Positions 1-64,000 of a stretch of DNA of 64,000 bases are shown piece by piece. Location of the stretch: contig JBHHUC010000005.1 of the NCBI GenBank assembly GCA_046861395.1, forward strand, positions 1-64,000. Reading direction: 5' to 3'. The stretch is from Fidelibacterota bacterium (GTDB taxonomy: Bacteria; Fidelibacterota; Marinisomatia; Marinisomatales; JABMOV01). The notes beneath the pieces were generated by a model. That model saw nothing but the letters and a program-made list of their open reading frames with translations, was not told where the DNA came from and searched no databases. Made by a program: the position numbers and the translations under genes. Within the stretch, counting starts at the first letter, position 1. The number at the start of each line of letters is the position of its first letter.

Positions 1-165
1 TGCGACGATAAATTGTTTCTGAGTCAGTTCCATATGTTATTATAATATTCTAATAGTAGAATATACATAAGGAAAATCTTTTACGGAAAGATCATTTCCC
101 TCCGTGAGGGCACCTTCCCGGCTGTACATTTATCCCCACATAATTTAAATGAAATCGGTGAAAAA

Positions 166-1332
166 ATGCCTAAAACAATAACGATTCTATCCTTGTTAAT
201 CCTCCTACTGTCCCTATCCTGCGATGACAAACAAAGCGTTGACCGCCGCCGGGGAGAATTGATTGAAGCGTCCGATACGCCATTATCATTACCCCTGTCA
301 CTCACTGCGTCCTGGTTTAATGATCTGGGATTGTCCGATGCCACGCTGCCGCAATATGACATCCAGGTTTACAGCATAACCTATTATACGGTAAATGCTG
401 ATGGTAAATCCGTCCCGGCCTCAGGCGCAGTCTATGTTCCTGTCAATACATCCGGACGATCTCTGCCTTTGCTCAGTATTCACCACGGCACAACTTTCGA
501 ACGCGACCAGGTAGCGTCCGTCAATGCCTATTACAATTCGGAAAGCATCTGGGCCGCCACCAACGGATTTCTGGTATCCTGTCCTGACGGACTGGGGTTA
601 GGTGTTTCGGAGGAAGTTCATCCCTACATCCTGGCCGAAGGATCGGCCACGGCAACCATCGATATGCTACGGGCTGTCAAAACTTTTGCCGGTGAAAACA
701 ATATTCCGCTCAATAATCAACTGTTCTTGGCCGGATATTCCGAAGGCGGCTACGTCACCATGGCTACCCATAAATTCATTGAAGAATATTATTCTGATGA
801 ATTCACTGTCACCGCCTCGGCGCCGATGGCCGGACCTTACGATGTGCGTCTGATGGCCGATCTGGTCCTGGACGGACCAACCTACGATAATCCGGGTTAT
901 TTCGGTTATATTTTTGTCGCATACCGTACCGTTTATAATCTGCCACCCATCAGCGATATCTTTCAGTCTCCCTACGCCGGGTACATAGACTTTCTGTACG
1001 ACGGATCGCACAGCGGAGGCGAAATCAATGATTCTCTTACCGTCGTTCTGAGCGATTTATTCACACCGGATTTTCTGTCGGACTTTCATGGTAATGGCGT
1101 CAGCGATTTGAAGGCGGCCTTGGATGAAAATGATGTTTCGCACTGGACAGCGACGGCCCCGGTTCATTTATTCCACGGCCTGGATGATATGACGGTACCT
1201 TATGCTATTTCTGTTGCCACCGCCGAAGTCATGTCCCTGCCCCTGGCTTCCTTTCCCGGTGATCACGGCGGTGCGGCCGTAGCCTGCCTCGATTCGGCCT
1301 TTGCCTGGCTGGAATCCTATGTTACACCATAA
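166..1332 (+). CDS. Secreted lipase / alpha-beta hydrolase, probable lipoprotein
   Basis: Lipobox-like LSLSC after a hydrophobic signal; HHGT motif, nucleophile elbow GYSEGG, C-terminal D (HGLDD) and H (GDHG) completing a triad. Confidence 0.85.
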   Translation: MPKTITILSLLILLLSLSCDDKQSVDRRRGELIEASDTPLSLPLSLTASWFNDLGLSDATLPQYDIQVYSITYYTVNADGKSVPASGAVYVPVNTSGRSLPLLSIHHGTTFERDQVASVNAYYNSESIWAATNGFLVSCPDGLGLGVSEEVHPYILAEGSATATIDMLRAVKTFAGENNIPLNNQLFLAGYSEGGYVTMATHKFIEEYYSDEFTVTASAPMAGPYDVRLMADLVLDGPTYDNPGYFGYIFVAYRTVYNLPPISDIFQSPYAGYIDFLYDGSHSGGEINDSLTVVLSDLFTPDFLSDFHGNGVSDLKAALDENDVSHWTATAPVHLFHGLDDMTVPYAISVATAEVMSLPLASFPGDHGGAAVACLDSAFAWLESYVTP

Positions 1333-1356
1333 TATCCTTATCCTGCAAAGAAGGAG

Positions 1357-4300
1357 ATGGTCATGCTAAATCTTTTCCTGATTGTTCTGATTTCCTTGGG
1401 CCAGGCGCAAATCACTAATTCATCCTGCTGCACCTTGCCGCAGGGAACGGACTCCGAAACCTCCGCTGTTCCGGACCAGACAGAGAAAAGAACAAAATCG
1501 TGGGATATCACTGCTCCTTTCGGTCCTATCCAGCCCTTCATGACAGATGTGACGGAAGGGACCTGGATGAGTTGCGATCTTTCGCCCGACGGCAGTACTA
1601 TTATTTTTGATTTATTGGGTAACATCTATCGCATGGCGGTTAGTGGCGGGCAGGCTGAAGCACTTACATCGGGACCGGCCTGGGATATCCAGCCTTCCTT
1701 CAGTCCCGATGGGCAAACAATTGTATATACTTCGGATCGGTCGGGTGGTGACAACATCTGGACCATGGATTTACAGGGTAATAACCCGACCCAAATCACC
1801 GATGAATCATTCCGGCTATTGAATAATCCCGTATATACACCCGATGGAAAACACATTGTCGCCCGTAAGCACTTTGTCAAATCCCGTTCGCTGGGTGCCG
1901 GCGAAATGTGGCTCTACCTGGCCAGTGGTAAGGGAAAGGGCTATTCCCTGACAAAAAAACGGGACTGGCAACATGATGCCGGGGAACCGGAGTTATCTCC
2001 GGATGGGAATTATCTTTACTATTCCCAAGATGTTAGCCCCGGAAAAACATTTCAGTATAATCGCGATCCATACCAGACGATTTATGCCATCAACCGATAT
2101 GACTTAAACACCGGTGAAACTGTCAGGATTACCGGTGGTCCGGGCGGGGCGGCCACACCTCAGATTTCACCCAACGGAGAATATCTGGCCTTTGTAAAGC
2201 GGATTGGCCTTAAAACCGTCCTGATGGTGCGGGATTTGGCCACGGGTACCGAGGAAATGGTCTTTGACAAGCTGAATCGGGACGCTCAGGAAACCTGGGC
2301 CATCTTCGGTGTTCATCCTGGTTTCAGTTGGTATCCTGATAATCGGCGCATCCTCATCACCGCCCGGGGTCATTTCTGGACGGTGGACACACGGACCAAA
2401 GCAGCATCGGAAATTCCTTTCACTGCGCATATCGAACAAACATTGACTCAACCGATAACATTTTCCCATGCCACCTGGACGCCGGAATTTCCGGTAAAGG
2501 CGCTCCGTAATCTCCGCGTCAGTCCCAATGGAGATCTGGTGGTATTTCAGGCCCTGGGTAGTCTCTGGGTAGCCGGTATTGACGGCTCTGACCGGAAGCG
2601 ACTCACCGACCCCGCAGAAGGCGTCGGCCTGGTTCCTACCTGGTCTCCCGACGGAAAGAAAATTGCTTTCTCATTTTGGTCGGATAAAAACAGCGGCAGC
2701 ATCCGGATCATATCCGCCCGGGGCAAGAGAGAACGAACGGTTGATCTTCCGCCGGGACATTTTGGTGACTTGGCCTGGTCTCCGAATGGAAAATATCTTC
2801 TCTACCGGCGTCAGGGGGGGCATTGGTCCCGGGGATTTGAACACAGCACCGAACCCGGTCTTTATCTTTTAGCACTGGAAAAAGGGGCTCAGCCTCTGCT
2901 CATCGCCCAATCAGCCCGGAAGCCCCGCTTTAATGGCAAGGGAGACCGCATTCTATATTTGGATCGGGAAGACGAAAATACCGTATTGGTAAGTGTCGAT
3001 CTTCGCGGTTTTGACCGGCATGTGTTGGCAACTTCCCGGTATGGAGACAATATAGTCCTTTCTCCGGATGAGAACTGGATCGCTTTTCATGAACGTTACC
3101 AACATTATGTAGCACCGTATTATCCCACCGGAAAAGCAGTTGAACTATCCCCGTCCATGTCGGCCGTCCCGGCCTTTCGTCTCACCGCCGATTCCGGCTT
3201 CAACCTGCAGTGGTCGCGGGACAGTAAAACCCTGTACTGGACCCTAGGTCCGAACCTTTTCCAGCGGCCCGTCAGCGATTGTTTCACCTTTGCAACCGGT
3301 GCTCCCGATTCCCTGCCGCCCCTCGATTCCGCGGGAGTAAATCTGAGCTGGCTGGAAAATGCCGATCAGCCGTCGGGCTTGCTGGCTCTTACTGGCGTCC
3401 GCATTATTACCATGGACCATGATCTGGTGATTGAAGATGGCACCATTATCATCCGTGACAACCGGATCGTCGCCCTGGGTCCCGTTGACAGTGTTACGGT
3501 TCCATCGTCTGCCATCATCATTTCCCTGCCGGGGAAAACCATTATTCCCGGACTGGTTGATGTACACGCACACATGGGTGTCAATTGGGATGGCATCCAA
3601 TCACAGCAACGATGGCAATATCTGGCCAACCTTGCCTTTGGCGTTACCACCACGCATGACCCTTCCAATGATACGGAACTGATCTTTGCCAATTCGGAAC
3701 GACAGAAAGCCGGTCTAATCCTGGCGCCCCGTATATTTTCCACCGGGACGATTCTTTACGGTGCCCAAACCTCTTTCACCGCTGAAATCAATTCGTTGGC
3801 CGAAGCTCGTTCCCATATCAAACGGATCAAGGCATTCGGTGGTTTTTCGGTGAAATCGTATAATCAACCTCGCCGGGAACAGCGGCAGCAAGTCCTGAAA
3901 GCCGCCCGCCAACTCCACATGTTAGTCTTTCCTGAAGGTGGTTCCACCTTCCAGCATAACATGAATATGATCGTGGATGGCCACACGGGAATCGAACATT
4001 CCATCCCCGTTTCTCCTCTTTATGATGATGTCATAAAGTTATTTGCTGCTTCCGGTGTGAGTTATACACCGACCCTGATTGTCAGTTATGGCGGCTTGTG
4101 GGGTGAAAATTACTGGTACCAACACCAGAAGGTATTTGAACACGAACATTTACAGCAGTTTATGCCACAGGTTCTGTTGGACCAGAAGCGCCGACGCATG
4201 ATGGTGGAAGATAATGATTATAATTTCATTGATAATGCCCGTGCGGCGAAAGCATTAGCCGGTGCCGGCGTAAAGGTGAACAACGGGGCCCATGGCCAGC

Positions 4301-4608
4301 TTCAGGGATTGGGCGCCCATTGGGAAATGTGGATGATGGTCCAGGGCGGAATGACACCGATGGAAGCCCTCACCGCCTCCACGCTGAACGGCGCTGCCTA
4401 TATCGGCATGGAACAGGACATCGGCAGTCTGGCGCCGGGTAAACTGGCAGACCTGGTGATTCTTGACAAAAATCCCCTGGAAGATATTCGTAACAGTGAT
4501 TCCGTAAGCATGGTCATGCTCAACGGACGGTTATATGATGCCATGACTTTGACACAAAAGTTCCCGGAAAAATCTAACTCTCCTTATCGCTGGTGGATGC
4601 AACGATGA
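1357..4608 (+). CDS. Amidohydrolase with N-terminal PD40/TolB-like beta-propeller repeats
   Basis: Signal peptide; many (F/W/L)SPDG repeats; metal motif PGLVDVHAH; C-terminal GSLAPGKLADLVILD; AAGGAG upstream. Confidence 0.9.
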   Translation: MVMLNLFLIVLISLGQAQITNSSCCTLPQGTDSETSAVPDQTEKRTKSWDITAPFGPIQPFMTDVTEGTWMSCDLSPDGSTIIFDLLGNIYRMAVSGGQAEALTSGPAWDIQPSFSPDGQTIVYTSDRSGGDNIWTMDLQGNNPTQITDESFRLLNNPVYTPDGKHIVARKHFVKSRSLGAGEMWLYLASGKGKGYSLTKKRDWQHDAGEPELSPDGNYLYYSQDVSPGKTFQYNRDPYQTIYAINRYDLNTGETVRITGGPGGAATPQISPNGEYLAFVKRIGLKTVLMVRDLATGTEEMVFDKLNRDAQETWAIFGVHPGFSWYPDNRRILITARGHFWTVDTRTKAASEIPFTAHIEQTLTQPITFSHATWTPEFPVKALRNLRVSPNGDLVVFQALGSLWVAGIDGSDRKRLTDPAEGVGLVPTWSPDGKKIAFSFWSDKNSGSIRIISARGKRERTVDLPPGHFGDLAWSPNGKYLLYRRQGGHWSRGFEHSTEPGLYLLALEKGAQPLLIAQSARKPRFNGKGDRILYLDREDENTVLVSVDLRGFDRHVLATSRYGDNIVLSPDENWIAFHERYQHYVAPYYPTGKAVELSPSMSAVPAFRLTADSGFNLQWSRDSKTLYWTLGPNLFQRPVSDCFTFATGAPDSLPPLDSAGVNLSWLENADQPSGLLALTGVRIITMDHDLVIEDGTIIIRDNRIVALGPVDSVTVPSSAIIISLPGKTIIPGLVDVHAHMGVNWDGIQSQQRWQYLANLAFGVTTTHDPSNDTELIFANSERQKAGLILAPRIFSTGTILYGAQTSFTAEINSLAEARSHIKRIKAFGGFSVKSYNQPRREQRQQVLKAARQLHMLVFPEGGSTFQHNMNMIVDGHTGIEHSIPVSPLYDDVIKLFAASGVSYTPTLIVSYGGLWGENYWYQHQKVFEHEHLQQFMPQVLLDQKRRRMMVEDNDYNFIDNARAAKALAGAGVKVNNGAHGQLQGLGAHWEMWMMVQGGMTPMEALTASTLNGAAYIGMEQDIGSLAPGKLADLVILDKNPLEDIRNSDSVSMVMLNGRLYDAMTLTQKFPEKSNSPYRWWMQR

Positions 4609-5279
4609 AGGTAATCATTACCGGTGCCACCGGCATGGTGGGAAAGGGTGTATTGCTGGAATGTCTGGAGACAGAATCTGTTGCGGCTGTCCTGGCCGTC
4701 AATCGTAATTCCCTGGATATTGCTCACCCCAAGCTGAAACAGGTTCTCCTGGAAGATTTCAGCCAGCCCGAGACCATTAAAGACAACCTCTCCGGTTATG
4801 ACGCTTGTTTTTACTGCATGGGCATTTCCTCCTTCGGTCTGAATGAAGAATCCTATACCCTGGTCACCTATGACATGACCAAATCCTTCGCCACCCTGCT
4901 TCACGAACTGAACCCGGACATGATATTCAATTATGTTTCCGGGTCGGGCACGGATAGTTCCGAAAAAGGCAAGATCATGTGGGCGCGGGTGAAAGGACGG
5001 ACTGAAAACATGGTTTTGAACATGGGCTTTAAGGATGCCTACGCCTTTCGCCCGGGACTGATTTTACCCGTAAAAGGGGTTAAGTCGAAAACTGCTTGGT
5101 ATAATGCCTTTTATGTCGCCGCACGTCCCCTTTTTCCTTTACTGATCCGTTTGAATTCTGTCACAACCAGCGCAGCCGTGGGCCAGGCCATGATTGCCTC
5201 AGTGCTTCATCCTGTCAACAAGAAACACCTTGAAAACCGGGATATAAACGAATTGGCTCTAACCCTAAATCCCAAATAG
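4605..5279 (+). CDS. NAD-dependent epimerase/dehydratase-like (atypical SDR) protein
   Basis: Rossmann motif IITGATGMVG at the N-terminus; start placed at ATG 4605, which overlaps the upstream stop (ATGA). Confidence 0.85.
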   Translation: MKVIITGATGMVGKGVLLECLETESVAAVLAVNRNSLDIAHPKLKQVLLEDFSQPETIKDNLSGYDACFYCMGISSFGLNEESYTLVTYDMTKSFATLLHELNPDMIFNYVSGSGTDSSEKGKIMWARVKGRTENMVLNMGFKDAYAFRPGLILPVKGVKSKTAWYNAFYVAARPLFPLLIRLNSVTTSAAVGQAMIASVLHPVNKKHLENRDINELALTLNPK

Positions 5280-5284
5280 GCTGT

Positions 5285-5677
5285 ATGAATCCCATTCTCA
5301 TCATGGCGGGTATTATCGCCGTTGTGGCAGTTGTCACGACGGTGTTTGCCCTTAATCATTATCGCAAAGAACAAAAGCTTCGTCACCAGTATCCTGGGTT
5401 TCCCAAAGGGTACTGGATGAGTCAGGGCATGGGTATTGGCGTGGCACTTGGGGCCGGAATAGGGGTTGCGTTGGGCAATCTTGCCATTGGGATCGGCGTG
5501 GGTATCGCCATCGGAGCTGGTATTGGATCTGCCAATGAAAAGAAACATGCCCATGAGACGCGGCCTGCCACGCCGGAGGAACTGGTCTTGCGCCGTCAGG
5601 CTATGCGGTTTATGCTTGGGATATTTTTAGCAGGACTGGTTGTTTTACTGCTCTTGTTTTTATTTCTGAGGGAATAG
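5285..5677 (+). CDS. Small membrane protein with glycine zipper
   Basis: Hydrophobic segments and GxxxG repeats (GMGIGVALGAGIGVALGNLAIGIGVGIAIGAGIG); 5 bp after the previous gene. Confidence 0.75.
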   Translation: MNPILIMAGIIAVVAVVTTVFALNHYRKEQKLRHQYPGFPKGYWMSQGMGIGVALGAGIGVALGNLAIGIGVGIAIGAGIGSANEKKHAHETRPATPEELVLRRQAMRFMLGIFLAGLVVLLLLFLFLRE

Positions 5678-5728
5678 CCTGTTGACCACAAAGTCTTCCT
5701 ATCGTACATTAAATTTGGGAGTTATATC

Positions 5729-8554
5729 ATGACAAAACGATTATCAATTGTTCTCTTGTGCCTCACGTATGCTTGTGTCCCTCCGGAACCTGTGCCTGTA
5801 TCTGAATCAATGAGAGAAACTTCGTCCGTATTACCAATCGATCCAGCGGTTCGCATCGGACATCTTGAAAATGGATTGACCTATTATATTCGTACCAATT
5901 CCGAACCGGAAAACCGTGCTGAACTCCGCCTGGTCGTGAATGCCGGATCTGTTCTTGAGGATGATGATCAGCAGGGACTGGCCCACCTCCTGGAGCACAT
6001 GGCGTTTAACGGTACCAATCATTTTGAGAAACAGCAATTAGTCGATTACCTGGAATCTATCGGAACCAAATTCGGTCCCGACCTGAATGCCTACACCAGT
6101 TTCGATCAAACCGTCTATATGCTGAAGGTACCTACCGATAGTCTCGATCAGCTGGCAACCGCCTTCCAGATTTTGGAAGACTGGGCCCACAACATTACCC
6201 TGGATCCGGAAGAAATTGACAAGGAACGGGGCGTTGTGCATGAAGAATGGCGGCTGGGGCGCGGTGCCCAGGCCCGTATGCGGGATAAACAGTTTCCCAT
6301 CCTGTTCAAAGATTCCCAATATGCCAAACGCCTGCCCATCGGTCAGTATGATGTTATCGATACGGCCCATTATGAAACCATCCGGCGTTTTTATCGGGAC
6401 TGGTACCGTCCCGACCTCATGGCTATAATGGCCGTCGGTGATTTCGATCCGGGCTGGGTCGAGGAAAAAATCATTTCCCATTTCAACGGATTGACTAATC
6501 CACAACCGGAACGGGAACGCATTTATTTCCCCGTGCCGAATCATGATGAAGAACTGGTTGCCACGGCCACGGACCCGGAAGCAACCATGACGTTCGCTTC
6601 ATTGTATATCAAACGCGATCCGGTCAGGCCTGTGACCGTAACGGATTACCGGGATATATTAATCCACGATCTTTTGTCGGAAATGTTAAACGCCCGGCTG
6701 GAAGAACGAACCCGGGAATCCGATCCGCCTTTTATTTTTGGTTTTACAGGGCAGGGTTCTTTCGTCCGCACCAAGAATATTGTTTACCTGGGGGCCGCCA
6801 TGTCTAGCGACAAAATCGTCACCGGCCTGCGGGCTCTGCTCGAAGAAGTGGAACGGGCCCGGCGATTTGGCTTTACTCAAACGGAATTGGAGCGGGAAAA
6901 GGCCGAGCAAATGAAATGGATTGAAAAAACTTATAATGATCGGGAAAACATTTCGTCCCGACGGCTGGTCAATCAATATATCAATCATTTTCTTTTGGAA
7001 GAACCGGTGCCGGGAATTGAAAATGATTATGCCCTTTACAAGATGCTGTTGCCGGACATATCCCTGGATGAAGTCAATGCCGCCGTACCGGAAACCTATA
7101 CCCGCGGCAATAATGTGTTCATGATTAATGCCCCGGAAAAAGAAGGTGTTTCCATTCCAGACGACCAGGAGATCCTGGTCCTGAGTGACGATGTTGCCAC
7201 CATGGACATCACCCCTTATGTCGACAATGTCAGCGATGAACCGCTGATTGCCAATACTCTGGCGAACGGTACTATTATACAGGACACCGTCTATGACAAT
7301 GTGGGAATCAAGGAATGGACCCTGTCCAATGGTGTGAAAGTACAATTCAAGGTCACCGATTTTAAGAATGATGAAATACTCTTTTCCGCTCAGAGTCCCG
7401 GCGGACATTCTCTTACCAGCGACAGTAATTTCCTTTCGGCCGCCTATGCCACCGCCATTATCACTTCCTCCGGCCTGGCCCAGTTCGATGTCAACACATT
7501 CAAGAAGAAAATGAGCGGAAAAGTCGTATCGGTGCGACCCTGGATCTCCAATCTCCAGGAAGGACTGTCCGGCAATACCCGTCCCGAAGATCTGGAAACA
7601 TTAATGCAAATCATCTATCTATATTTCACACAACCGCGGGCTGATTCTGTCGGTTTCAATGCTTTCCTCCAATTGCAGCGCGGCGTACTGGAAAACCGGT
7701 CGGCCAGTCCAGAGGCAGCTTATCGTGATACGCTGAATGTTACCTTGGCTAACTATCACTCCCGGCGACGACCCATGACAATTAAACGATTGCAGGAAAT
7801 CAATCTAGATTCCGCATTTTCCTTCTATGTGGATCGTTTTCGTGATGCTTCTGATTTTACCTTTTTCTTTGTAGGGGCCATCGATACGGCTGTATTTCGG
7901 CCCCTGGTGGAATATTACCTGGGCAGCCTGCCCGCTTTCTCCCGCAGGGAAACCTGGCGGGATATCGGCGTTCGAACCCCGGAGAATACGGTTAAGAAGG
8001 CTATTTACCGCGGCGTTGAACCAAAGAGTCTCACGACCATTTCCTTCTCGGCGCCCTTTGACTGGACACCCTATAATGAGTTCATCCTGAAATCGTCAGT
8101 CCAGGCCATGCGAATCAAATTGCGGGAAGTCCTGCGGGAAGACCAGAGCGGAACCTATGGCGTCCGCCTGTCCGCCGGGGCCACGCATTATCCCATCGAG
8201 CAGGCCCAGCTGACCATCTCATTCGGCGCTGACCCGGATCGGATTGACACCCTGACCACCATTGTATTTGACCAGATCGACAGCCTGAAACAATTCGGAC
8301 TCTCCGATAAATATGTGAAAAAAGTCCGGGAAATCCTGCGCCGGGAACGGGAAACCAATCTCAGGAAAAACCGCTTCTGGCTGGGCACCATGCGTTCATT
8401 CACTTTTCATGGCCGGGATTATTCTGATTTCGACGACTATGATGAATGGATCGCCGGTTTTTCGTCCGACCATATCCGGGAAACCGTCAACGCCCTGTTT
8501 ACCGATCGTTATGTCCGGGTGACACTTTACCCCGAAAACGGAGAGAGTCCCTGA
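5729..8554 (+). CDS. M16 (insulinase/PqqL-like) zinc peptidase, probable lipoprotein
   Basis: Inverted zincin HLLEH, NAYTSFD, ERGVVHEE, second-half LSNG and LRE..SGTYG motifs; N-terminal LTYAC. Confidence 0.93.
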   Translation: MTKRLSIVLLCLTYACVPPEPVPVSESMRETSSVLPIDPAVRIGHLENGLTYYIRTNSEPENRAELRLVVNAGSVLEDDDQQGLAHLLEHMAFNGTNHFEKQQLVDYLESIGTKFGPDLNAYTSFDQTVYMLKVPTDSLDQLATAFQILEDWAHNITLDPEEIDKERGVVHEEWRLGRGAQARMRDKQFPILFKDSQYAKRLPIGQYDVIDTAHYETIRRFYRDWYRPDLMAIMAVGDFDPGWVEEKIISHFNGLTNPQPERERIYFPVPNHDEELVATATDPEATMTFASLYIKRDPVRPVTVTDYRDILIHDLLSEMLNARLEERTRESDPPFIFGFTGQGSFVRTKNIVYLGAAMSSDKIVTGLRALLEEVERARRFGFTQTELEREKAEQMKWIEKTYNDRENISSRRLVNQYINHFLLEEPVPGIENDYALYKMLLPDISLDEVNAAVPETYTRGNNVFMINAPEKEGVSIPDDQEILVLSDDVATMDITPYVDNVSDEPLIANTLANGTIIQDTVYDNVGIKEWTLSNGVKVQFKVTDFKNDEILFSAQSPGGHSLTSDSNFLSAAYATAIITSSGLAQFDVNTFKKKMSGKVVSVRPWISNLQEGLSGNTRPEDLETLMQIIYLYFTQPRADSVGFNAFLQLQRGVLENRSASPEAAYRDTLNVTLANYHSRRRPMTIKRLQEINLDSAFSFYVDRFRDASDFTFFFVGAIDTAVFRPLVEYYLGSLPAFSRRETWRDIGVRTPENTVKKAIYRGVEPKSLTTISFSAPFDWTPYNEFILKSSVQAMRIKLREVLREDQSGTYGVRLSAGATHYPIEQAQLTISFGADPDRIDTLTTIVFDQIDSLKQFGLSDKYVKKVREILRRERETNLRKNRFWLGTMRSFTFHGRDYSDFDDYDEWIAGFSSDHIRETVNALFTDRYVRVTLYPENGESP

Positions 8555-8572
8555 TCAGGAAGGAAACGGCTC

Positions 8573-9205
8573 ATGGCATTAGCAGGTGCTTCTTCAATCC
8601 GGGAACTGGAGGAACGATATGACCTGATCGCTCCCTGGTTTCCTCTCTGGGTACGGATTCTGGAATACCGGACGCGGCTTTGGGAAATCCGACAATTACC
8701 GGTATCCGATAGCCTGATCATATCTCCTCCCGGCGACCCTTTTCTCGGATTGTTATTGAAAACTAATACCGGTCGCTCTTCGTACCTCTGCCTTTCCCCG
8801 ACACTGGAAAAACGAGTAAAGCGTTATTGTGCCCAAAAGCATCTCTCCGGTCTACATCTGATCCGGGGTTATTCCCTGCCATTCGCCATACCCGACAATC
8901 ATTTTGATGCCGTTTTCGCCAATTGCCTCTTTGATTTCTGTGACGATTCCCTTTTGTCCGTGTTGCTGGCGGAAAGCCTGCGTATTCTGAAACCCGAAGG
9001 TCGGTTGTATCTTGTTTTAATGGATCAGCCCCGGACCCTGATGGGAACCGGGTGGCAATGGGTGTTTACTCATTTTCCCCGTCTCAGCGGAGGCTGCCAT
9101 CCCGTTGCCAGCCTCCCTCCGGCAAAAAGGTACACGATCCACACCGGTGAGCGATGGACTCGTTTCGGTTTTCCGCTGGGATTATTCATCCTGAAAAAAC
9201 GGTAA
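8573..9205 (+). CDS. Class I SAM-dependent methyltransferase-like protein (divergent)
   Basis: PDNHFDAVFANCLFDF and LRILKPEGRL are typical later motifs; no clear glycine-rich motif I. Confidence 0.6.
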   Translation: MALAGASSIRELEERYDLIAPWFPLWVRILEYRTRLWEIRQLPVSDSLIISPPGDPFLGLLLKTNTGRSSYLCLSPTLEKRVKRYCAQKHLSGLHLIRGYSLPFAIPDNHFDAVFANCLFDFCDDSLLSVLLAESLRILKPEGRLYLVLMDQPRTLMGTGWQWVFTHFPRLSGGCHPVASLPPAKRYTIHTGERWTRFGFPLGLFILKKR

Positions 9206-9254
9206 ATAATAAATTCCCACTGTTTCGCTTTACACAAAAACAGTAGGTTAAACC

Positions 9255-9692
9255 ATGTCAATTTCTATCCGCAACATGCGAAACGTCCTGATTTACTATT
9301 ATGCGACTTTGCAAACATTGCATTTGCTGGCCCTGTTGCAGGCCGGTCGGGAATATTTAACAACCGGACAAATCGGTTTTCCGGCCGCAACGGTTACGAC
9401 TTGGTCGGCGGATGCGATTCCTTTTCTGGTCGGAACCGCCATTCTGGACCTTCTCATGATTCCCCTGGCCTGGGTCCTGGTGTGGTGTCTTATCAAACGG
9501 GATCCCCGGGAACGAATTGTTGAAACCGTCGCTCTTACCGGGTCGCTGTATTCCGCCGGAATCTTCCTGCTGGGGACCTGGCCTTCCGGCGCCTGGCAGG
9601 CTCATCCCCAGGCCTACGGCCTGCTGGCCATTTTGTTCAGTCCCGTAATTCTCTTGGTTATCCTGGAACTATGGTGGAGGAAAAACCCATGA
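9255..9692 (+). CDS. Hypothetical membrane protein (about 4 TM)
   Basis: Four hydrophobic stretches; co-oriented with neighbours. Confidence 0.65.
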   Translation: MSISIRNMRNVLIYYYATLQTLHLLALLQAGREYLTTGQIGFPAATVTTWSADAIPFLVGTAILDLLMIPLAWVLVWCLIKRDPRERIVETVALTGSLYSAGIFLLGTWPSGAWQAHPQAYGLLAILFSPVILLVILELWWRKNP

Positions 9693-10027
9693 CAATGGAT
9701 CTCTTTTATACTTCCCTGGCGGAAACGGCCAAGGCCTGGCTCTATGTCTTCTTCATCCTGCTGATCTTTTTTGCCCTCTGGCAGCGAAAGCAGGGTCGAC
9801 CCGGCTGGAGGAACTGGATCCACGCTATCATTCTCATCAACTTTATCATCGGTGGTCTCTACTGTGGGCTGCGCATGCTTACCACCGATCCTATGACCGA
9901 TATGATCGTACGGCGCATGTTTGCCTGGGAAGCGTGGTTTTGTTTCGGCGGTGCCAGTTTCTACTTTCTGGGTCTCACATTTTTAAGTTATATAAAGCAG
10001 GGGCATTCCGGGTCCGAAAACGGTTAA
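9689..10027 (+). CDS. Hypothetical membrane protein (about 3 TM)
   Basis: Three hydrophobic stretches; ATG 9689 overlaps the upstream TGA and has GGAGG upstream (ORF track start 9671). Confidence 0.65.
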   Translation: MTMDLFYTSLAETAKAWLYVFFILLIFFALWQRKQGRPGWRNWIHAIILINFIIGGLYCGLRMLTTDPMTDMIVRRMFAWEAWFCFGGASFYFLGLTFLSYIKQGHSGSENG

Positions 10028-10134
10028 ATTTCCCGACAACTTTTCCTGAGACCAGAACCAACATGTGGAGCGTTTCTACTCCGAATGTGTTTTGAATCAT
10101 TACCAATGACCATTTTATCAGATAAGGAATAATT

Positions 10135-10626
10135 ATGGAAAATATTCTCATCAATCAATCGGTGGCCATCCTTTGTGATGGAAATAACATTGAACGCAGC
10201 ATCCATGAATTATCGGGGACTAAAAATGCCATGATAAATTTTGACATGCTGATTCCCAAATTACTGAATGACCGCGGCCTGAACCGCTTATTATACTTCC
10301 GGGAAGGGAAGTCCATTTCATCCAAATTTGCTGAACGGCTCCATGAAAACTATTATGGGTCTGTCATCCCGTGCCATAAATCGGCTGATATTCCACTCTC
10401 AATCAAGGCTACCCAACTGGCCTCCAAGGTGGATACCATTATTATCATGTCCGGTGATTCCGACTACGTGGATCTAGTTTCACATTTAAAGGGGGAAGGG
10501 GTTCGCGTGGAAATTGCTGCCGTGAAACAGACCACGGCCCGGGTCCTGGTGGAAGAAGCAGACTATTTCCACGAAATCACTAAGGAAGACTGGTTTATAT
10601 ACAAAGCACCGCGGAAGCAGAGATAA
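10135..10626 (+). CDS. NYN domain (LabA/DUF88, PIN-like) protein
   Basis: Conserved acidic motifs ILCDGNN, KSADI, MSGDSDY, then GVRVE and ADYF. Confidence 0.9.
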   Translation: MENILINQSVAILCDGNNIERSIHELSGTKNAMINFDMLIPKLLNDRGLNRLLYFREGKSISSKFAERLHENYYGSVIPCHKSADIPLSIKATQLASKVDTIIIMSGDSDYVDLVSHLKGEGVRVEIAAVKQTTARVLVEEADYFHEITKEDWFIYKAPRKQR

Positions 10627-10738
10627 ACCAAAGCGTTAAACGTGGGAAACGATTCTAAAAAGCCCAACGGACAGCTTTCCAGTGCCATGCCTGTGGGTAT
10701 TTACATGACTTTGTCTGAATTCATGGGGCAGAAGATAT

Positions 10739-12085
10739 TTAAAGCAGAGCCTGAGCCCGCTCAATATTGCCTGTTTTCCCGTAAAGCCCAATCAATATTT
10801 TCTTGATGCGGTCGTTCTTGGGATTTTGTGTATACAGATTTTCAAACAGGGGCAGGGCTTGTTGAAATTTTTCCTGCTTGATGCGGGTAATGCCCAGCAA
10901 TTCCGTGTATGATTCATCCTCCAGGATGGAGGTTCCGGCACTTGTCAATACTTTTTCCAGGGCTGTCAGGTTATTGGTTTCCTGATAGAGATGAATAAGC
11001 CGGTTTATAATTTCACGATGATTCGGGCGTTTTTGTAACAATTCTTCATATAGGTCAATGGCATTGGGGGCATTTCCCAGATCGGAATACAAACCGGCCA
11101 GGGTGAATTTTATTTTTTCGTCGGGAATCAGGATATCGGTGGAAACCCGTTTTTTTTGCCCTTTCAGTTGCCGGGTTACCCGCAATAGTTTTTTCAGATA
11201 AAGAACGGCCTTTTCCGGCTGCTGATCTTTAAGAGCCAGTTTATATTGTAAATAATACCCGGCGGCCTGTACCGGCTGCAGGCTCAGCGATTTCCGGATA
11301 TATTTTTTTGCTTCCTGATATTTTCCCAGTGCAAACAGTGTTTCACTGTAAGTATTATACAGGGAGACGGTCATTTTTTTATCAAATTGTTTCAACGCGA
11401 CGGCTCGCTCATAGTGTCCCAGAGCCTTATCATAATCCCGGTTAATTGCCAGATGCTGGGCCAGAGTATAATGTGCATAGGCACTTTTGGGATTTTCCTC
11501 TACCTGTTGCAATAACAAATTCCGGTTCCGTTCGTTTTTGGCCGCCGCCTTGCCACCGGAATAGTTGTAACCCGTATGGTACAATACAATGTTGGATTCC
11601 CGTTCCACGCCGCCCAGACGAACCACACTGGGAGACACCTGTTCGTGAATCCGTCCGATAAAATAGATTCCCTTGAAATTATTGAATAGCCGATGGGCCC
11701 CGGACAAGGAATAGGTTCCGTCGCGCTTTATGTTTTGGATTTGCACACCGTAGATGACGGGGGACTTTTCTTCCCTGAGCAGTGACAGCAACTCTTTCTG
11801 TGATTTTTCCATTAATGTTTCATCGGCATCCAGCCACAGAATCCAATCTCCGGTGGCATAGGAAATGGACGTATTCCGGGCCGCCGAAAAATCATCAATC
11901 CAGCGAAAAGAGTACACCTCGGCCCCATGTTCCCGCGCAATGGCCACCGTTCGGTCGGTTGAACCCGTATCGACAACAACAATTTGATCCGCCACCGGGC
12001 GAACGCTGGCCAGACAATCTCCCAGGCATGATTCTTCGTTCTTAACGATTAGACAGACGGACAGTGTTTGACGTTTGAGTGTCAT
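10739..12085 (-). CDS. GT2 glycosyltransferase with TPR repeats
   Basis: LSVCLIVKNEE, VDTGSTD, WIDDFSAARN, WLDADE, GRIHEQ followed by TPR helices; an architecture common in flagellin glycosylation loci. Confidence 0.9.
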   Translation of the reverse strand: MTLKRQTLSVCLIVKNEESCLGDCLASVRPVADQIVVVDTGSTDRTVAIAREHGAEVYSFRWIDDFSAARNTSISYATGDWILWLDADETLMEKSQKELLSLLREEKSPVIYGVQIQNIKRDGTYSLSGAHRLFNNFKGIYFIGRIHEQVSPSVVRLGGVERESNIVLYHTGYNYSGGKAAAKNERNRNLLLQQVEENPKSAYAHYTLAQHLAINRDYDKALGHYERAVALKQFDKKMTVSLYNTYSETLFALGKYQEAKKYIRKSLSLQPVQAAGYYLQYKLALKDQQPEKAVLYLKKLLRVTRQLKGQKKRVSTDILIPDEKIKFTLAGLYSDLGNAPNAIDLYEELLQKRPNHREIINRLIHLYQETNNLTALEKVLTSAGTSILEDESYTELLGITRIKQEKFQQALPLFENLYTQNPKNDRIKKILIGLYGKTGNIERAQALL

Positions 12086-12948
12086 GGTGTATGGTTCAGA
12101 TTTTTCAATTTGGTTTCAATGGCCTCAATCACGGCCGCTACTGTAATGTTCTTTTGACATTTGACGGCGTAAGGACAGGGTTCTTTTCGGTGAACGGCAA
12201 TAGCATTGTATTCACGGTAACAGGGTGAACAGTCTTCGCCTGACCATAAATTTGTGGCCGTGGGATAACCGGAACCTACGGGGCTGGTGCTGCCGAAAAT
12301 GACAACCGCCGGTTTCTTAAATGCCCCCGCTACATGATTGGGAAAACTGTCAATGCCCAGAAAAAGGTCTGACTCCGCAACGCAGGCCGCGCTGAGCCGG
12401 ATATTCATTACGCCGTTCATGGTGACGGCATTTTTCAGGACCGGCTCATTCCGGCCACCGATCTGAATAAACACCAAGCGACCGAAAAAATGATTCACGA
12501 CTTGCTGCCAGTTTTCAACCGGCCACTCCTTATAGGGCGACCATCCGGCTTTGATATGGATTGTGGCGACGGGAAGCGGAGAAAATTTCCGTACCAGGGT
12601 CCGGGCAAAGGAACGTTCGCTCTTGGTGAAGCATATCCGGCCGGCAATTTCCATCACCGGTATTCCATTTGACCGAGCAAATTCCCGGGCCAGATGATCC
12701 TGCAACGGAACATCTGGATAACCGTCTTTCACGGGATACTCGAACCAGACCGTACGATTCGCCTCAAGATTCACGGGAGAAATTTCATCAATGTCGGGAT
12801 TTTCCAACAGAAGATCGGGATTCATGGTGACAAATCGGATCAAGGCATCCGGGTGCTTCTGTCGCAGGGCTCGAACGGCAGGTGTGGTCATCAGAACATC
12901 ACCGATGGCACCGGCACGGCAGCATTCAATGACATAGGGACGCGACAT
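12082..12948 (-). CDS. GT9 (heptosyltransferase-like) glycosyltransferase
   Basis: GAIGDVLMTTPAVRALR, KEWP, GIDSFPNHVA, VVIFG and CSPC motifs; start moved to ATG 12948 to avoid overlap. Confidence 0.88.
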   Translation of the reverse strand: MSRPYVIECCRAGAIGDVLMTTPAVRALRQKHPDALIRFVTMNPDLLLENPDIDEISPVNLEANRTVWFEYPVKDGYPDVPLQDHLAREFARSNGIPVMEIAGRICFTKSERSFARTLVRKFSPLPVATIHIKAGWSPYKEWPVENWQQVVNHFFGRLVFIQIGGRNEPVLKNAVTMNGVMNIRLSAACVAESDLFLGIDSFPNHVAGAFKKPAVVIFGSTSPVGSGYPTATNLWSGEDCSPCYREYNAIAVHRKEPCPYAVKCQKNITVAAVIEAIETKLKNLNHTP

Positions 12949-12955
12949 CGTGCAT

Positions 12956-13732
12956 CTACGTTTTTTCATATCCCAGATGTTCCAGAGTGGGGCCGATAGC
13001 AGATTGAAAATAATCACAATCTGCGGTAGATAATTCATGACGATAACGGCCTGAGATTCCGGGTCCGGGCTGGATCACATTGTGTTGCCGGTTAGGACGG
13101 ACAGGTGTTTTCAATGGCTTGCCTAAGAAAATGCTCATTTTTTCAACCGTAGCATTGAATTCATCGTTTAGGTCTTCATACTGCAGAACAAATATTTCCT
13201 CTTTCGGTCGCGTAGCGGCGAAAGACAACCAACCCCGCACATGAGATTCCCAGCGGTGAAGGACCGTGGGTTCCTGTTCTTTCTGATAGCGCAACATGGC
13301 GCCCCGGGGAGCCGAACGGATAAATTCACCGACAGATGAACAGTTCGGACCTTCATCCCATCCTCGGGCATGACCATGATTTATCAGGTGCCAATTACTG
13401 AGCATCGTATCCCGGGGGTCACGATAGATATAAAAAATTTGAAACTGCGAACAGAAATAATCGGCAAAGGGTTTAATAAAAGCAACCGGATGATGTGATT
13501 TCAGGACATTGATTACCGGTTTATTGTGTACCTGTCGAAAATAGTTCTCCAGGCTTTCTGTTGCGTGGAAATTCAAGCCCTGTTCAAAATCCAGATTCCA
13601 CCAAGGCTTGGCGATATAACCGAAATTCTCCGCCAGTGTATTCATTAAGAAATGTGTCCCCGACCGTTCGTGACTGATGACGGCAACCTTCTTCTGCGGT
13701 TCCGGACTCAGACTCAGCGTTAATTGGGGCAT
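12956..13732 (-). CDS. Sulfotransferase
   Basis: PAPS loop SHERSGTHFL, KSH, 3'-PB motif YIYRDPRDTMLS, QYEDL. Confidence 0.88.
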   Translation of the reverse strand: MPQLTLSLSPEPQKKVAVISHERSGTHFLMNTLAENFGYIAKPWWNLDFEQGLNFHATESLENYFRQVHNKPVINVLKSHHPVAFIKPFADYFCSQFQIFYIYRDPRDTMLSNWHLINHGHARGWDEGPNCSSVGEFIRSAPRGAMLRYQKEQEPTVLHRWESHVRGWLSFAATRPKEEIFVLQYEDLNDEFNATVEKMSIFLGKPLKTPVRPNRQHNVIQPGPGISGRYRHELSTADCDYFQSAIGPTLEHLGYEKT

Positions 13733-13747
13733 GGGTATTCTACCTGT

Positions 13748-14869
13748 CTATCCGGTCTGAAAGATGTCGGCATATTTCTCTTTATAGGCCGGGTCGCGTC
13801 GATCGGCCATTGTAAATAATGATGCTGCTTTTTGTTCATCTCCCATTGCTTGTACTATCATTGCCATTTGATGATAGGCCCCGCCATTTTGGGGGTCCAG
13901 CCTTAAGATTTTTTTGACACATTCGAGAGCATGAGCCGTTTTTCCTGACGCGCGATATACAATGGAAAGGATTAATAAAGCCATTTGATCTATCGGGTTT
14001 GTTAAAAGGACGGAGTACAGCAGGTTTTTTGCATCGTTAAGTTTATCGTCTCTCAAATATTTTAATGACATTTGGCATCGTTTTTTATTCCTGTCCACCA
14101 ATTGTTCAGATTTTTCCATGAATTTATCATAGTCAATATTGGGCCATTTTTGTTTGAATTTTTCTTTTGTTTCTTTTAAACTCTGCTTGTAGTCAATATT
14201 ATTTTCCATAAAGGTTCTACTTCCGTAGTGATGGATAAAGACGCTCTCATCACACATTAGTGAAAAACCTTTATTTCGATACCTAATACAAAGATCATCG
14301 TCTTCGTAGTTACCCGTTCCTAAAGTCTCATCAAAACCTCCCACCATAAAATATTCATTCTTTCTAGCAATTATTGCAAACCCTGCTAGCCGATTGCGTG
14401 GAGTTAATTTTCCCTTATTTACTATTCTTATTTTATTGGCAAACTCCTGAAACTTGTCTCCCCTGTATGGCAATCTTTTTACCATTTGTCTACCACTTAT
14501 GTAGTTTGTAATCGGGCCAACCAGACCAATTTGAGGATCTTTTTCAATGGACGCAACTAAAGATGTTAACCAGTTTTCTGCGACTGTTACATCGTTGTTA
14601 AGGAATAACAGGTACTTGCCGGTTGCAATTCTTGCCCCTTGATTATTTGCTGCTGAGAACCCACGGTTATCTTTATTAAATATTAATTGTACATTCTTGT
14701 GATTCTCCTTAACCTCTTCTAAATAATTCTTTGTTCCATCGCGTGATCCATTATCAACAATTATGAGTTCAAATTCTGATTGATCCGTATGCTTATAAAT
14801 AGATTCAATACATTTGATTGTAAACAACTTTGCATTTAACGTGAGAATAATTATTGATGTTTTATTCAA
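13748..14869 (-). CDS. GT2 glycosyltransferase with C-terminal TPR
   Basis: IIVDNGSRDGT, NRGFSAANNQG, FLNND, GGFDE..GNYEDDDLC; TTG start. Confidence 0.9.
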   Translation of the reverse strand: MNKTSIIILTLNAKLFTIKCIESIYKHTDQSEFELIIVDNGSRDGTKNYLEEVKENHKNVQLIFNKDNRGFSAANNQGARIATGKYLLFLNNDVTVAENWLTSLVASIEKDPQIGLVGPITNYISGRQMVKRLPYRGDKFQEFANKIRIVNKGKLTPRNRLAGFAIIARKNEYFMVGGFDETLGTGNYEDDDLCIRYRNKGFSLMCDESVFIHHYGSRTFMENNIDYKQSLKETKEKFKQKWPNIDYDKFMEKSEQLVDRNKKRCQMSLKYLRDDKLNDAKNLLYSVLLTNPIDQMALLILSIVYRASGKTAHALECVKKILRLDPQNGGAYHQMAMIVQAMGDEQKAASLFTMADRRDPAYKEKYADIFQTG

Positions 14870-14870
14870 T

Positions 14871-16625
14871 TTATTGATTCCTTAATCGAATTGTTTTTTT
14901 TAGAGATAATTGAGAAATATGATATATTTTATTATCGTTTTCTGTCATCTTTTTAGACAGATCTACAAACCACAAATCATCTTTATACGGTTTCATGGAA
15001 TAATGTTTGTTCCTTAGAGCAAAATATTCCGGAATAACACAATCAATTGGTTTGAGCTGAAAATTATTAATTGTATTTCTCTTGGCCCTTAATTCAATTA
15101 AATCAGAATTAGCAAACTTATATCCATATTTTACTTCCGTTTTTGTGATGATATTCCCACTAATTGCATTTGCTTTTTCAAGCTTCATAAAAAGCCTGTT
15201 AATTAATTGATGTTCATTGTACTTATCAATAAACCTGTAGTTGATATTATTAACAATAATATATTTCGAGCGTGAACCGAGAATACTTTCAATAATACCA
15301 ATAGAGATGTCATAAGAATCGACTACTTTTACAACTTCTTTTAATTTCGCCACTGAGGCTTCATCAAACAATCCGCGCTTTAAAACTATTATATTTTTTA
15401 TACTATTAGACCCATTAGCCAGAAGGTCCAAGCAGTAATCGTAATAATCCTCAATTTTTTCGCTTCCGTAAATAATTTTCGTTACCATACTATTGTGTAT
15501 CTTTACCTTAAAATCATATTGTTTTAACTTTATGTTTATAGTTCTGAGATGAGTATCATCCAGGTGCATTCTCAAAAGTCTTAATTTTAATATATTATTG
15601 AGTCTCTCATTAATATGACCTTTTACAAGTTCTTGCCAATATCCTTTACCCCAATAGTATCGCATTATAAAGTCATAGGATTTAAACAATTTTTTTATTT
15701 CCCTGAAGGAATTCAATTCATATTGATTTATTTGCCCACCATGCAAGGCTTTTAACCAAACACCTTGATAGTCAGGAATTTTTTCTATGGCTTTTTCGAG
15801 TATCTCTATTTTTTCAAATTCATTTATTAATTCTAAATCGGAAATACTTAAATATGATTTAAGTAATAAATCCAGATTACTTATTTCATCCTCAAAACCT
15901 GGATGCATTTTTGATAATTTTACAACGCTTGCACCAGCTTTTTCTTGTCGTGATAAAAAGTTGTTTAAGTAAATAATATGGTTATGATAACCAACAGCAT
16001 TCGCATTAAAAACTATCCTGGTGTCACTTAGTTTTAGCCGGATTGCCAGTTCGGTGTCTTGTGATCCAAATGGTAATGATTCCTGGAATAAACCGATTTT
16101 CATAATTACTTCCCGCTTCATTGAAACATTCGGCGCATATAAAAACTGTGGTGGTACATCTTGATGATTTTTAATTTGGTAATAGGCGAATTGCCAACCA
16201 CCATTTACAGAATAAAACATAAAAGGACTGATTGCTATGTTCTTTGCGTATGGTAAATAACCCAGTACAACTATTTCTTCATTAGCGTAATCAGAGTGTG
16301 TTGTTAAATGTTCAGATATTAGTTTTCTATCAAAAATAATGTCTTGTGCAGAAAATAATAAATATTCTCCGCGGGCATTTTTTATAGCAGAATTTGTTGC
16401 AGCAGACTGCCCGCTCTTTAAATGTTTTATCATTTTAAAGGAAAATTGGTATTTACTGTTTAAATATTTTTCATAAGTCCCATCCGTTGATCCATCATCG
16501 CATACAACAACTTCAACCTTATCCATGTTAAAATTATTTTTTGCGATTGAATTCAATGTATCACCAAGCAGGTTAATACCATTAAAGCTCGGAATAATAA
16601 TACTGATTAAAGGTCGGTCATTCAT
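14871..16625 (-). CDS. GT2 glycosyltransferase with long divergent C-terminal region
   Basis: ISIIIPSFN, CDDGSTDGT, GQSAATN; DxD region reads FSAQD. Confidence 0.8.
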   Translation of the reverse strand: MNDRPLISIIIPSFNGINLLGDTLNSIAKNNFNMDKVEVVVCDDGSTDGTYEKYLNSKYQFSFKMIKHLKSGQSAATNSAIKNARGEYLLFSAQDIIFDRKLISEHLTTHSDYANEEIVVLGYLPYAKNIAISPFMFYSVNGGWQFAYYQIKNHQDVPPQFLYAPNVSMKREVIMKIGLFQESLPFGSQDTELAIRLKLSDTRIVFNANAVGYHNHIIYLNNFLSRQEKAGASVVKLSKMHPGFEDEISNLDLLLKSYLSISDLELINEFEKIEILEKAIEKIPDYQGVWLKALHGGQINQYELNSFREIKKLFKSYDFIMRYYWGKGYWQELVKGHINERLNNILKLRLLRMHLDDTHLRTINIKLKQYDFKVKIHNSMVTKIIYGSEKIEDYYDYCLDLLANGSNSIKNIIVLKRGLFDEASVAKLKEVVKVVDSYDISIGIIESILGSRSKYIIVNNINYRFIDKYNEHQLINRLFMKLEKANAISGNIITKTEVKYGYKFANSDLIELRAKRNTINNFQLKPIDCVIPEYFALRNKHYSMKPYKDDLWFVDLSKKMTENDNKIYHISQLSLKKTIRLRNQ

Positions 16626-17769
16626 TGATTACTGTATTGATTTGTTGTTCCAGCCTACTTGCTTCCGCACTTTGTTCTCCAATACGCCCATTCTGATTAT
16701 TCCCGACTCGAATAAAAGTATTGGGTTTCGCGATATCGGTTTGATGTGTGCTTAGAATATCTGTTAACCATCCGGGATATAATCCTTCAAATGATTCCAT
16801 AAATACAATTACTTCACCTTTCATGTATGATTTAGTACTGTTTATGATGAAATCACAAGATTTGTCTTGAGAATGCTTAAAGTCAATATGTCGAATGGTT
16901 CTCCGATTGACTTTTATTAAATATTCACATGTTCCATCCGTGGAATAATTATCAATAAATAAAACCTCGAAGCTTGGATATTTCGTATTCTTGAGGATTG
17001 ATTTTGTACACTCATGAGTATATAAAAGTTGATTATATACCGGAATAACAATGGATACCAAGGGGTGGGTGTTTTTTACATCAACCTGGGAATGGTCTAG
17101 CTTTGGATCAATAACATTTTTTGCGATTGAGCTGAGTTTTTTCTCTATCCTCAGAAATTGTTGTATTTTTCCCACTGCCTCCTTAAATGCCTCTCCTAAT
17201 AAATTCTCATAATTGATATGTATATTTTCATATCCTTCAGCAAAATGGTCTGCTTGAGAGTTATATTTATCATATAGTTTCCCCGCTTTTTCCCGCGTAA
17301 AGCTATCGCGTCGTACCAATGATTTTATCACCGATTCTCGATCTCGAATTATTCTGATAATTTTCATATCAGGAGGTAAAAGGTCTTTCCACACCGGGAA
17401 GGTTAAACACAGACGCGGATCTTTAATTGCCGCTTGTTTCTTGTCTTTATAACACTCCAACAACGATTTAATTAATGGATCTATTCGTATACTCTTGACA
17501 TCCTCTGAATCTGGTGGATCATCCCACGTCCCACCTGCCATCTTTAATATTATATCATTGGCCTCCATTACACTATTGCGCTCAAAATATCCCTTGGGAT
17601 TATCCGGGGTAGATTTCATCAAATCATTATCATCGCTCACATAAAATCCGGCCTCATGAAGAATGTTCATCATCATTGATGTACCGCTGCGATGCATTCC
17701 CAAGACTATTACAAACTTTTTTGTTTGATATTTTTCTTGTGATTTTACTTTTTGCAAAGAATATCCCAT
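16618..17769 (-). CDS. Sulfotransferase-family domain fused to a degenerate GT2 N-terminal domain
   Basis: VLGMHRSGTS, DNPKGYFE, KDPRLC, then VSIVIPVYN..IDNYSTDGT. Confidence 0.82.
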   Translation of the reverse strand: MGYSLQKVKSQEKYQTKKFVIVLGMHRSGTSMMMNILHEAGFYVSDDNDLMKSTPDNPKGYFERNSVMEANDIILKMAGGTWDDPPDSEDVKSIRIDPLIKSLLECYKDKKQAAIKDPRLCLTFPVWKDLLPPDMKIIRIIRDRESVIKSLVRRDSFTREKAGKLYDKYNSQADHFAEGYENIHINYENLLGEAFKEAVGKIQQFLRIEKKLSSIAKNVIDPKLDHSQVDVKNTHPLVSIVIPVYNQLLYTHECTKSILKNTKYPSFEVLFIDNYSTDGTCEYLIKVNRRTIRHIDFKHSQDKSCDFIINSTKSYMKGEVIVFMESFEGLYPGWLTDILSTHQTDIAKPNTFIRVGNNQNGRIGEQSAEASRLEQQINTVINE

Positions 17770-17782
17770 TTAATTCATTGTT

Positions 17783-18319
17783 TCAGGTTCTCTCAAGGAT
17801 CCCTTGGATAAACTGATTCTCCGGCTCCAGCTCCCGGGCTCGTTCCAACAATAATTGTGCATCTTCGTGGCGGTCCACTTCGGCGTATAATCGTGCCATT
17901 CTCACCAGGGTAGCCACATCATCCGGGAAGTTCTGCATGATAATCTGCAGTGCTCTCAGACCATTTTCATAATCCCCTTCTTCCAGTAAAATTTCGGCAT
18001 AGTTGCGCTGGGCATCCACGAATTGGGGATCGTATTCGATGGCGGCCCCGAACAATGTTTTGGCGCTGTCATAATCACCGGTCTGGGCGGCAATGATCCC
18101 GGCCAGATTATAGGCTTCTACGTGGTGGGGTTCTACCAGGATGATTTCATTGAGCTGGGTAATTGCCAAATCATAATTTTTCTCAGCATAGGAACAATAG
18201 GCCAAACCATACAAGGCATCGGGGTCCTGGGTTGTGGAAAAACATTGATCAAATAGTTTTTTCGCCGCCACAATCTGACCGCTCTCTGCCAGTTTATTAG
18301 CCTGTGTTATTGCATTCAT
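17783..18319 (-). CDS. TPR repeat protein
   Basis: Consecutive TPR units (ALYGLA, AYNLAG, AQRNYA, TLVRMA); GAGGAGG upstream. Confidence 0.85.
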   Translation of the reverse strand: MNAITQANKLAESGQIVAAKKLFDQCFSTTQDPDALYGLAYCSYAEKNYDLAITQLNEIILVEPHHVEAYNLAGIIAAQTGDYDSAKTLFGAAIEYDPQFVDAQRNYAEILLEEGDYENGLRALQIIMQNFPDDVATLVRMARLYAEVDRHEDAQLLLERARELEPENQFIQGILERT

Positions 18320-18330
18320 TTTTTCCTCCT

Positions 18331-18582
18331 CTAATCAACCATTTCTTCTTCAGCCTGCTTACCGTAAATATTGAACAGGTTTTCCAGAACATGGGTGGAT
18401 GTCATAATGGATTCCCGGTTTTTATTCCGGATTTTATTATAAACTTCTTCCCGATATATGGGAATTTCACGGGGAGCCTGAATCCCCAGCTTAATCTGGT
18501 CGGCCTCATTGGATAACACGGTAATGACAATATGTTGTCCAACCTGAATTTTTTCTCCTTTTTTGCGTGTCAGCACTAACAT
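18331..18582 (-). CDS. csrA: Carbon storage regulator CsrA
   Basis: MLVLTRKKGEKIQVG..IKLGIQAPREIPIYREEVY with C-terminal extension; adjacent to fliW. Confidence 0.97.
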   Translation of the reverse strand: MLVLTRKKGEKIQVGQHIVITVLSNEADQIKLGIQAPREIPIYREEVYNKIRNKNRESIMTSTHVLENLFNIYGKQAEEEMVD

Positions 18583-18605
18583 GTTCCCTCCATGGATAAT
18601 TCGGT

Positions 18606-19064
18606 CTATTTCCTGTTTAAGGCATAATTCATGGGCAGCGCCTGCTGGTCAAGAATGATCTGTCGGCCCGACTTACTGCTCTCATCCACCACAATCGGGG
18701 CCCGCAGATTCGCCGTGAATCCCTTTGTCCCCCGGTTGTACTGCAATACCGAATACACACAGACCGAGGTATTTGACATGAGCGTCGGATTGCTTTTCTG
18801 CAACGCTTCACTCAATTGGTCGGCAATATCCGGTGGAAGAATTTTCTTATGCTCGATCATGAGAAAAGCAACTGTGGGATCGTGGTGGGCGTGTAGAATC
18901 TTGAATGGTGTAAAACCGGCAACATCACGGACGATGAATTTTGTCAGTGATTCGAATCCCGGCAGGCCGTAGGAAAACGTGTACACGTCACCCGCTTTCT
19001 GATCGTCCTCTGCCAAAATTGAAGCTCCTGAATCCCCGCTGAATTCCTGGTTTAATAATTCCAT
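18606..19064 (-). CDS. fliW: Flagellar assembly factor FliW
   Basis: FSYGLPGFE and TANLRAPIVV..GRQIIL; lies between flgL and csrA. Confidence 0.93.
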   Translation of the reverse strand: MELLNQEFSGDSGASILAEDDQKAGDVYTFSYGLPGFESLTKFIVRDVAGFTPFKILHAHHDPTVAFLMIEHKKILPPDIADQLSEALQKSNPTLMSNTSVCVYSVLQYNRGTKGFTANLRAPIVVDESSKSGRQIILDQQALPMNYALNRK

Positions 19065-19068
19065 GATA

Positions 19069-19950
19069 TCACCCTAAAAAATCCAGCAAATTCGTCCTGA
19101 TCACATCGGATGCCGTCCGTAATGCTGCGTTATAGGAAATTTCTTCATTGTTATAGCGTGTAATCGCTTCCACCACGTCCGTATCCTCAATTTGTGATAG
19201 ATAGGAGGCCAGATTAATGTTGGCCGTGTCCAGTCTCTGACGCGCCATTTCCATATGATTCTGGATGGAACCGACACCGGATGCCAGTGATGCGATCTGA
19301 TCGCTCACATCGCGCAAGGAATTAATCATATCATTGATGGCGGTCTGATCATTATCATTCAGAGCATTCTTCAAATCGGTGAGCGCTGAAAAGACCCCCG
19401 TATTGGCCAATTGATTGCCGTTCACATTAATGGTCACGCTCAGGCTGGATCCGATTTTTCGATTGATCTTCCCGCTATTCCCATTGTAGGTCAGCGATCC
19501 GTTGGACCAATCAAAAGCCGCTTCTTCCTTGGTCTTGGTACCGGCAAACAGATTTTTGCCCAGATACTTGGTATTCACCAGAGAGACAACCTCTTCAATC
19601 AGACCGTCAACCTTATCGGCCAGGGCGGCACGATTGGTGGCATTCAATGTGTCATTAGCCCCTTGCGTGGCATATCCCTTGGCTTCCATGACCCGGTCCA
19701 GAATATGGTTCAGGGCGGAAGATGTCGTCGAAAGCCAGCCGTTGGAATTGGTAATGTTCCCCATATATTTTTCATTCTGGTTTATCATTTGGCGATAGCG
19801 AGCCATGCGCGTGTATCCCAGGGGATCGTCTGACGGTTTATGGATGGTTTTCCCGCTGGCAATATCCCGTTGAGCATTATTCATATTTTCATGGCTACGG
19901 TTAATGCCGTCCAGGATTGTGCGGGTAATAATGGATTGTGTTATTCGCAT
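19069..19950 (-). CDS. flgL: Hook-associated protein 3 FlgL
   Basis: MRIT start, SGKTIHKPSDDP, LFAGTKT, C-terminal LLDFL. Confidence 0.96.
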   Translation of the reverse strand: MRITQSIITRTILDGINRSHENMNNAQRDIASGKTIHKPSDDPLGYTRMARYRQMINQNEKYMGNITNSNGWLSTTSSALNHILDRVMEAKGYATQGANDTLNATNRAALADKVDGLIEEVVSLVNTKYLGKNLFAGTKTKEEAAFDWSNGSLTYNGNSGKINRKIGSSLSVTINVNGNQLANTGVFSALTDLKNALNDNDQTAINDMINSLRDVSDQIASLASGVGSIQNHMEMARQRLDTANINLASYLSQIEDTDVVEAITRYNNEEISYNAALRTASDVIRTNLLDFLG

Positions 19951-19968
19951 GACACGCCCACCTTCCTA

Positions 19969-21318
19969 TTAAATCAGGTTTAAAATGGTTTGGATCATTT
20001 CATCAGCTGTAATAATCATTTTGGTTGCCGCCTGAAAACCTCGTTCATATTCAATCATCTTGGTCATTTCTTCGTCCAGGGATACGGCTGAAACCGAGTC
20101 CCGCTGGTTCATCAAACTTTGTACAACTTTCTCCTGGCTCTCGCGCATGAATGTCGCTTCCTGGGCCAGGTTTCCCACGCGGCTGACCGTCGTGCGGTAA
20201 TAATCGGAAATGGATTGATTGCCCACCATGCTGGATTCACGCAGGGATGCGATGGCTTGCGCCAGGTTACCGTTGCCCTGCTCACCGATGGTATCCGCAG
20301 TGGCAATAATCCTGGCATTATCCAGAATTGAATCCGTTACAGCAAAGTCTCCGGCGTGTTGCAGGGCAGGATCAAAGAAATTAAATCCCGTATCGTCATC
20401 ACTGCTGTATCCGGAGCGGTGGAGAGCATTCACATCTTCCGTAATGGTCTTCGCCAAGGTGTTGATCCGGTCAATCTGATCGGGAATTACATCGTTGATC
20501 GTCTGGAGCAGGCCACCGATTACTCCCGATTCGGGTACAAAACTCTTATTCGTATTTTTGACACCAATCTCCATGCTGTAATTACTGCCTTCTTCAGTTT
20601 GGTTGGCTTCCAGCTCCGATATGGTGGAAGCAGAAAGCAGGATAACACCATTAGAAGAAATGGTCAGGGTCTGATCGGATGATTCACGTACATTAATATT
20701 CAGTATCGCCGAAAGTTTTTCCACCTGAGCATCCCGTTCATCCAGTAATTCATTGGTCACATTGAGGCCCAGTTGCTGATTGATTTTGTAAATCTGATTC
20801 AGGATGAGATTGGTTTCCGCCACCTTTTCCTGGACGTCATAGCCGATCTGATGTTGGAATTCCGTCATGTCATGGTGCAGGGAATTAAATACATGAGCTA
20901 CCATCTGCCCCTTGTCCCGGACCCGATAGCGGGCCGCATCATTTTCCGGATCTGAGGATAAATCCTCCCAGGCATTCCAGAATTGCATCAATGTATTGGC
21001 CAGGGCCGAATCCCGCGGTTCTCCGAAAATGTCTTCAACCCGTGTCAACAGGCGCTGCGATGTGGAATACTGACCCAATTCATGCTTTTCCTGATATAGC
21101 TGTAATTCGGTAAAACGCTGTCGTACCCGTGAGATTGCCTTTGATCCCTGTACGCCATTCAATCCCGAAAAGCCGATTCCCAGTTTGGAAAGGTCAACCT
21201 TGCGCCGTTTAAATCCTTCCGTGTTTACATTGGAAATATTTTTCGCCGTTGTATTGATGGCAGTTTGGTGCGAAAGCAGGGATCGTTTGGAAATATCGAA
21301 TATTTTTGAAATTGACAT
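19969..21318 (-). CDS. flgK: Hook-associated protein 1 FlgK
   Basis: NISNVNTEGFKR, LLDERD, SVSAVSLDEEM; upstream of flgL. Confidence 0.95.
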   Translation of the reverse strand: MSISKIFDISKRSLLSHQTAINTTAKNISNVNTEGFKRRKVDLSKLGIGFSGLNGVQGSKAISRVRQRFTELQLYQEKHELGQYSTSQRLLTRVEDIFGEPRDSALANTLMQFWNAWEDLSSDPENDAARYRVRDKGQMVAHVFNSLHHDMTEFQHQIGYDVQEKVAETNLILNQIYKINQQLGLNVTNELLDERDAQVEKLSAILNINVRESSDQTLTISSNGVILLSASTISELEANQTEEGSNYSMEIGVKNTNKSFVPESGVIGGLLQTINDVIPDQIDRINTLAKTITEDVNALHRSGYSSDDDTGFNFFDPALQHAGDFAVTDSILDNARIIATADTIGEQGNGNLAQAIASLRESSMVGNQSISDYYRTTVSRVGNLAQEATFMRESQEKVVQSLMNQRDSVSAVSLDEEMTKMIEYERGFQAATKMIITADEMIQTILNLI

Positions 21319-21326
21319 CTAAACGC

Positions 21327-21833
21327 TCACAATTGAAAATCCAACACTGTGGTTGGGGTGGATTCTTCTCGGGAAAGCTGGCCCTTGTTATCATAGAGTT
21401 TCGCATCCTTCCGTTCCAGCGATAAAAAGGTTCGGATCAAGCTTTGTATGTATTCGATGGATTTCAACAATAATCGACGATTTTCCAGATTGGTCCATTG
21501 GATTTCCCTGACAACGCTGCGCAATTCATCCCGGAGCGCTTCCAGCGTGGACCGGTATTCATCCGGAGCCCGAGCAATAATGTCTTTTAATTTCATGTCT
21601 TTTCCATCCGGGGATTCGATTAACCTGGACAGCAAACGGTAGCGTTTTTCCGAGAAATGATTGGCGGTTCGCAGGGTATATTGTTCTTTTACCAGGATGC
21701 CGTCCAATTCAGAAATTTTTCCGGCCACAATCACTTTTGATTTTTGCCGCATGGTACGCAGGACGTTTTCGTAGAGATCCTTCTCTTCCGTAAGCAGATC
21801 AATGCACAATTGCCAGTTCACAGGTTCACTCAT
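21327..21833 (-). CDS. flgN: Flagellar export chaperone FlgN
   Basis: Helical protein with NLENRRLL..S..YI and C-terminal YDNKG; directly upstream of flgK; start at ATG 21833. Confidence 0.85.
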   Translation of the reverse strand: MSEPVNWQLCIDLLTEEKDLYENVLRTMRQKSKVIVAGKISELDGILVKEQYTLRTANHFSEKRYRLLSRLIESPDGKDMKLKDIIARAPDEYRSTLEALRDELRSVVREIQWTNLENRRLLLKSIEYIQSLIRTFLSLERKDAKLYDNKGQLSREESTPTTVLDFQL

Positions 21834-22191
21834 ATTCGCCTCCTTCACCGCTTATGGCAGATAGATCCGGCAGGACATTTTCCTGTAAATCATCCATTTT
21901 ACCCAGAGCGGATGTGCCCTCTTCCGACAATGATCGATATATCATTTCGGACAGACCAATGCCGCCGGAACCGGCAATGGCATCGCCCATGATGGAACTG
22001 AACATCATGGTGGAAAGGGATTGCCCTGAGCTTTCTTTGGGAATCGTTTTTTCCATCACCTTGATCAGATGAGACAGAAATACGGCTTCCAGTTCCTTGC
22101 TCTTTTCGCGCAGGGCAAGATCATGACCGGAATCCTTTGAGGCGGGACGTCCCTGGATAAGCTTAGGAAAGGAGTCGGGAGTTACTTCCAT
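21826..22191 (-). CDS. flgJ: FlgJ-like rod-binding protein (no muramidase domain)
   Basis: LREKSKELEAVFL..LIKVM and GGIGLSEMIYRSL; follows flgI. Start uncertain (22191 or 22200). Confidence 0.82.
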   Translation of the reverse strand: MEVTPDSFPKLIQGRPASKDSGHDLALREKSKELEAVFLSHLIKVMEKTIPKESSGQSLSTMMFSSIMGDAIAGSGGIGLSEMIYRSLSEEGTSALGKMDDLQENVLPDLSAISGEGGEYE

Positions 22192-22196
22192 GATGA

Positions 22197-23339
22197 TCAA
22201 ATGATAATCAGTTTGGCGTTCAGAGCGCCCGCCTCTTTAATGGATTGAAATATGGCGATTACATCCCGAGGTTTTAATCCCAGGGCATTCAGAGCGGCAG
22301 CCAGATCGCCGACCGTGCTGGTTTTGGGCAGCATGGCAATGGTTGAACTTTCCTCCGCCGTGGTTGATGTCTGTGGTACCACCACCGTCTGACCGGAGTT
22401 GCTAAACGGGGCCGCTGGCTGGGAAATGATCGGTCGCTGTGAGGTGTGAATCGTCAGGTTGCCGTGAGAAATCATGACTTCCTGAATATTGACATTGGCA
22501 CCGGCCACAATGGTGCCGGTCCTTTCATTCAGCACAACCCGCGCTTCCACGTCCGGCTCCACAAACAGCGTCTCAATACTGGCAATAAAAAAGATAGCAT
22601 CTTCCTGAGTCATGACCAGTTCCGGGTAATTCACTTCCACCAGAGCCGAACTGATCGGTCGGGCAATTTGGTTATTGACGACCAATCCATCCGCAGTCGT
22701 GTATCCGCCCCGAATGATATTGATTTCCTGGGCTATGCGGCTAGCGGTCACAAAATCCGGCTCATTCAGGACCAGTCGCAGGGGCTCGTTTAAATCCATG
22801 ATGGGAGAAGCCAATTCCTTGGTCAGTGTGCCGCCGTTGGGAACACGTCCAACCAGAGCATGATTTTTCCGCAGACGTTCCCCGCCAATGGTTTCCACAT
22901 TGAATCCGCCAATGGAAAGAGGCCCCTGGGATTGACCGTAATAATTCCCTTCCTTGTCCAGCAACGGCGTCATGAGAAGCACGCCGCCTTCCAGCGTTGT
23001 TGCATCTCCGATGGAGGAAACAGTAACGTCAAATTTGGATCCCACGCGGCCATAAGACGGGGTGGTCCCTGTCACCATTACGGCTGCGACATTCCGGATG
23101 CGTAATTCATTTTTAGGGACTGTAATTCCAAATCGTTCCAGCATATTACTAATTGTTTGAACAGTAAAGACCGCACCGTGACGTACATTGCTCCGGTCGC
23201 CTGTGCCGTTCAGTCCCACCACCAGGCCATAACCGATGAGGGCCTCCTGCGTTGTGTTTTCGATGCTGGCAATGTCCTTCAGACGTACCTGTCCTGATAA
23301 AACCAGGGATAGACAAAGAGTAATAACGGTTATTCTCAT
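22197..23339 (-). CDS. flgI: P-ring protein FlgI
   Basis: RLKDIA, LIGYGLVVGLNGTGD, NERTGTIV, AGALNAKL. Confidence 0.97.
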   Translation of the reverse strand: MRITVITLCLSLVLSGQVRLKDIASIENTTQEALIGYGLVVGLNGTGDRSNVRHGAVFTVQTISNMLERFGITVPKNELRIRNVAAVMVTGTTPSYGRVGSKFDVTVSSIGDATTLEGGVLLMTPLLDKEGNYYGQSQGPLSIGGFNVETIGGERLRKNHALVGRVPNGGTLTKELASPIMDLNEPLRLVLNEPDFVTASRIAQEINIIRGGYTTADGLVVNNQIARPISSALVEVNYPELVMTQEDAIFFIASIETLFVEPDVEARVVLNERTGTIVAGANVNIQEVMISHGNLTIHTSQRPIISQPAAPFSNSGQTVVVPQTSTTAEESSTIAMLPKTSTVGDLAAALNALGLKPRDVIAIFQSIKEAGALNAKLIII

Positions 23340-23340
23340 A

Positions 23341-23958
23341 TTAATTTGCCCTCATAATGGACATGACTACCAACCCGCCGATCATGGCCTTTGATAACCA
23401 GCGCTGGCCCCAGCCCGGTCGGCCGACTTTATTAGCCAGTCCGGTTTTTTTATACGAGATCGTGGCATCGGCAATGTTATAGGAATAAATCGTGTTGTTA
23501 TTCAATATGTCCCGGGACCGTACCGTTCCCTGCAGTTGCATCATATTTTCTTCACCGTTAACATTCACCAGGCGCTCTCCATAGATGGAAAACAATCCTT
23601 TGCCCATATCTTCCACGATAGTGGCCGTGATTTTCCCCGTTAATTGTTCTTTTTGTTTCGTGCCATCATTGCCATCGAAAGATGTGGCTGTGCTGCCCCG
23701 GGCACCGAATACCGGAAGAAAATTGGATAGATTTCCTGAAACCGAACTTTCGGCCGATGCATCGGTGCGGGAAGAATTATTCACCGAAGATTCGCGGGAC
23801 GCATTGGCCTGCTCCACAATAAGGACGGTTACCACATCACCGACTTCTCTCGCCTTCAGATCGGCATACAACGACGGAAACCCCTGAGCGGTCAACACAT
23901 CGGCAACCATAAGCAAGATCGCCACACAGAGACTGGTCGATTTAATAAACATTTTCAT
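23341..23958 (-). CDS. flgH: L-ring protein FlgH
   Basis: SLYADLKAREVGDVVTVLIVE, GTVRSRDI..NTIYS..IADA, PGW. Confidence 0.93.
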   Translation of the reverse strand: MKMFIKSTSLCVAILLMVADVLTAQGFPSLYADLKAREVGDVVTVLIVEQANASRESSVNNSSRTDASAESSVSGNLSNFLPVFGARGSTATSFDGNDGTKQKEQLTGKITATIVEDMGKGLFSIYGERLVNVNGEENMMQLQGTVRSRDILNNNTIYSYNIADATISYKKTGLANKVGRPGWGQRWLSKAMIGGLVVMSIMRAN

Positions 23959-24664
23959 GCTTGTTTCCTTTCATCCTGACCAGGACTTCCTTGTTCTCAT
24001 TTGCCAGACCGTGCACTATTTTGCCAGTGGCCAAGGAACGAACACGGACCTGATCGCCCTTTTGTCCGTTGCTCTGTGCAATCCCATCGGTTTCCACCAC
24101 CAGATTACCCACCACTATCTTCAGGGCCACCTGCTCTCCCCGTAAAATGGTATAGGGCTGGGACACCATATTGGTTTTCAGGATTTCTCCCGGCTGAATA
24201 ACATGACGCGCCTGGCGGCCTACCAATTCTTCCCGGGAACGAAAATATGAGGCCAGATTTCTTTCAATGTCCACCGTCTTAAAGGTCAGGTCTTCCAAAG
24301 TAAGTATTTTATTCCGTGAAACTTTCCTCGCCACTGTAACAACTGGAATGGTGACCGAAAGTTTGATTGTCACCGGATATCGTCTGCGGTATATTCCATT
24401 TTCATAGATTTCCAGCCACACCGTTTGAAACCCGATCTTGTTTTCCGAACGGATAACATAATCTGCTTCGGCCGGTGCCTGGGGACGTACCTCAGGGATG
24501 CTTTTAACCTGGATGCGAATATCCTTTGCCGCAATGGACTGAGCCCGGGAATAATCTTCCGTCACAGCTTCGACCACGGCCCCTTCCCACGTGACACTGG
24601 AACCCGGTGAAACTGCCGGCAATTGGGCCGCCAGAAGAAAACCAGCTATGATCCCATATTTCAT
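23942..24664 (-). CDS. flgA: P-ring formation chaperone FlgA
   Basis: Signal peptide, SAF-like region and GIAQSNGQKGDQVRVR; lies between flgG and flgH. Confidence 0.9.
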   Translation of the reverse strand: MKYGIIAGFLLAAQLPAVSPGSSVTWEGAVVEAVTEDYSRAQSIAAKDIRIQVKSIPEVRPQAPAEADYVIRSENKIGFQTVWLEIYENGIYRRRYPVTIKLSVTIPVVTVARKVSRNKILTLEDLTFKTVDIERNLASYFRSREELVGRQARHVIQPGEILKTNMVSQPYTILRGEQVALKIVVGNLVVETDGIAQSNGQKGDQVRVRSLATGKIVHGLANENKEVLVRMKGNKHENVY

Positions 24665-25450
24665 TTATCGCTTAATATTGTTGGTGAGTGCCAGTAATTC
24701 ATCGCTTGTTTTCACAGCTTTGGAATTGATTTCATATGCCCGCTGGGATACAATCAGATTGATCATTTCCTGGACGACATCCACATTTGATTTTTCCAGA
24801 TATCCCTGGAGAACCGTGCCATAACCGTCTTCCCCCGGTGTGCCGTAGGACGGCTGTCCCGACGACTCGGTGGCTTCATATAAATTGCCACCTATGGCCC
24901 GGAGTCCCGCCGGATTCATGAATGTAACCAATTCCAGCTGCCCCACTTCCTCCGGTTCGGACTGTCCCTGAAAAATGACGGAAATAATTCCATCCTGACT
25001 GATATTAATGCCCGATACACCCTCTGGAATGGAGACCTCGGGCTGAATTCGTAATCCCGAAGCGGTGACCAGGCTGCCGTTGGCATCAATCCGCAGGGCG
25101 CCATCTCGCGTATAACCATAGCTGCCATCAATGCGTTGTACCTGGAAAAAACCTTTCCCCTGGATGGAAATATCCAGCGGGTTTCCCGTTTCCTGAACCG
25201 ATCCCTGAGAGAATGTCTTAAATGTGGATACCGGCCGGTTACCGTGACCGATTTGAATCTCAGACGGTTTGCTATTGGTCTCGCGCGATGCCTGGCCGGA
25301 CTGAACCGTTTCATATAATAAATCCTGAAACTCTACCGATGATTTCTTGAAACCATTTGTATTCACATTGGCCAGATTATTGGCGATTGTATCGACATTC
25401 AACTGTTGAGCAGCCATTCCCAACGCTGCGGTTCTCAAAGCACGTAACAT
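24665..25450 (-). CDS. flgG: Distal rod protein FlgG
   Basis: ANNLANVNTNGFKK..FQDLLY, YTRDG, LEKSNVDVVQEM..QRAYEINSK. Confidence 0.97.
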   Translation of the reverse strand: MLRALRTAALGMAAQQLNVDTIANNLANVNTNGFKKSSVEFQDLLYETVQSGQASRETNSKPSEIQIGHGNRPVSTFKTFSQGSVQETGNPLDISIQGKGFFQVQRIDGSYGYTRDGALRIDANGSLVTASGLRIQPEVSIPEGVSGINISQDGIISVIFQGQSEPEEVGQLELVTFMNPAGLRAIGGNLYEATESSGQPSYGTPGEDGYGTVLQGYLEKSNVDVVQEMINLIVSQRAYEINSKAVKTSDELLALTNNIKR

Positions 25451-25465
25451 AAACTTATCCTTTCA

Positions 25466-26164
25466 CTAATACCGGGGAATATCATTGACGGCTCTCCCCA
25501 GCGCCATATCCAGAGAACGAATGGTGCGTTGCAGACTTTCATACTGGCGCTGTATCTCAATTAATTGTACCATTTCATCGATGGGATTGACATTGGATTC
25601 TTCCAGTTTACCCTGCAGCACAGCATGATTGGATGCCGGTTGTATTTCCGTTTCCGGACCAGCCATAAAATATCCGTCACCTGTTTTCTTCAGGGTTCCG
25701 GGATCCGTCACCGAAATAATTTTCAGAGTGTCAAGCTGGGTATCCCGGTAAAAAATATCTCCTTCGGATGAAATGGTAATATCACCAGGCTTGCTATCTT
25801 CGGATGGCAGATAAATCCGTCCCGCTTCACCCAGAACGTAATCACCCGAACCGGTTACAACTGCCCCCTGTGCATCCAGAGCGAAATGCCCGTTTCTGGA
25901 ATACCGTTCTCCCTCCGGCGTCTCAATCGCAAAAAATCCGGCACCGCTGATGGCTAGATCCAGGGAGTTTTTCGTGTCCAGAAATTTTCCTTGGGCATGG
26001 CTTGTTTTTACTGTGGACTTGACTGTATCCGACTGTTCCAGGTATTCCACAAACATGACATCTTTCTTATATCCCGTGGTCTGGATGTTGGCCAGGTTAT
26101 TGGCAACGACTTCATTCTTTGCTTGCGTAGCTAATAAGGTGTTTTTTATTTGTTCTAATTTCAT
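25466..26164 (-). CDS. flgF: Proximal rod protein FlgF
   Basis: ANNLANIQTTGYKK, YSRNGHF, LEESNVNPIDEM; start at ATG 26164 because the longer ORF begins inside the sigma54 promoter. Confidence 0.9.
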   Translation of the reverse strand: MKLEQIKNTLLATQAKNEVVANNLANIQTTGYKKDVMFVEYLEQSDTVKSTVKTSHAQGKFLDTKNSLDLAISGAGFFAIETPEGERYSRNGHFALDAQGAVVTGSGDYVLGEAGRIYLPSEDSKPGDITISSEGDIFYRDTQLDTLKIISVTDPGTLKKTGDGYFMAGPETEIQPASNHAVLQGKLEESNVNPIDEMVQLIEIQRQYESLQRTIRSLDMALGRAVNDIPRY

Positions 26165-26189
26165 TATTCTTCTTCGTGTACCCCTTTTA

Positions 26190-26206
26190 TGCAAATGAAA
26201 TGCCAA
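26190..26206 (-). promoter_or_regulatory. sigma54 (-24/-12) promoter of the flgF operon
   Basis: Minus strand TTGGCATTTCATTTGCA, with GG(-25/-24) and GC(-13/-12) at canonical spacing, 26 bp upstream of the flgF ATG. Confidence 0.85.
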
Positions 26207-26318
26207 CGCTGAATTATTTCAATAATATCAAATTAATGAAATCTGTAATATCATTATTTATATACCATTACGTTCGTTCTATGGATTATTTGTAAGGGGC
26301 GGGGGTTGCTGGTGTTAG

Positions 26319-26351
26319 GGAATTTTACTCCCGGACATAGAATATTTTTCC
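26319..26351. promoter_or_regulatory. Tandem GGAA-N5-TTCC-like palindromes, candidate enhancer for the flgF promoter
   Basis: GGAATTTTACTCC (26319) and AGAATATTTTTCC (26339), 20 bp apart. Confidence 0.6.
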
Positions 26352-26383
26352 TTATCCTTACTTTAAACGAAAAAAGATGGTCG

Positions 26384-27118
26384 TCAGGGGTGGAGGTGCG
26401 GAGACGAAGCGGTGGATTGCCGGGCAGGAACGTCCCGTTCCATTCGCTGAGACATTTTAAGCAATTCCGCTTTTATTGCTTCCATTCCAACGCTGATCCG
26501 TTCCAGGTTGCCGGTAGGCAATGACAGAGTCAGAAGATCAATTAATTCCAATATGATGTTTATCTGACGACGAAAGGACGGACTGACTGGCGGGTTCCAG
26601 GACGATTGTTCTTGGGCATCCTGTTGTTTCATAATATTCTTTTCACGGATTAAATGCATTAGAATCAGGGAAACCTGGCGGCCCAGATATTGATAATCTT
26701 CCCGGTAGCAGGCCTGATACGTATTCTTTTCCACATGGCCCAGGTTTAATACACCAATGGGGGTTTGATTGTAATGCAACGGAATGGATACCATGGAATT
26801 AAAGGTTGAACGTTCACTCCATTTTGTGCTTTTCAGCGATGGGAAGATAATGGGATAGGATTGGGTGGAAATCCACCCGGCAATTCCATGACCATTCTGA
26901 AATCGAAAACTACTGGCCAGGTCAACGGGTTCATCGCCATGCTGAAAAACCGTTACCAGCGTCTTTTCCGACCCCGCAAGAGCATACAGGGTCGCCGATG
27001 AAAAGGGAATCATTTTATTGACCAGATTAAACAGGGAATTGAAAATATCTTCCCGGGACACGCTGGGGGATAATAGGGTGGCAACATCGCACAGCACCAA
27101 GGGTTGAGTCATCTGCAT
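26384..27118 (-). CDS. GAF-domain protein with C-terminal helical region
   Basis: GHGIAGWI..SMVSIPL..IGVLNL GAF signature; start at ATG 27118 with GGAGG 5 nt upstream. Confidence 0.82.
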   Translation of the reverse strand: MQMTQPLVLCDVATLLSPSVSREDIFNSLFNLVNKMIPFSSATLYALAGSEKTLVTVFQHGDEPVDLASSFRFQNGHGIAGWISTQSYPIIFPSLKSTKWSERSTFNSMVSIPLHYNQTPIGVLNLGHVEKNTYQACYREDYQYLGRQVSLILMHLIREKNIMKQQDAQEQSSWNPPVSPSFRRQINIILELIDLLTLSLPTGNLERISVGMEAIKAELLKMSQRMERDVPARQSTASSPHLHP

Positions 27119-27119
27119 C

Positions 27120-28307
27120 TCATCCTCCATGTAACATTTCAATTAATGCTTTCAGTTGATCCCGTTCTCCGTTTTGCCCGGAGGGAAGCATGATTACAAA
27201 GGTTGTCCCATCCCCGGCCTGGGAAGACACCTTGATTTCTCCTCCCAGAGTATGGATAATATTTCTGGAAATGGCAAGCCCCAGACCGGAATTCTCCTCC
27301 GGTGGCTTGGTGGTAAAAAAAGGATCAAATATCTTTTCCAGAATGGTCTGGGGAATACCACCAGCGTTATCGCGAATGGTCAGTTCCACCCATTTATTGT
27401 CTATAGCTTTGGTCGATACAGATACATATTTATCTTTTTGCTTCCGGGACCGGTTGCTGAAAGCATCGATGGAATTATTCACCAGATTGATGAGAACTTG
27501 ATCAATCAACAGCTGGTTGGCAATACAAAACGGTATTGATAAATCTTTTTCAATGCGTAATTCAATATTGTGACTGTCCAGTTCATATTGAATCAAAGCA
27601 TGTGCATTATCAATGGAATCATTGAGATTCACCAGCCCCAGAGCATCATCATCGGTCTGTTGGGCAAAGGTCCGCATGTGATCCATGGTGTTGGCAATAC
27701 GTTGAATCAGTAATAGATATTCAGCCAGGTCTTCTTGGATTTTTTCCGGTGTAGCCGCGGCCAATTGTGATTGTAGAAGTTCAATTTTTAACCGCAGGGT
27801 CGTTAACGGCTGACTGATCTCATGGATTATGCCCACCGACATTTCTCCCAAGGCCCGCATGCGATCCTTGGAAATGGAAACAGCCTGCTGTTCCCGCAAT
27901 TTTTCTTCCAATTGCTTTTGCCGGGATATATTTTTGGCCGTAACAATAATATAGGCCGCCTCGCCTTCCCGATCCTTCACAATGCTGAAATTCAAAATTA
28001 CGGGAATCAATTGGTCTTTACCCTGGAAACGACTCTCTAGATTTTCCAGCATCCCTGATTTCAATTTTTCCAGGAGATCGGACAGGGTATCGGTCTTCCG
28101 CCCGTCATAATAAATTAAAGAATCAAATAATTCTCCCGCCAATTCTTCCAGACTTCGTTGCAACAGCTTCTGCGCCGCTCGGTTGGTGTATTGAATTCTG
28201 CCCGTTTTACTCAGAAAAAATACGGCATCTTCAATGCTTTCCAGAATGGCGATGGTTGTGGTGTAATCTTTTATTTTCCCTGGTTCCTCTGTGTGTGCTT
28301 CCGTCAT
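27120..28307 (-). CDS. Cytoplasmic PAS sensor histidine kinase (NtrB/FleS/FlgS-like)
   Basis: PAS region, H-box IIHEISQPL, N-box QVLINLVNNS, DNAGG, FDPFFTTK, GLGL; no TM segment. Confidence 0.93.
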   Translation of the reverse strand: MTEAHTEEPGKIKDYTTTIAILESIEDAVFFLSKTGRIQYTNRAAQKLLQRSLEELAGELFDSLIYYDGRKTDTLSDLLEKLKSGMLENLESRFQGKDQLIPVILNFSIVKDREGEAAYIIVTAKNISRQKQLEEKLREQQAVSISKDRMRALGEMSVGIIHEISQPLTTLRLKIELLQSQLAAATPEKIQEDLAEYLLLIQRIANTMDHMRTFAQQTDDDALGLVNLNDSIDNAHALIQYELDSHNIELRIEKDLSIPFCIANQLLIDQVLINLVNNSIDAFSNRSRKQKDKYVSVSTKAIDNKWVELTIRDNAGGIPQTILEKIFDPFFTTKPPEENSGLGLAISRNIIHTLGGEIKVSSQAGDGTTFVIMLPSGQNGERDQLKALIEMLHGG

Positions 28308-28323
28308 ATTCTAACCTGCCTTA

Positions 28324-28629
28324 TTACAGCCTCATATCCACAACGTGGCAGGCTGTTAATCGTTTATCCCTTTTGCTAAGGACCTGAAACTCAATCCGCG
28401 GGATTACCCTCGTTATGACCAAATCCAGTTCTTCACATCGCATAAAGGTCCCCCTGGCTTCGGTTAATATATTATACCCATGTACCCGTAATAATATTCG
28501 GTTGGATGAAAATATGTCCACAACACGACCACGGAGAACCGTACCTCTTTTCAGTCGTTTTTTCAGCCGATCGAGCGTTGGCTGGATCATGTAATTACGA
28601 TTGGAAAGATGTTCATTCATGGTCGTCAT
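28324..28629 (-). CDS. Hypothetical small beta-rich protein
   Basis: ATGA overlap with upstream gene; GTVLRGRVV..LDLVI...PRIEFQVL resembles the N-terminal beta domain of some FliK-like proteins. Confidence 0.65.
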   Translation of the reverse strand: MTTMNEHLSNRNYMIQPTLDRLKKRLKRGTVLRGRVVDIFSSNRILLRVHGYNILTEARGTFMRCEELDLVITRVIPRIEFQVLSKRDKRLTACHVVDMRL

Positions 28630-29420
28630 TTTCGCTGTGTAACATGGAGAAATAAATTGGCTTCATCATAGGTCAATCCCCGCTCTTCCATCACTTTCCT
28701 TACCCGGGTCTCATGATCCTCTTTTTCCATCGGTTCCGACCTCTCTGGAGAAGGCTTGGCCTTCGTTTCCGGCTCCGGTTCCTCTTTCTTTTCTTTTTTC
28801 CCTGGCCTTTGGGCCCGAATCCAGGCCATTTGACCAATTACTGTCAGACTCAATACAATGATGACAGCCAGCATAATGGAATAATGAATGGGTGAAGCCA
28901 TGTTGGCTTTCCCCATGCGGACAGAGCCGTCATCCTTCCAGGTATCCGTTGTGCCCGTCACATTGTCCTGTTCAAAGGGAATGGTCTTTTCCTGGAAATA
29001 CGACTCAATGGCTGTGTAGTGATAGACATCGAAAATTAATGTATTCTCATTCAACACCATGTAGCTCACCAGACGGTCATACGGTTTGGTAAAACCCTGG
29101 ATTTCCATGGAATGGGAATCGGGAAAGGTGGTGACCAGTTTTAAAGGAACGGCCCCGGCCGCCCGGATATATTTCCGGCTGTTATAATCCTTCTGGTCTA
29201 TGGAGTTTACGAGAATCGTGAAACGGCCGGAATCGGGATCGGACTGTACCAGGGGAATGGTCTGTGTATGGCGTGGCAGGGTTACCATGATTCTGCGAAC
29301 CTTATAGAATTCGTCGGTGGCAATGACAATGCGATCGCTTTGACCATCCGCCGTGAGCAGGGATAACCATCCTGTCAGAACCAGACCGTAACGATATATA
29401 CGTAGCGTTTTCTTTACCAT
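28626..29420 (-). CDS. Hypothetical exported-domain protein with C-terminal TM and charged tail
   Basis: Signal-like N-terminus, beta-rich domain, TM (IMLAVIIVLSLTVIG), E/K/P-rich tail; tightly packed in the operon. Confidence 0.72.
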   Translation of the reverse strand: MVKKTLRIYRYGLVLTGWLSLLTADGQSDRIVIATDEFYKVRRIMVTLPRHTQTIPLVQSDPDSGRFTILVNSIDQKDYNSRKYIRAAGAVPLKLVTTFPDSHSMEIQGFTKPYDRLVSYMVLNENTLIFDVYHYTAIESYFQEKTIPFEQDNVTGTTDTWKDDGSVRMGKANMASPIHYSIMLAVIIVLSLTVIGQMAWIRAQRPGKKEKKEEPEPETKAKPSPERSEPMEKEDHETRVRKVMEERGLTYDEANLFLHVTQRK

Positions 29421-29423
29421 TGC

Positions 29424-29630
29424 TTATTGCAAAAGGATGTCGATTGAATTGCCTCGCGGCTCAACCGTATTCTTGTTTTCTTCTTTTTCTGTTTCTTGTT
29501 CGTTTGTTTCCTGTTCCGAAGGCTCATCTTCCTGATGTTTTTCCCTGGTGTTGTTCTCCACTTCCTTAATGCGTCTGATGGTAGGATAGAACGCGGAAGA
29601 CAGGGGAGAAATCCGAGAAACATCGCCCAT
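29424..29630 (-). CDS. Small acidic hypothetical protein
   Basis: TAATG overlap with the fliA stop; E-rich; ends RGNSIDILLQ. Confidence 0.62.
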   Translation of the reverse strand: MGDVSRISPLSSAFYPTIRRIKEVENNTREKHQEDEPSEQETNEQETEKEENKNTVEPRGNSIDILLQ

Positions 29631-30400
29631 TACAGTACTACCTTTTTCTTGATACTGCGCAATGTTTCACTCAGGATCTGCGAAACCCGGGACTCTGAAA
29701 TATCCAATACCTTTCCGATATCGGCCAGAGTCAATTCTTCATAATAATACAGGGCCAGGATCAGCCGTTGCCGTTCGGGAAGCTGCTGAACAATCTGTCG
29801 CAGTTCCCGTTTAAGTGCATCCTCCTCGAAAGATTTTTCCGGACTTTTCTGTTCCGGGTCCGGAATGATATCCAGCCAAGTTGATTTCTCTCCATTGTGC
29901 AGAATAATATTATCATCCAATGAAATATATTTTTGAAAGCGATTCACTAGGCGGACTTTCCGGATGCGTTCCAGAGATAATCCCACATAGGCCGCTAATT
30001 CTTCCGGGGACGGATCGCTGCCAAATTTTAACCGATGGGCATCCACTGCCTGGGAGATAACCCGTAAATCATGAATATATTCCTTGTTCAGATTGCTGGC
30101 AGCCCGGACCGTATCAATAACGGCTCCGTTGATGCGGGGATAGGCATAGGATTTAAATGAAACGCCTCGTTCCGGATCATATTTTTCCAACGCATCGATT
30201 ACACCGATGACACCGGCCTGGATTGCGTCACGCTTCCGGATCACGCCACTGCCGATATAGTGCATCCGTCCCACGATATGTTTGACCAGAGGCAGAAAAG
30301 CCAGAATAGCCTCTTCCCGGACAGCGGGGTTCTTGGTGCTGACATATTCCCTGACGATTTCTTCCCCGCGCAGGGGTTCTGATTTGGTCAGATTCTTCAT
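29630..30400 (-). CDS. fliA: Flagellar sigma factor sigma28 (FliA/WhiG)
   Basis: LPLVKHIV, EKYDPERGVSFKSYAYPRINGAVID, LYYYEELTLADIGKVLDISESRVSQI. Confidence 0.96.
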   Translation of the reverse strand: MKNLTKSEPLRGEEIVREYVSTKNPAVREEAILAFLPLVKHIVGRMHYIGSGVIRKRDAIQAGVIGVIDALEKYDPERGVSFKSYAYPRINGAVIDTVRAASNLNKEYIHDLRVISQAVDAHRLKFGSDPSPEELAAYVGLSLERIRKVRLVNRFQKYISLDDNIILHNGEKSTWLDIIPDPEQKSPEKSFEEDALKRELRQIVQQLPERQRLILALYYYEELTLADIGKVLDISESRVSQILSETLRSIKKKVVL

Positions 30401-30594
30401 TCCGTATGTTGTTTGTCCTGATTTTTATGTACCATGAAAAACCCCAGCGCCAGACTGACATTCGCCAGATAAATCACCGCCAGGACACCGATGAAGACCA
30501 CGGTGCTGCGAAATAGCAAAACATAAAGGGAAACTTCATTGAGCAGGCAGAGAAGAATGGTTATAACGGCCGCCAAAGATGCAAGTTTATACAT
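30397..30594 (-). CDS. Small two-TM hypothetical protein
   Basis: Two hydrophobic helices; fills the flhG-fliA gap with overlaps at both ends. Confidence 0.65.
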   Translation of the reverse strand: MYKLASLAAVITILLCLLNEVSLYVLLFRSTVVFIGVLAVIYLANVSLALGFFMVHKNQDKQHTE

Positions 30595-31465
30595 AGCTAT
30601 CGCTCTCATTCAGGAGTTGCCGGTTATTGCGCACGCGTTTGAACAGCGTACTTTCAATAGTGTCCATTTTTCTGGGTTGTTTGATAATTCGGTGAGCGAT
30701 GGCCTTAATCGAACTGACGGCCGGAGATTCCGGATGTTTCAGAATAACCGGAATTTGTTGGCGAATGGCATCAAGGATCAGGTCATCCTCGGTGATTGAT
30801 CCGGCATAAATAATCTGAGATTTCAAAAAACGCCGGACCATGAGATTCATTTTCTGGAAAATCCTTTCCCCTTCCACATTACTGCGTACCATATTGGACA
30901 CCATGATAATGGGACCGTCGAAGGAGAAGCTCTTTACGATTTTAATGACACCGTAGGCATCGGCAATCGAAGCCGGATCTGGTGTGACCAGGAGTACGAT
31001 TTTATCGGCGCCCAACAAGAAGGAAATGACATTTTCTCCAATTCCGGCCCCCGTATCCACCACAATATTGTCATACTGTGATTCCAGGTCCTTGAAGGCT
31101 CGCCCCAATTTATTGATTATGGATTTTTCCTGTTCAACAAAGGAATGAATGGAGGCCGAAGACGGCAATATATCAACGCCATGATAATTCCGCATGATCA
31201 CATCCGACATGGCAACGTTATTGATGGCAAAATCCATGATGGAATAGCGTGGCCGGAGCCCCAGAAACAAATCCACGTTTCCCAGGTGAATATCGGCATC
31301 AAAGAGCAGAATACGCCGATTCATTTTTTGCAGTGTGAGTGAGAGGTTGACGCTCAGATTGGTTTTTCCCACACCCCCTTTCCCGCTGGTAATCGCTATG
31401 ACTTCCGGGGCAGAGGAACTGCTCTGAGCAAAAAACTTATTGGTCAACTGATCCATAGTTTTCAT
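30587..31465 (-). CDS. flhG: MinD-like flagellar number regulator FlhG/FleN
   Basis: ITSGKGGVGKT, DADIHLGN, DTGAG, PASIADAY; follows flhF. Confidence 0.94.
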   Translation of the reverse strand: MKTMDQLTNKFFAQSSSSAPEVIAITSGKGGVGKTNLSVNLSLTLQKMNRRILLFDADIHLGNVDLFLGLRPRYSIMDFAINNVAMSDVIMRNYHGVDILPSSASIHSFVEQEKSIINKLGRAFKDLESQYDNIVVDTGAGIGENVISFLLGADKIVLLVTPDPASIADAYGVIKIVKSFSFDGPIIMVSNMVRSNVEGERIFQKMNLMVRRFLKSQIIYAGSITEDDLILDAIRQQIPVILKHPESPAVSSIKAIAHRIIKQPRKMDTIESTLFKRVRNNRQLLNESDSYV

Positions 31466-32576
31466 CTTTTTTGAAAATGTTATTCAAGACTGTTTCACTT
31501 TTTGCCAATTGTATATCATGCGGGATCCCCTGTCCGTTACAGATAAAATGCATTGGCAAGTGAACCTCATTCAGGAGAGAAAAAAGTTTCCCGCCCTGGG
31601 TGGTTTCATCAAATTTTGTCAGGACCAGCCCGTTGATTCCAACCGGGAGATATAAACCAACGTCCAGAAGAAGATCTTCCAGAGAGGTTGTAAGGCTCAG
31701 GGTCAATAAAATCGCCAGTTCTTGCAGACCGGAAAAGGTGTCCATCAATTCTTTGATATAACCCGGGAAATAGGGACTGCGGCCCGGGGTGTCAATAATA
31801 ATCCGATCCAGGTCACTCATTCGGTGAATGGCAGACAATAATTCTTTCCCATCGCGTGCCAAGGCAACATCCACCTGAGAAATATCACCAAAGGATTTCA
31901 GTGCCGCCGTGCCACCAATTCGGTAAACATCCGTGGTAATAATGCCCACTGTTTCAGCCGCGAATACCTGGGGACTGCTCACCATTTTCATAATGGTTGT
32001 TGTTTTCCCCACGCCGGTCGGCCCCACCAGGGCGATAATGCGGGGTAATCCTAGCGCGAGAACCGAGGGCCGGAACACCGTTTTTACCTGTTGTCGCAGC
32101 AAGTGCTCAACAATGGTTGACGGCGGTGGAAAGGACGAAAAATGTTTGAAAAAGCCAGGATCCAGTTCCAGAATATATTTCAGGGATAAGGCTGGTATAA
32201 TCCCCAGAGCATTCAACTGGTTATACACCTTCACTCGCCAGCCTGTAAGGCGGGAAGCATTCACCGGGTTTTCCTCGGTGGAATGAATCATATCGGCTCT
32301 GAGAGACGACCGGGACTGGACCGCATCGGCCTGGTATTTATCCAGACGGTTTTTCAGCTTCATTTTAACATCCTGGTACGATCCGTTGGGGGGAACCGTG
32401 GCTGGTTTGTTATTCTGTTTTCCTTTATCCGCTACCACGATCTGGACCACTCTCCCGTTTCCGTCTGGGGCATCGATTTCGCGGGATTCAACCAGAAGAA
32501 TATCATCACCCATTTCCTGGCGAGCTTTGCTCATGACTTCGCGCTGTGTTTTTCCGGTATATGTTTTAACGACCAT
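31437..32576 (-). CDS. flhF: SRP-family GTPase FlhF
   Basis: MVVKTY start at 32576, GPTGVGKTTT, DVYRIGG, DTPGR, TKFDET, GQGIPHDI. Confidence 0.93.
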   Translation of the reverse strand: MVVKTYTGKTQREVMSKARQEMGDDILLVESREIDAPDGNGRVVQIVVADKGKQNNKPATVPPNGSYQDVKMKLKNRLDKYQADAVQSRSSLRADMIHSTEENPVNASRLTGWRVKVYNQLNALGIIPALSLKYILELDPGFFKHFSSFPPPSTIVEHLLRQQVKTVFRPSVLALGLPRIIALVGPTGVGKTTTIMKMVSSPQVFAAETVGIITTDVYRIGGTAALKSFGDISQVDVALARDGKELLSAIHRMSDLDRIIIDTPGRSPYFPGYIKELMDTFSGLQELAILLTLSLTTSLEDLLLDVGLYLPVGINGLVLTKFDETTQGGKLFSLLNEVHLPMHFICNGQGIPHDIQLAKSETVLNNIFKKDENYGSVDQ

Positions 32577-34641
32577 GAGGATATTCCACAATACCAACAG
32601 TTTTAATACTGGTGTCCGGGGTCAACTCGGAAAATGAAAGCACATGAACATTCGGCAAAACCGGTTCTATGAAATTTCTCAACTGTCGGCGAATCTGGGG
32701 CGACACCAGCAACAGGGGTTTTTTCCCCTGTGATATCATGGCTTCCGCATTTTTATTCAGGCCGTCAAAAAGATCCCTTACTTCATCCGGAGTGAGGCCC
32801 ATGTTTTGCGCATTTCCGTTTCGGGTGTTCAGGGTGTTGATGATTCTGTCTTCCAGCCGCGGGTCAAGTGTCGTGACCATCAATTCCTTATCGTCCTGCT
32901 TGAATTGGGCCGTAATGATGTCCGTCAGGGCTGCCCTTACGTATTCGGTAAGCATGTCGGCATCTTTTGTCACGGCGCAGTAATCCGCCACAGTTTCCAT
33001 GATGGTTACCAGATTTCGAATCGGAATTTTCTCCTTCAGAAGATTCTTCAAGATCTGGGTGACCGTTCCCAGCGGCACCAGGTCCGGTACGATGCCTTCC
33101 ACAACCGCCGGATAGGATTCCTTTAGATGGTCCAACATTTTCTGCGTCATCTGACGGTCGACCAGTTTATATATTTTCAGTTTCAACTCCTCCATTAAGT
33201 GGGTCGCGACAACAGCCGGTGTTTCCACCACTGTATAACCGGCTGCTTCAGCCTTTTCTTTTTCCTGCTCGTTGACCCAGAGCGATGGAAGTTTAAAGGT
33301 GGGTTCAACCGTCGGAACGCCGGCGAGGTCCACATCATCACCGGGGTTTAGCACCAGGTAGGCGTCCATCATTACTTCGGCACTGGAAACGGGAATTCCG
33401 TTTATTTTAATGACATATTTCGTGGATGATAGCTGGATATTATCACGAATGCGAATGGGAGGAACAATGACGCCCAGCTCCATCGCAATGCTCTTTCGAA
33501 TGGTAGTAATCCGGTTAAGAATATTCCCCCCCCGGTTGGCATCCACCAATGGAATAAGTCCATAGCCAATTTCAATTTCAATGGGATCGGGATGTAGGTA
33601 ATTCTCAATATTTTCTTCGGCTGGTTCCGTTTCAGTCTCTTTTTCCGCCTCTTCCATTTCTTGATCATGTTCTTCCTGCATCCGCCGGCGTATGACATAA
33701 CCCAGAAAAATGAGTAAACCGGCTACCGACATGAAAGGAATGAAGGGAAATCCCGGTACAATTCCCAGTAATGCCAGAACACCACCGGTAATATAGAGGG
33801 CCCGCGGCTGTCGGCTGACCTGCTGGGCAATGTCAGCACCCATATCCGTCTCAGAAGATGCTTTGGTGATAATGATACCGGCTGCCGTGGAAATGATTAA
33901 CGCCGGAATCTGTGCCACCAATCCGTCACCGATCGTCAGCAGGGTATAGAGAGAAGCCGCTTCACCCAATGAAAGGTCTCGTTGCAGGATTCCGATAGTC
34001 AAACCACCGATAATATTCACGGCTGTAATGATTAATCCGGCAATAGCATCCCCGCGCACAAATTTTGCCGCCCCGTCCATGGCACCATAGAATTCCGCTT
34101 CTTCGGTGATGGTTTTTCGCCGTGATTGCGCATCCTGGTCGTCAATTAGCCCAGCATTGAGATCCGCATCAATGGCCATTTGCTTTCCGGGCATGGCGTC
34201 CAGGGTGAACCGAGCCGATACTTCCGCGATCCGACCCGAACCCTTAGTGATTACGACAAAATTAATAATGACTAAAATCAGGAAAATGACAATACCGACG
34301 GCGTAATTCCCTTGTACGACAAAAGCACCAAAGGAAGCAATAATTTCCCCGGCATAGGCCTGTCCCAGGATCAACCGGGTAGTGGCCACATTCAGGGAAA
34401 GACGGAAAAGGGTGATAATCAGCAACAATCCGGGGAATACGGAAAATTCCAGAGGGCGCGGAATGTAAAGCGCCACGAACAGCATGACCAGAGCACCGGT
34501 TATATTCATCACCAGGAACATGTCCATCATGAAGGTGGGCAGAGGTAGAATCATGATACCCAGAATCATAATGACGGAACCCGCCAGCATGAGATTACTG
34601 CTGGAAAACAGGTTGATTTTCACCGGTTGTTTATCGGGCAT
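32566..34641 (-). CDS. flhA: Export gate protein FlhA
   Basis: RIAEVSARFTLDAMPGKQMAIDADL, FYGAMDGAAKFVRGDA. Confidence 0.98.
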   Translation of the reverse strand: MPDKQPVKINLFSSSNLMLAGSVIMILGIMILPLPTFMMDMFLVMNITGALVMLFVALYIPRPLEFSVFPGLLLIITLFRLSLNVATTRLILGQAYAGEIIASFGAFVVQGNYAVGIVIFLILVIINFVVITKGSGRIAEVSARFTLDAMPGKQMAIDADLNAGLIDDQDAQSRRKTITEEAEFYGAMDGAAKFVRGDAIAGLIITAVNIIGGLTIGILQRDLSLGEAASLYTLLTIGDGLVAQIPALIISTAAGIIITKASSETDMGADIAQQVSRQPRALYITGGVLALLGIVPGFPFIPFMSVAGLLIFLGYVIRRRMQEEHDQEMEEAEKETETEPAEENIENYLHPDPIEIEIGYGLIPLVDANRGGNILNRITTIRKSIAMELGVIVPPIRIRDNIQLSSTKYVIKINGIPVSSAEVMMDAYLVLNPGDDVDLAGVPTVEPTFKLPSLWVNEQEKEKAEAAGYTVVETPAVVATHLMEELKLKIYKLVDRQMTQKMLDHLKESYPAVVEGIVPDLVPLGTVTQILKNLLKEKIPIRNLVTIMETVADYCAVTKDADMLTEYVRAALTDIITAQFKQDDKELMVTTLDPRLEDRIINTLNTRNGNAQNMGLTPDEVRDLFDGLNKNAEAMISQGKKPLLLVSPQIRRQLRNFIEPVLPNVHVLSFSELTPDTSIKTVGIVEYPHGR

Positions 34642-35722
34642 AGGACCCCGCCAGGGATGCTTTATTCTGTGACTGGAACACTAGCGCTAATATCTCTGCC
34701 ACAGCCTGGTAATACAGAACTGGGACCTCCATACCCACCTCCACTGTATCAAACAGTCCCCGGGCCAACGGTTTGTTTTCAATCACCGGCACCTGGTGTT
34801 CCTTGGCAATGGTTTTGATCTTTTCGGCTACTTTTCGTTTTCCCTTGGCAATGACAACGGGCGCATCGGAACGATCAACCGGATCATATTTCAGAGCGAC
34901 GGCGATGAAGGTGGGGTTGGTTACCACGACAGTCGCATCCGGGACCGCCTCCATCATCCGGGACCGGGACATTTGCATTTGGATGGTCCGGATACGCCGT
35001 TTGATTTCCGGGTTTCCTTCGTATTGCTTTCCTTCTTCCTTGACTTCCTCCTTCGTCATTTTCAGTTGTTTTTCATGCTCCCACCGCTGATAGGCATAAT
35101 CCCCCAACGCCATGATCAGCAATACACCACTGGTTTTTAACGATAATTCAAACAGGACCGAACCCAAAAAGGCCAGGGCTTGTCCTGTAGTGGCATTGGA
35201 CAGGAACCAGAAATCGGGTAAATATTTATTAATGACGGAAAGGGCAATGAAACCGACAATAATAATCTTGAAAAGGCCCTTTATCAATTCCACTACCGAC
35301 ATGAGAGAAAAAATGCGTTTAATCCCCGAAGCCGGATTCAGTTTTTTCCATTTCAGCTTCAAGGCCTTTTTGGAAATGGCAAAACCCACCTGCATATAAT
35401 TCACAAGAAGACCCACGATAATTAATCCTGCCAGAAAAGGTCCCAACACGGTAATGAAGAATGTAAATACCATGCGTATCTGTAAGGGAAATACAGTGGG
35501 CGTGAGTTCAATGGTGGACAGTTGAGAATAGGTCGCAGTGGTGACATCGGATAATTGTCCGATCAAGCGCGACGCTGAAGAATATAGCATCATGATGCCG
35601 GCCATCATGATCACCACGGAGTTGAGTTCACGACTGCGGGCAACATTCCCTTCATCCCGCGCTTTTTCCCGACGTTTGGCCGTCGGTTTCTCAGTCCGCT
35701 CACCTGACCAGTTGTCCGCCAT
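34631..35722 (-). CDS. flhB: Export switch protein FlhB
   Basis: ERTEKPTAKR, KMTKEEVKEE..EGNPEIK, VVTNPTFIAVALKY, ENKPLAR. Confidence 0.97.
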   Translation of the reverse strand: MADNWSGERTEKPTAKRREKARDEGNVARSRELNSVVIMMAGIMMLYSSASRLIGQLSDVTTATYSQLSTIELTPTVFPLQIRMVFTFFITVLGPFLAGLIIVGLLVNYMQVGFAISKKALKLKWKKLNPASGIKRIFSLMSVVELIKGLFKIIIVGFIALSVINKYLPDFWFLSNATTGQALAFLGSVLFELSLKTSGVLLIMALGDYAYQRWEHEKQLKMTKEEVKEEGKQYEGNPEIKRRIRTIQMQMSRSRMMEAVPDATVVVTNPTFIAVALKYDPVDRSDAPVVIAKGKRKVAEKIKTIAKEHQVPVIENKPLARGLFDTVEVGMEVPVLYYQAVAEILALVFQSQNKASLAGSYAR

Positions 35723-35723
35723 G

Positions 35724-36512
35724 CTATACCGCTCCCACTGCGCCGATCATGGCACGCAGTAAATCAGTCATTTGTTGATAAATGGAATGAAACATGATCT
35801 GAAAAATGTCGAGGGATGTGATCAATACGAAAAGTCCGGTTCCAATTTTCATCGGCAATGTGACCAGGAAAATATTCATCTGCGGCATGACCCGGGCCGT
35901 TAGAGCAATTGCCCCATCCGCCAGGAGTAGGAAAATCATGGCCGGCAGAGCCAGTTTTAAACCAATATCGAAGGCCAGTGAACCGCTTTTCACCAGCAGG
36001 TCGGCCACGGCTGGTTTGAATTCAGCAAAGGAAGGTGCCACCAGTGTATTCGTTTTTACCAAGACCGTGATGAATAGGTGGTGCCCGTCAAAAGCTAGGA
36101 AATAGGCCATGATGACCAACACCCAAAACTGACTGATGACAGGAATTTGCTGCCGGCTGGTTGGGTCCATGACATTAGCAATTCCAATCCCCATCTGACG
36201 GGCGACAAAACTGCCGGCCATATTAAAGGCTTCGAATATCATTTTTACTCCGAACCCAATGAACAATCCCACAAAAATTTCCCGAATCACCATTCCGACC
36301 ATCACTATAATGGAGTCAATTGTTTCCGCTGTCGGTGTCAGCATGGGAAGGATAAAGATGGTGATGGCAAAAGCCAGTAAAACCCGTACCCGTACCGGAA
36401 TCACCGGATAGCTCAGAATGGGTAACACCATGATCATGGCATTAATCCGGAAAAACATGAGTAGCAGGACCGGGAGCCAGGGCAGGTATTGTTCCAGGGG
36501 GAAAAGCATCAT
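35724..36512 (-). CDS. fliR: Export apparatus FliR
   Basis: Hydrophobic; EIFVG, QMGIGIANVMDP, DGHH, RVMPQMNIF; ATG 36512 overlaps the fliQ stop. Confidence 0.95.
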   Translation of the reverse strand: MMLFPLEQYLPWLPVLLLMFFRINAMIMVLPILSYPVIPVRVRVLLAFAITIFILPMLTPTAETIDSIIVMVGMVIREIFVGLFIGFGVKMIFEAFNMAGSFVARQMGIGIANVMDPTSRQQIPVISQFWVLVIMAYFLAFDGHHLFITVLVKTNTLVAPSFAEFKPAVADLLVKSGSLAFDIGLKLALPAMIFLLLADGAIALTARVMPQMNIFLVTLPMKIGTGLFVLITSLDIFQIMFHSIYQQMTDLLRAMIGAVGAV

Positions 36513-36778
36513 TGCACCATCAGCGGGATCTGGGCGTAGAGTTCCTGTGTATAGGTTAACAGAATATCCAAAAACCACGGGACCAGCAATAGTATGACAA
36601 AACCAACAGCGGCAATCTTGGGAACAAAAACCAATGTCATTTCCTGAATCGATGTTATTGCCTGAAAGATTCCGATGGCCAGGCCCACCACCAGCCCGCT
36701 TCCCAAAACAGGAGCCAGGATATAGATGACCGTAATCAAGGCGTGTTTGCTCAACTCCAAAACATAATCGACCGTCAT
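36509..36778 (-). CDS. fliQ: Export apparatus FliQ
   Basis: FQAITSIQEMTLVFVPK. Confidence 0.96.
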   Translation of the reverse strand: MTVDYVLELSKHALITVIYILAPVLGSGLVVGLAIGIFQAITSIQEMTLVFVPKIAAVGFVILLLVPWFLDILLTYTQELYAQIPLMVQ

Positions 36779-37519
36779 TTATACAAATCCTTTCACTAAT
36801 GATTCAACCGTCAGATACCAACCGTCAACCAGCACGAATAACAGAATTTTAAAGGGCATGGATATCATGATCGGCGGGAGCATCATCATTCCCATGGACA
36901 ATAAAATACTGGCAATAATGATATCAATGATCAGCATGGGCAAATAGAGAAGAAAACCAATCTGAAAGGCGGTTTTTATTTCACTGATCAGAAATGCAGG
37001 AATGATGGTTGTTGCTTTCAATTCCTGGGCGGATGAAGGCTTATCCCTACCCGATAAGTCCACGAATAATTTCAAATCTTTGCTGCGGGTATGTTTCAGC
37101 ATAAAGGTCTTTATGGGCCGGAGAGCATTATCCAACGCTTCCGATTGGGAAATTTCTTCCTTGAGATAGGGCTGTAACGCATGTTGATTGACATCGGAAA
37201 ACACCGGGCGCATGATGAAAAACGTCAGGAAAAGGGCCATGCTGATAATAATCTGATTGGACGGAACCGTTTGTGTTGCCAAGGCTGACCGCAGGAAGTG
37301 AAATACAATAACCAGGCGGGTAAAAGATGTCATCATGATCAGGATGGATGGTGCAAGCGACAGGATAGTCATGAGCGCCAGTATCTGAAGCGTCAGGGAC
37401 AGGTCCCCGGGAGAGGTGGCCTCTTCCAGTCCGAAAGTAATTTTTGGTAGTCCGGTCTGGGCCGGGACAATTGCCGGCAGGAAGAGGAAAATAAGCAGCA
37501 GAACGTATCTTTTACGCAT
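36779..37519 (-). CDS. fliP: Export apparatus FliP
   Basis: MMTSFTR, PAFLISE, GMMMLPP..PFKILLFVLVDGW. Confidence 0.97.
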   Translation of the reverse strand: MRKRYVLLLIFLFLPAIVPAQTGLPKITFGLEEATSPGDLSLTLQILALMTILSLAPSILIMMTSFTRLVIVFHFLRSALATQTVPSNQIIISMALFLTFFIMRPVFSDVNQHALQPYLKEEISQSEALDNALRPIKTFMLKHTRSKDLKLFVDLSGRDKPSSAQELKATTIIPAFLISEIKTAFQIGFLLYLPMLIIDIIIASILLSMGMMMLPPIMISMPFKILLFVLVDGWYLTVESLVKGFV

Positions 37520-37523
37520 TGCC

Positions 37524-37988
37524 TTACCCTGGTTTTATCCGGTTGAGAACGGTGGCAAACGACAGTGACGGTGAACCCAGTCCCAATTTTTCCAGTTCGG
37601 AAATATCGTCAATTTCAGAGAGCAGTGTTATATTGTGTTCCGTGACGCCTAACAATAAATGTTGCTTCCCAACCGAAACGACAGTCAGGTATTGCCGGGG
37701 GCCGATATACTTTTTCATCCGAAAAACCAGTGCGCCGGAATTCGCCGGCTCAGATTGGCGACGTTTGATCAGGAAAAGGGCGACTACCAGGATAACGACT
37801 AAAAAAGCGGATGCCAAAAGCAACCACAGAACGGATGATTCATGTCCAATCGCCTCCGGAACCGGGGGTAAATTATTAAACAAAGAATCGGAGGCCGCCG
37901 GTTCCTGGCCGGGCGCTGCAGTAAACAGGAATAGTCCTGCCAGAAATATAGGTATCCTTTTCCTGTATACCCCGGAAATTGATATCAT
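37524..37988 (-). CDS. fliO: Export apparatus FliO
   Basis: Signal plus TM, then IGPRQYLTVVSVGKQHLLLGVTEHNITLL; lies between fliN and fliP. Confidence 0.88.
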   Translation of the reverse strand: MISISGVYRKRIPIFLAGLFLFTAAPGQEPAASDSLFNNLPPVPEAIGHESSVLWLLLASAFLVVILVVALFLIKRRQSEPANSGALVFRMKKYIGPRQYLTVVSVGKQHLLLGVTEHNITLLSEIDDISELEKLGLGSPSLSFATVLNRIKPG

Positions 37989-38004
37989 GGTCGCAACCGT
38001 CCCG

Positions 38005-38844
38005 TCAGCCGGCCATGCTTCCCAGCTTATGCGTCAAGCCGGCCAGTTTTGTAATACGAATTCCAAAACGGTCATCCACCACCACGACTTCACCCAAGGC
38101 AAACTTTTTATCATTTACAAAAATATCCAGTGGTTCTCCGGCTGCTTTTTCCAGCTCAATCACCGAACCTTTTCCCAGCTTCAGAATATCATTGATCAAC
38201 ATGGACTTTTGTCCCAGCTCCACAAATACACGGAGTTCCACATCCAGCAGCATATCCATGTTTTGTGTAGGACCGTTTGTTACGGGACTGTCCGGGACCT
38301 GTCCGAAGCTGGCAGGATGCACAGATACATTTTCTTTTCCAGTCTCTTTTTCCAATTCCCGACCTCTTATTGCATGAAAGATTTTTAGTGTTTCTTCACC
38401 ATTGATTAAGTCGTATACCGCATAAGCAGACTCAGCCTCCGTCACGAATTGTTCCGCAGATTCTATAAATTTCATTTTCGGTTGACCGAGGTTCAAATCG
38501 GGAAGCGATTCCAGAATGGAAACAACCTGTCCGGAAAAGATATCCATATCCTCCTCTTCCAGGTCTTCCTTGGGTTGCTTTCCTGACGCCCATGCCAGCA
38601 GCCGTGCGACAGTGCCCAGTGATAGCCCAATTACGTGTTGCGCTGAACCGTCTGTTGTGCGGAAGTGAACGGCCACCAGTGGAAGTTCGGCCGACATGCT
38701 TTCAAGAATTTGATCTGAATTTTCCGGTAAGGTATAGTTCAGGGAAAATTCCTGCTTATACGCCTCTCTTAATCGACCGATAATGTCATCAGATCGTTTG
38801 GTAAAGAATTCCGTGAAAATAGATTTGAAGGATTCACTATTCAT
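38005..38844 (-). CDS. fliN: Switch protein FliN with degenerate FliY-like N-terminal domain
   Basis: C-terminal SpoA domain LLDVELRVFVELG..GEVVVVDDRFGIRIT; about 190 extra N-terminal residues. Confidence 0.88.
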   Translation of the reverse strand: MNSESFKSIFTEFFTKRSDDIIGRLREAYKQEFSLNYTLPENSDQILESMSAELPLVAVHFRTTDGSAQHVIGLSLGTVARLLAWASGKQPKEDLEEEDMDIFSGQVVSILESLPDLNLGQPKMKFIESAEQFVTEAESAYAVYDLINGEETLKIFHAIRGRELEKETGKENVSVHPASFGQVPDSPVTNGPTQNMDMLLDVELRVFVELGQKSMLINDILKLGKGSVIELEKAAGEPLDIFVNDKKFALGEVVVVDDRFGIRITKLAGLTHKLGSMAG

Positions 38845-39805
38845 TGTCTACTCCTTTTACAATGGATGTAATCGCCACGGCATAGTTATTTCCGTGGGTT
38901 CCCACCAGGGCATCATAGAGATGGTAACCGTTAATTTTAACCGGGATGAAATCTGTTATCCCTTTCCCCAGTTGAATGATGTCCCCCTCTTGAAGATTGA
39001 TTAGGTCATTAATGCTCACCATACGATCCCCCAGAATAGCCCGCAGAGTAACCGATGTTTTTTTCAGGTTATTTTCCAGTGTTTTCTGTTCCTTTTCATC
39101 GGCCGATTTGATTTTGTAGGTCGGTTTAGACTTTACTGGTACCTGGGTCAGAAGATTTGCTATCCATTTGTACGGATAGCAGATATTCATCACGGATTCC
39201 TGATCCTGATATTTCACTTCAAATGAAACAACCACCACCGGTTCGGAGGCGCTGAGAATCTGAACCGCCAGCGGATCTTCTTCATAGCGATTGAATTCAC
39301 AGTTCAATTTATGAATGGGGGTCCAGCTCTTTTCCAGTTCATGACCAATGATTGTGATGATTTTCTTGACAATCCGTTGTTCGATTGGCGACAGGTTCCG
39401 GTTGATTTCGATTTTTTCACCCATGCCTCCCAACAGCCGCTCTACCAGAAATATTCCCATTTTGGGCTCGAATTCCAGAATAATATTGGACTCTTCTTTA
39501 TTCAATTCACCAACATATAGGGCCACCGGTGTACCGATGGTGTTCTTATAGTCGGCATATTGATTTTGAGTGATTTCCAGAATCGCCATATCCACAATTA
39601 GGCGTAGCTGGTCGGATAAATAAGTACTCAGGCTGGCAGCGATGCCTTGATGGATTGCACGGATTAAGTCTAACTGTTCTTTGGAAAGGAGATTGGGGTG
39701 CTTGAAGTCGTACTTTGATACTTTCCCCGATTTGGCTTTCAGAGGCATGGTTTTATTGGCATCATCATAAAGCACATCCATCTCCGCGGCTGATAACACC
39801 TTCAC
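38837..39805 (-). CDS. fliM: Switch protein FliM
   Basis: YDFKHPNLLSKEQL, ERLLGG, MNICYPY, C-terminal SpoA domain; GTG start. Confidence 0.93.
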   Translation of the reverse strand: MKVLSAAEMDVLYDDANKTMPLKAKSGKVSKYDFKHPNLLSKEQLDLIRAIHQGIAASLSTYLSDQLRLIVDMAILEITQNQYADYKNTIGTPVALYVGELNKEESNIILEFEPKMGIFLVERLLGGMGEKIEINRNLSPIEQRIVKKIITIIGHELEKSWTPIHKLNCEFNRYEEDPLAVQILSASEPVVVVSFEVKYQDQESVMNICYPYKWIANLLTQVPVKSKPTYKIKSADEKEQKTLENNLKKTSVTLRAILGDRMVSINDLINLQEGDIIQLGKGITDFIPVKINGYHLYDALVGTHGNNYAVAITSIVKGVDNE

Positions 39806-39860
39806 GATGGCATTCCCGGTATTGGTTTGATAATCTGTCTAGGCATGATGCGGGATATAA

Positions 39861-39877
39861 GTCAAAATTCATGCCAT
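39861..39877 (-). promoter_or_regulatory. sigma54-type promoter of the fliM operon (variant -12)
   Basis: Minus strand TGGCATGAATTTTGAC: canonical spacing with TTGA instead of TTGC; lies in the 200-bp flgE-fliM gap. Confidence 0.72.
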
Positions 39878-39930
39878 TTATGAAAACAGGATTATTCGAG
39901 TATAATCTCTTCTCCGGCATGGAACCGAGT

Positions 39931-39963
39931 GGAATAATTTTCCGGCAGGTGCTTCTTTTTTCC
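39931..39963. promoter_or_regulatory. Candidate enhancer for the fliM promoter
   Basis: GGAATAATTTTCC (39931) and a right-half match GCTTCTTTTTTCC 20 bp away (39951). Confidence 0.55.
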
Positions 39964-39965
39964 CA

Positions 39966-39996
39966 GTCGGGCAGCCTCATGCGGAGGCTGCCCGAC
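39966..39996 (-). other. 13-bp GC-rich hairpin after flgE (terminator or mRNA-stability element)
   Basis: GTCGGGCAGCCTC-N5-GAGGCTGCCCGAC, 10 nt after the flgE stop; no U-tract follows on the coding strand. Confidence 0.7.
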
Positions 39997-40006
39997 ATCG
40001 TAAACA

Positions 40007-41923
40007 TTAACCTAAGCGGACTGTCTCTTCCAGGAAGTCCGTATAGGTGGAAAGGACCCGAGCGGCTGCCTGAAAGGAGCGCTGGGCTTCAATCATTGAC
40101 GTGAGTTCCTCCGTCAGGTCCACGGTTGAGGATTCCAGGGAACCGGATTCCACGTCAGAATCCAGGCTGTTGGGCGCGCCGATCTGTGCAATACCGCTGT
40201 CGATTGTATCAACGAAGTTGCTTCCAGACACTTTCTGCAACCCGCTGGGGTTATTGAATTTTGCCAGTGCAATCTGACCTAATTCCATTTTTTCCCCGTT
40301 GGTGAAGGACCCGAAAATGAGGCCGTCGGCATCAATCTGGAACCCGTTCAGAGAACCGGTTTTACGGCCATCTTGTTCCCGGGAATGGATGGTGGAAGAA
40401 AAATCATACTGTGAAATTCCCGAAAAACCTTCCGATCCCCGACCATCGATGTTTATCGTCTGGGTGGCAGCTCCATCACCCGGGGCGAACGTCAGGGCAT
40501 CCACACCACCATCATGCTGCAAGGAAATGAAATTTCCCTCCGTATCAAAAAGGACTTTTCCGGTTGCACCACTGACCATGGTTTCATTGTCGGAGCCCGT
40601 TATGGTCCAGGTCCACTCACCGTCATTTTCGGTTTTTGTGAATTCCAGCGTCAAATTGTGGCTGGCACCGAGACTGTCATAAACAATCATCGAAGTGGTT
40701 ACACGGCCGGTGAAACCGGGAACGGAATTGGTGAAACTGGGCAGGGAAATCTTTTCCCCGACGCTGGCGTTGCCTACGGCCAGAGCTATTTGAGATTCAC
40801 TTTCACCGGGGACATCATCCGTCATAACGATTTGCCCGTCCCTCAGCGTCACGGTTGAACTTCCAGCAAAGACATCATTCATCACCGTTACCAGGTCCCC
40901 CAGCGTGGTACCATCTTCGGTAGACCCGAAAGTAAAGGTGCGAGCCAAGGATGCGCCTGCGGAATCGGACCCAGAAATGTTCAGAGTGTCTCCGTCTATG
41001 AAGTTGGAATGAACCTGAAGCAGGTCATTAATGGGTGTCAATTCACTGGCAAGGTTTCCGGACGTGGCGACCTGCCCATCGGTGAAACCAAGGGTTGACA
41101 GTAAATCATTGGTTCCAACCCGTAAGGTAAGACCCGTTCCGCTTTCGCCGTCGATAGCTCTGAATTTCAAGAACCCGCCCTCGGCATATGCCTCCACGTT
41201 TCCGTCCAGGACGGATGAATTCCCGATTTGGGTATTGATTTCCGTTACAAGGGAATCCAGATCGGCGTAACTCTGTTCCGTCAATGTGATTTCAACCGGT
41301 GAACCGTCACCGGTGGGAGGATCGTACTGAATCTGAAGCTGATTATTGGTGGCCGTAACATCCAACGGGAACGTGATACTCGAACCACTGGCGAGGATGG
41401 CCTTGGTCGTAAAGGTACCACTGGTCATCCATACTTCCGCCTGGGGTGTCAGTCCGGCATTCAGATTTCCGGACAGATACACATTTTCTGTTGTTTTGGC
41501 CGGCATGATCAGGTTGGGATCAATGACAATGTCCTGGAGCTGGTTGGCACCGGTATTGGATGATGATCCGTCCACTGCATTGTTGACCCAGCCCTGGACC
41601 ACAAAGGAGTCGGCATTTCCCAGTTTACCGTTGGAATCAATGAAGAAAGCCCCGGAGCGGGTATAGACCGTTTCTTCACCTTTTTTCATAACGAAAAACC
41701 CGTTCCCATTAATCGCCAGGTCGGTTGCATTTCCGGTGAATTCCAAGGCACCTTGGGTAAAGGGTGAGCGGGTGACATTTACGATGGCGCCCAGCGTTTC
41801 AACAAAGGTCATACGACTCGTCTTATAGCCGGGAGTGTTAATATTGGCAATGTTCGTTCCCAACAATTCCAGACGGGAACGTTGATTGCTTAGTGCGGAA
41901 ACCGCTACATCAAATGAACTCAT
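40007..41923 (-). CDS. flgE: Hook protein FlgE (long form)
   Basis: NIANINTPGYK, DLAINGNGFF, YTRSGAF, VYDSLGASH, LESSTVDLTEE..QRSFQA; AGGAGG RBS. Confidence 0.95.
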   Translation of the reverse strand: MSSFDVAVSALSNQRSRLELLGTNIANINTPGYKTSRMTFVETLGAIVNVTRSPFTQGALEFTGNATDLAINGNGFFVMKKGEETVYTRSGAFFIDSNGKLGNADSFVVQGWVNNAVDGSSSNTGANQLQDIVIDPNLIMPAKTTENVYLSGNLNAGLTPQAEVWMTSGTFTTKAILASGSSITFPLDVTATNNQLQIQYDPPTGDGSPVEITLTEQSYADLDSLVTEINTQIGNSSVLDGNVEAYAEGGFLKFRAIDGESGTGLTLRVGTNDLLSTLGFTDGQVATSGNLASELTPINDLLQVHSNFIDGDTLNISGSDSAGASLARTFTFGSTEDGTTLGDLVTVMNDVFAGSSTVTLRDGQIVMTDDVPGESESQIALAVGNASVGEKISLPSFTNSVPGFTGRVTTSMIVYDSLGASHNLTLEFTKTENDGEWTWTITGSDNETMVSGATGKVLFDTEGNFISLQHDGGVDALTFAPGDGAATQTINIDGRGSEGFSGISQYDFSSTIHSREQDGRKTGSLNGFQIDADGLIFGSFTNGEKMELGQIALAKFNNPSGLQKVSGSNFVDTIDSGIAQIGAPNSLDSDVESGSLESSTVDLTEELTSMIEAQRSFQAAARVLSTYTDFLEETVRLG

Positions 41924-41934
41924 TTTTCCTCCTT

Positions 41935-41986
41935 TTCCGTCTCTGTCGTTCGACGGAATCAGGGGCCTCCCTTGCGGGTCCGGCCC
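41935..41986 (-). ncRNA. Candidate cis-regulatory two-hairpin RNA in the flgE leader
   Basis: GGGCC-GGA-CCC-GCAA-GGG-A-GGCCC then UUCCGUC-GAACGACAGA-GACGGAA, ending 1 nt before the AGGAGG RBS. Confidence 0.6.
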
Positions 41987-41994
41987 GGTTTGGT

Positions 41995-42402
41995 TTACAC
42001 TACTGCAACACTGTCGATGTTCGTGAAAACATGTTCCCTAGTCGCTTCCGGTGACAGGGCAGTAATGATGGTTTTATTTGTCACGCTGAGAACGAAGGCC
42101 GTACCGTCCATAAACAACAGGGAGCTTTGACTTCCCTTTCGTTCCACCATTTGCAGGCCTTCCTGCAGGCGTTCCATGTTTTGTGGTGTAAGATTAATGT
42201 GCCGCTGGTCCAGACGCTTCATGGCATGGGCCGAAAATGTCAGATTCTGCTTGTCCTTGATCTGCTGATGCAGGACATCGCGAAAGGCTGGACGAGCCGA
42301 TGCCGTGTTCTGAGCGACGTTTTCCGGTCCTTTGGCCGGTGTCGGATTGACCGTACGCGGCGATTGTATCCGGTGTTGAATGGTTAATTCTGCTAATTTC
42401 AT
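41995..42402 (-). CDS. TIGR02530/DUF3766-family flagellar operon protein
   Basis: LTFSAHAMKRLDQRHI, KGSQSSL, NKTIITAL and C-terminal FTNIDSVAVV; lies between flgD and flgE. Confidence 0.88.
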   Translation of the reverse strand: MKLAELTIQHRIQSPRTVNPTPAKGPENVAQNTASARPAFRDVLHQQIKDKQNLTFSAHAMKRLDQRHINLTPQNMERLQEGLQMVERKGSQSSLLFMDGTAFVLSVTNKTIITALSPEATREHVFTNIDSVAVV

Positions 42403-42413
42403 CGTTGCTAATC

Positions 42414-43097
42414 CTAATCGTTGAAAGAAATTTCCAGTATTGAGGAGAACGGTATTTCCTGGGATCCGATCAGAAAGACGGCTGAACCGTCTTCATATCG
42501 TACACCGTTAATGATCCCCTGAACGAAAGGCGTGGCCTGGATTGAATTGCCATTGGGATCGGCCGCTTCGATGGAAAAGGTATAATTCCCTTCCGGCATC
42601 GTGGTGCCGTTATTGTTTTTTCCATCCCAGGTGAAGGTGTGTTCTCCCCGTTGCATTCCTGATTCTTCAATGACGCGAATCACGGCCCCTTCATCATCCA
42701 TAATACTGATCTTTACCGCACTGGCATCACCGGACAAATCGAAGGACAGGGAAGCCTGACCATCCACGCCGTATGTGATTAAGTTCCCATCAGCACGTGC
42801 CGATTTCCCGATTGCGGTGGCCGCCAGTGTGTTATTGATCGTCTGGGACAATACCAGATCCATATCCACGCCGTACTGAATATTGCTGTCTATGCTGGCC
42901 AGTTGCTCCACCGATGTGAACTGGGCTAATTGTGCGGCAAAGGCTTCGCTGTCGGCGGGGGCTGTAGGATCCTGATTGGTTAATTCCGTCAATAATAATT
43001 TCAGAAATTCATCCATTTCAATTCCCGACTTACGGGCAGTCTGTGTGCTGGCAGCGGCCCCGCCAGGATTCATATTCAGATTTGTTATTCCTTCCAT
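42414..43097 (-). CDS. flgD: Hook cap FlgD
   Basis: FLKLLLTELTNQDPTAP..AQLAQFTSVEQL; FlgD Ig motif FTWDGKNNNG..GNY. Confidence 0.96.
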   Translation of the reverse strand: MEGITNLNMNPGGAAASTQTARKSGIEMDEFLKLLLTELTNQDPTAPADSEAFAAQLAQFTSVEQLASIDSNIQYGVDMDLVLSQTINNTLAATAIGKSARADGNLITYGVDGQASLSFDLSGDASAVKISIMDDEGAVIRVIEESGMQRGEHTFTWDGKNNNGTTMPEGNYTFSIEAADPNGNSIQATPFVQGIINGVRYEDGSAVFLIGSQEIPFSSILEISFND

Positions 43098-43114
43098 GCC
43101 ATTTTCCTTCCTGT

Positions 43115-44605
43115 TTAGGCAATGATTTCCAGCGTGTTATAGCCATAGTCCAGCTTCGCCGGTTGTGATTTGACTCTTTCGGAACTAGTCGCGTCCTGTT
43201 CGTCGTCCACGTTGGTCCATTGATCTTTCATTTTCCTCCGGTCGGTTCGTGTTTCCTGCTCCCGTGTCTGCTGCTGGTTTATCTGTACATCCAGCGATGA
43301 TAATTCGAATCCCTTCTGGTTCAGATTTTCCTGAATCATAGGAACCAGCCGGTCAATAAACTCCTTGCTTGCAATATTGTCAACTAAAATGGTGACATGT
43401 TCTCTGGCGTCCACCTGGGAAAACTGAACTCCTATTTTTCCCAATGATCCGGAATCCACGGAAAAATGTGTAACCCTGGCTGTTGTTGTTGCCATTTGCA
43501 GTATGATCCGTGCGATGCGTTCAATGTGTACAGTTTGGCTTAACTTGCTGAACCGTGGTAGGGAATTTGCCTCCCGGGAATCCTGGACCAGGCCAGATCG
43601 GTGCTCCGGCTTAACCAAAAAGCCATCTTGTTGGGGCGATAGATTGCGATGAATGGTGTGTTTTGCCTCTTGGCCGGCCTTTTCCGCTACATTCATGGGT
43701 GTTTGTTCTGGTCCCGCATTCTTACCCGACGCTGTTTTCTGCTGTATTGCTTCTTCCGAAACCTCCGCCGGCTCAGTGCCCTGTTTAGGGACGCTGCGGA
43801 CCGAACGAACCGGCTTCTGAATTACTTTCAGCGCCTGGTCCAGCGAAAGTCCGGGAATACGGCGATCCATTTTCTCCTTTTTGTCCCGCTTCACGTCAGT
43901 TGCAATCACGGCCGGGTCTTTGGCCCGCAATCGTTGCTCCTCCATCGTCGGTGTTTTGGTACCTTCCGGCAGGGGACGAGGAGTGGCTAATGGTTCCGCG
44001 GATGTCGTTTTCGTTCCAGCGTCCCGCTCCGGATATGCGGCCCCGGACTGAGGCATTACATCTTCCTGCATGGCTACGGCCTGCCGATTCGGTTGCGGAG
44101 ACTGAACCGGCGAAGGAGCCGGGTCCGCCGGGGCGTTTGGTATTGTGGGTACCGGTCTTTTCCCCGGGGTGGCCGTCGCAGGAAGAGGTGAAAGGTTTTC
44201 CGGCGGTTGTTTCTGAATGGTCGGGCGCAAGGAAGCGTTGATCACCGATTTGGGCCGGGGTAATATGAGTTCCGGCACCAACTGCGGGCGGGCCGGCAAT
44301 GCTTGATTGACCGACGGCACTGGATTCATGGGTTTTACTGTCGCCGGGGCCGCTGCTGTTGCGGACGTCAGGACCGGTATGATACCCGGCGCAATATTCA
44401 CTTTCCGCGGTTTTACCGATTCCATGTCGGGGGTTACCGGACGCTTCACGGTGCCGGGCAACATTTTCTTCAATATTTCGGGCGGGTCGGGTACCGGCAT
44501 ATTGCCGAACCAGATGGCGTTCATGGCATCATTGGGCTGAGGGCCGGTTTCCGCTCCGGGTTGCCCCTGAGGTGTCGGAGCTTGGATTTCTATGATTTTA
44601 ATCAA
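43115..44605 (-). CDS. fliK: Hook-length control protein FliK
   Basis: Pro-rich disordered N-terminus; T3S4-like C-domain SLGKIGV..LNQKGFELSSLDV; upstream of flgD; TTG start. Confidence 0.82.
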   Translation of the reverse strand: MIKIIEIQAPTPQGQPGAETGPQPNDAMNAIWFGNMPVPDPPEILKKMLPGTVKRPVTPDMESVKPRKVNIAPGIIPVLTSATAAAPATVKPMNPVPSVNQALPARPQLVPELILPRPKSVINASLRPTIQKQPPENLSPLPATATPGKRPVPTIPNAPADPAPSPVQSPQPNRQAVAMQEDVMPQSGAAYPERDAGTKTTSAEPLATPRPLPEGTKTPTMEEQRLRAKDPAVIATDVKRDKKEKMDRRIPGLSLDQALKVIQKPVRSVRSVPKQGTEPAEVSEEAIQQKTASGKNAGPEQTPMNVAEKAGQEAKHTIHRNLSPQQDGFLVKPEHRSGLVQDSREANSLPRFSKLSQTVHIERIARIILQMATTTARVTHFSVDSGSLGKIGVQFSQVDAREHVTILVDNIASKEFIDRLVPMIQENLNQKGFELSSLDVQINQQQTREQETRTDRRKMKDQWTNVDDEQDATSSERVKSQPAKLDYGYNTLEIIA

Positions 44606-45137
44606 CGGTGACGACTCCTGCCAGTTGCTGGGTTAATACCGCGGCCCGGGTACTTGTGAGGGCCAGCAGCAGGTTTTTTCGATTCCGGCTGCTCATATTT
44701 TTATAGAGAGCAATCAGGGTCTGATCATCAATTTTTGCCAGAATGGGTTCCATTTCCTTGGGCTTGAGGGATTCATACGTTTTTGCCAACTCTTTCATGT
44801 TCATTTGTTGTGATTCAAGAGCTGTAACTTTTTCTCCCAAGGCGGCAATTTTGTTTTCAAATTTTGCAATATCTCTGTTAAGCTGTGAAATAACATCCAG
44901 GAGACTGTCCTTTTCCATGCTCAGGAAAAAATGATTACTGTTTAATTCATTGATCACCTGAATCAGACTATCTTTCTCACTGATAGTCAGAGCCGGTTCA
45001 TCCGTTGCTTCGGCCGGCGGACTGACTGGTGCCTCGGCCTTGGCAGGAAAGAAAAATGTGAATATAATGAATGTAGTCGCTATGACGATCAATAACACAC
45101 TGGCTGAAATGCCGCCTATCACATAGAGCTTTTTCAT
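44598..45137 (-). CDS. MotE/FlbB/YlxF-like membrane-anchored coiled-coil protein
   Basis: N-terminal TM, coiled coil, LAKTYESLKPKEMEPIL MgtE_N/FliG-like helices; lies between fliJ and fliK. Confidence 0.78.
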   Translation of the reverse strand: MKKLYVIGGISASVLLIVIATTFIIFTFFFPAKAEAPVSPPAEATDEPALTISEKDSLIQVINELNSNHFFLSMEKDSLLDVISQLNRDIAKFENKIAALGEKVTALESQQMNMKELAKTYESLKPKEMEPILAKIDDQTLIALYKNMSSRNRKNLLLALTSTRAAVLTQQLAGVVTVD

Positions 45138-45595
45138 CCGATCCGACCTCCTCCGACATTTCGGCCGGCAGCGGTGATGGCCTGTTCATCCTGCTTTTTC
45201 TGTTCCGCCTTTTTTGCTTCACGGGCTTGTCTTTCCAGATATTTTTCCTTCAGTTTCTCGAGGACTTTCTTGGCCTTGGCTGCCGCCAGAAGCTCCCGGC
45301 GTTTATTGGCAACCTTGACCGTCGAAGCGCTGGTTTTTTTACGCTGATCTGCAATCGTGGCATTCAACCCGTTGATGTACCCGGCCGAGACCTGTAAGTC
45401 AAACAGAGAATGGGTCGTTTCCGGTTTTGCATGGTGTAAAAGGGCTGAATCTTTCACATTCTCCAGCTTTGACAACCGCCGCTGTGCTTCTTTTAATTCA
45501 TCCTTGGTTTTTCGTAAATCGATCTCCAGTAATTCCTCTCTCAGGGATTTGACGTTCAGTACTTTTTCCAATGAAAACTGGTCTGATTTGCTCAT
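45134..45595 (-). CDS. fliJ: Export protein FliJ
   Basis: FSLEKVL start, coiled coil, KVLEKLKEK..EQKKQDE; follows fliI. Confidence 0.9.
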   Translation of the reverse strand: MSKSDQFSLEKVLNVKSLREELLEIDLRKTKDELKEAQRRLSKLENVKDSALLHHAKPETTHSLFDLQVSAGYINGLNATIADQRKKTSASTVKVANKRRELLAAAKAKKVLEKLKEKYLERQAREAKKAEQKKQDEQAITAAGRNVGGGRIG

Positions 45596-45596
45596 C

Positions 45597-46922
45597 TCAG
45601 TCTTTCCCGCTGGTCAGTTGAAAAAGTCTGTCCAGCGTTTCCTGAAAGGAGGATGCTTCATCCATCCCCTGCCGGAGAAATTGATTGATGGCCGGTATTT
45701 TTTCGATTGCTTCATCGATTTTTGGGTTTGCGCCTTCGCTGTAGGCCCCGATATTGATCAAATCTTCAGCTTCAGTATACTGGGCAATCAAATCCAGGAT
45801 ATCCATGGATACATTGATCTGTTCAGGGTCCGCGACCTGTTTTTTCAAACGACTGACACTTTGCAATACATCGACTGAAGGATAATGTCCCTTGGAAGCC
45901 AGTTTACGGGATAAAACTATATGTCCATCCAAAATGGCCCGGGCCGCATCACTCATGGGGTCATCCAAGTCGTCCCCTTCCACAAGGACGGTGAAAAGAC
46001 CGGAAATACTTCCGCGCTCATTGCACCCGGCTCTTTCCAGCAACCGGGGAAGAAAGGCAAATACCGATGGTGTGTATCCTTTGGCGGTGGGGGGTTCACC
46101 TACGGCCAGTCCGATTTCACGCTGGGCCATGGCTACTCGGGTCAACGAATCCATCAATAACATAACATCCTGACTCTGGTCACGAAAATATTCCGCAATG
46201 GACATAGCCATGAGGCTCCCTTTCAGCCTTAACATTGCAGCCTGATCGGATGTAGCCACAATGACCACGGATTTTTTCAATCCTTCTTCACCTAGATCTC
46301 TTTCAATGAATTCACGAACTTCCCGACCACGTTCTCCGATCAGGGCAATCACATTTACGGCGGCATCTGCGTAGCGCGCCATCATTCCCAACAGCACACT
46401 TTTTCCAACGCCACTACCAGCAAAAATTCCCACCCGCTGACCTTTTCCGATAGTCAACAGGCCATCAATGGAGCGAATTCCGGTTACCAGAGGTTTATCA
46501 ATATTATTTCGCAACATGGGATTGGGCGGACGGTTGTAAACCGGTTGAAATTCCGTGGCCGCAATGGGTCCCTTGCCGTCAATTGGATTACCCAGGGCGT
46601 CAATGACACGGCCCATAAGGGCCGGTCCAACGGGAACGTGGAGAGGGCGTGGGCTAATTTGCACACCGCTGCCGGGAGAAATTCCAACCGTCTCATCCAG
46701 CGGCATTAAAAGGGCCCGTTGACCGTTAAAACCTACAATTTCAGCCCGTATTTCACGTTGGGAACGTGTTCGGATGGTACACAATTCTCCCATCGTACCA
46801 TCCGGTAAATAGGCTTCAATGACCAACCCAATCACCTTGGTGACCTTTCCGATTTTCTTGTATCCTTCAAGAATATCAATCTGGTCTAGTTTATTGTCAA
46901 ATATTTGAGCGGGCTGAATCAT
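45597..46922 (-). CDS. fliI: Export ATPase FliI
   Basis: FAGSGVGKS, GERGRE, MDSLTRVAMAQREIGL, ILDGHIVLSR. Confidence 0.97.
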   Translation of the reverse strand: MIQPAQIFDNKLDQIDILEGYKKIGKVTKVIGLVIEAYLPDGTMGELCTIRTRSQREIRAEIVGFNGQRALLMPLDETVGISPGSGVQISPRPLHVPVGPALMGRVIDALGNPIDGKGPIAATEFQPVYNRPPNPMLRNNIDKPLVTGIRSIDGLLTIGKGQRVGIFAGSGVGKSVLLGMMARYADAAVNVIALIGERGREVREFIERDLGEEGLKKSVVIVATSDQAAMLRLKGSLMAMSIAEYFRDQSQDVMLLMDSLTRVAMAQREIGLAVGEPPTAKGYTPSVFAFLPRLLERAGCNERGSISGLFTVLVEGDDLDDPMSDAARAILDGHIVLSRKLASKGHYPSVDVLQSVSRLKKQVADPEQINVSMDILDLIAQYTEAEDLINIGAYSEGANPKIDEAIEKIPAINQFLRQGMDEASSFQETLDRLFQLTSGKD

Positions 46923-47596
46923 GCCAGGTCGCTTAACAACTGTTCCTCGATGTGGTTTAATTGGCTGCCCAGATCTCCTTCCAGGAAGTAATCATCCAGT
47001 TCAATCAGGCATTCCCCCGGAGCCAGACGGTCACTGGAAACAAAATTCACTTCCGCGTGGGGCGGGAAAATGATGGACTCCAGTTCCGTTGAAGTACACA
47101 CCCAATTGAGTTGTTTGGGGTTCACATAGACGGTCAGCGATTTGGAATGGGTGACTTTTTCAACTAATTCCCTGATCCGGTTTACCAATATTTTTTCCTT
47201 ATTCCCGTTTTTGTCCAATTCGGCACCGATGATTTTTTCTGCGATTTTTACCGATAGCCGGATCATGGGCTTGGCCGCCTGTTCAAGTCGGTCATCCACC
47301 TGGGCTTTCAGCGAACTGAGCATGGAATCATAGATGGCTTTTATTTCTTCCATTTGTCCTGTCAAATCCTTTAACGCCGCCTGGCGCCCTTCCGAATATC
47401 CGGCCTGAAAGGCCTGGTCTCGGGCTTCCGCCATGGTATTGCGCAGTGTTTCCACCTGCTTGCTTAATTCTTCCACCCGATCAGACGTATTGCCATATAA
47501 GTCACCGGTGTCGAACGACGGTCTTACCTGGTCGCCGTTAGTGACAATATTGAAACTGCTGACCTTCTTGCTTAATGGTAACCTTAATTCTCTCAT
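46919..47596 (-). CDS. fliH: Export ATPase regulator FliH
   Basis: AFQAGYSEG repeats, IAEKII, VYVNP, GECLIE; lies between fliG and fliI. Confidence 0.9.
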   Translation of the reverse strand: MRELRLPLSKKVSSFNIVTNGDQVRPSFDTGDLYGNTSDRVEELSKQVETLRNTMAEARDQAFQAGYSEGRQAALKDLTGQMEEIKAIYDSMLSSLKAQVDDRLEQAAKPMIRLSVKIAEKIIGAELDKNGNKEKILVNRIRELVEKVTHSKSLTVYVNPKQLNWVCTSTELESIIFPPHAEVNFVSSDRLAPGECLIELDDYFLEGDLGSQLNHIEEQLLSDLA

Positions 47597-48609
47597 TCAA
47601 TCACCTCTTCCGATTCTGATCGGTCAACCACGATCTTGTTACTCTTTTCCAGTCTTCGCACGACTTCCACCACCTTTTTCTGGGCCGTATCAACTTCACT
47701 AACTTTCACCGGTCCCAGATACTGTAAATCATCTTTCAGCATTTCGGCCGCACGCTCAGACATGTTGCTAAATATTTTATCCCGCAATTCATCACTGGAC
47801 GATTTCAAGGCATAAGCCAAGACTTTGGAATCCACTTCCTTCACGATGATCTGCACCGCTTCATCGGGCAGCTTAATAATATCATCATACACAAACATGA
47901 GGCCTGAGATTTCCTCTGCCAGGACGGAATCGTGCTGTTTGATAAATTCCATCACATTTTTTTCCGTGGCCCGGTTGGCATAATTCAGGATTTCTGCCAT
48001 GGATTCAATTCCGCCAATCGTATCACTTTGCCGCCCGAATCCGGTCCCGATATTTTCACGCAATAAGGATTCCACTTCATTGAGCAGCTCATCGGATGGT
48101 TTCCCGATCGTAGTCAGGCGATAGGCAATGTCGGCCTGTGTTTCCGGCGGTAAACCCGCCATCAGGGTAGCGGCCTGATCGGGCTTAAGTTTGGCCAGCA
48201 CCAGGGCCGCTGTTTGGGGATGTTCATTTTTAATAAAACTTAATAGAAGTTTATTATCTACCGATTGCAACAGATTGAAGGCGCTGGTTTCGGTGGCTTC
48301 CTGGGCACGGCGAAGAATTTCATTTGCCTTTTCTTCGCTATAGGCGCTCATGAGGACTTCCTTGGCATATTCCGGACCACCGGTGACGATATATTGCCGG
48401 GCAACAATCAATTCATAATACTCTTGAATTACCAGGCTCAACACCGCTGCCGGGATGTTTTTCAGGCGGGCCATTTCTATGGCGATACGTTCCGTTTCCT
48501 GATCGGTGAGATTTTTCATGACCTGCGCCGCGTTGTCCACTCCCAGGGCCACCAGGATCAGGGCAGCTTTCTGATAAGATGGAATCTGGATCTGGGCGTT
48601 ATCTTCCAT
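47593..48609 (-). CDS. fliG: Rotor protein FliG
   Basis: KAALILVALG, EHPQ, MFVY, NMSERAAEML..LGPVK; start at ATG 48609. Confidence 0.96.
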   Translation of the reverse strand: MEDNAQIQIPSYQKAALILVALGVDNAAQVMKNLTDQETERIAIEMARLKNIPAAVLSLVIQEYYELIVARQYIVTGGPEYAKEVLMSAYSEEKANEILRRAQEATETSAFNLLQSVDNKLLLSFIKNEHPQTAALVLAKLKPDQAATLMAGLPPETQADIAYRLTTIGKPSDELLNEVESLLRENIGTGFGRQSDTIGGIESMAEILNYANRATEKNVMEFIKQHDSVLAEEISGLMFVYDDIIKLPDEAVQIIVKEVDSKVLAYALKSSSDELRDKIFSNMSERAAEMLKDDLQYLGPVKVSEVDTAQKKVVEVVRRLEKSNKIVVDRSESEEVIE

Positions 48610-50206
48610 TGGGTGTTGCCGGTCGGTTATCCATGAGCCAGGTCCGGATAATCCGGGCCGCATCCTCTGGAACTTCCTTGCTGAAGGCCAGAACATCCTC
48701 CGTCACCTGGTCTTTTTTCTTCAATTTTTCCCGGGCTTCGGGACTGAGTTTTTCAAGAAGCAAATCGTTTTTCTTCTCGGCACTGTCAGCCTGTCCTCCA
48801 GGTAAGGCTTCTGGCTGGTCGCCTTCCGGCAGTGCCGACAGGCCCTCGCCGTCACTGAGCTGGAAAATCGGCATACCGTTTTTCAACAGGGATTTGATCA
48901 AGAAAAGTGCCAGGATCAAGGCCACGCCGATAAAACTTTTATCAATAACACTCGACCATAACTGGTTTTTTTCCATTGAAGCAAAATATTCCTGATCATC
49001 GGCAAAAATCGAACGATCGAATTTCAGGTTTTGCACCTCTACCACATCCCCCCGATCGGGATTATAACCCACGGCACTGCGCACCAGAGAAGCAATCCGG
49101 TCCAGGTCCTTTTTCTTCCACTCCTGGTACACGGTAGTGGGGTTACCGTCTTCGTCCGTGCCGGGAACCAGTAATCCATTTAACAGGACCGCAACACTTA
49201 TATTTTTAATTGTGCCACTGTTACCGGTATAATGTTCGACGGTTTTATTCAATTCATAGTTCGTAATGACATTTTCTTTCGAATAATCTTCCTGGTTTGT
49301 GCCGGCCGAGTCGTTCCCGGAATTCGAAGATTCCGATAAGCGCTCTTCACTTACAATTACCACATTCTCCGGATCATAGAATTCCGAGGTTCGGTTAACC
49401 TGTTCAAAGTCCAGTTCAACCGACACTTCCACCACCACATTTCCGTAGCCGGCCACTCCTTCAACAATCCCCCGAACCTTGCTCTGTAATTTTCGTTCTA
49501 TTGCATTACGCAATTCCCATTGCGAGCCGGTAGTGCCGGATGCTAGTTCCGTCTGAGCATTGGACAATAAATTGCCTTCCTCATCCACAACCACGACATT
49601 ATCCGGTTCAATACCCTCCACGCTGTTTGCCACCAGGGCAACAATTCCCTTTACCTGATCCTGGTTGATATAAGTATTCTGCGCCGTGTAAAGCACAATG
49701 GAGGCCGATCCGTTTTTGCGATCTTCAAAAATTCCTTTTTCGGGAAAGACCAAATGAACCCGGCTGTTTTTGATCCCGGGGAATTGATTAATGGTCTTGG
49801 TCAGTTCGCCTTCCAGGGCACGACGCATATTGAGCTGTTGCATAAATGTCGTCATACCGATTTTGGAATTATCGAACACTTCATAACCAGTGGCAGAGGT
49901 ACTTAAATATCCCAGATCGGCGAACTGGACCTTCAACTCGGCCACCTTGTCGGCGGGAACAAGAATGGTCCGGCCGCCACGTTCAATCTTATATTCAATT
50001 TTCCCCGATTCAAGATCACCGATGATATCACTGGCATTGGCCGGATCCAAGTCAGAGTACAGCACGGCAAATTCCGGGCGGTTGGCCCAGAGCAACAGGG
50101 AAGTGATGGCCGATATCATACCGATTATCACAATGGTAATCACCACCCGCTGAGCCACGGTATACTGGCTGATTACCAGATTGAATCGTTGCATAAAAGT
50201 ATTCAT
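48599..50206 (-). CDS. fliF: MS-ring protein FliF
   Basis: Two TMs, GYEVFD, RALEGELTKTI, RVHL, ASI, ISVAVLL, GYNPDRGD. Confidence 0.96.
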   Translation of the reverse strand: MNTFMQRFNLVISQYTVAQRVVITIVIIGMISAITSLLLWANRPEFAVLYSDLDPANASDIIGDLESGKIEYKIERGGRTILVPADKVAELKVQFADLGYLSTSATGYEVFDNSKIGMTTFMQQLNMRRALEGELTKTINQFPGIKNSRVHLVFPEKGIFEDRKNGSASIVLYTAQNTYINQDQVKGIVALVANSVEGIEPDNVVVVDEEGNLLSNAQTELASGTTGSQWELRNAIERKLQSKVRGIVEGVAGYGNVVVEVSVELDFEQVNRTSEFYDPENVVIVSEERLSESSNSGNDSAGTNQEDYSKENVITNYELNKTVEHYTGNSGTIKNISVAVLLNGLLVPGTDEDGNPTTVYQEWKKKDLDRIASLVRSAVGYNPDRGDVVEVQNLKFDRSIFADDQEYFASMEKNQLWSSVIDKSFIGVALILALFLIKSLLKNGMPIFQLSDGEGLSALPEGDQPEALPGGQADSAEKKNDLLLEKLSPEAREKLKKKDQVTEDVLAFSKEVPEDAARIIRTWLMDNRPATPNGR

Positions 50207-50218
50207 AGCGATCCCTTG

Positions 50219-50533
50219 TTAAACCGTCATTCGTTGAATTTCCTTGTAAGAATCCAATAGTTTATTGCGGATTTCTACCAAGAGTTGGAAACTGATTCGA
50301 CTTTCTTCCATCGTGGCCATGGCTTCCGAAATACTCTCGGACTTACCCTCCACCACCGCCGTCACTTTTTCCGCCGCCGCGGCCTGCTTATCATTTACCG
50401 TTTCAATAAAATCTCTGATTGCCGTGGCAAAGCTGGGACTTTCCGGTCCATCGGTTTTTTCTCCCCCTTCGTTGGTTTTTTCAATAATTGCCTTTGGAAG
50501 AATCTGTTGTTGAATAGGATCGATGATTGCCAT
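50219..50533 (-). CDS. fliE: Hook-basal body protein FliE
   Basis: C-terminal EIRNKLLDSYKEIQRM. Confidence 0.95.
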   Translation of the reverse strand: MAIIDPIQQQILPKAIIEKTNEGGEKTDGPESPSFATAIRDFIETVNDKQAAAAEKVTAVVEGKSESISEAMATMEESRISFQLLVEIRNKLLDSYKEIQRMTV

Positions 50534-50541
50534 AGTTATTC

Positions 50542-50829
50542 CTAACTGATCAGGTCAATAAAGTGACCTTTTGGTGTCGTGGGTGTCGTTTTCTGATTGT
50601 AGAACTGCATGGTATCCGGTTTTTCCGCCCCAAACAGCATGTGTAATGATTCTTTTTCCGGCGCTGTCAAGACCCGGGCGGGCGTGGTGACTGTCTCTGT
50701 TCTGTCAGATTCCGATATTGTACCATTGATTTCAAATACGGATTCGTGACCCGGCTGATCCGGACGTGCAGTTCGGTTCAGAGCCTGTTGCTCCGGACGA
50801 ATTGCATTGAGGGCTGTTTCAATTTTCAT
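50542..50829 (-). CDS. Hypothetical protein between flgC and fliE
   Basis: Starts right after the flgC stop; LTAPEKESLHMLFG helix; ends KGHFIDLIS. Confidence 0.72.
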   Translation of the reverse strand: MKIETALNAIRPEQQALNRTARPDQPGHESVFEINGTISESDRTETVTTPARVLTAPEKESLHMLFGAEKPDTMQFYNQKTTPTTPKGHFIDLIS

Positions 50830-51330
50830 CTAAATCTCCAGGGCTTTCTTGGCCATGCCTTTGGCGGCACGCATTACACTAATATTGGCTTCATACAGAC
50901 GGCTGGCGGATACCAGGTCCACCATTTCTTCAACGGTATTGATATTGGGCATAGTTACATATCCATTCTCGTCCGCTTTGGGATGAGAGGGGTCATAGAC
51001 TTTCTTGTCTCCCTTCATTTCCACAACCTTGAAGCTGTCAGCTTGATTTTCCGTTTGCAGACCGCTGCCGGCGTTGTGTTTATGTCGAATATGACTGCCT
51101 TTGGTCTGTCGCAACGCCAACGCCATTTGGCTGCCGAAATTTGACCTGCCGGTTGCAGGGGCCGGATTGCCGGAGACAACAACTGTTTTCCGATGATATA
51201 CCTTACCGTTTTCATCAGGCAGCTTTTCCGCATTCGCTATATTCTCGGAAATGACATTTAATTTTTTCATTTGAGATGAAAGGCCGGCCAGTGTCGTCCG
51301 CAACGAAGAGAAAATTCCAATCGTATTCAT
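50830..51330 (-). CDS. flgC: Rod protein FlgC
   Basis: ISENIANA, YDPSHPKADENGYV.MPNIN..EM..ASRLYEAN. Confidence 0.96.
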   Translation of the reverse strand: MNTIGIFSSLRTTLAGLSSQMKKLNVISENIANAEKLPDENGKVYHRKTVVVSGNPAPATGRSNFGSQMALALRQTKGSHIRHKHNAGSGLQTENQADSFKVVEMKGDKKVYDPSHPKADENGYVTMPNINTVEEMVDLVSASRLYEANISVMRAAKGMAKKALEI

Positions 51331-51336
51331 AGCGAA

Positions 51337-51720
51337 TTAATTCCTTCCCACAATGCTGTCGCTTAAGCCTCGATAATACCGTCCCAGGGCGCTGGTAGTA
51401 AAATCGTACCTGATTTGGTTTTCCGTTAGACTGACCATTTCCTCCGTCAGGTCTACTTCATTATTCTGCGTCTGGTTACTGGCAACCCGGGTTATGGTTT
51501 TACTGATGGCGTGGGTAATGTGTTTGTTATTGGTTGTCTTCAGCCGTGACTGGCCGATGGTTTTATCCAGTACAACGGAGAAATCCGAATTCTCTTTTTG
51601 ATACGTAGGATCTTCCGCGTGAGCTATATTCCGGGCGATGACTTCCTGGCGTTTTTCTTGCCGCTGAATCGCTTCTTTCAGCGTGGTAGCATAGCCGTTT
51701 GTAAATAATTTGATATTCAT
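51337..51720 (-). CDS. flgB: Rod protein FlgB
   Basis: RQEVIARNIAHAEDPTY, TNNKH, NEVDLTEEM..NQIRY; first gene before flgC. Confidence 0.92.
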   Translation of the reverse strand: MNIKLFTNGYATTLKEAIQRQEKRQEVIARNIAHAEDPTYQKENSDFSVVLDKTIGQSRLKTTNNKHITHAISKTITRVASNQTQNNEVDLTEEMVSLTENQIRYDFTTSALGRYYRGLSDSIVGRN

Positions 51721-51734
51721 GGCACTTTCTTCCG

Positions 51735-51751
51735 TTCAAGTGGCGTGCCAA
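51735..51751 (-). promoter_or_regulatory. sigma54-type promoter of the flgB operon (variant -12)
   Basis: Minus strand TTGGCACGCCACTTGAA: perfect TGGCACG -24 box, canonical spacing, TTGA at -12. Confidence 0.8.
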
Positions 51752-51863
51752 GACTATCCGGTAGTATTTCAGAAAAATTGAAAAATGCTTAATGTGTTTA
51801 AATATATAGCGTTATACTTTATAGTGCATTGGGTCGGATTTCAGACAGAGCAGGAAAAACTAT

Positions 51864-51896
51864 TACCAATCTTTCCTCTTTCGGGAAAAATTTTCC
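51864..51896. promoter_or_regulatory. Candidate enhancer for the flgB promoter
   Basis: GGAAAAATTTTCC palindrome (51884) and a right-half match TACCAATCTTTCC 20 bp away (51864). Confidence 0.62.
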
Positions 51897-51936
51897 GTAA
51901 TGATTGGAGGGGTATCAGGCGACCCGGATGAAAATA

Positions 51937-53307
51937 TCAGTTGTCTGTTTCCAGACTGTATTGCTGCAGTTTATTGCGCAGTGTGCGAACATTAATACCC
52001 AGGATTTCAGCGGCCCGGGTGCGATTATTATTGGTGCGCTCCAGGGTGCTGATGATGAGATGTTTTTCCATTTCAGCAATTGACATGTTGCGTGAAAAAG
52101 GCTGTGATTCCTGCGGGGGATGAGGAATGATGTCCTCTCGGAAATTTTCTAGGGACAGTTTGATATTGTTGCCGGCATAAAGAATGGCCCGTTCGATGAG
52201 ATTTTCCAGTTGACGAACGTTTCCCGGCCAATCCCGGCGGCATAAATCGTCAATGATTTCCTGATCGATTCGTTTTTTCTTCCCTTTATATTTCGCATTA
52301 AATTTTTCCAGGAAATGTTTGACCAACAACGGCACATCTTCCAGCCGCTCCCGGAGCGGCGGAACAACGATGGGAAATACATTGAGGCGGTAATAAAGGT
52401 CGGCCCGGAAGTTTCCTTCCTGTATTTCATCGGCAATGGATTGGTTGGACGTGGCAATAATTCTTACATCTACCGGGATCTCCTTCGTACTGCCAACGCG
52501 ATTTATTTTATTTTCCTGTAACACACGTAACAACTTGGCCTGCATGGCTGGTGTTGTTTCCGTGATTTCATCCAATAATAAGGTGCCTCCGTCCGCTTCT
52601 TCAAAAAGACCCTTATGTTGTTTTATGGCACTGGTAAAGGCTCCTTTTTCATGGCCGAAAAACGTGCTATCATAAAGAGTTTCCGGGATGGCAGAACAGT
52701 TTATCTTGATAAACGGCTTATCGGCCCGGTTGCTGGTGTTGTGAATCGTGCGGGCGATGATTTCCTTGCCCGTACCGCTTTCACCCTGAATAAATACAGG
52801 AGCATCACTGTTACACACAATTTCAATCTGGGAATGAATGGCTTTGATCCCGGGACTTTCACCAATCAGAACCTGATATTTTTCCTTATCGGATAATTTT
52901 CGTTTCAGCGCCCTATTCTCACCTACCAGACTAATGTATTCGAAATAGCGTTGTACGCGGGATTCAATCTGTGAAATGGAAAATGGTTTGGTAATAAAAT
53001 CAAAGGCGCCGTCTTTCAGCGTTTTCACCGCTGTTTCAACGGTTCCGTATGCCGTGATGAATATGAAACCGGTGTCGGGAAATTTCTCCTTTGTCATGGC
53101 CATGAGTTCTGGTCCGTTGACACGCGGCATTACAAAGTCCGTTATAACCAGATCACAGGGATTATCCTTCAAAGAATCAAATGCTTCTTCGCCGTTTTTG
53201 GCAATACTTACATCATATCCGCTGCTGGTCAGAGCATCCTTCAATATGCTGCGCATACTGTAATCATCATCCACGACCATGAGTTTTTTTCTGACTTCGG
53301 CTGACAT
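51937..53307 (-). CDS. NtrC-family sigma54 enhancer-binding response regulator (FleR/FlgR-like)
   Basis: Receiver (VVDDD, LVITD, ITAYG, TKPF), AAA+ (GESGTGKE, GAFTSA, LLLDEI, QAKLLRVLQE, DLYYRL), Fis HTH (AAEILGINVRTLRNKL). Confidence 0.95.
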   Translation of the reverse strand: MSAEVRKKLMVVDDDYSMRSILKDALTSSGYDVSIAKNGEEAFDSLKDNPCDLVITDFVMPRVNGPELMAMTKEKFPDTGFIFITAYGTVETAVKTLKDGAFDFITKPFSISQIESRVQRYFEYISLVGENRALKRKLSDKEKYQVLIGESPGIKAIHSQIEIVCNSDAPVFIQGESGTGKEIIARTIHNTSNRADKPFIKINCSAIPETLYDSTFFGHEKGAFTSAIKQHKGLFEEADGGTLLLDEITETTPAMQAKLLRVLQENKINRVGSTKEIPVDVRIIATSNQSIADEIQEGNFRADLYYRLNVFPIVVPPLRERLEDVPLLVKHFLEKFNAKYKGKKKRIDQEIIDDLCRRDWPGNVRQLENLIERAILYAGNNIKLSLENFREDIIPHPPQESQPFSRNMSIAEMEKHLIISTLERTNNNRTRAAEILGINVRTLRNKLQQYSLETDN

Positions 53308-53319
53308 TTCTGACCTTAG

Positions 53320-53904
53320 CTACTCGTTGGTAACAGTATTTTCTTCCGGAGTTGCAGTATGCATTGAATAGGATTGTTTCATCAGGTTTTCTTCCAGTTT
53401 CAGCACTTGACTTTCCGGCACAGGTTCATCTCTGGTTTCCAATTTGGCAATATGTTTCTTCAATTCTTGATTTTCCTCCATCAGTTGCAGGACACGTTTT
53501 TCCCTTTTTTCCGCCACTTCTGTTTCCTGCAGCAGATGTCGCCCCCGGTCCAGAGCTGCCTTCAGTTCATCCAGATGGAACGGTTTCATGAGGTAATCCA
53601 AATATCGCTTCCTCAGGGCATCAATACAACCCTTCAGGCTGGGGCGGGCAGTCATCAGAATAATGAAACACCGGGGATTACCATTCTGTACCACTTCCGC
53701 CAGCATGGGATTGCCGCGGGGTGTGATCTGCAATGATAAAAGAGCGAAATCCAATGTTTCACGATCACTGATTTTTCGGGCCTCCATATAATCCGTGGCC
53801 GGGTAAACAGTAAAGCCGTAGTCTTGCAGGGCGGTTTCTAACTGCTGAACCACCGCAGCGTCTTTGTCGGCCACAAGAATCGCTGAATGATGTGAATCTG
53901 GCAC
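53320..53904 (-). CDS. Pseudo-receiver protein with C-terminal coiled coil
   Basis: ILVADKD, IILMTA, YLMKPF; expected phospho-Asp reads DFALLS. Start placed at GTG 53904 (ORF track 54045 overlaps the next gene). Confidence 0.78.
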   Translation of the reverse strand: MPDSHHSAILVADKDAAVVQQLETALQDYGFTVYPATDYMEARKISDRETLDFALLSLQITPRGNPMLAEVVQNGNPRCFIILMTARPSLKGCIDALRKRYLDYLMKPFHLDELKAALDRGRHLLQETEVAEKREKRVLQLMEENQELKKHIAKLETRDEPVPESQVLKLEENLMKQSYSMHTATPEENTVTNE

Positions 53905-53929
53905 AAATATCCGTGTTTTATTTGATTTT

Positions 53930-54133
53930 TTATTGCTCCGTGAAGTTAAAATGTATTTCGACCGCTTGCCCGCAGGCACAGGTATGGACCACACCAACGA
54001 TTTCATCATTTTCAATGAGTGGTTGAATATCATGATCCTTGGCAAAAGTATGGTGTTTTACCTGGATCGGCCTCGGGTCTTCCAGCCGAATCTGATCCTG
54101 TTTGATTACAGGATTCCGGTTTGGAACTCTCAT
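53930..54133 (-). CDS. Small protein with HTCACG (CxC) motif
   Basis: AAGGA 6 nt upstream of ATG 54133 (alternative start 54202); ends VVHTCACGQAVEIHFNF; co-oriented and non-overlapping with the pseudo-receiver. Confidence 0.62.
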   Translation of the reverse strand: MRVPNRNPVIKQDQIRLEDPRPIQVKHHTFAKDHDIQPLIENDEIVGVVHTCACGQAVEIHFNFTEQ

Positions 54134-54235
54134 GGATTGTCCTTCTATTATATGTTTTCCAAGCAGGTTAAATCCTGTTTCGGTGTGTTTATTTTCTAAC
54201 ATATTGTGTCACCAGGGTTTGTTCCCAGGCAATGT

Positions 54236-54251
54236 TACAACATTCTTGCCA
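54236..54251 (-). promoter_or_regulatory. Possible sigma54-type promoter of the regulator operon
   Basis: Minus strand TGGCAAGAATGTTGTA: canonical spacing, TTGT at -12. Confidence 0.5.
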
Positions 54252-54267
54252 CGGCAGGAACCTGAAA

Positions 54268-54320
54268 GAAAACAATTTCATTTCCAAGGAATATTTTACC
54301 CATAATCGGAATTAAATTCC
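54268..54320. promoter_or_regulatory. Three GGAA-N5-TTCC-like sites at 20-bp period
   Basis: GAAAACAATTTCA (54268), GGAATATTTTACC (54288), GGAATTAAATTCC (54308). Confidence 0.65.
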
Positions 54321-54346
54321 TAAGGCTGTGTAAAAAGAAGCTGTGA

Positions 54347-55027
54347 CTATTTTTCCGGGGTGCGGGATTTGTCCAGATCGATCATGAGGGGACCGCCTTC
54401 GGAATATTCAACCGAACTCAGTTTATTGATTTCACCGATTTTTTGTGTAACCAGATGAATTTTGACGGCATTCTCTATGATGGATCGGAGATGTTCCCGC
54501 GTTTCCAGTGAAGCCTCTTTATTGGATAATAATAAAAATTCTGCTGTGGAAATGATAGTTTGCAGAGGTGTATTGATTTCATGACTGGCAGTAACCGCCA
54601 GTTGATGAATGGCATCAATGCCGTATTCTTTCATGGATTCCTGCCGGTCCCGGACTTTCCTTAAGGCGGCCCGGACGCGGGCGCGGATTTCCTGATTACT
54701 GCAGGGTTTTACGATATATTCGTCGGCACCGTGGGTGAGGCCCTTTACGATGCGCTTGGTATCGCTCACAGCCGTCAGCATAATAAAATAACAATCGGAA
54801 TATTTAGGATGCGTTTTTACCCGTTCACATAATTCTTCCCCGGACAGATTCGGCATCATGATATCGGAAAGAATCACATCGGGTTTCTCTTTCTCGATCT
54901 GTTTCAGGCCTTCGGCTCCGTCCCTGGCCAAAAAGATATCCACATCATCCTTTTTGAATAAAAAATGGAGCGCCTTTAAAAAGGGCTCATTATCCTCAAT
55001 AATGAGCAATTTCATCCGATCGCTCAT
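54347..55027 (-). CDS. Receiver + HisKA (DHp) protein lacking an ATPase domain
   Basis: IIEDN, ILSDIMMP, MLTA, VKP; then ASHEINTPLQTI and only about 65 further residues with no N/G boxes. Confidence 0.88.
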   Translation of the reverse strand: MSDRMKLLIIEDNEPFLKALHFLFKKDDVDIFLARDGAEGLKQIEKEKPDVILSDIMMPNLSGEELCERVKTHPKYSDCYFIMLTAVSDTKRIVKGLTHGADEYIVKPCSNQEIRARVRAALRKVRDRQESMKEYGIDAIHQLAVTASHEINTPLQTIISTAEFLLLSNKEASLETREHLRSIIENAVKIHLVTQKIGEINKLSSVEYSEGGPLMIDLDKSRTPEK

Positions 55028-55183
55028 TGCCGCCCCCGGGGTTGCGCTGGGATATATAATTTAAATGGCATACGACCTTTTTCCTTTGTTGAATTCTTCC
55101 CCGATTTTGGTTTCAACCGATTGATTAACGCCGTATAATTTACACAGCCTGGTAAGGAATCTTTGTAACATTCTAATTCCAGA

Positions 55184-56002
55184 CTAATTATCGGCCTCCG
55201 TGTCCGATTCCTTTTTCATTTCCCCTTCCATTTCTCCCATCTTCATACGTTCGATACTGCCTCTTTCATAAACAATTTCTACTCGTCGATTCTTGTTCCG
55301 ACCTTCCACTGTATTATTATTGCCCACCGGTCGGTATTCTGCAAATCCTTCCGCCGATAATTGTTCGGGGGGAATACCATTTTCGATGAGATAACGAACA
55401 ATTCTACTGGCCCGGTTGGCCGATAGTTCCCAGTTGGAAGGAAACAGTTCGGTGTTAATGGGACGATTGTCCGTATGCCCCTCAACCTTGATATGGTAAT
55501 CAAATTGTTTGAGCATATCTTTTACCTTGTTCAGAATATCTAACCCTTCCGGGTTGATGGCTGTTTCCCCCGGGGGAAACAGCACAAGATCCGATATTGT
55601 AATGACGGCGCCGCGGCCATCCTGCTTGACCTGAACCTGACCTCCTAATTTATTTTTCATTATGAATTCTTCCACTTCGGACTGGATGCTGTCCAATTCA
55701 GCCTGGACCATTCCACCCAATTCATCCACCGCTTCCGGTTTGCTTTCGGTACCCATATTTAACATTTCCAGTCCTTCGCGGGTCCCGGCCATGGGAACAT
55801 CCTCTTTTCCAATGGCAGAACGCAACGATTGTACCAGCTGAGCAAATTTATCCATTTTTGTTTCACTCATGGAAAACAGCAGAATAAAAAAGGTTAACAA
55901 CAGTGTCATCAGGTCGCCATAGGTCATTAACCAGCCGGCGCCCTCCTCACCAGATTCGGGTTCGTCGTCAGGAATATAAGGCTGGGTTTCTTCTTCGGAC
56001 AT
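55184..56002 (-). CDS. motB: Stator B subunit (MotB/PomB)
   Basis: WLMTYGDLMTLLLTFFILL, OmpA-like EGHTDN, SNWELSANRA, NRRVEI. Confidence 0.96.
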   Translation of the reverse strand: MSEEETQPYIPDDEPESGEEGAGWLMTYGDLMTLLLTFFILLFSMSETKMDKFAQLVQSLRSAIGKEDVPMAGTREGLEMLNMGTESKPEAVDELGGMVQAELDSIQSEVEEFIMKNKLGGQVQVKQDGRGAVITISDLVLFPPGETAINPEGLDILNKVKDMLKQFDYHIKVEGHTDNRPINTELFPSNWELSANRASRIVRYLIENGIPPEQLSAEGFAEYRPVGNNNTVEGRNKNRRVEIVYERGSIERMKMGEMEGEMKKESDTEADN

Positions 56003-56007
56003 AACGG

Positions 56008-56802
56008 TTATTTCTTACCTTTGACTTTGGGCTTGGCCGCTTTTTCCGCTTTTTTCGTTTCATTAGAGGCCAAGAATTTGTTCAGCTTATCCTCCATCAG
56101 TTTGGGGTTTTCAGAGGCCTGAATGGAACGAATAGCTTCGATGACCAAATTGTTCAGCAGGGCTTCCTGATGACTCCGACGCTGAAGTTTGACGGCGATA
56201 GGCACACAAAACATATTTGCAATAATCGCTCCGTAAAATGTGGTCAACAGTGCCACAGCCATTTTGGGTCCGATGGTGGACGGGTCGGACAATTCTGCCA
56301 ACATCTGAATCAGGCCGATTAGTGTTCCCACCATTCCAAAGGCCGGAGCATATTTTCCCATCTCAACAAAGATTTCCCAGCCGACTCGGTGGCGGTGTTT
56401 GATATTCACTACTTCAATCTGCAGAATATTGTTTATGGACGGATTAGGAACACCATCGACAACCAGTTGCAAACCCTTCCGCAGAAAATCATAGTTTACT
56501 TTACTCAGTTCCTTATCCAGGGCCAGGAGTCCGTCCCGACGCGCTTTGATTGATAATTCCACCATTTCTTTTATCAACTTCCTGGGATCGGTGGCCTTAA
56601 ACAGGAATACCTTCCTTAATGTACCGAAGACTTTAAATACTTCGTTTAAGGGGTAAGCAATAAGGGTTGCGGCAATCGTCCCGCCTACCACAATTAAAAA
56701 TCCAGGTGCATTAACAAATAATTCCAATCCTGAATTCAACAGAATGGAAAACACAATCAATCCTACACCGGTTACAATACCAACTACGGTTGCAATATCC
56801 AT
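56008..56802 (-). CDS. motA: Stator A subunit (MotA/PomA)
   Basis: MDIAT, IVVGGT, ARRDGLLAL, APAFGMVGTLIGLIQML, ALLTTFYG. Confidence 0.96.
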   Translation of the reverse strand: MDIATVVGIVTGVGLIVFSILLNSGLELFVNAPGFLIVVGGTIAATLIAYPLNEVFKVFGTLRKVFLFKATDPRKLIKEMVELSIKARRDGLLALDKELSKVNYDFLRKGLQLVVDGVPNPSINNILQIEVVNIKHRHRVGWEIFVEMGKYAPAFGMVGTLIGLIQMLAELSDPSTIGPKMAVALLTTFYGAIIANMFCVPIAVKLQRRSHQEALLNNLVIEAIRSIQASENPKLMEDKLNKFLASNETKKAEKAAKPKVKGKK

Positions 56803-56829
56803 CGTGCTCTACTCATGGCTGTATCGTAT

Positions 56830-57021
56830 TCATTGTTTTTGTTCCCAATCATCCGTTTTTTCGCCGGGCTGAAACAGATTTAACAACGCCTGACGATAAA
56901 ACCTCCATTGACCGCCGATCTTTACAGCAGGGATTTTGCCTTCATGAATCAACTTGTACATGGTTCGTTCCTTGATGCCAAGGAAAACGCAGGCTTCTTT
57001 TATGTTTAATATTTGATTCAT
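56830..57021 (-). CDS. Excisionase-like HTH_17 DNA-binding protein
   Basis: LNIKEACVFLGIKERTMYKLIHEGKIPAVKIGGQWRF; start 57021 or 57060 (the latter sits at the predicted sigma28 +1). Confidence 0.9.
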   Translation of the reverse strand: MNQILNIKEACVFLGIKERTMYKLIHEGKIPAVKIGGQWRFYRQALLNLFQPGEKTDDWEQKQ

Positions 57022-57067
57022 CTGTTTTCTGCCTCGGTCCTTTCGCCGTAATCCGGTCATACTCTTA

Positions 57068-57094
57068 CCATCGGTGAAAACGGGTAAATCTTTA
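57068..57094 (-). promoter_or_regulatory. sigma28 promoter of HTH-motA-motB
   Basis: Minus strand TAAA-N15-ACCGATGG. Confidence 0.78.
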
Positions 57095-57100
57095 ACTTTT

Positions 57101-57170
57101 TTGCAGAATTTTGAACAAATTAACGGTAGAACAACCTTAGTCGCAGGACATTGCAGAACATTGCCGGTTT
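57101..57170. repeat. Five imperfect direct repeats in exact 10-bp phase
   Basis: TTGCAGAATT (57101), TTGAACAAAT (57111), TCGCAGGACA (57141), TTGCAGAACA (57151), TTGCCGGTTT (57161). Confidence 0.6.
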
Positions 57171-57244
57171 TAAGATGGTGAATGATCCAAAATACAGGGG
57201 CGGAAAGAGGTTATGTCTGAAATGTAAGAATCGATTTTGAGCTC

Positions 57245-57715
57245 TCAGAACTCTTCATCCAGAATTCTCCGGACGATTACAGCGACAATTTCGTCTGTGT
57301 TGTATTGACCCTGGTTGATTTTTTCACGTATGGCGGTAATGTCTACCGGCCGGGATGACGGTGGGTCCTGGGTTTCCCTTTTTATTTCCTGAAAAAGATT
57401 TTCGACTACAACATCCGTAATTACATCTTTCAGGTATTCCCCTTTCATGACCTTGGCTTTAATGGCCGCCAGCCGATCATGGTCCGTATCCGGCAACCGG
57501 GAAAATGCATTCACATATTTATTGACTTCGGTCCCTTCCTGCAGCAAAGCCTGACCCGTATCAGAAATGGTGACTTTGTCCTTACCGGGACGAGGATCAC
57601 CTTTAGCCGGATCCGATGATGGAGATATGGTTTCTTTCTCCTTTTGGGCCTGTTTTGTCTTTTCGGATTCGGAAAGATCGTTGGGAAAGGGCGGGATGTT
57701 CTTAATCGTTGTCAT
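57245..57715 (-). CDS. flgM: Anti-sigma28 factor FlgM with duplicated C-terminal module
   Basis: Disordered N-terminus, DKVTIS, LPDTD..RLAAIKAKVMKGEY, then a second AIREKINQGQY. Confidence 0.85.
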   Translation of the reverse strand: MTTIKNIPPFPNDLSESEKTKQAQKEKETISPSSDPAKGDPRPGKDKVTISDTGQALLQEGTEVNKYVNAFSRLPDTDHDRLAAIKAKVMKGEYLKDVITDVVVENLFQEIKRETQDPPSSRPVDITAIREKINQGQYNTDEIVAVIVRRILDEEF

Positions 57716-57718
57716 CTG

Positions 57719-58132
57719 TTATTTCTGCAGGATATCAATAATCGGTTTGGTGGCCGTGTTCTGCCGGATTTCCAACGGAGAATTTCGGTTTATCAGGGTA
57801 TTCAATTCACTCAGGACTTCCGATTTCATAATATGAACAATTTCCATGACCCGGGCATCCAGGGCAATGATTTTCTTGGAAACGTTGGATATTTCATTCA
57901 GGATGTGTTCCGCATTGGAGCCTGAATTATATTGAATTTCCTGTTGATAGATCTGCTCAATATCATTGATCAGATTGATATGCTTTTCCCGCTCATCCAG
58001 CAATTGCAGAATTGCTTCAATCGTGACCGAGTCCAAATCATTGATAAACCGGTTGGTTTCCCGGAGAATATGATTAAAACAATCCAGTTCATCTTCGAGT
58101 AATTTTTTAATATTTACGATTCTTTCTTTCAT
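57719..58132 (-). CDS. FliT-like export chaperone
   Basis: All-helical; LLDEREKHINLI and IIALD motifs; directly after fliD. Confidence 0.68.
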   Translation of the reverse strand: MKERIVNIKKLLEDELDCFNHILRETNRFINDLDSVTIEAILQLLDEREKHINLINDIEQIYQQEIQYNSGSNAEHILNEISNVSKKIIALDARVMEIVHIMKSEVLSELNTLINRNSPLEIRQNTATKPIIDILQK

Positions 58133-58134
58133 GA

Positions 58135-59616
58135 TTATCGGCTAAATACCTGGAAATATGATTGTTGTGAACTTAACCGTATCATGGCTTCCTGCAATTT
58201 GGAAAAATCGTCCCGCAGACGCATTTCCCTGTCATACAATAGATCTTCAGTAAACGAAATCCGGTCTTCCAGCAGCGTCAATTCATCTTCAATGACATTT
58301 TTACTGCCGTCGATGGTTCCCCCTACGGCAGTATAATTTTCGATATATGATTTAATATTGGTCGCCACACCGTCCGTGGCGTTAAATACATCAGAAATAT
58401 TGGTGGATAACCCTTCAATGGCGGTGGTGAACTTGTCCATATCCACGATGGATAATTTGCCTTCATCATCAGCCTCAATACCAATATTGTATAATTTTGT
58501 ATACGATGAGGACTGTGCTCCAGAAACAGTGGATACCGTATATCCGCGCAAGGTATTGGTAATATCCTTGTAAACCAAATCGTTGGATAGCAACCCGTTT
58601 TCTTCCGTGTCGGGATTGAATCGGGCATTTTCACGCATAAAAGTGATAACATCGTTATAGGCCTCGATAAAACCGTTTACTTCTGTTTTCACTGCATCCA
58701 CGTCTGCATTCACGGTAATGGTTTCAGTAGTGGTAAAAGTATCCAATAATTGAATTGTCAGACCGGACAGGGCATCGGTTACATTGTTCGAGTCGCGGTA
58801 AAAGGTAAGACCATCCATCGTAAATTTTGCATTTAATTCACTCGTCGTGGCTGATGTACCTACGGTTGTTATGTAACCGCCACTGGTTCCGGTCGATAAC
58901 ACATTATTGCTTATTTCCAACGTGGATAAAAGTGAATCCGCACTATCCGTAAATCCTTGCCGGTATGTATATCCCGATCGTTCGCTGCGAAACATCAGGC
59001 GCGATTTTCCGCTTTCTTCGGTAACCACGGAGGCGTGTATGACTTCATCACTGTCTATTGTTTCAGCGGTAACGGCATTGGACATGGCTGAATTCACGGC
59101 ACTGGCGATATCCAGCAGTACCTCATCATCGGTTTTACTGAACGTGGCACTGGAAACTGTCACGGAAATATCCACGCGGTTCGAGGAATCGGCATCCGTC
59201 GGGTGAGCCACATTAATCGTAAAGGTCTGATCCGCTGTGAAGCCGGTGAAACTGGTGGCGGTATCGGTGTATTGTGTCGACACCCGGGTATCTGAAATGG
59301 CCAACCGTTCCACACTGATGGAATGATTGCCCAGTACCGACGACGATCCAGCTGAAGCTGTTACTTTGGTTTCATCACTGGTGGACGCTTTTTTTGCGGA
59401 AAAATAATCGGTAATCGGATCGGTAAGTTTTTCAGTAACAGTATAAAGGCTGGACAGTTTTGAATCCAGTTCATTAAAGACATCCTTTTTGGATTCCAGG
59501 GTGTTTTTTTTGTTCAGCAGGGCATCAAGTGGCTGCCGCTCCAAGGCAATATACTGACCTACCAGGCGGTCAATGGAGGACTGGGAGCTAAAGATACTTT
59601 CAATATCGACCGACAT
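58135..59616 (-). CDS. fliD: Filament cap FliD
   Basis: LERQPL, ISVERLA, RDSNNVTDALSGLTI, FIEAYN, C-terminal FSKLQEAMIRLSSQQSY. Confidence 0.94.
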   Translation of the reverse strand: MSVDIESIFSSQSSIDRLVGQYIALERQPLDALLNKKNTLESKKDVFNELDSKLSSLYTVTEKLTDPITDYFSAKKASTSDETKVTASAGSSSVLGNHSISVERLAISDTRVSTQYTDTATSFTGFTADQTFTINVAHPTDADSSNRVDISVTVSSATFSKTDDEVLLDIASAVNSAMSNAVTAETIDSDEVIHASVVTEESGKSRLMFRSERSGYTYRQGFTDSADSLLSTLEISNNVLSTGTSGGYITTVGTSATTSELNAKFTMDGLTFYRDSNNVTDALSGLTIQLLDTFTTTETITVNADVDAVKTEVNGFIEAYNDVITFMRENARFNPDTEENGLLSNDLVYKDITNTLRGYTVSTVSGAQSSSYTKLYNIGIEADDEGKLSIVDMDKFTTAIEGLSTNISDVFNATDGVATNIKSYIENYTAVGGTIDGSKNVIEDELTLLEDRISFTEDLLYDREMRLRDDFSKLQEAMIRLSSQQSYFQVFSR

Positions 59617-59626
59617 GGGTAATACG

Positions 59627-59947
59627 CTATTGTTTCATGGCCTGTTTCCAGGTTGTCCGCAAATCGGACAACGCATCCCGGGCAGCGTCAAATTGTTCAT
59701 TTTGAATGAGAAACTGAATATGGCGATATACTTGGAAGAATGTCGTAGCCAATTCTTTTTCATTAAAATTCAGGGCATTGATTAGCTCCTGAACGGCATT
59801 TTCGGCCTTTATCCGGTCTTTTCGAGAACAAAAGGCTATGCCGGCATCAAAGATATAGGTTATTAATTGTTCTGGGGTAGCGGTTAATACTTTTTGTTTC
59901 AAGTAGATATTTGAAGTATGAACCTTGGACATGTCGGAACTTTTCAT
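59627..59947 (-). CDS. fliS: Flagellin chaperone FliS (short form)
   Basis: YLKQKVLTATPEQLI..FD, ELINALNF, LRTTWKQ. Confidence 0.87.
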   Translation of the reverse strand: MKSSDMSKVHTSNIYLKQKVLTATPEQLITYIFDAGIAFCSRKDRIKAENAVQELINALNFNEKELATTFFQVYRHIQFLIQNEQFDAARDALSDLRTTWKQAMKQ

Positions 59948-60018
59948 ATTTTCTTCCTTCTTTCAATCTTTATCCGATAATCATACTGTTATTGGACGCA
60001 TACATATTCATTACCCAA

Positions 60019-60045
60019 ATATCGTCGCTTTTTCGTAATTCTTTA
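60019..60045 (-). promoter_or_regulatory. sigma28 promoter of fliS-fliD-fliT-flgM
   Basis: Minus strand TAAA-N15-GACGATAT. Confidence 0.78.
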
Positions 60046-60065
60046 GTGTTTTTTTGAAAAATCTG

Positions 60066-60093
60066 GGAGGACGGGAATTGCTTCCCGTCCTCC
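60066..60093 (-). terminator. Probable intrinsic terminator after flagellin 1
   Basis: 12-bp stem GGAGGACGGGAA-GCAA-TTCCCGTCCTCC, followed by CAGATTTTT on the minus strand. Confidence 0.75.
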
Positions 60094-60118
60094 TGTGATC
60101 GTTCTGTGCTTATTTTTA

Positions 60119-60943
60119 TTAGAATAAGGACAGAACGACTTGCGGCGAAGAATTCGCCTGAACCAGAGAGGCTACCGCAGTCTGCTGTAATATCTGTAGC
60201 TTCATCACCTCCATCTGTTCTTTCGCGAAGTCAGCATCCTCAATCACGCTACGCGCCGACTCCGTATTCGTAATGGCCACCGCCAGGTTTGATTCCTTGG
60301 CCGAGAGGCGGGATTTGAATTCTCCCACATCCTGGACACGACCGGCCAGGGTGTCAATTGCCGTGCTAAGGGTGCTGATGGCGGCACTGGCACTGGCAGC
60401 CGATGATACATTCACACTGTCGATACTGAGATCAGCTGAATCAGCACCATTCAAGGTAACCGACAATTCATCCGTTGCACCTTCGCCAGTATGGAATGCT
60501 TTACTAGAATAGGATCCATCAATGAGCGCGGTTCCGTTAAAGGATGTTTCAGTTACGATCGCGTCTATTTCCGAAATCAGAGCGCTGACCTGGTCGTTGA
60601 TGGCTGAACGCTGGGTGCTGGACAAAGACACATCCGAGGCCTGGGTGGCCTTTTCCTTCATGGTCTGCAATAGATCCATGATGGTTTGATAACCACCTTC
60701 CGCAATGTTCAATACATTCTTGGCCGTACCGACATTTGCCAGGGCCACTTCCAGTCCACGACGACGACGTTCCAAACCGCGTGCGATCTGGTAGCCGGCT
60801 GGGTCCTCTTCCGTGGAGTTGATTCGTTTACCGGTTGCAAGACGTAATTGTCGCATTGCAATCTTGCCATTAATATCCGAGAGTGAACTCAGAGACTGCA
60901 TCGCCGGAACATTGGCGCCGATTTTTGTTAAGTCACTAGCCAT
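60119..60943 (-). CDS. fliC: Flagellin 1 (274 aa, D0/D1 only)
   Basis: RLATGKRINS..DPAG, NIAEGG, SFNG, IEDADFAKEQ..ILQQ..QAN..PQVVLSL; AAGGAG 5 nt before ATG 60943. Confidence 0.96.
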   Translation of the reverse strand: MASDLTKIGANVPAMQSLSSLSDINGKIAMRQLRLATGKRINSTEEDPAGYQIARGLERRRRGLEVALANVGTAKNVLNIAEGGYQTIMDLLQTMKEKATQASDVSLSSTQRSAINDQVSALISEIDAIVTETSFNGTALIDGSYSSKAFHTGEGATDELSVTLNGADSADLSIDSVNVSSAASASAAISTLSTAIDTLAGRVQDVGEFKSRLSAKESNLAVAITNTESARSVIEDADFAKEQMEVMKLQILQQTAVASLVQANSSPQVVLSLF

Positions 60944-61045
60944 GTGAACTCCTTTTGTTATTGTTAACTTCCTTGTTATCAGACGGCAGTTTTTTATTGA
61001 CATGGGAACCGTCTGCCTTCCGGCATGTCAATCGTTGTTGGTTTC
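60944..61045 (-). promoter_or_regulatory. Structured 5' leader of flagellin 1 (pseudoknot and CsrA-like sites)
   Basis: 9-bp stem 61032-61024/61004-60996; loop CAGACGG complementary to CCGUCUG at 60986-60980; hairpin UAAC-AAGGAA-GUUA; GGA in the RBS. Confidence 0.62.
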
Positions 61046-61052
61046 AGTGTTA

Positions 61053-61079
61053 TTATCGGAGGATTGACGGGGCCCTTTA
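61053..61079 (-). promoter_or_regulatory. sigma28 promoter of flagellin 1
   Basis: Minus strand TAAA-N15-TCCGATAA, near consensus. Confidence 0.9.
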
Positions 61080-61162
61080 TTCCGCTGGACGGCCTGATAA
61101 AATTGATGGGGAAAAAAGATGATTTAACGGTTTTTGATAAAAATCAGTAATAATGATAAAAA

Positions 61163-61189
61163 GAAAAGCCCTCATTTCGAGGGCTTTTC
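61163..61189 (-). terminator. Intrinsic terminator after the flagellin 2-HTH transcript
   Basis: 11-bp stem GAAAAGCCCTC-N5-GAGGGCTTTTC followed by TTTTT on the minus strand. Confidence 0.85.
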
Positions 61190-61211
61190 AAGCGCAGGGT
61201 TGTTGTGTGCG

Positions 61212-61406
61212 TTAGTGTTTCAACTCATTCAGTTTTTCCGTCAGAATTTCATCGAACATGCGATCAATATGTTCCTGTTTCATTTTCCATTGACCTCCGA
61301 GTTTTAACGCAGGGATTGTACCATTCTGGACCAGGCGATAAATCGTTTGTTCCTTGATCTTCAGATACTGCGCTGCCTCTTTTATTCCCATGATGTCATT
61401 TGCCAT
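61212..61406 (-). CDS. Excisionase-like HTH_17 DNA-binding protein
   Basis: MGIKEAAQYLKIKEQTIYRLVQNGTIPALKLGGQWKM; AAAGGA RBS. Confidence 0.9.
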   Translation of the reverse strand: MANDIMGIKEAAQYLKIKEQTIYRLVQNGTIPALKLGGQWKMKQEHIDRMFDEILTEKLNELKH

Positions 61407-61451
61407 AGGACGGTCCTTTCATCACGTTCTTTTAATTGATATTCCGATCGG

Positions 61452-62279
61452 TTAACCGAAGAGAGAAAGAACAACCTGCGGGGATGCATTAGCCTGTGCC
61501 AAGGAGGCGACGGCTGTCTGTTGCAGGATCTGCAACTTCATGACTTCCATCTGCTCTTTTGCAAAGTCGGCATCTTCCACCAGGCTGCGAGCTTCCTCGG
61601 TATTGGTGATCGCAACCGCCAGGGTCTGCTCCTTGGCAGTCAGACGGGATTTAAATTCTCCCACATCCTGCAAACGACTGGCCAGGGTGTCGATTGCCGT
61701 GCCCAGGGTGCCAATGGCGGCACTGGCACTGGCGGCCGTTGATAGGCTTACCGTGCTGATTGTAAGATCGGCTGAATCCGCACCGTTCAAGGTAACTGAC
61801 AATTCATTTGACGCCCCTTCGCCAGTATGGAATTTCTTGGCTGAATATGAACCATCAATGAGTGCAACACCGTTAAAGGATGTTTCGGTAACAATGGCAT
61901 CAATTTCCGAAATCAGAGCACCGACTTGATCGTTAATAGCTGAACGCTGGGTGCTGGACAAAGATACATCCGCAGCCTGAGTGGCTTTTTCTTTCATGGT
62001 CTGTAACAGATCCATGATGGTTTGATAGCCGCCTTCGGCAATGTTCAATACATTCTTGGCCGTACCGACATTTGCCAATGCAACTTCCAGCCCGCGACGA
62101 CGACTTTCCAATCCGCGAGCAATTTGATAACCGGCCGGATCTTCTTCCGTAGAATTGATCTTTTTTCCGGTTGCCAGGCGTAACTGGTGCATGCCAATTT
62201 TCCGGTTGATTGAGGATAATGAGCCTAAGGATTGTAAGGCTTCTATATTGGCACCGATTCGTGTTAAATCACTTCCCAT
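61452..62279 (-). CDS. fliC: Flagellin 2 (275 aa, D0/D1 only)
   Basis: Close paralogue of flagellin 1; GGAGG 5 nt before ATG 62279. Confidence 0.96.
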   Translation of the reverse strand: MGSDLTRIGANIEALQSLGSLSSINRKIGMHQLRLATGKKINSTEEDPAGYQIARGLESRRRGLEVALANVGTAKNVLNIAEGGYQTIMDLLQTMKEKATQAADVSLSSTQRSAINDQVGALISEIDAIVTETSFNGVALIDGSYSAKKFHTGEGASNELSVTLNGADSADLTISTVSLSTAASASAAIGTLGTAIDTLASRLQDVGEFKSRLTAKEQTLAVAITNTEEARSLVEDADFAKEQMEVMKLQILQQTAVASLAQANASPQVVLSLFG

Positions 62280-62360
62280 AGTGACCTCCATGTTGTTTTT
62301 TATGACTTCCTTGTCTTCGGGCGCTGTGAAGCTCCCGACAGTCGGCGATTTCCATCACCT
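62280..62360 (-). promoter_or_regulatory. Flagellin 2 leader with CsrA-type GGA hairpins
   Basis: GGUGAU-GGAA-AUCGCC, GAC-AAGGAA-GUC and AUGGAGG overlapping the RBS. Confidence 0.68.
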
Positions 62361-62367
62361 GCTAACA

Positions 62368-62394
62368 ACATCGGAGAAAATTCAGGAAACTTTA
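62368..62394 (-). promoter_or_regulatory. sigma28 promoter of flagellin 2
   Basis: Minus strand TAAA-N15-TCCGATGT. Confidence 0.85.
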
Positions 62395-62503
62395 GGATTA
62401 TTTCATCGGAAACAGAAAAAAACAGCACTTTTCGCCAAAACCATAGAGAAAAGAAGAAAATATTGTATTTTATATTAAAGTCTGTTGTTAAATATCTATT
62501 CTA

Positions 62504-64000
62504 TCATACATTTCCATTCAATTGATGCATCACGCTGTGTGTCCGTTTGGCTTGCAGGATGAATGTTTCTAGCCTTGCTTCGATGACCTGAGGAAACGGA
62601 TTCCCATCGCTCTCGATAGCCAAAAACGGCAGATTGGGAATTTCCTCCAGTAGTTTGCGTGTGAAATCATCCTTTCGGAAGCGTTGAACATGATCCTGGT
62701 CCATCCCCAGGTTCAACAGCGCTTCACTGAGCCGGTTAGGCATACAACCGAAGGGGCCTATGGCCACGGCACCGCAATACTTGCTTCCCACCTCCGCAAA
62801 CGGTCCTCCGGTGGTTAAAATAGCTTCTCCCGGCAAATTTCGCGATAAAAACATCTCACCCGCTGCCACGATATGGTCTATATCGATAAAGTGGGGAGAA
62901 ATCCATCCTGATTTTGCCAACAATTTTTTCAATTTGCGCTCAATTCGACCTTTGAGCTGACGTTCGATGGCTTTTCCAAGTCTTTCTTTCCATCCTTCTG
63001 CCTCGGTTAGTAATCGTTCCTTATGTAGCCAGTCCACATACATGCCCCATTCATGAATGGGGGCTACCAGCGGTATGATTCCGGCTTTCACCAGGCGTTC
63101 TGGTAACCATCGGCGCGAAAGCCCTTCTTTGCGAACATAGATTTCACCTACAACAAGAACCTGTGGTGTCTCGGATAAGGGCTGTTTCTGCGGAACCGTC
63201 GCCAGAAGCATTGCCGCTTCCTCCACGGCAGGGTTCAAGTGGTCGAAATCAGTTTTCAAGGCATTGATGATCGTTGCCCAGGCCTGCTCAAATATTTTCC
63301 TGGCCCGGGGCCAGGAATGTGCCAACACCTGCATCGTATAGAAAATATCTTCAAACAGATCGGCCAGGATCACGGCCTGCCAGATTCGTTGCGTAATTTT
63401 CTTTCCCAGACCGCCATAACCATCCTGCGAGGACATGGTGAAAAAAGAAACATCCCTAACCTTGTTTTTCTGAACATAATCACGCCAGAAGTCCCGATAT
63501 TGACCAAAGCGGCAGGGGCCGTCGGCAGTTGGAACAAAATATATGGATATTTCATCCGGTTCCCGTTCCTCTTTCAGATATTTAATAAAGGCACCTGTTG
63601 TAATCTGAAGCGGGAGACATTCCTTGCAGGTAGTGTTTCCCCGTCCAAGTTTCAGTTCCTCTTCCGTTGATTCTGGCATTACAACCGTTTTTACACCCAT
63701 GCCGCTGTAACTCGCACCTATCGCTTCCGAGGAAAATCGTCCCATGCTACAGAAGATCAACTTTACTCTGGGGTCGAAGAGATCAGTGACCTCACCCTCC
63801 GAAGTGACAATCGTATATGTTCCCTTGTGCAGCCATGATTCCGCCGGCCGGAAGGGCTTTTCTTTCTGCGTCACTAACGATGGTTGAATTTTTCGATAGC
63901 GGGCAACGATATCGAGGAAAGCCTCAATTCGGGTTTCAAGACCGGCATCAGCAGTATGATTATCCAATTCCAGAGTCAGGGATGGTTTTTTCTCCAAAAT
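62504..64000 (-). CDS. CoA activase / 2-hydroxyacyl-CoA dehydratase-like protein, C-terminal part (5' end outside window)
   Basis: ELDNHTADAGLETRIEAF, KECLP, GPCRFGQY, VVGEIYVR, GPFGCMP, ESDG..RLETF; the frame is open to the window edge. Confidence 0.85.
   Translation of the reverse strand: MLEKKPSLTLELDNHTADAGLETRIEAFLDIVARYRKIQPSLVTQKEKPFRPAESWLHKGTYTIVTSEGEVTDLFDPRVKLIFCSMGRFSSEAIGASYSGMGVKTVVMPESTEEELKLGRGNTTCKECLPLQITTGAFIKYLKEEREPDEISIYFVPTADGPCRFGQYRDFWRDYVQKNKVRDVSFFTMSSQDGYGGLGKKITQRIWQAVILADLFEDIFYTMQVLAHSWPRARKIFEQAWATIINALKTDFDHLNPAVEEAAMLLATVPQKQPLSETPQVLVVGEIYVRKEGLSRRWLPERLVKAGIIPLVAPIHEWGMYVDWLHKERLLTEAEGWKERLGKAIERQLKGRIERKLKKLLAKSGWISPHFIDIDHIVAAGEMFLSRNLPGEAILTTGGPFAEVGSKYCGAVAIGPFGCMPNRLSEALLNLGMDQDHVQRFRKDDFTRKLLEEIPNLPFLAIESDGNPFPQVIEARLETFILQAKRTHSVMHQLNGNV

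Follow-up and report, generated by a model that had tools for sequence, protein, structure and literature searches.

A covarying pseudoknot in front of a predicted CsrA-type operator in flagellin leaders of Marinisomatota

The stretch of DNA analysed here (the window, 64,000 nucleotides) belongs to a metagenome-assembled genome (MAG) of Marinisomatota that is 94% complete, and it carries two flagellin genes on the minus strand, in the company of two genes for HTH_17 proteins. Relatives of flagellin 1 are found in MAGs of Candidatus Neomarinimicrobiota (Marinisomatota) and of Calditrichota. The parts of the locus that surround the leader of flagellin 1 are these:

61452-62291, minus strand, flagellin 2, upstream of flagellin 1
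61212-61406, minus strand, HTH_17 gene of 64 aa, upstream of flagellin 1
61189-61163, minus strand, terminator-like hairpin upstream of the flagellin 1 leader
61053..61079, minus strand, sigma-28-type promoter of flagellin 1, TAAAG-N15-CCGATAA, a pattern match
60119..60943, minus strand, flagellin 1 coding sequence, 274 aa, with the Pfam domains Flagellin_N and Flagellin_C
56830-57060, minus strand, HTH_17 gene of 76 aa, on the downstream side of flagellin 1

Downstream of flagellin 1 follow fliS, fliD, an ORF of 137 aa, the gene of a FlgM-like protein and then the HTH_17 gene at 56830-57060. From the promoter box, the transcript of flagellin 1 is predicted to start near position 61046, which would give it a leader of about 100 nt, matching the interval marked in the sequence-only reading (60944..61045). 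Sigma-28 boxes of like build stand before flagellin 2 (62370-62394) and before the gene of the 76-aa HTH_17 protein, where TAAAG-N15-CCGAT (57070-57094, minus strand) lies immediately 5' of the gene. Over the whole window the sigma-28 pattern has six matches against 2.55 ± 1.53 expected, and the orthologous flagellin leaders have the same box in front. No terminator separates flagellin 2 from the HTH_17 gene at 61212-61406 that follows it.

All elements of the flagellin 1 leader lie on the minus strand, i.e., in mRNA sense, and its 5' half is occupied by two helices that cross each other:

61018..61032, minus strand, 5' strand of the first helix (S1), made of AUUGACAUG (61032-61024), a CC bulge and GGAA (61021-61018), from the minimum free energy (MFE) structure
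61016..61017, minus strand, L1 (GG), from the sequence and the output of the pseudoknot scan
61009..61015, minus strand, 5' strand of the second helix (S2), CAGACGG, part of the S1 loop, immediately before the S1 3' strand
60996..61008, minus strand, 3' strand of S1, made of UUCC (61008-61005) and CAUGUCAAU (61004-60996)
60987..60995, minus strand, L3 linker AAAAAACUG, A-rich
60980..60986, minus strand, 3' strand of S2 (the tail), CCGUCUG, the full complement of the loop bases CAGACGG

The core of S1 joins AUUGACAUG to CAUGUCAAU, two strands of 9 nt that are 100% complementary at a spacing of 19 nt, and the MFE structure consists of this hairpin, lengthened by GGAA/UUCC over the CC bulge, with a loop of 9 nt (GGCAGACGG, 61017-61009). 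The loop of the first helix contains the 5' strand of the second, whose 3' strand follows downstream; this is the topology of an H-type pseudoknot, and by rule of thumb the crossing would be feasible, with 2-3 nt of L1 spanning 7-8 bp and 8-9 nt of L3 spanning 12-13 bp. The helices that had been named in a sequence-only reading of the locus (the 9-bp S1, its GGAA/UUCC extension and CCGUCUG paired with seven loop bases) are all there as complementary strands, as is the alternative hairpin UGCC-GGAA-GGCA that it had pointed out (61025-61014, minus strand). The pseudoknot takes up over half of the leader. Taken alone, the sequence has a nested MFE without significance (z of -1.15; 26 of 200 shuffles fold equally well); S1 and S2 combined score -28.3 against -3.2 ± 5.7 for dinucleotide shuffles, a value reached by 0 of 200. 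S1 also contains an upstream ORF of 10 codons (AUG 61026-61024 to UAA 60996-60994; 60994-61026 of the window, minus strand), and an in-frame AUG at 61003 would add 20 residues to the flagellin. Neither the 10-codon ORF nor the AUG at 61003 has a Shine-Dalgarno (SD) sequence and, by eye, neither occurs in the relatives.

The 3' half of the leader leads from the pseudoknot to the start codon, and the genes for the proteins that might act on it are found elsewhere in the window:

60965..60978, minus strand, GGA-loop hairpin UAAC(AAGGAA)GUUA, predicted upstream CsrA site, covarying in relatives
60949..60954, minus strand, Shine-Dalgarno AAGGAG with a second GGA; relatives keep ACAAGGAGG / ACACGGAGG
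60943-60941, minus strand, AUG of flagellin 1, from the sequence
18621..18980, minus strand, fliW, extent of the family match (PF02623, 75.2 bits)
18427..18582, minus strand, csrA, extent of the family match (PF02599, 85.3 bits)

Flagellin is made in very large amounts and at an exact time, and textbooks explain this timing by the Hag-FliW-CsrA partner switch, the RNA side of which has been described as two GGA sites. In the window leader, the GGA hairpin begins one base past the tail of the pseudoknot, and its GGA lies 20 nt from that of the SD sequence. By this spacing, the two GGAs resemble the two-site CsrA operators of Bacillus hag and Campylobacter flaA. The genes csrA and fliW are adjacent (18427-18980) and next to flgL, and their presence in the window, with a GGA in a hairpin loop and a GGA in the SD sequence at bridging distance, places the leader at sequence level in the hag/flaA type, to which a pseudoknot module is added. 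By its sequence features, the 3' half thus fits a predicted hag/flaA-type CsrA operator. That a GGA hairpin and the ribosome binding site (RBS) follow the pseudoknot (60978-60965 and 60954-60949) had been part of the sequence-only reading, and so had control by CsrA. The latter stands insofar as hairpin and RBS fit an operator and the window encodes CsrA and FliW; it does not extend to a switch that gates the access of CsrA.

The two model systems allow the leader to be compared feature by feature. As far as the summary of the Bacillus subtilis work on hag and its Hag-FliW-CsrA partner switch goes (Yakhnin 2007, Mukherjee 2011, as summarised in PMC7652899), the window shares with it a late flagellin gene, two CsrA-type sites (predicted here), one of which overlies the SD sequence, a GGA-loop hairpin upstream of the SD sequence, and the presence of csrA and fliW in the genome. 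It differs by the covarying H-type pseudoknot right 5' of the upstream site and by the phylum, Marinisomatota. With flaA of Campylobacter jejuni, as excerpted from Dugar 2016 (PMC4894983), it has in common a flagellin of the sigma-28 class, two ANGGA sites of which one is at the RBS, and a structure backed by compensatory changes; the sites are 21 nt apart in flaA, where 18 nt is the stated optimum, and 20 nt apart in the window leader. In the same excerpt the flaA untranslated region is 45 nt long with just two stem-loops, whereas the window leader measures about 100 nt, over half of it pseudoknot (PMC4894983).

The leader is hard to follow at the level of DNA. A BLAST search with the leader DNA among 41 relatives returned chance-level matches only, the best outside its own genome having an E-value of 0.003 over 20 nt; since the leader was without a homologue by DNA search, its relatives were collected via the flagellin protein. 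Leader homology at such depth is visible in structure only. The genomes of the 41 relatives, 67 loci of public genomes and 63 metagenome loci supplied 111 distinct leaders, of which 90 had a GGA-loop hairpin and enough sequence upstream; removal of leaders at least 90% identical reduced them to 81. The scan required of these leaders a helix of 5 bp or more with its end no further than 9 nt upstream of the GGA hairpin, its 5' strand enclosed by a hairpin, and a gap of at most 8 nt between the two. The scan was limited to 72 nt; an unrestricted version ran into promoter DNA and gave spurious calls. In this shuffle test, which is independent of any alignment, 25 of the 81 non-redundant leaders beat their dinucleotide shuffles at p<=0.05 (about 4 expected by chance), and 19 of the 25, the window's leader included, did so at the floor of 0.005. 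One passing leader, L105 from Anammoxibacter (p=0.01), has a doubtful, U-rich helix and was dropped before the geometry was measured, which was done on 24 leaders, and before the complementarity tests described below. Outside the 25 stand L052_2512, L050_570, L045_1501, L106_2918 and L051_1501, which look like members by eye and failed the automatic scan.

What such leaders have in common across Marinisomatota is a plan rather than letters: a hairpin, a helix between the 3' part of its loop and a tail that follows an A-rich linker, the GGA hairpin and the SD sequence with its GGA. The duplex of loop and tail is CAGACGG/CCGUCUG in the window and, in other leaders, for example GACGGGU/ACCCGUC, GGCGGUU/AACCGCU, GAGCAGC/GCUGCUC, UGGCGGA/UCCGCCA, GGUGGU/ACCACC, AGUGGA/UCCACU or UGACGG/CCGUCA. 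Within this plan, some distances are constant despite the looser limits of the scan: in the 24 leaders, L2 has 0-2 nt, and 0-6 nt separate the tail from the GGA hairpin. Other parts vary, i.e., L3 has 3-21 nt (61% A), L1 has 0 to 15 nt and S1 has 4 to 19 bp. Among the 437 predicted pairs, 38 are G-U (S1 has 32 among 288 pairs, S2 has 6 among 149), and the G-U pairs fit an RNA on the minus strand and not a DNA palindrome.

This last point bears on the idea that the conserved element is an operator at the level of DNA, read e.g., by the neighbouring HTH_17 protein. Such an operator would be in line with the inverted repeat, 9 bp without a mismatch at about +13 to +50, and with an HTH_17 gene close by (61212-61406). 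The pairing is conserved and the sequence of the repeat is not, however, and the 38 G-U pairs would not be pairs in DNA or on the opposite strand; moreover, a second helix that crosses the first one covaries. A DNA operator is for these reasons hardly to be expected here.

The scan was not passed by 56 of the 81 leaders, among them that of flagellin 2 of the window genome, and in leaders without the pseudoknot other 5' hairpins occupy the same place. That flagellin 2 lacks the structure, as the sequence-only reading had it, was borne out both by the scan and by the covariance model R2 (see below), which matched the flagellin 1 leader only; the leader of flagellin 2 has a multibranch fold instead. 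This fold (62280-62372, minus strand; MFE -30.4, z -3.0) is closed and includes two hairpins with GGA loops, GGUGAU(GGAA)AUCGCC and GAC(AAGGAA)GUC. In several genomes, the other flagellin paralogue has a smaller pseudoknot-like leader (L053, L052:613-726, L007:30-142, L115 and L174), in which the duplexes are unrelated (CGAUCA/UGAUCG, UGUGGUC/GACCACA) and end a few bases before the GGA hairpin. Leaders of Calditrichota (L063-L071, L080, L123, L124, L128) show a CGGAAA...UUUCCG hairpin that runs into GGGACGAAGGUC, and the scan finds no pseudoknot in them.

Alignment of leaders that differ so much in sequence is not straightforward. MAFFT alignments of 21 or 26 leaders left the tail in shifted registers, and RNAalifold (alignment A2) recovered the GGA hairpin alone. 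Because of these shifts, subfamily alignments and a two-round covariance model were used instead; alignment A9 (4 leaders) had register shifts as well and was left out of the counts. The covariance model comprised the loop-tail helix and the GGA hairpin, was refined once, and served to align 30 leaders. In the resulting alignment, which was fitted to the structure of S2, all 6 of the 6 S2 pairs show double-sided changes and 85.5% of the cells pair; one of these pairs is AU in 14 leaders, GC in 10, GU in 1 and UA in 1. For the whole structure in these 30 leaders, controls with slid partners pair in 20-46% of cells, and 0 of 500 shuffles reach any of five measures. The plain MAFFT alignment of 8 leaders, the window's among them, keeps S2 in register in all rows, with double-sided changes in 5 of 8 pairs and 85.9% pairing. 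In this alignment the whole structure pairs in 88.3% of cells, compared with 21-47% when the partner is slid. The slid controls of these alignments are partly beaten by construction, since the 30-leader alignment was fitted to S2 and the subfamily structures were derived from the same sequences. Support for S1 comes from two subfamily MAFFT alignments, one with 9+4 pairs, 4 of them double-sided (89.3% paired over the whole structure), and one with 6+6 pairs, 3 of them double-sided (89.2% over the whole structure). As the leaders are kin, none of the alignment and leader counts are independent. In the nearest leader, that of a flagellin with 85% identity, the S1 sequence is wholly different from that of the window. 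The S1 of the window is thus without a close relative, and covariation of its exact 13 pairs is therefore indirect, by position.

The predicted architecture of pseudoknot plus GGA hairpin is, by these comparisons, conserved and covarying in flagellin leaders across Marinisomatota. The pairing of loop and tail, on which the sequence-only reading had staked its pseudoknot, proved to be conserved and covarying in related flagellin leaders. Complementarity that arose by chance and has no function, or alternatively an RNA thermometer, would be in keeping with the single-sequence z of -1.15 and with the hydrothermal-vent metagenome from which the DNA derives. The sequencing runs listed as containing it are four DNA runs of one sample, its possible source, with no RNA run among them. 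Against both stand the recurrence of the structure with covariation in many leaders and the position of SD sequence and AUG outside the fold, which make either explanation very unlikely.

The specificity of the structure was assessed with the covariance model R2. In the window genome, the flagellin 1 leader is its sole match (E-value of 1.2e-7, the next best being 0.175). Across 151 genomes sampled evenly from the phylum, R2 gives 26 matches at E<=0.001, distributed over 21 genomes. Of these matches, 22 lie directly 5' of flagellin-type ORFs, and 17 of the 26 sit 15-23 nt before the flagellin start; in 3 the gene is cut by the end of the contig (2 were checked by translation), and 2 precede a mini-flagellin ORF of 100 aa. 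The 4 weakest matches (E >= 3e-4) are inside unrelated coding DNA. A Flagellin_N domain is encoded in 43 of the 151 genomes, 17 of which have a flagellin-adjacent match; the number becomes 18 of the 43 flagellin-bearing genomes when that of the window, missed by the stricter filters of the large search, is counted. The 100-aa mini-flagellin ORF (L179 and L180, bases 1501-1910) combines about 12 N-terminal and about 85 C-terminal residues of flagellin, and its leader contains the full pseudoknot and the GGA hairpin, the same leader as L110:2760-2839 and L094:3107-3186. The C-terminus of flagellin is the part that binds FliS and FliW.

The Rfam covariance models, which the sequence-only reading had proposed as a check, left the window leader unmatched at E<=10, and for 20 related loci searched at E<=1 all 9 listed matches are located elsewhere and below the gathering score. 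A flagellin-leader pseudoknot was likewise not found in the titles and abstract openings of the literature covered, which lies outside subscription journals. A covarying pseudoknot right before the GGA sites would point to an undescribed RNA component of flagellin control. Judged by sequence, the new part is a phylum-wide predicted pseudoknot module, added to the known CsrA-FliW type of flagellin leader.

An obvious question is whether this module acts as a sensor. A small pseudoknot of the H type with an A-rich linker is an architecture often met among riboswitches, and the preQ1-I riboswitch (RF00522) offers the closest formal parallel, having an H-type pseudoknot with an A-rich linker past the first helix; the word AUAAAAAACU, too, presumably recalls it. 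S1 has 12-13 bp here and about 5 bp in preQ1-I, however, and the tail stops short of the SD sequence. The resemblance, which had been voiced with doubt from the start, was rejected: Rfam reports no match for preQ1-I in the leader (E<=10) or in the 20 related loci (E<=1), no pocket bases are conserved, the downstream gene is a flagellin gene and not one for queuosine, and 22 of the 26 model matches are located 5' of flagellin-type ORFs.

The general marks of a riboswitch were sought in the family as a whole. Among the 30 aligned leaders, no unpaired column of the pseudoknot reaches 90% conservation; what is conserved at or above this level in the pseudoknot are paired G/C of S2 only, and L1, L3 and the S1 loops vary. 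The strands of the pseudoknot (S1 5', S2 5', S1 3', L3 and tail) are complementary to the SD/AUG region at p<=0.05 in 1 of 118 tests, and the same five segments are complementary to the GGA hairpin at p<=0.05 in, again, 1 of 118. No terminator was called on the mRNA strand between the pseudoknot and the start codon. The distance from the tail to the SD sequence is about 26 nt, with the CsrA-type hairpin in between, so that direct masking of the SD sequence is impossible. Neither conserved unpaired pocket bases nor an expression platform that pairs with SD sequence, start codon or terminator was thus found, and since these marks of a sensor were sought without success, a small-molecule riboswitch is unlikely.

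A broader proposal, put forward in the sequence-only reading, is that of a conformational switch, driven by a ligand, by temperature or by a protein, in which the pseudoknot would exchange with another fold, e.g., the UGCC-GGAA-GGCA hairpin, and so alter the access of CsrA or the stability of the mRNA for this one flagellin. The presence in the window of this hairpin with its GGAA loop speaks in favour of the proposal, as do the different leaders of the two flagellin paralogues and the frequency of such pseudoknots among riboswitches. Set against this is the variability in the family, where not one unpaired pseudoknot column is conserved to 90% and the lengths of L1 and S1 differ widely. Neither the SD/AUG region nor the GGA hairpin has a conserved partner among the pseudoknot strands, and GGA shows no enrichment in the region of the pseudoknot (34 against an expected 31.7 ± 3.9). 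The GGAA-exposing hairpin of the window was, by eye, absent from the 24 other tabulated leaders, no Rfam family matches, and the tail is about 26 nt from an SD sequence that it cannot mask directly. With no conserved unpaired bases, no conserved alternative pairing and no enrichment of GGA, the proposed switch did not hold up and is regarded as improbable.

If the pseudoknot is not a switch, it could be a static structural module, i.e., a 5' stabiliser or insulator placed before the CsrA-type operator. As a whole, this reading is preferred tentatively and is given somewhat less than an even chance. According to it, translation would be repressed by CsrA, bound to the GGA hairpin and the SD sequence, for as long as FliW is not free, in the manner of hag and flaA. 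In the meantime, RNase E/G could readily attack a leader that is rich in A and free of ribosomes. The pseudoknot would turn this 5' leader, single-stranded without it, into a compact structure, which may protect the message during its ribosome-free wait and may also keep upstream sequence off the CsrA hairpin. RNase E/G was found in the genome (contig 132, 8930-9733); the C-domain of RNase J and the N-domain of RNase Y were not found in this 94%-complete genome, and RNase E/G is the only one present of the three decay-initiating nucleases that were looked for. The other 5' hairpins in leaders without the pseudoknot fit a generic structural role, and the 56 of 81 leaders, that of flagellin 2 included, in which no pseudoknot was detected indicate that it is dispensable for CsrA-type control as such.

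Precedent for protection of this kind exists among the 5' stabiliser structures of bacterial mRNAs, of which the 5' hairpin of ompA, known to slow the attack of RNase E, is an example. Similar to the stabilisers of the ompA type, the flagellin 1 leader would place a stable fold close to the 5' end of a message that is very abundant, and RNase E/G was found in its genome. The ompA-type structures are simple hairpins at the extreme 5' end, in contrast to the pseudoknot of the window, which is predicted to start about 14 nt into the transcript.

The anatomy of the leader is what suggests a role as stabiliser or insulator, and the computed results would suit this role and the docking of a protein alike. 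In the latter case, the shape of the pseudoknot would be recognised by a specific partner (by CsrA through an additional contact, by ribosomal protein S1 or by a flagellar chaperone complex), which would tune translation or couple it to secretion. The tightly kept spacing of 0-6 nt to the GGA hairpin and the conservation of structure without conservation of sequence are what one would expect of such docking, but GGA is unenriched in the pseudoknot and the leaders without it retain their CsrA-type sites. Docking is considered rather unlikely. More speculative is the thought that the pseudoknot serves a second flagellin checkpoint as its recognition module beside the CsrA-type operator, its shape being read by a flagellar assembly protein or a small signal, and that with the CsrA-type hairpin it forms a cassette common to flagellin mRNAs of several phyla; the likelihood attached to it is low.

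The static module, should it be confirmed, is of interest beyond this locus, because a repressed message must survive, and it becomes a testable question whether 5' pseudoknots stabilise or organise mRNAs of this kind. If the pseudoknot is only a stabiliser, it would represent a useful new RNA family and no surprise. Near the predicted 5' end of the Marinisomatota leaders, about 12-20 nt past the -10 box, the word UUGAA or UUUGAA is common (L099, L089, L061, L110, L102, L049 and others). It occurs in leaders with and without the pseudoknot, at times as the outer strand of S1 and at times unpaired, and the window has at this place (61042-61046, minus strand) merely UGAAA instead of UUGAA.
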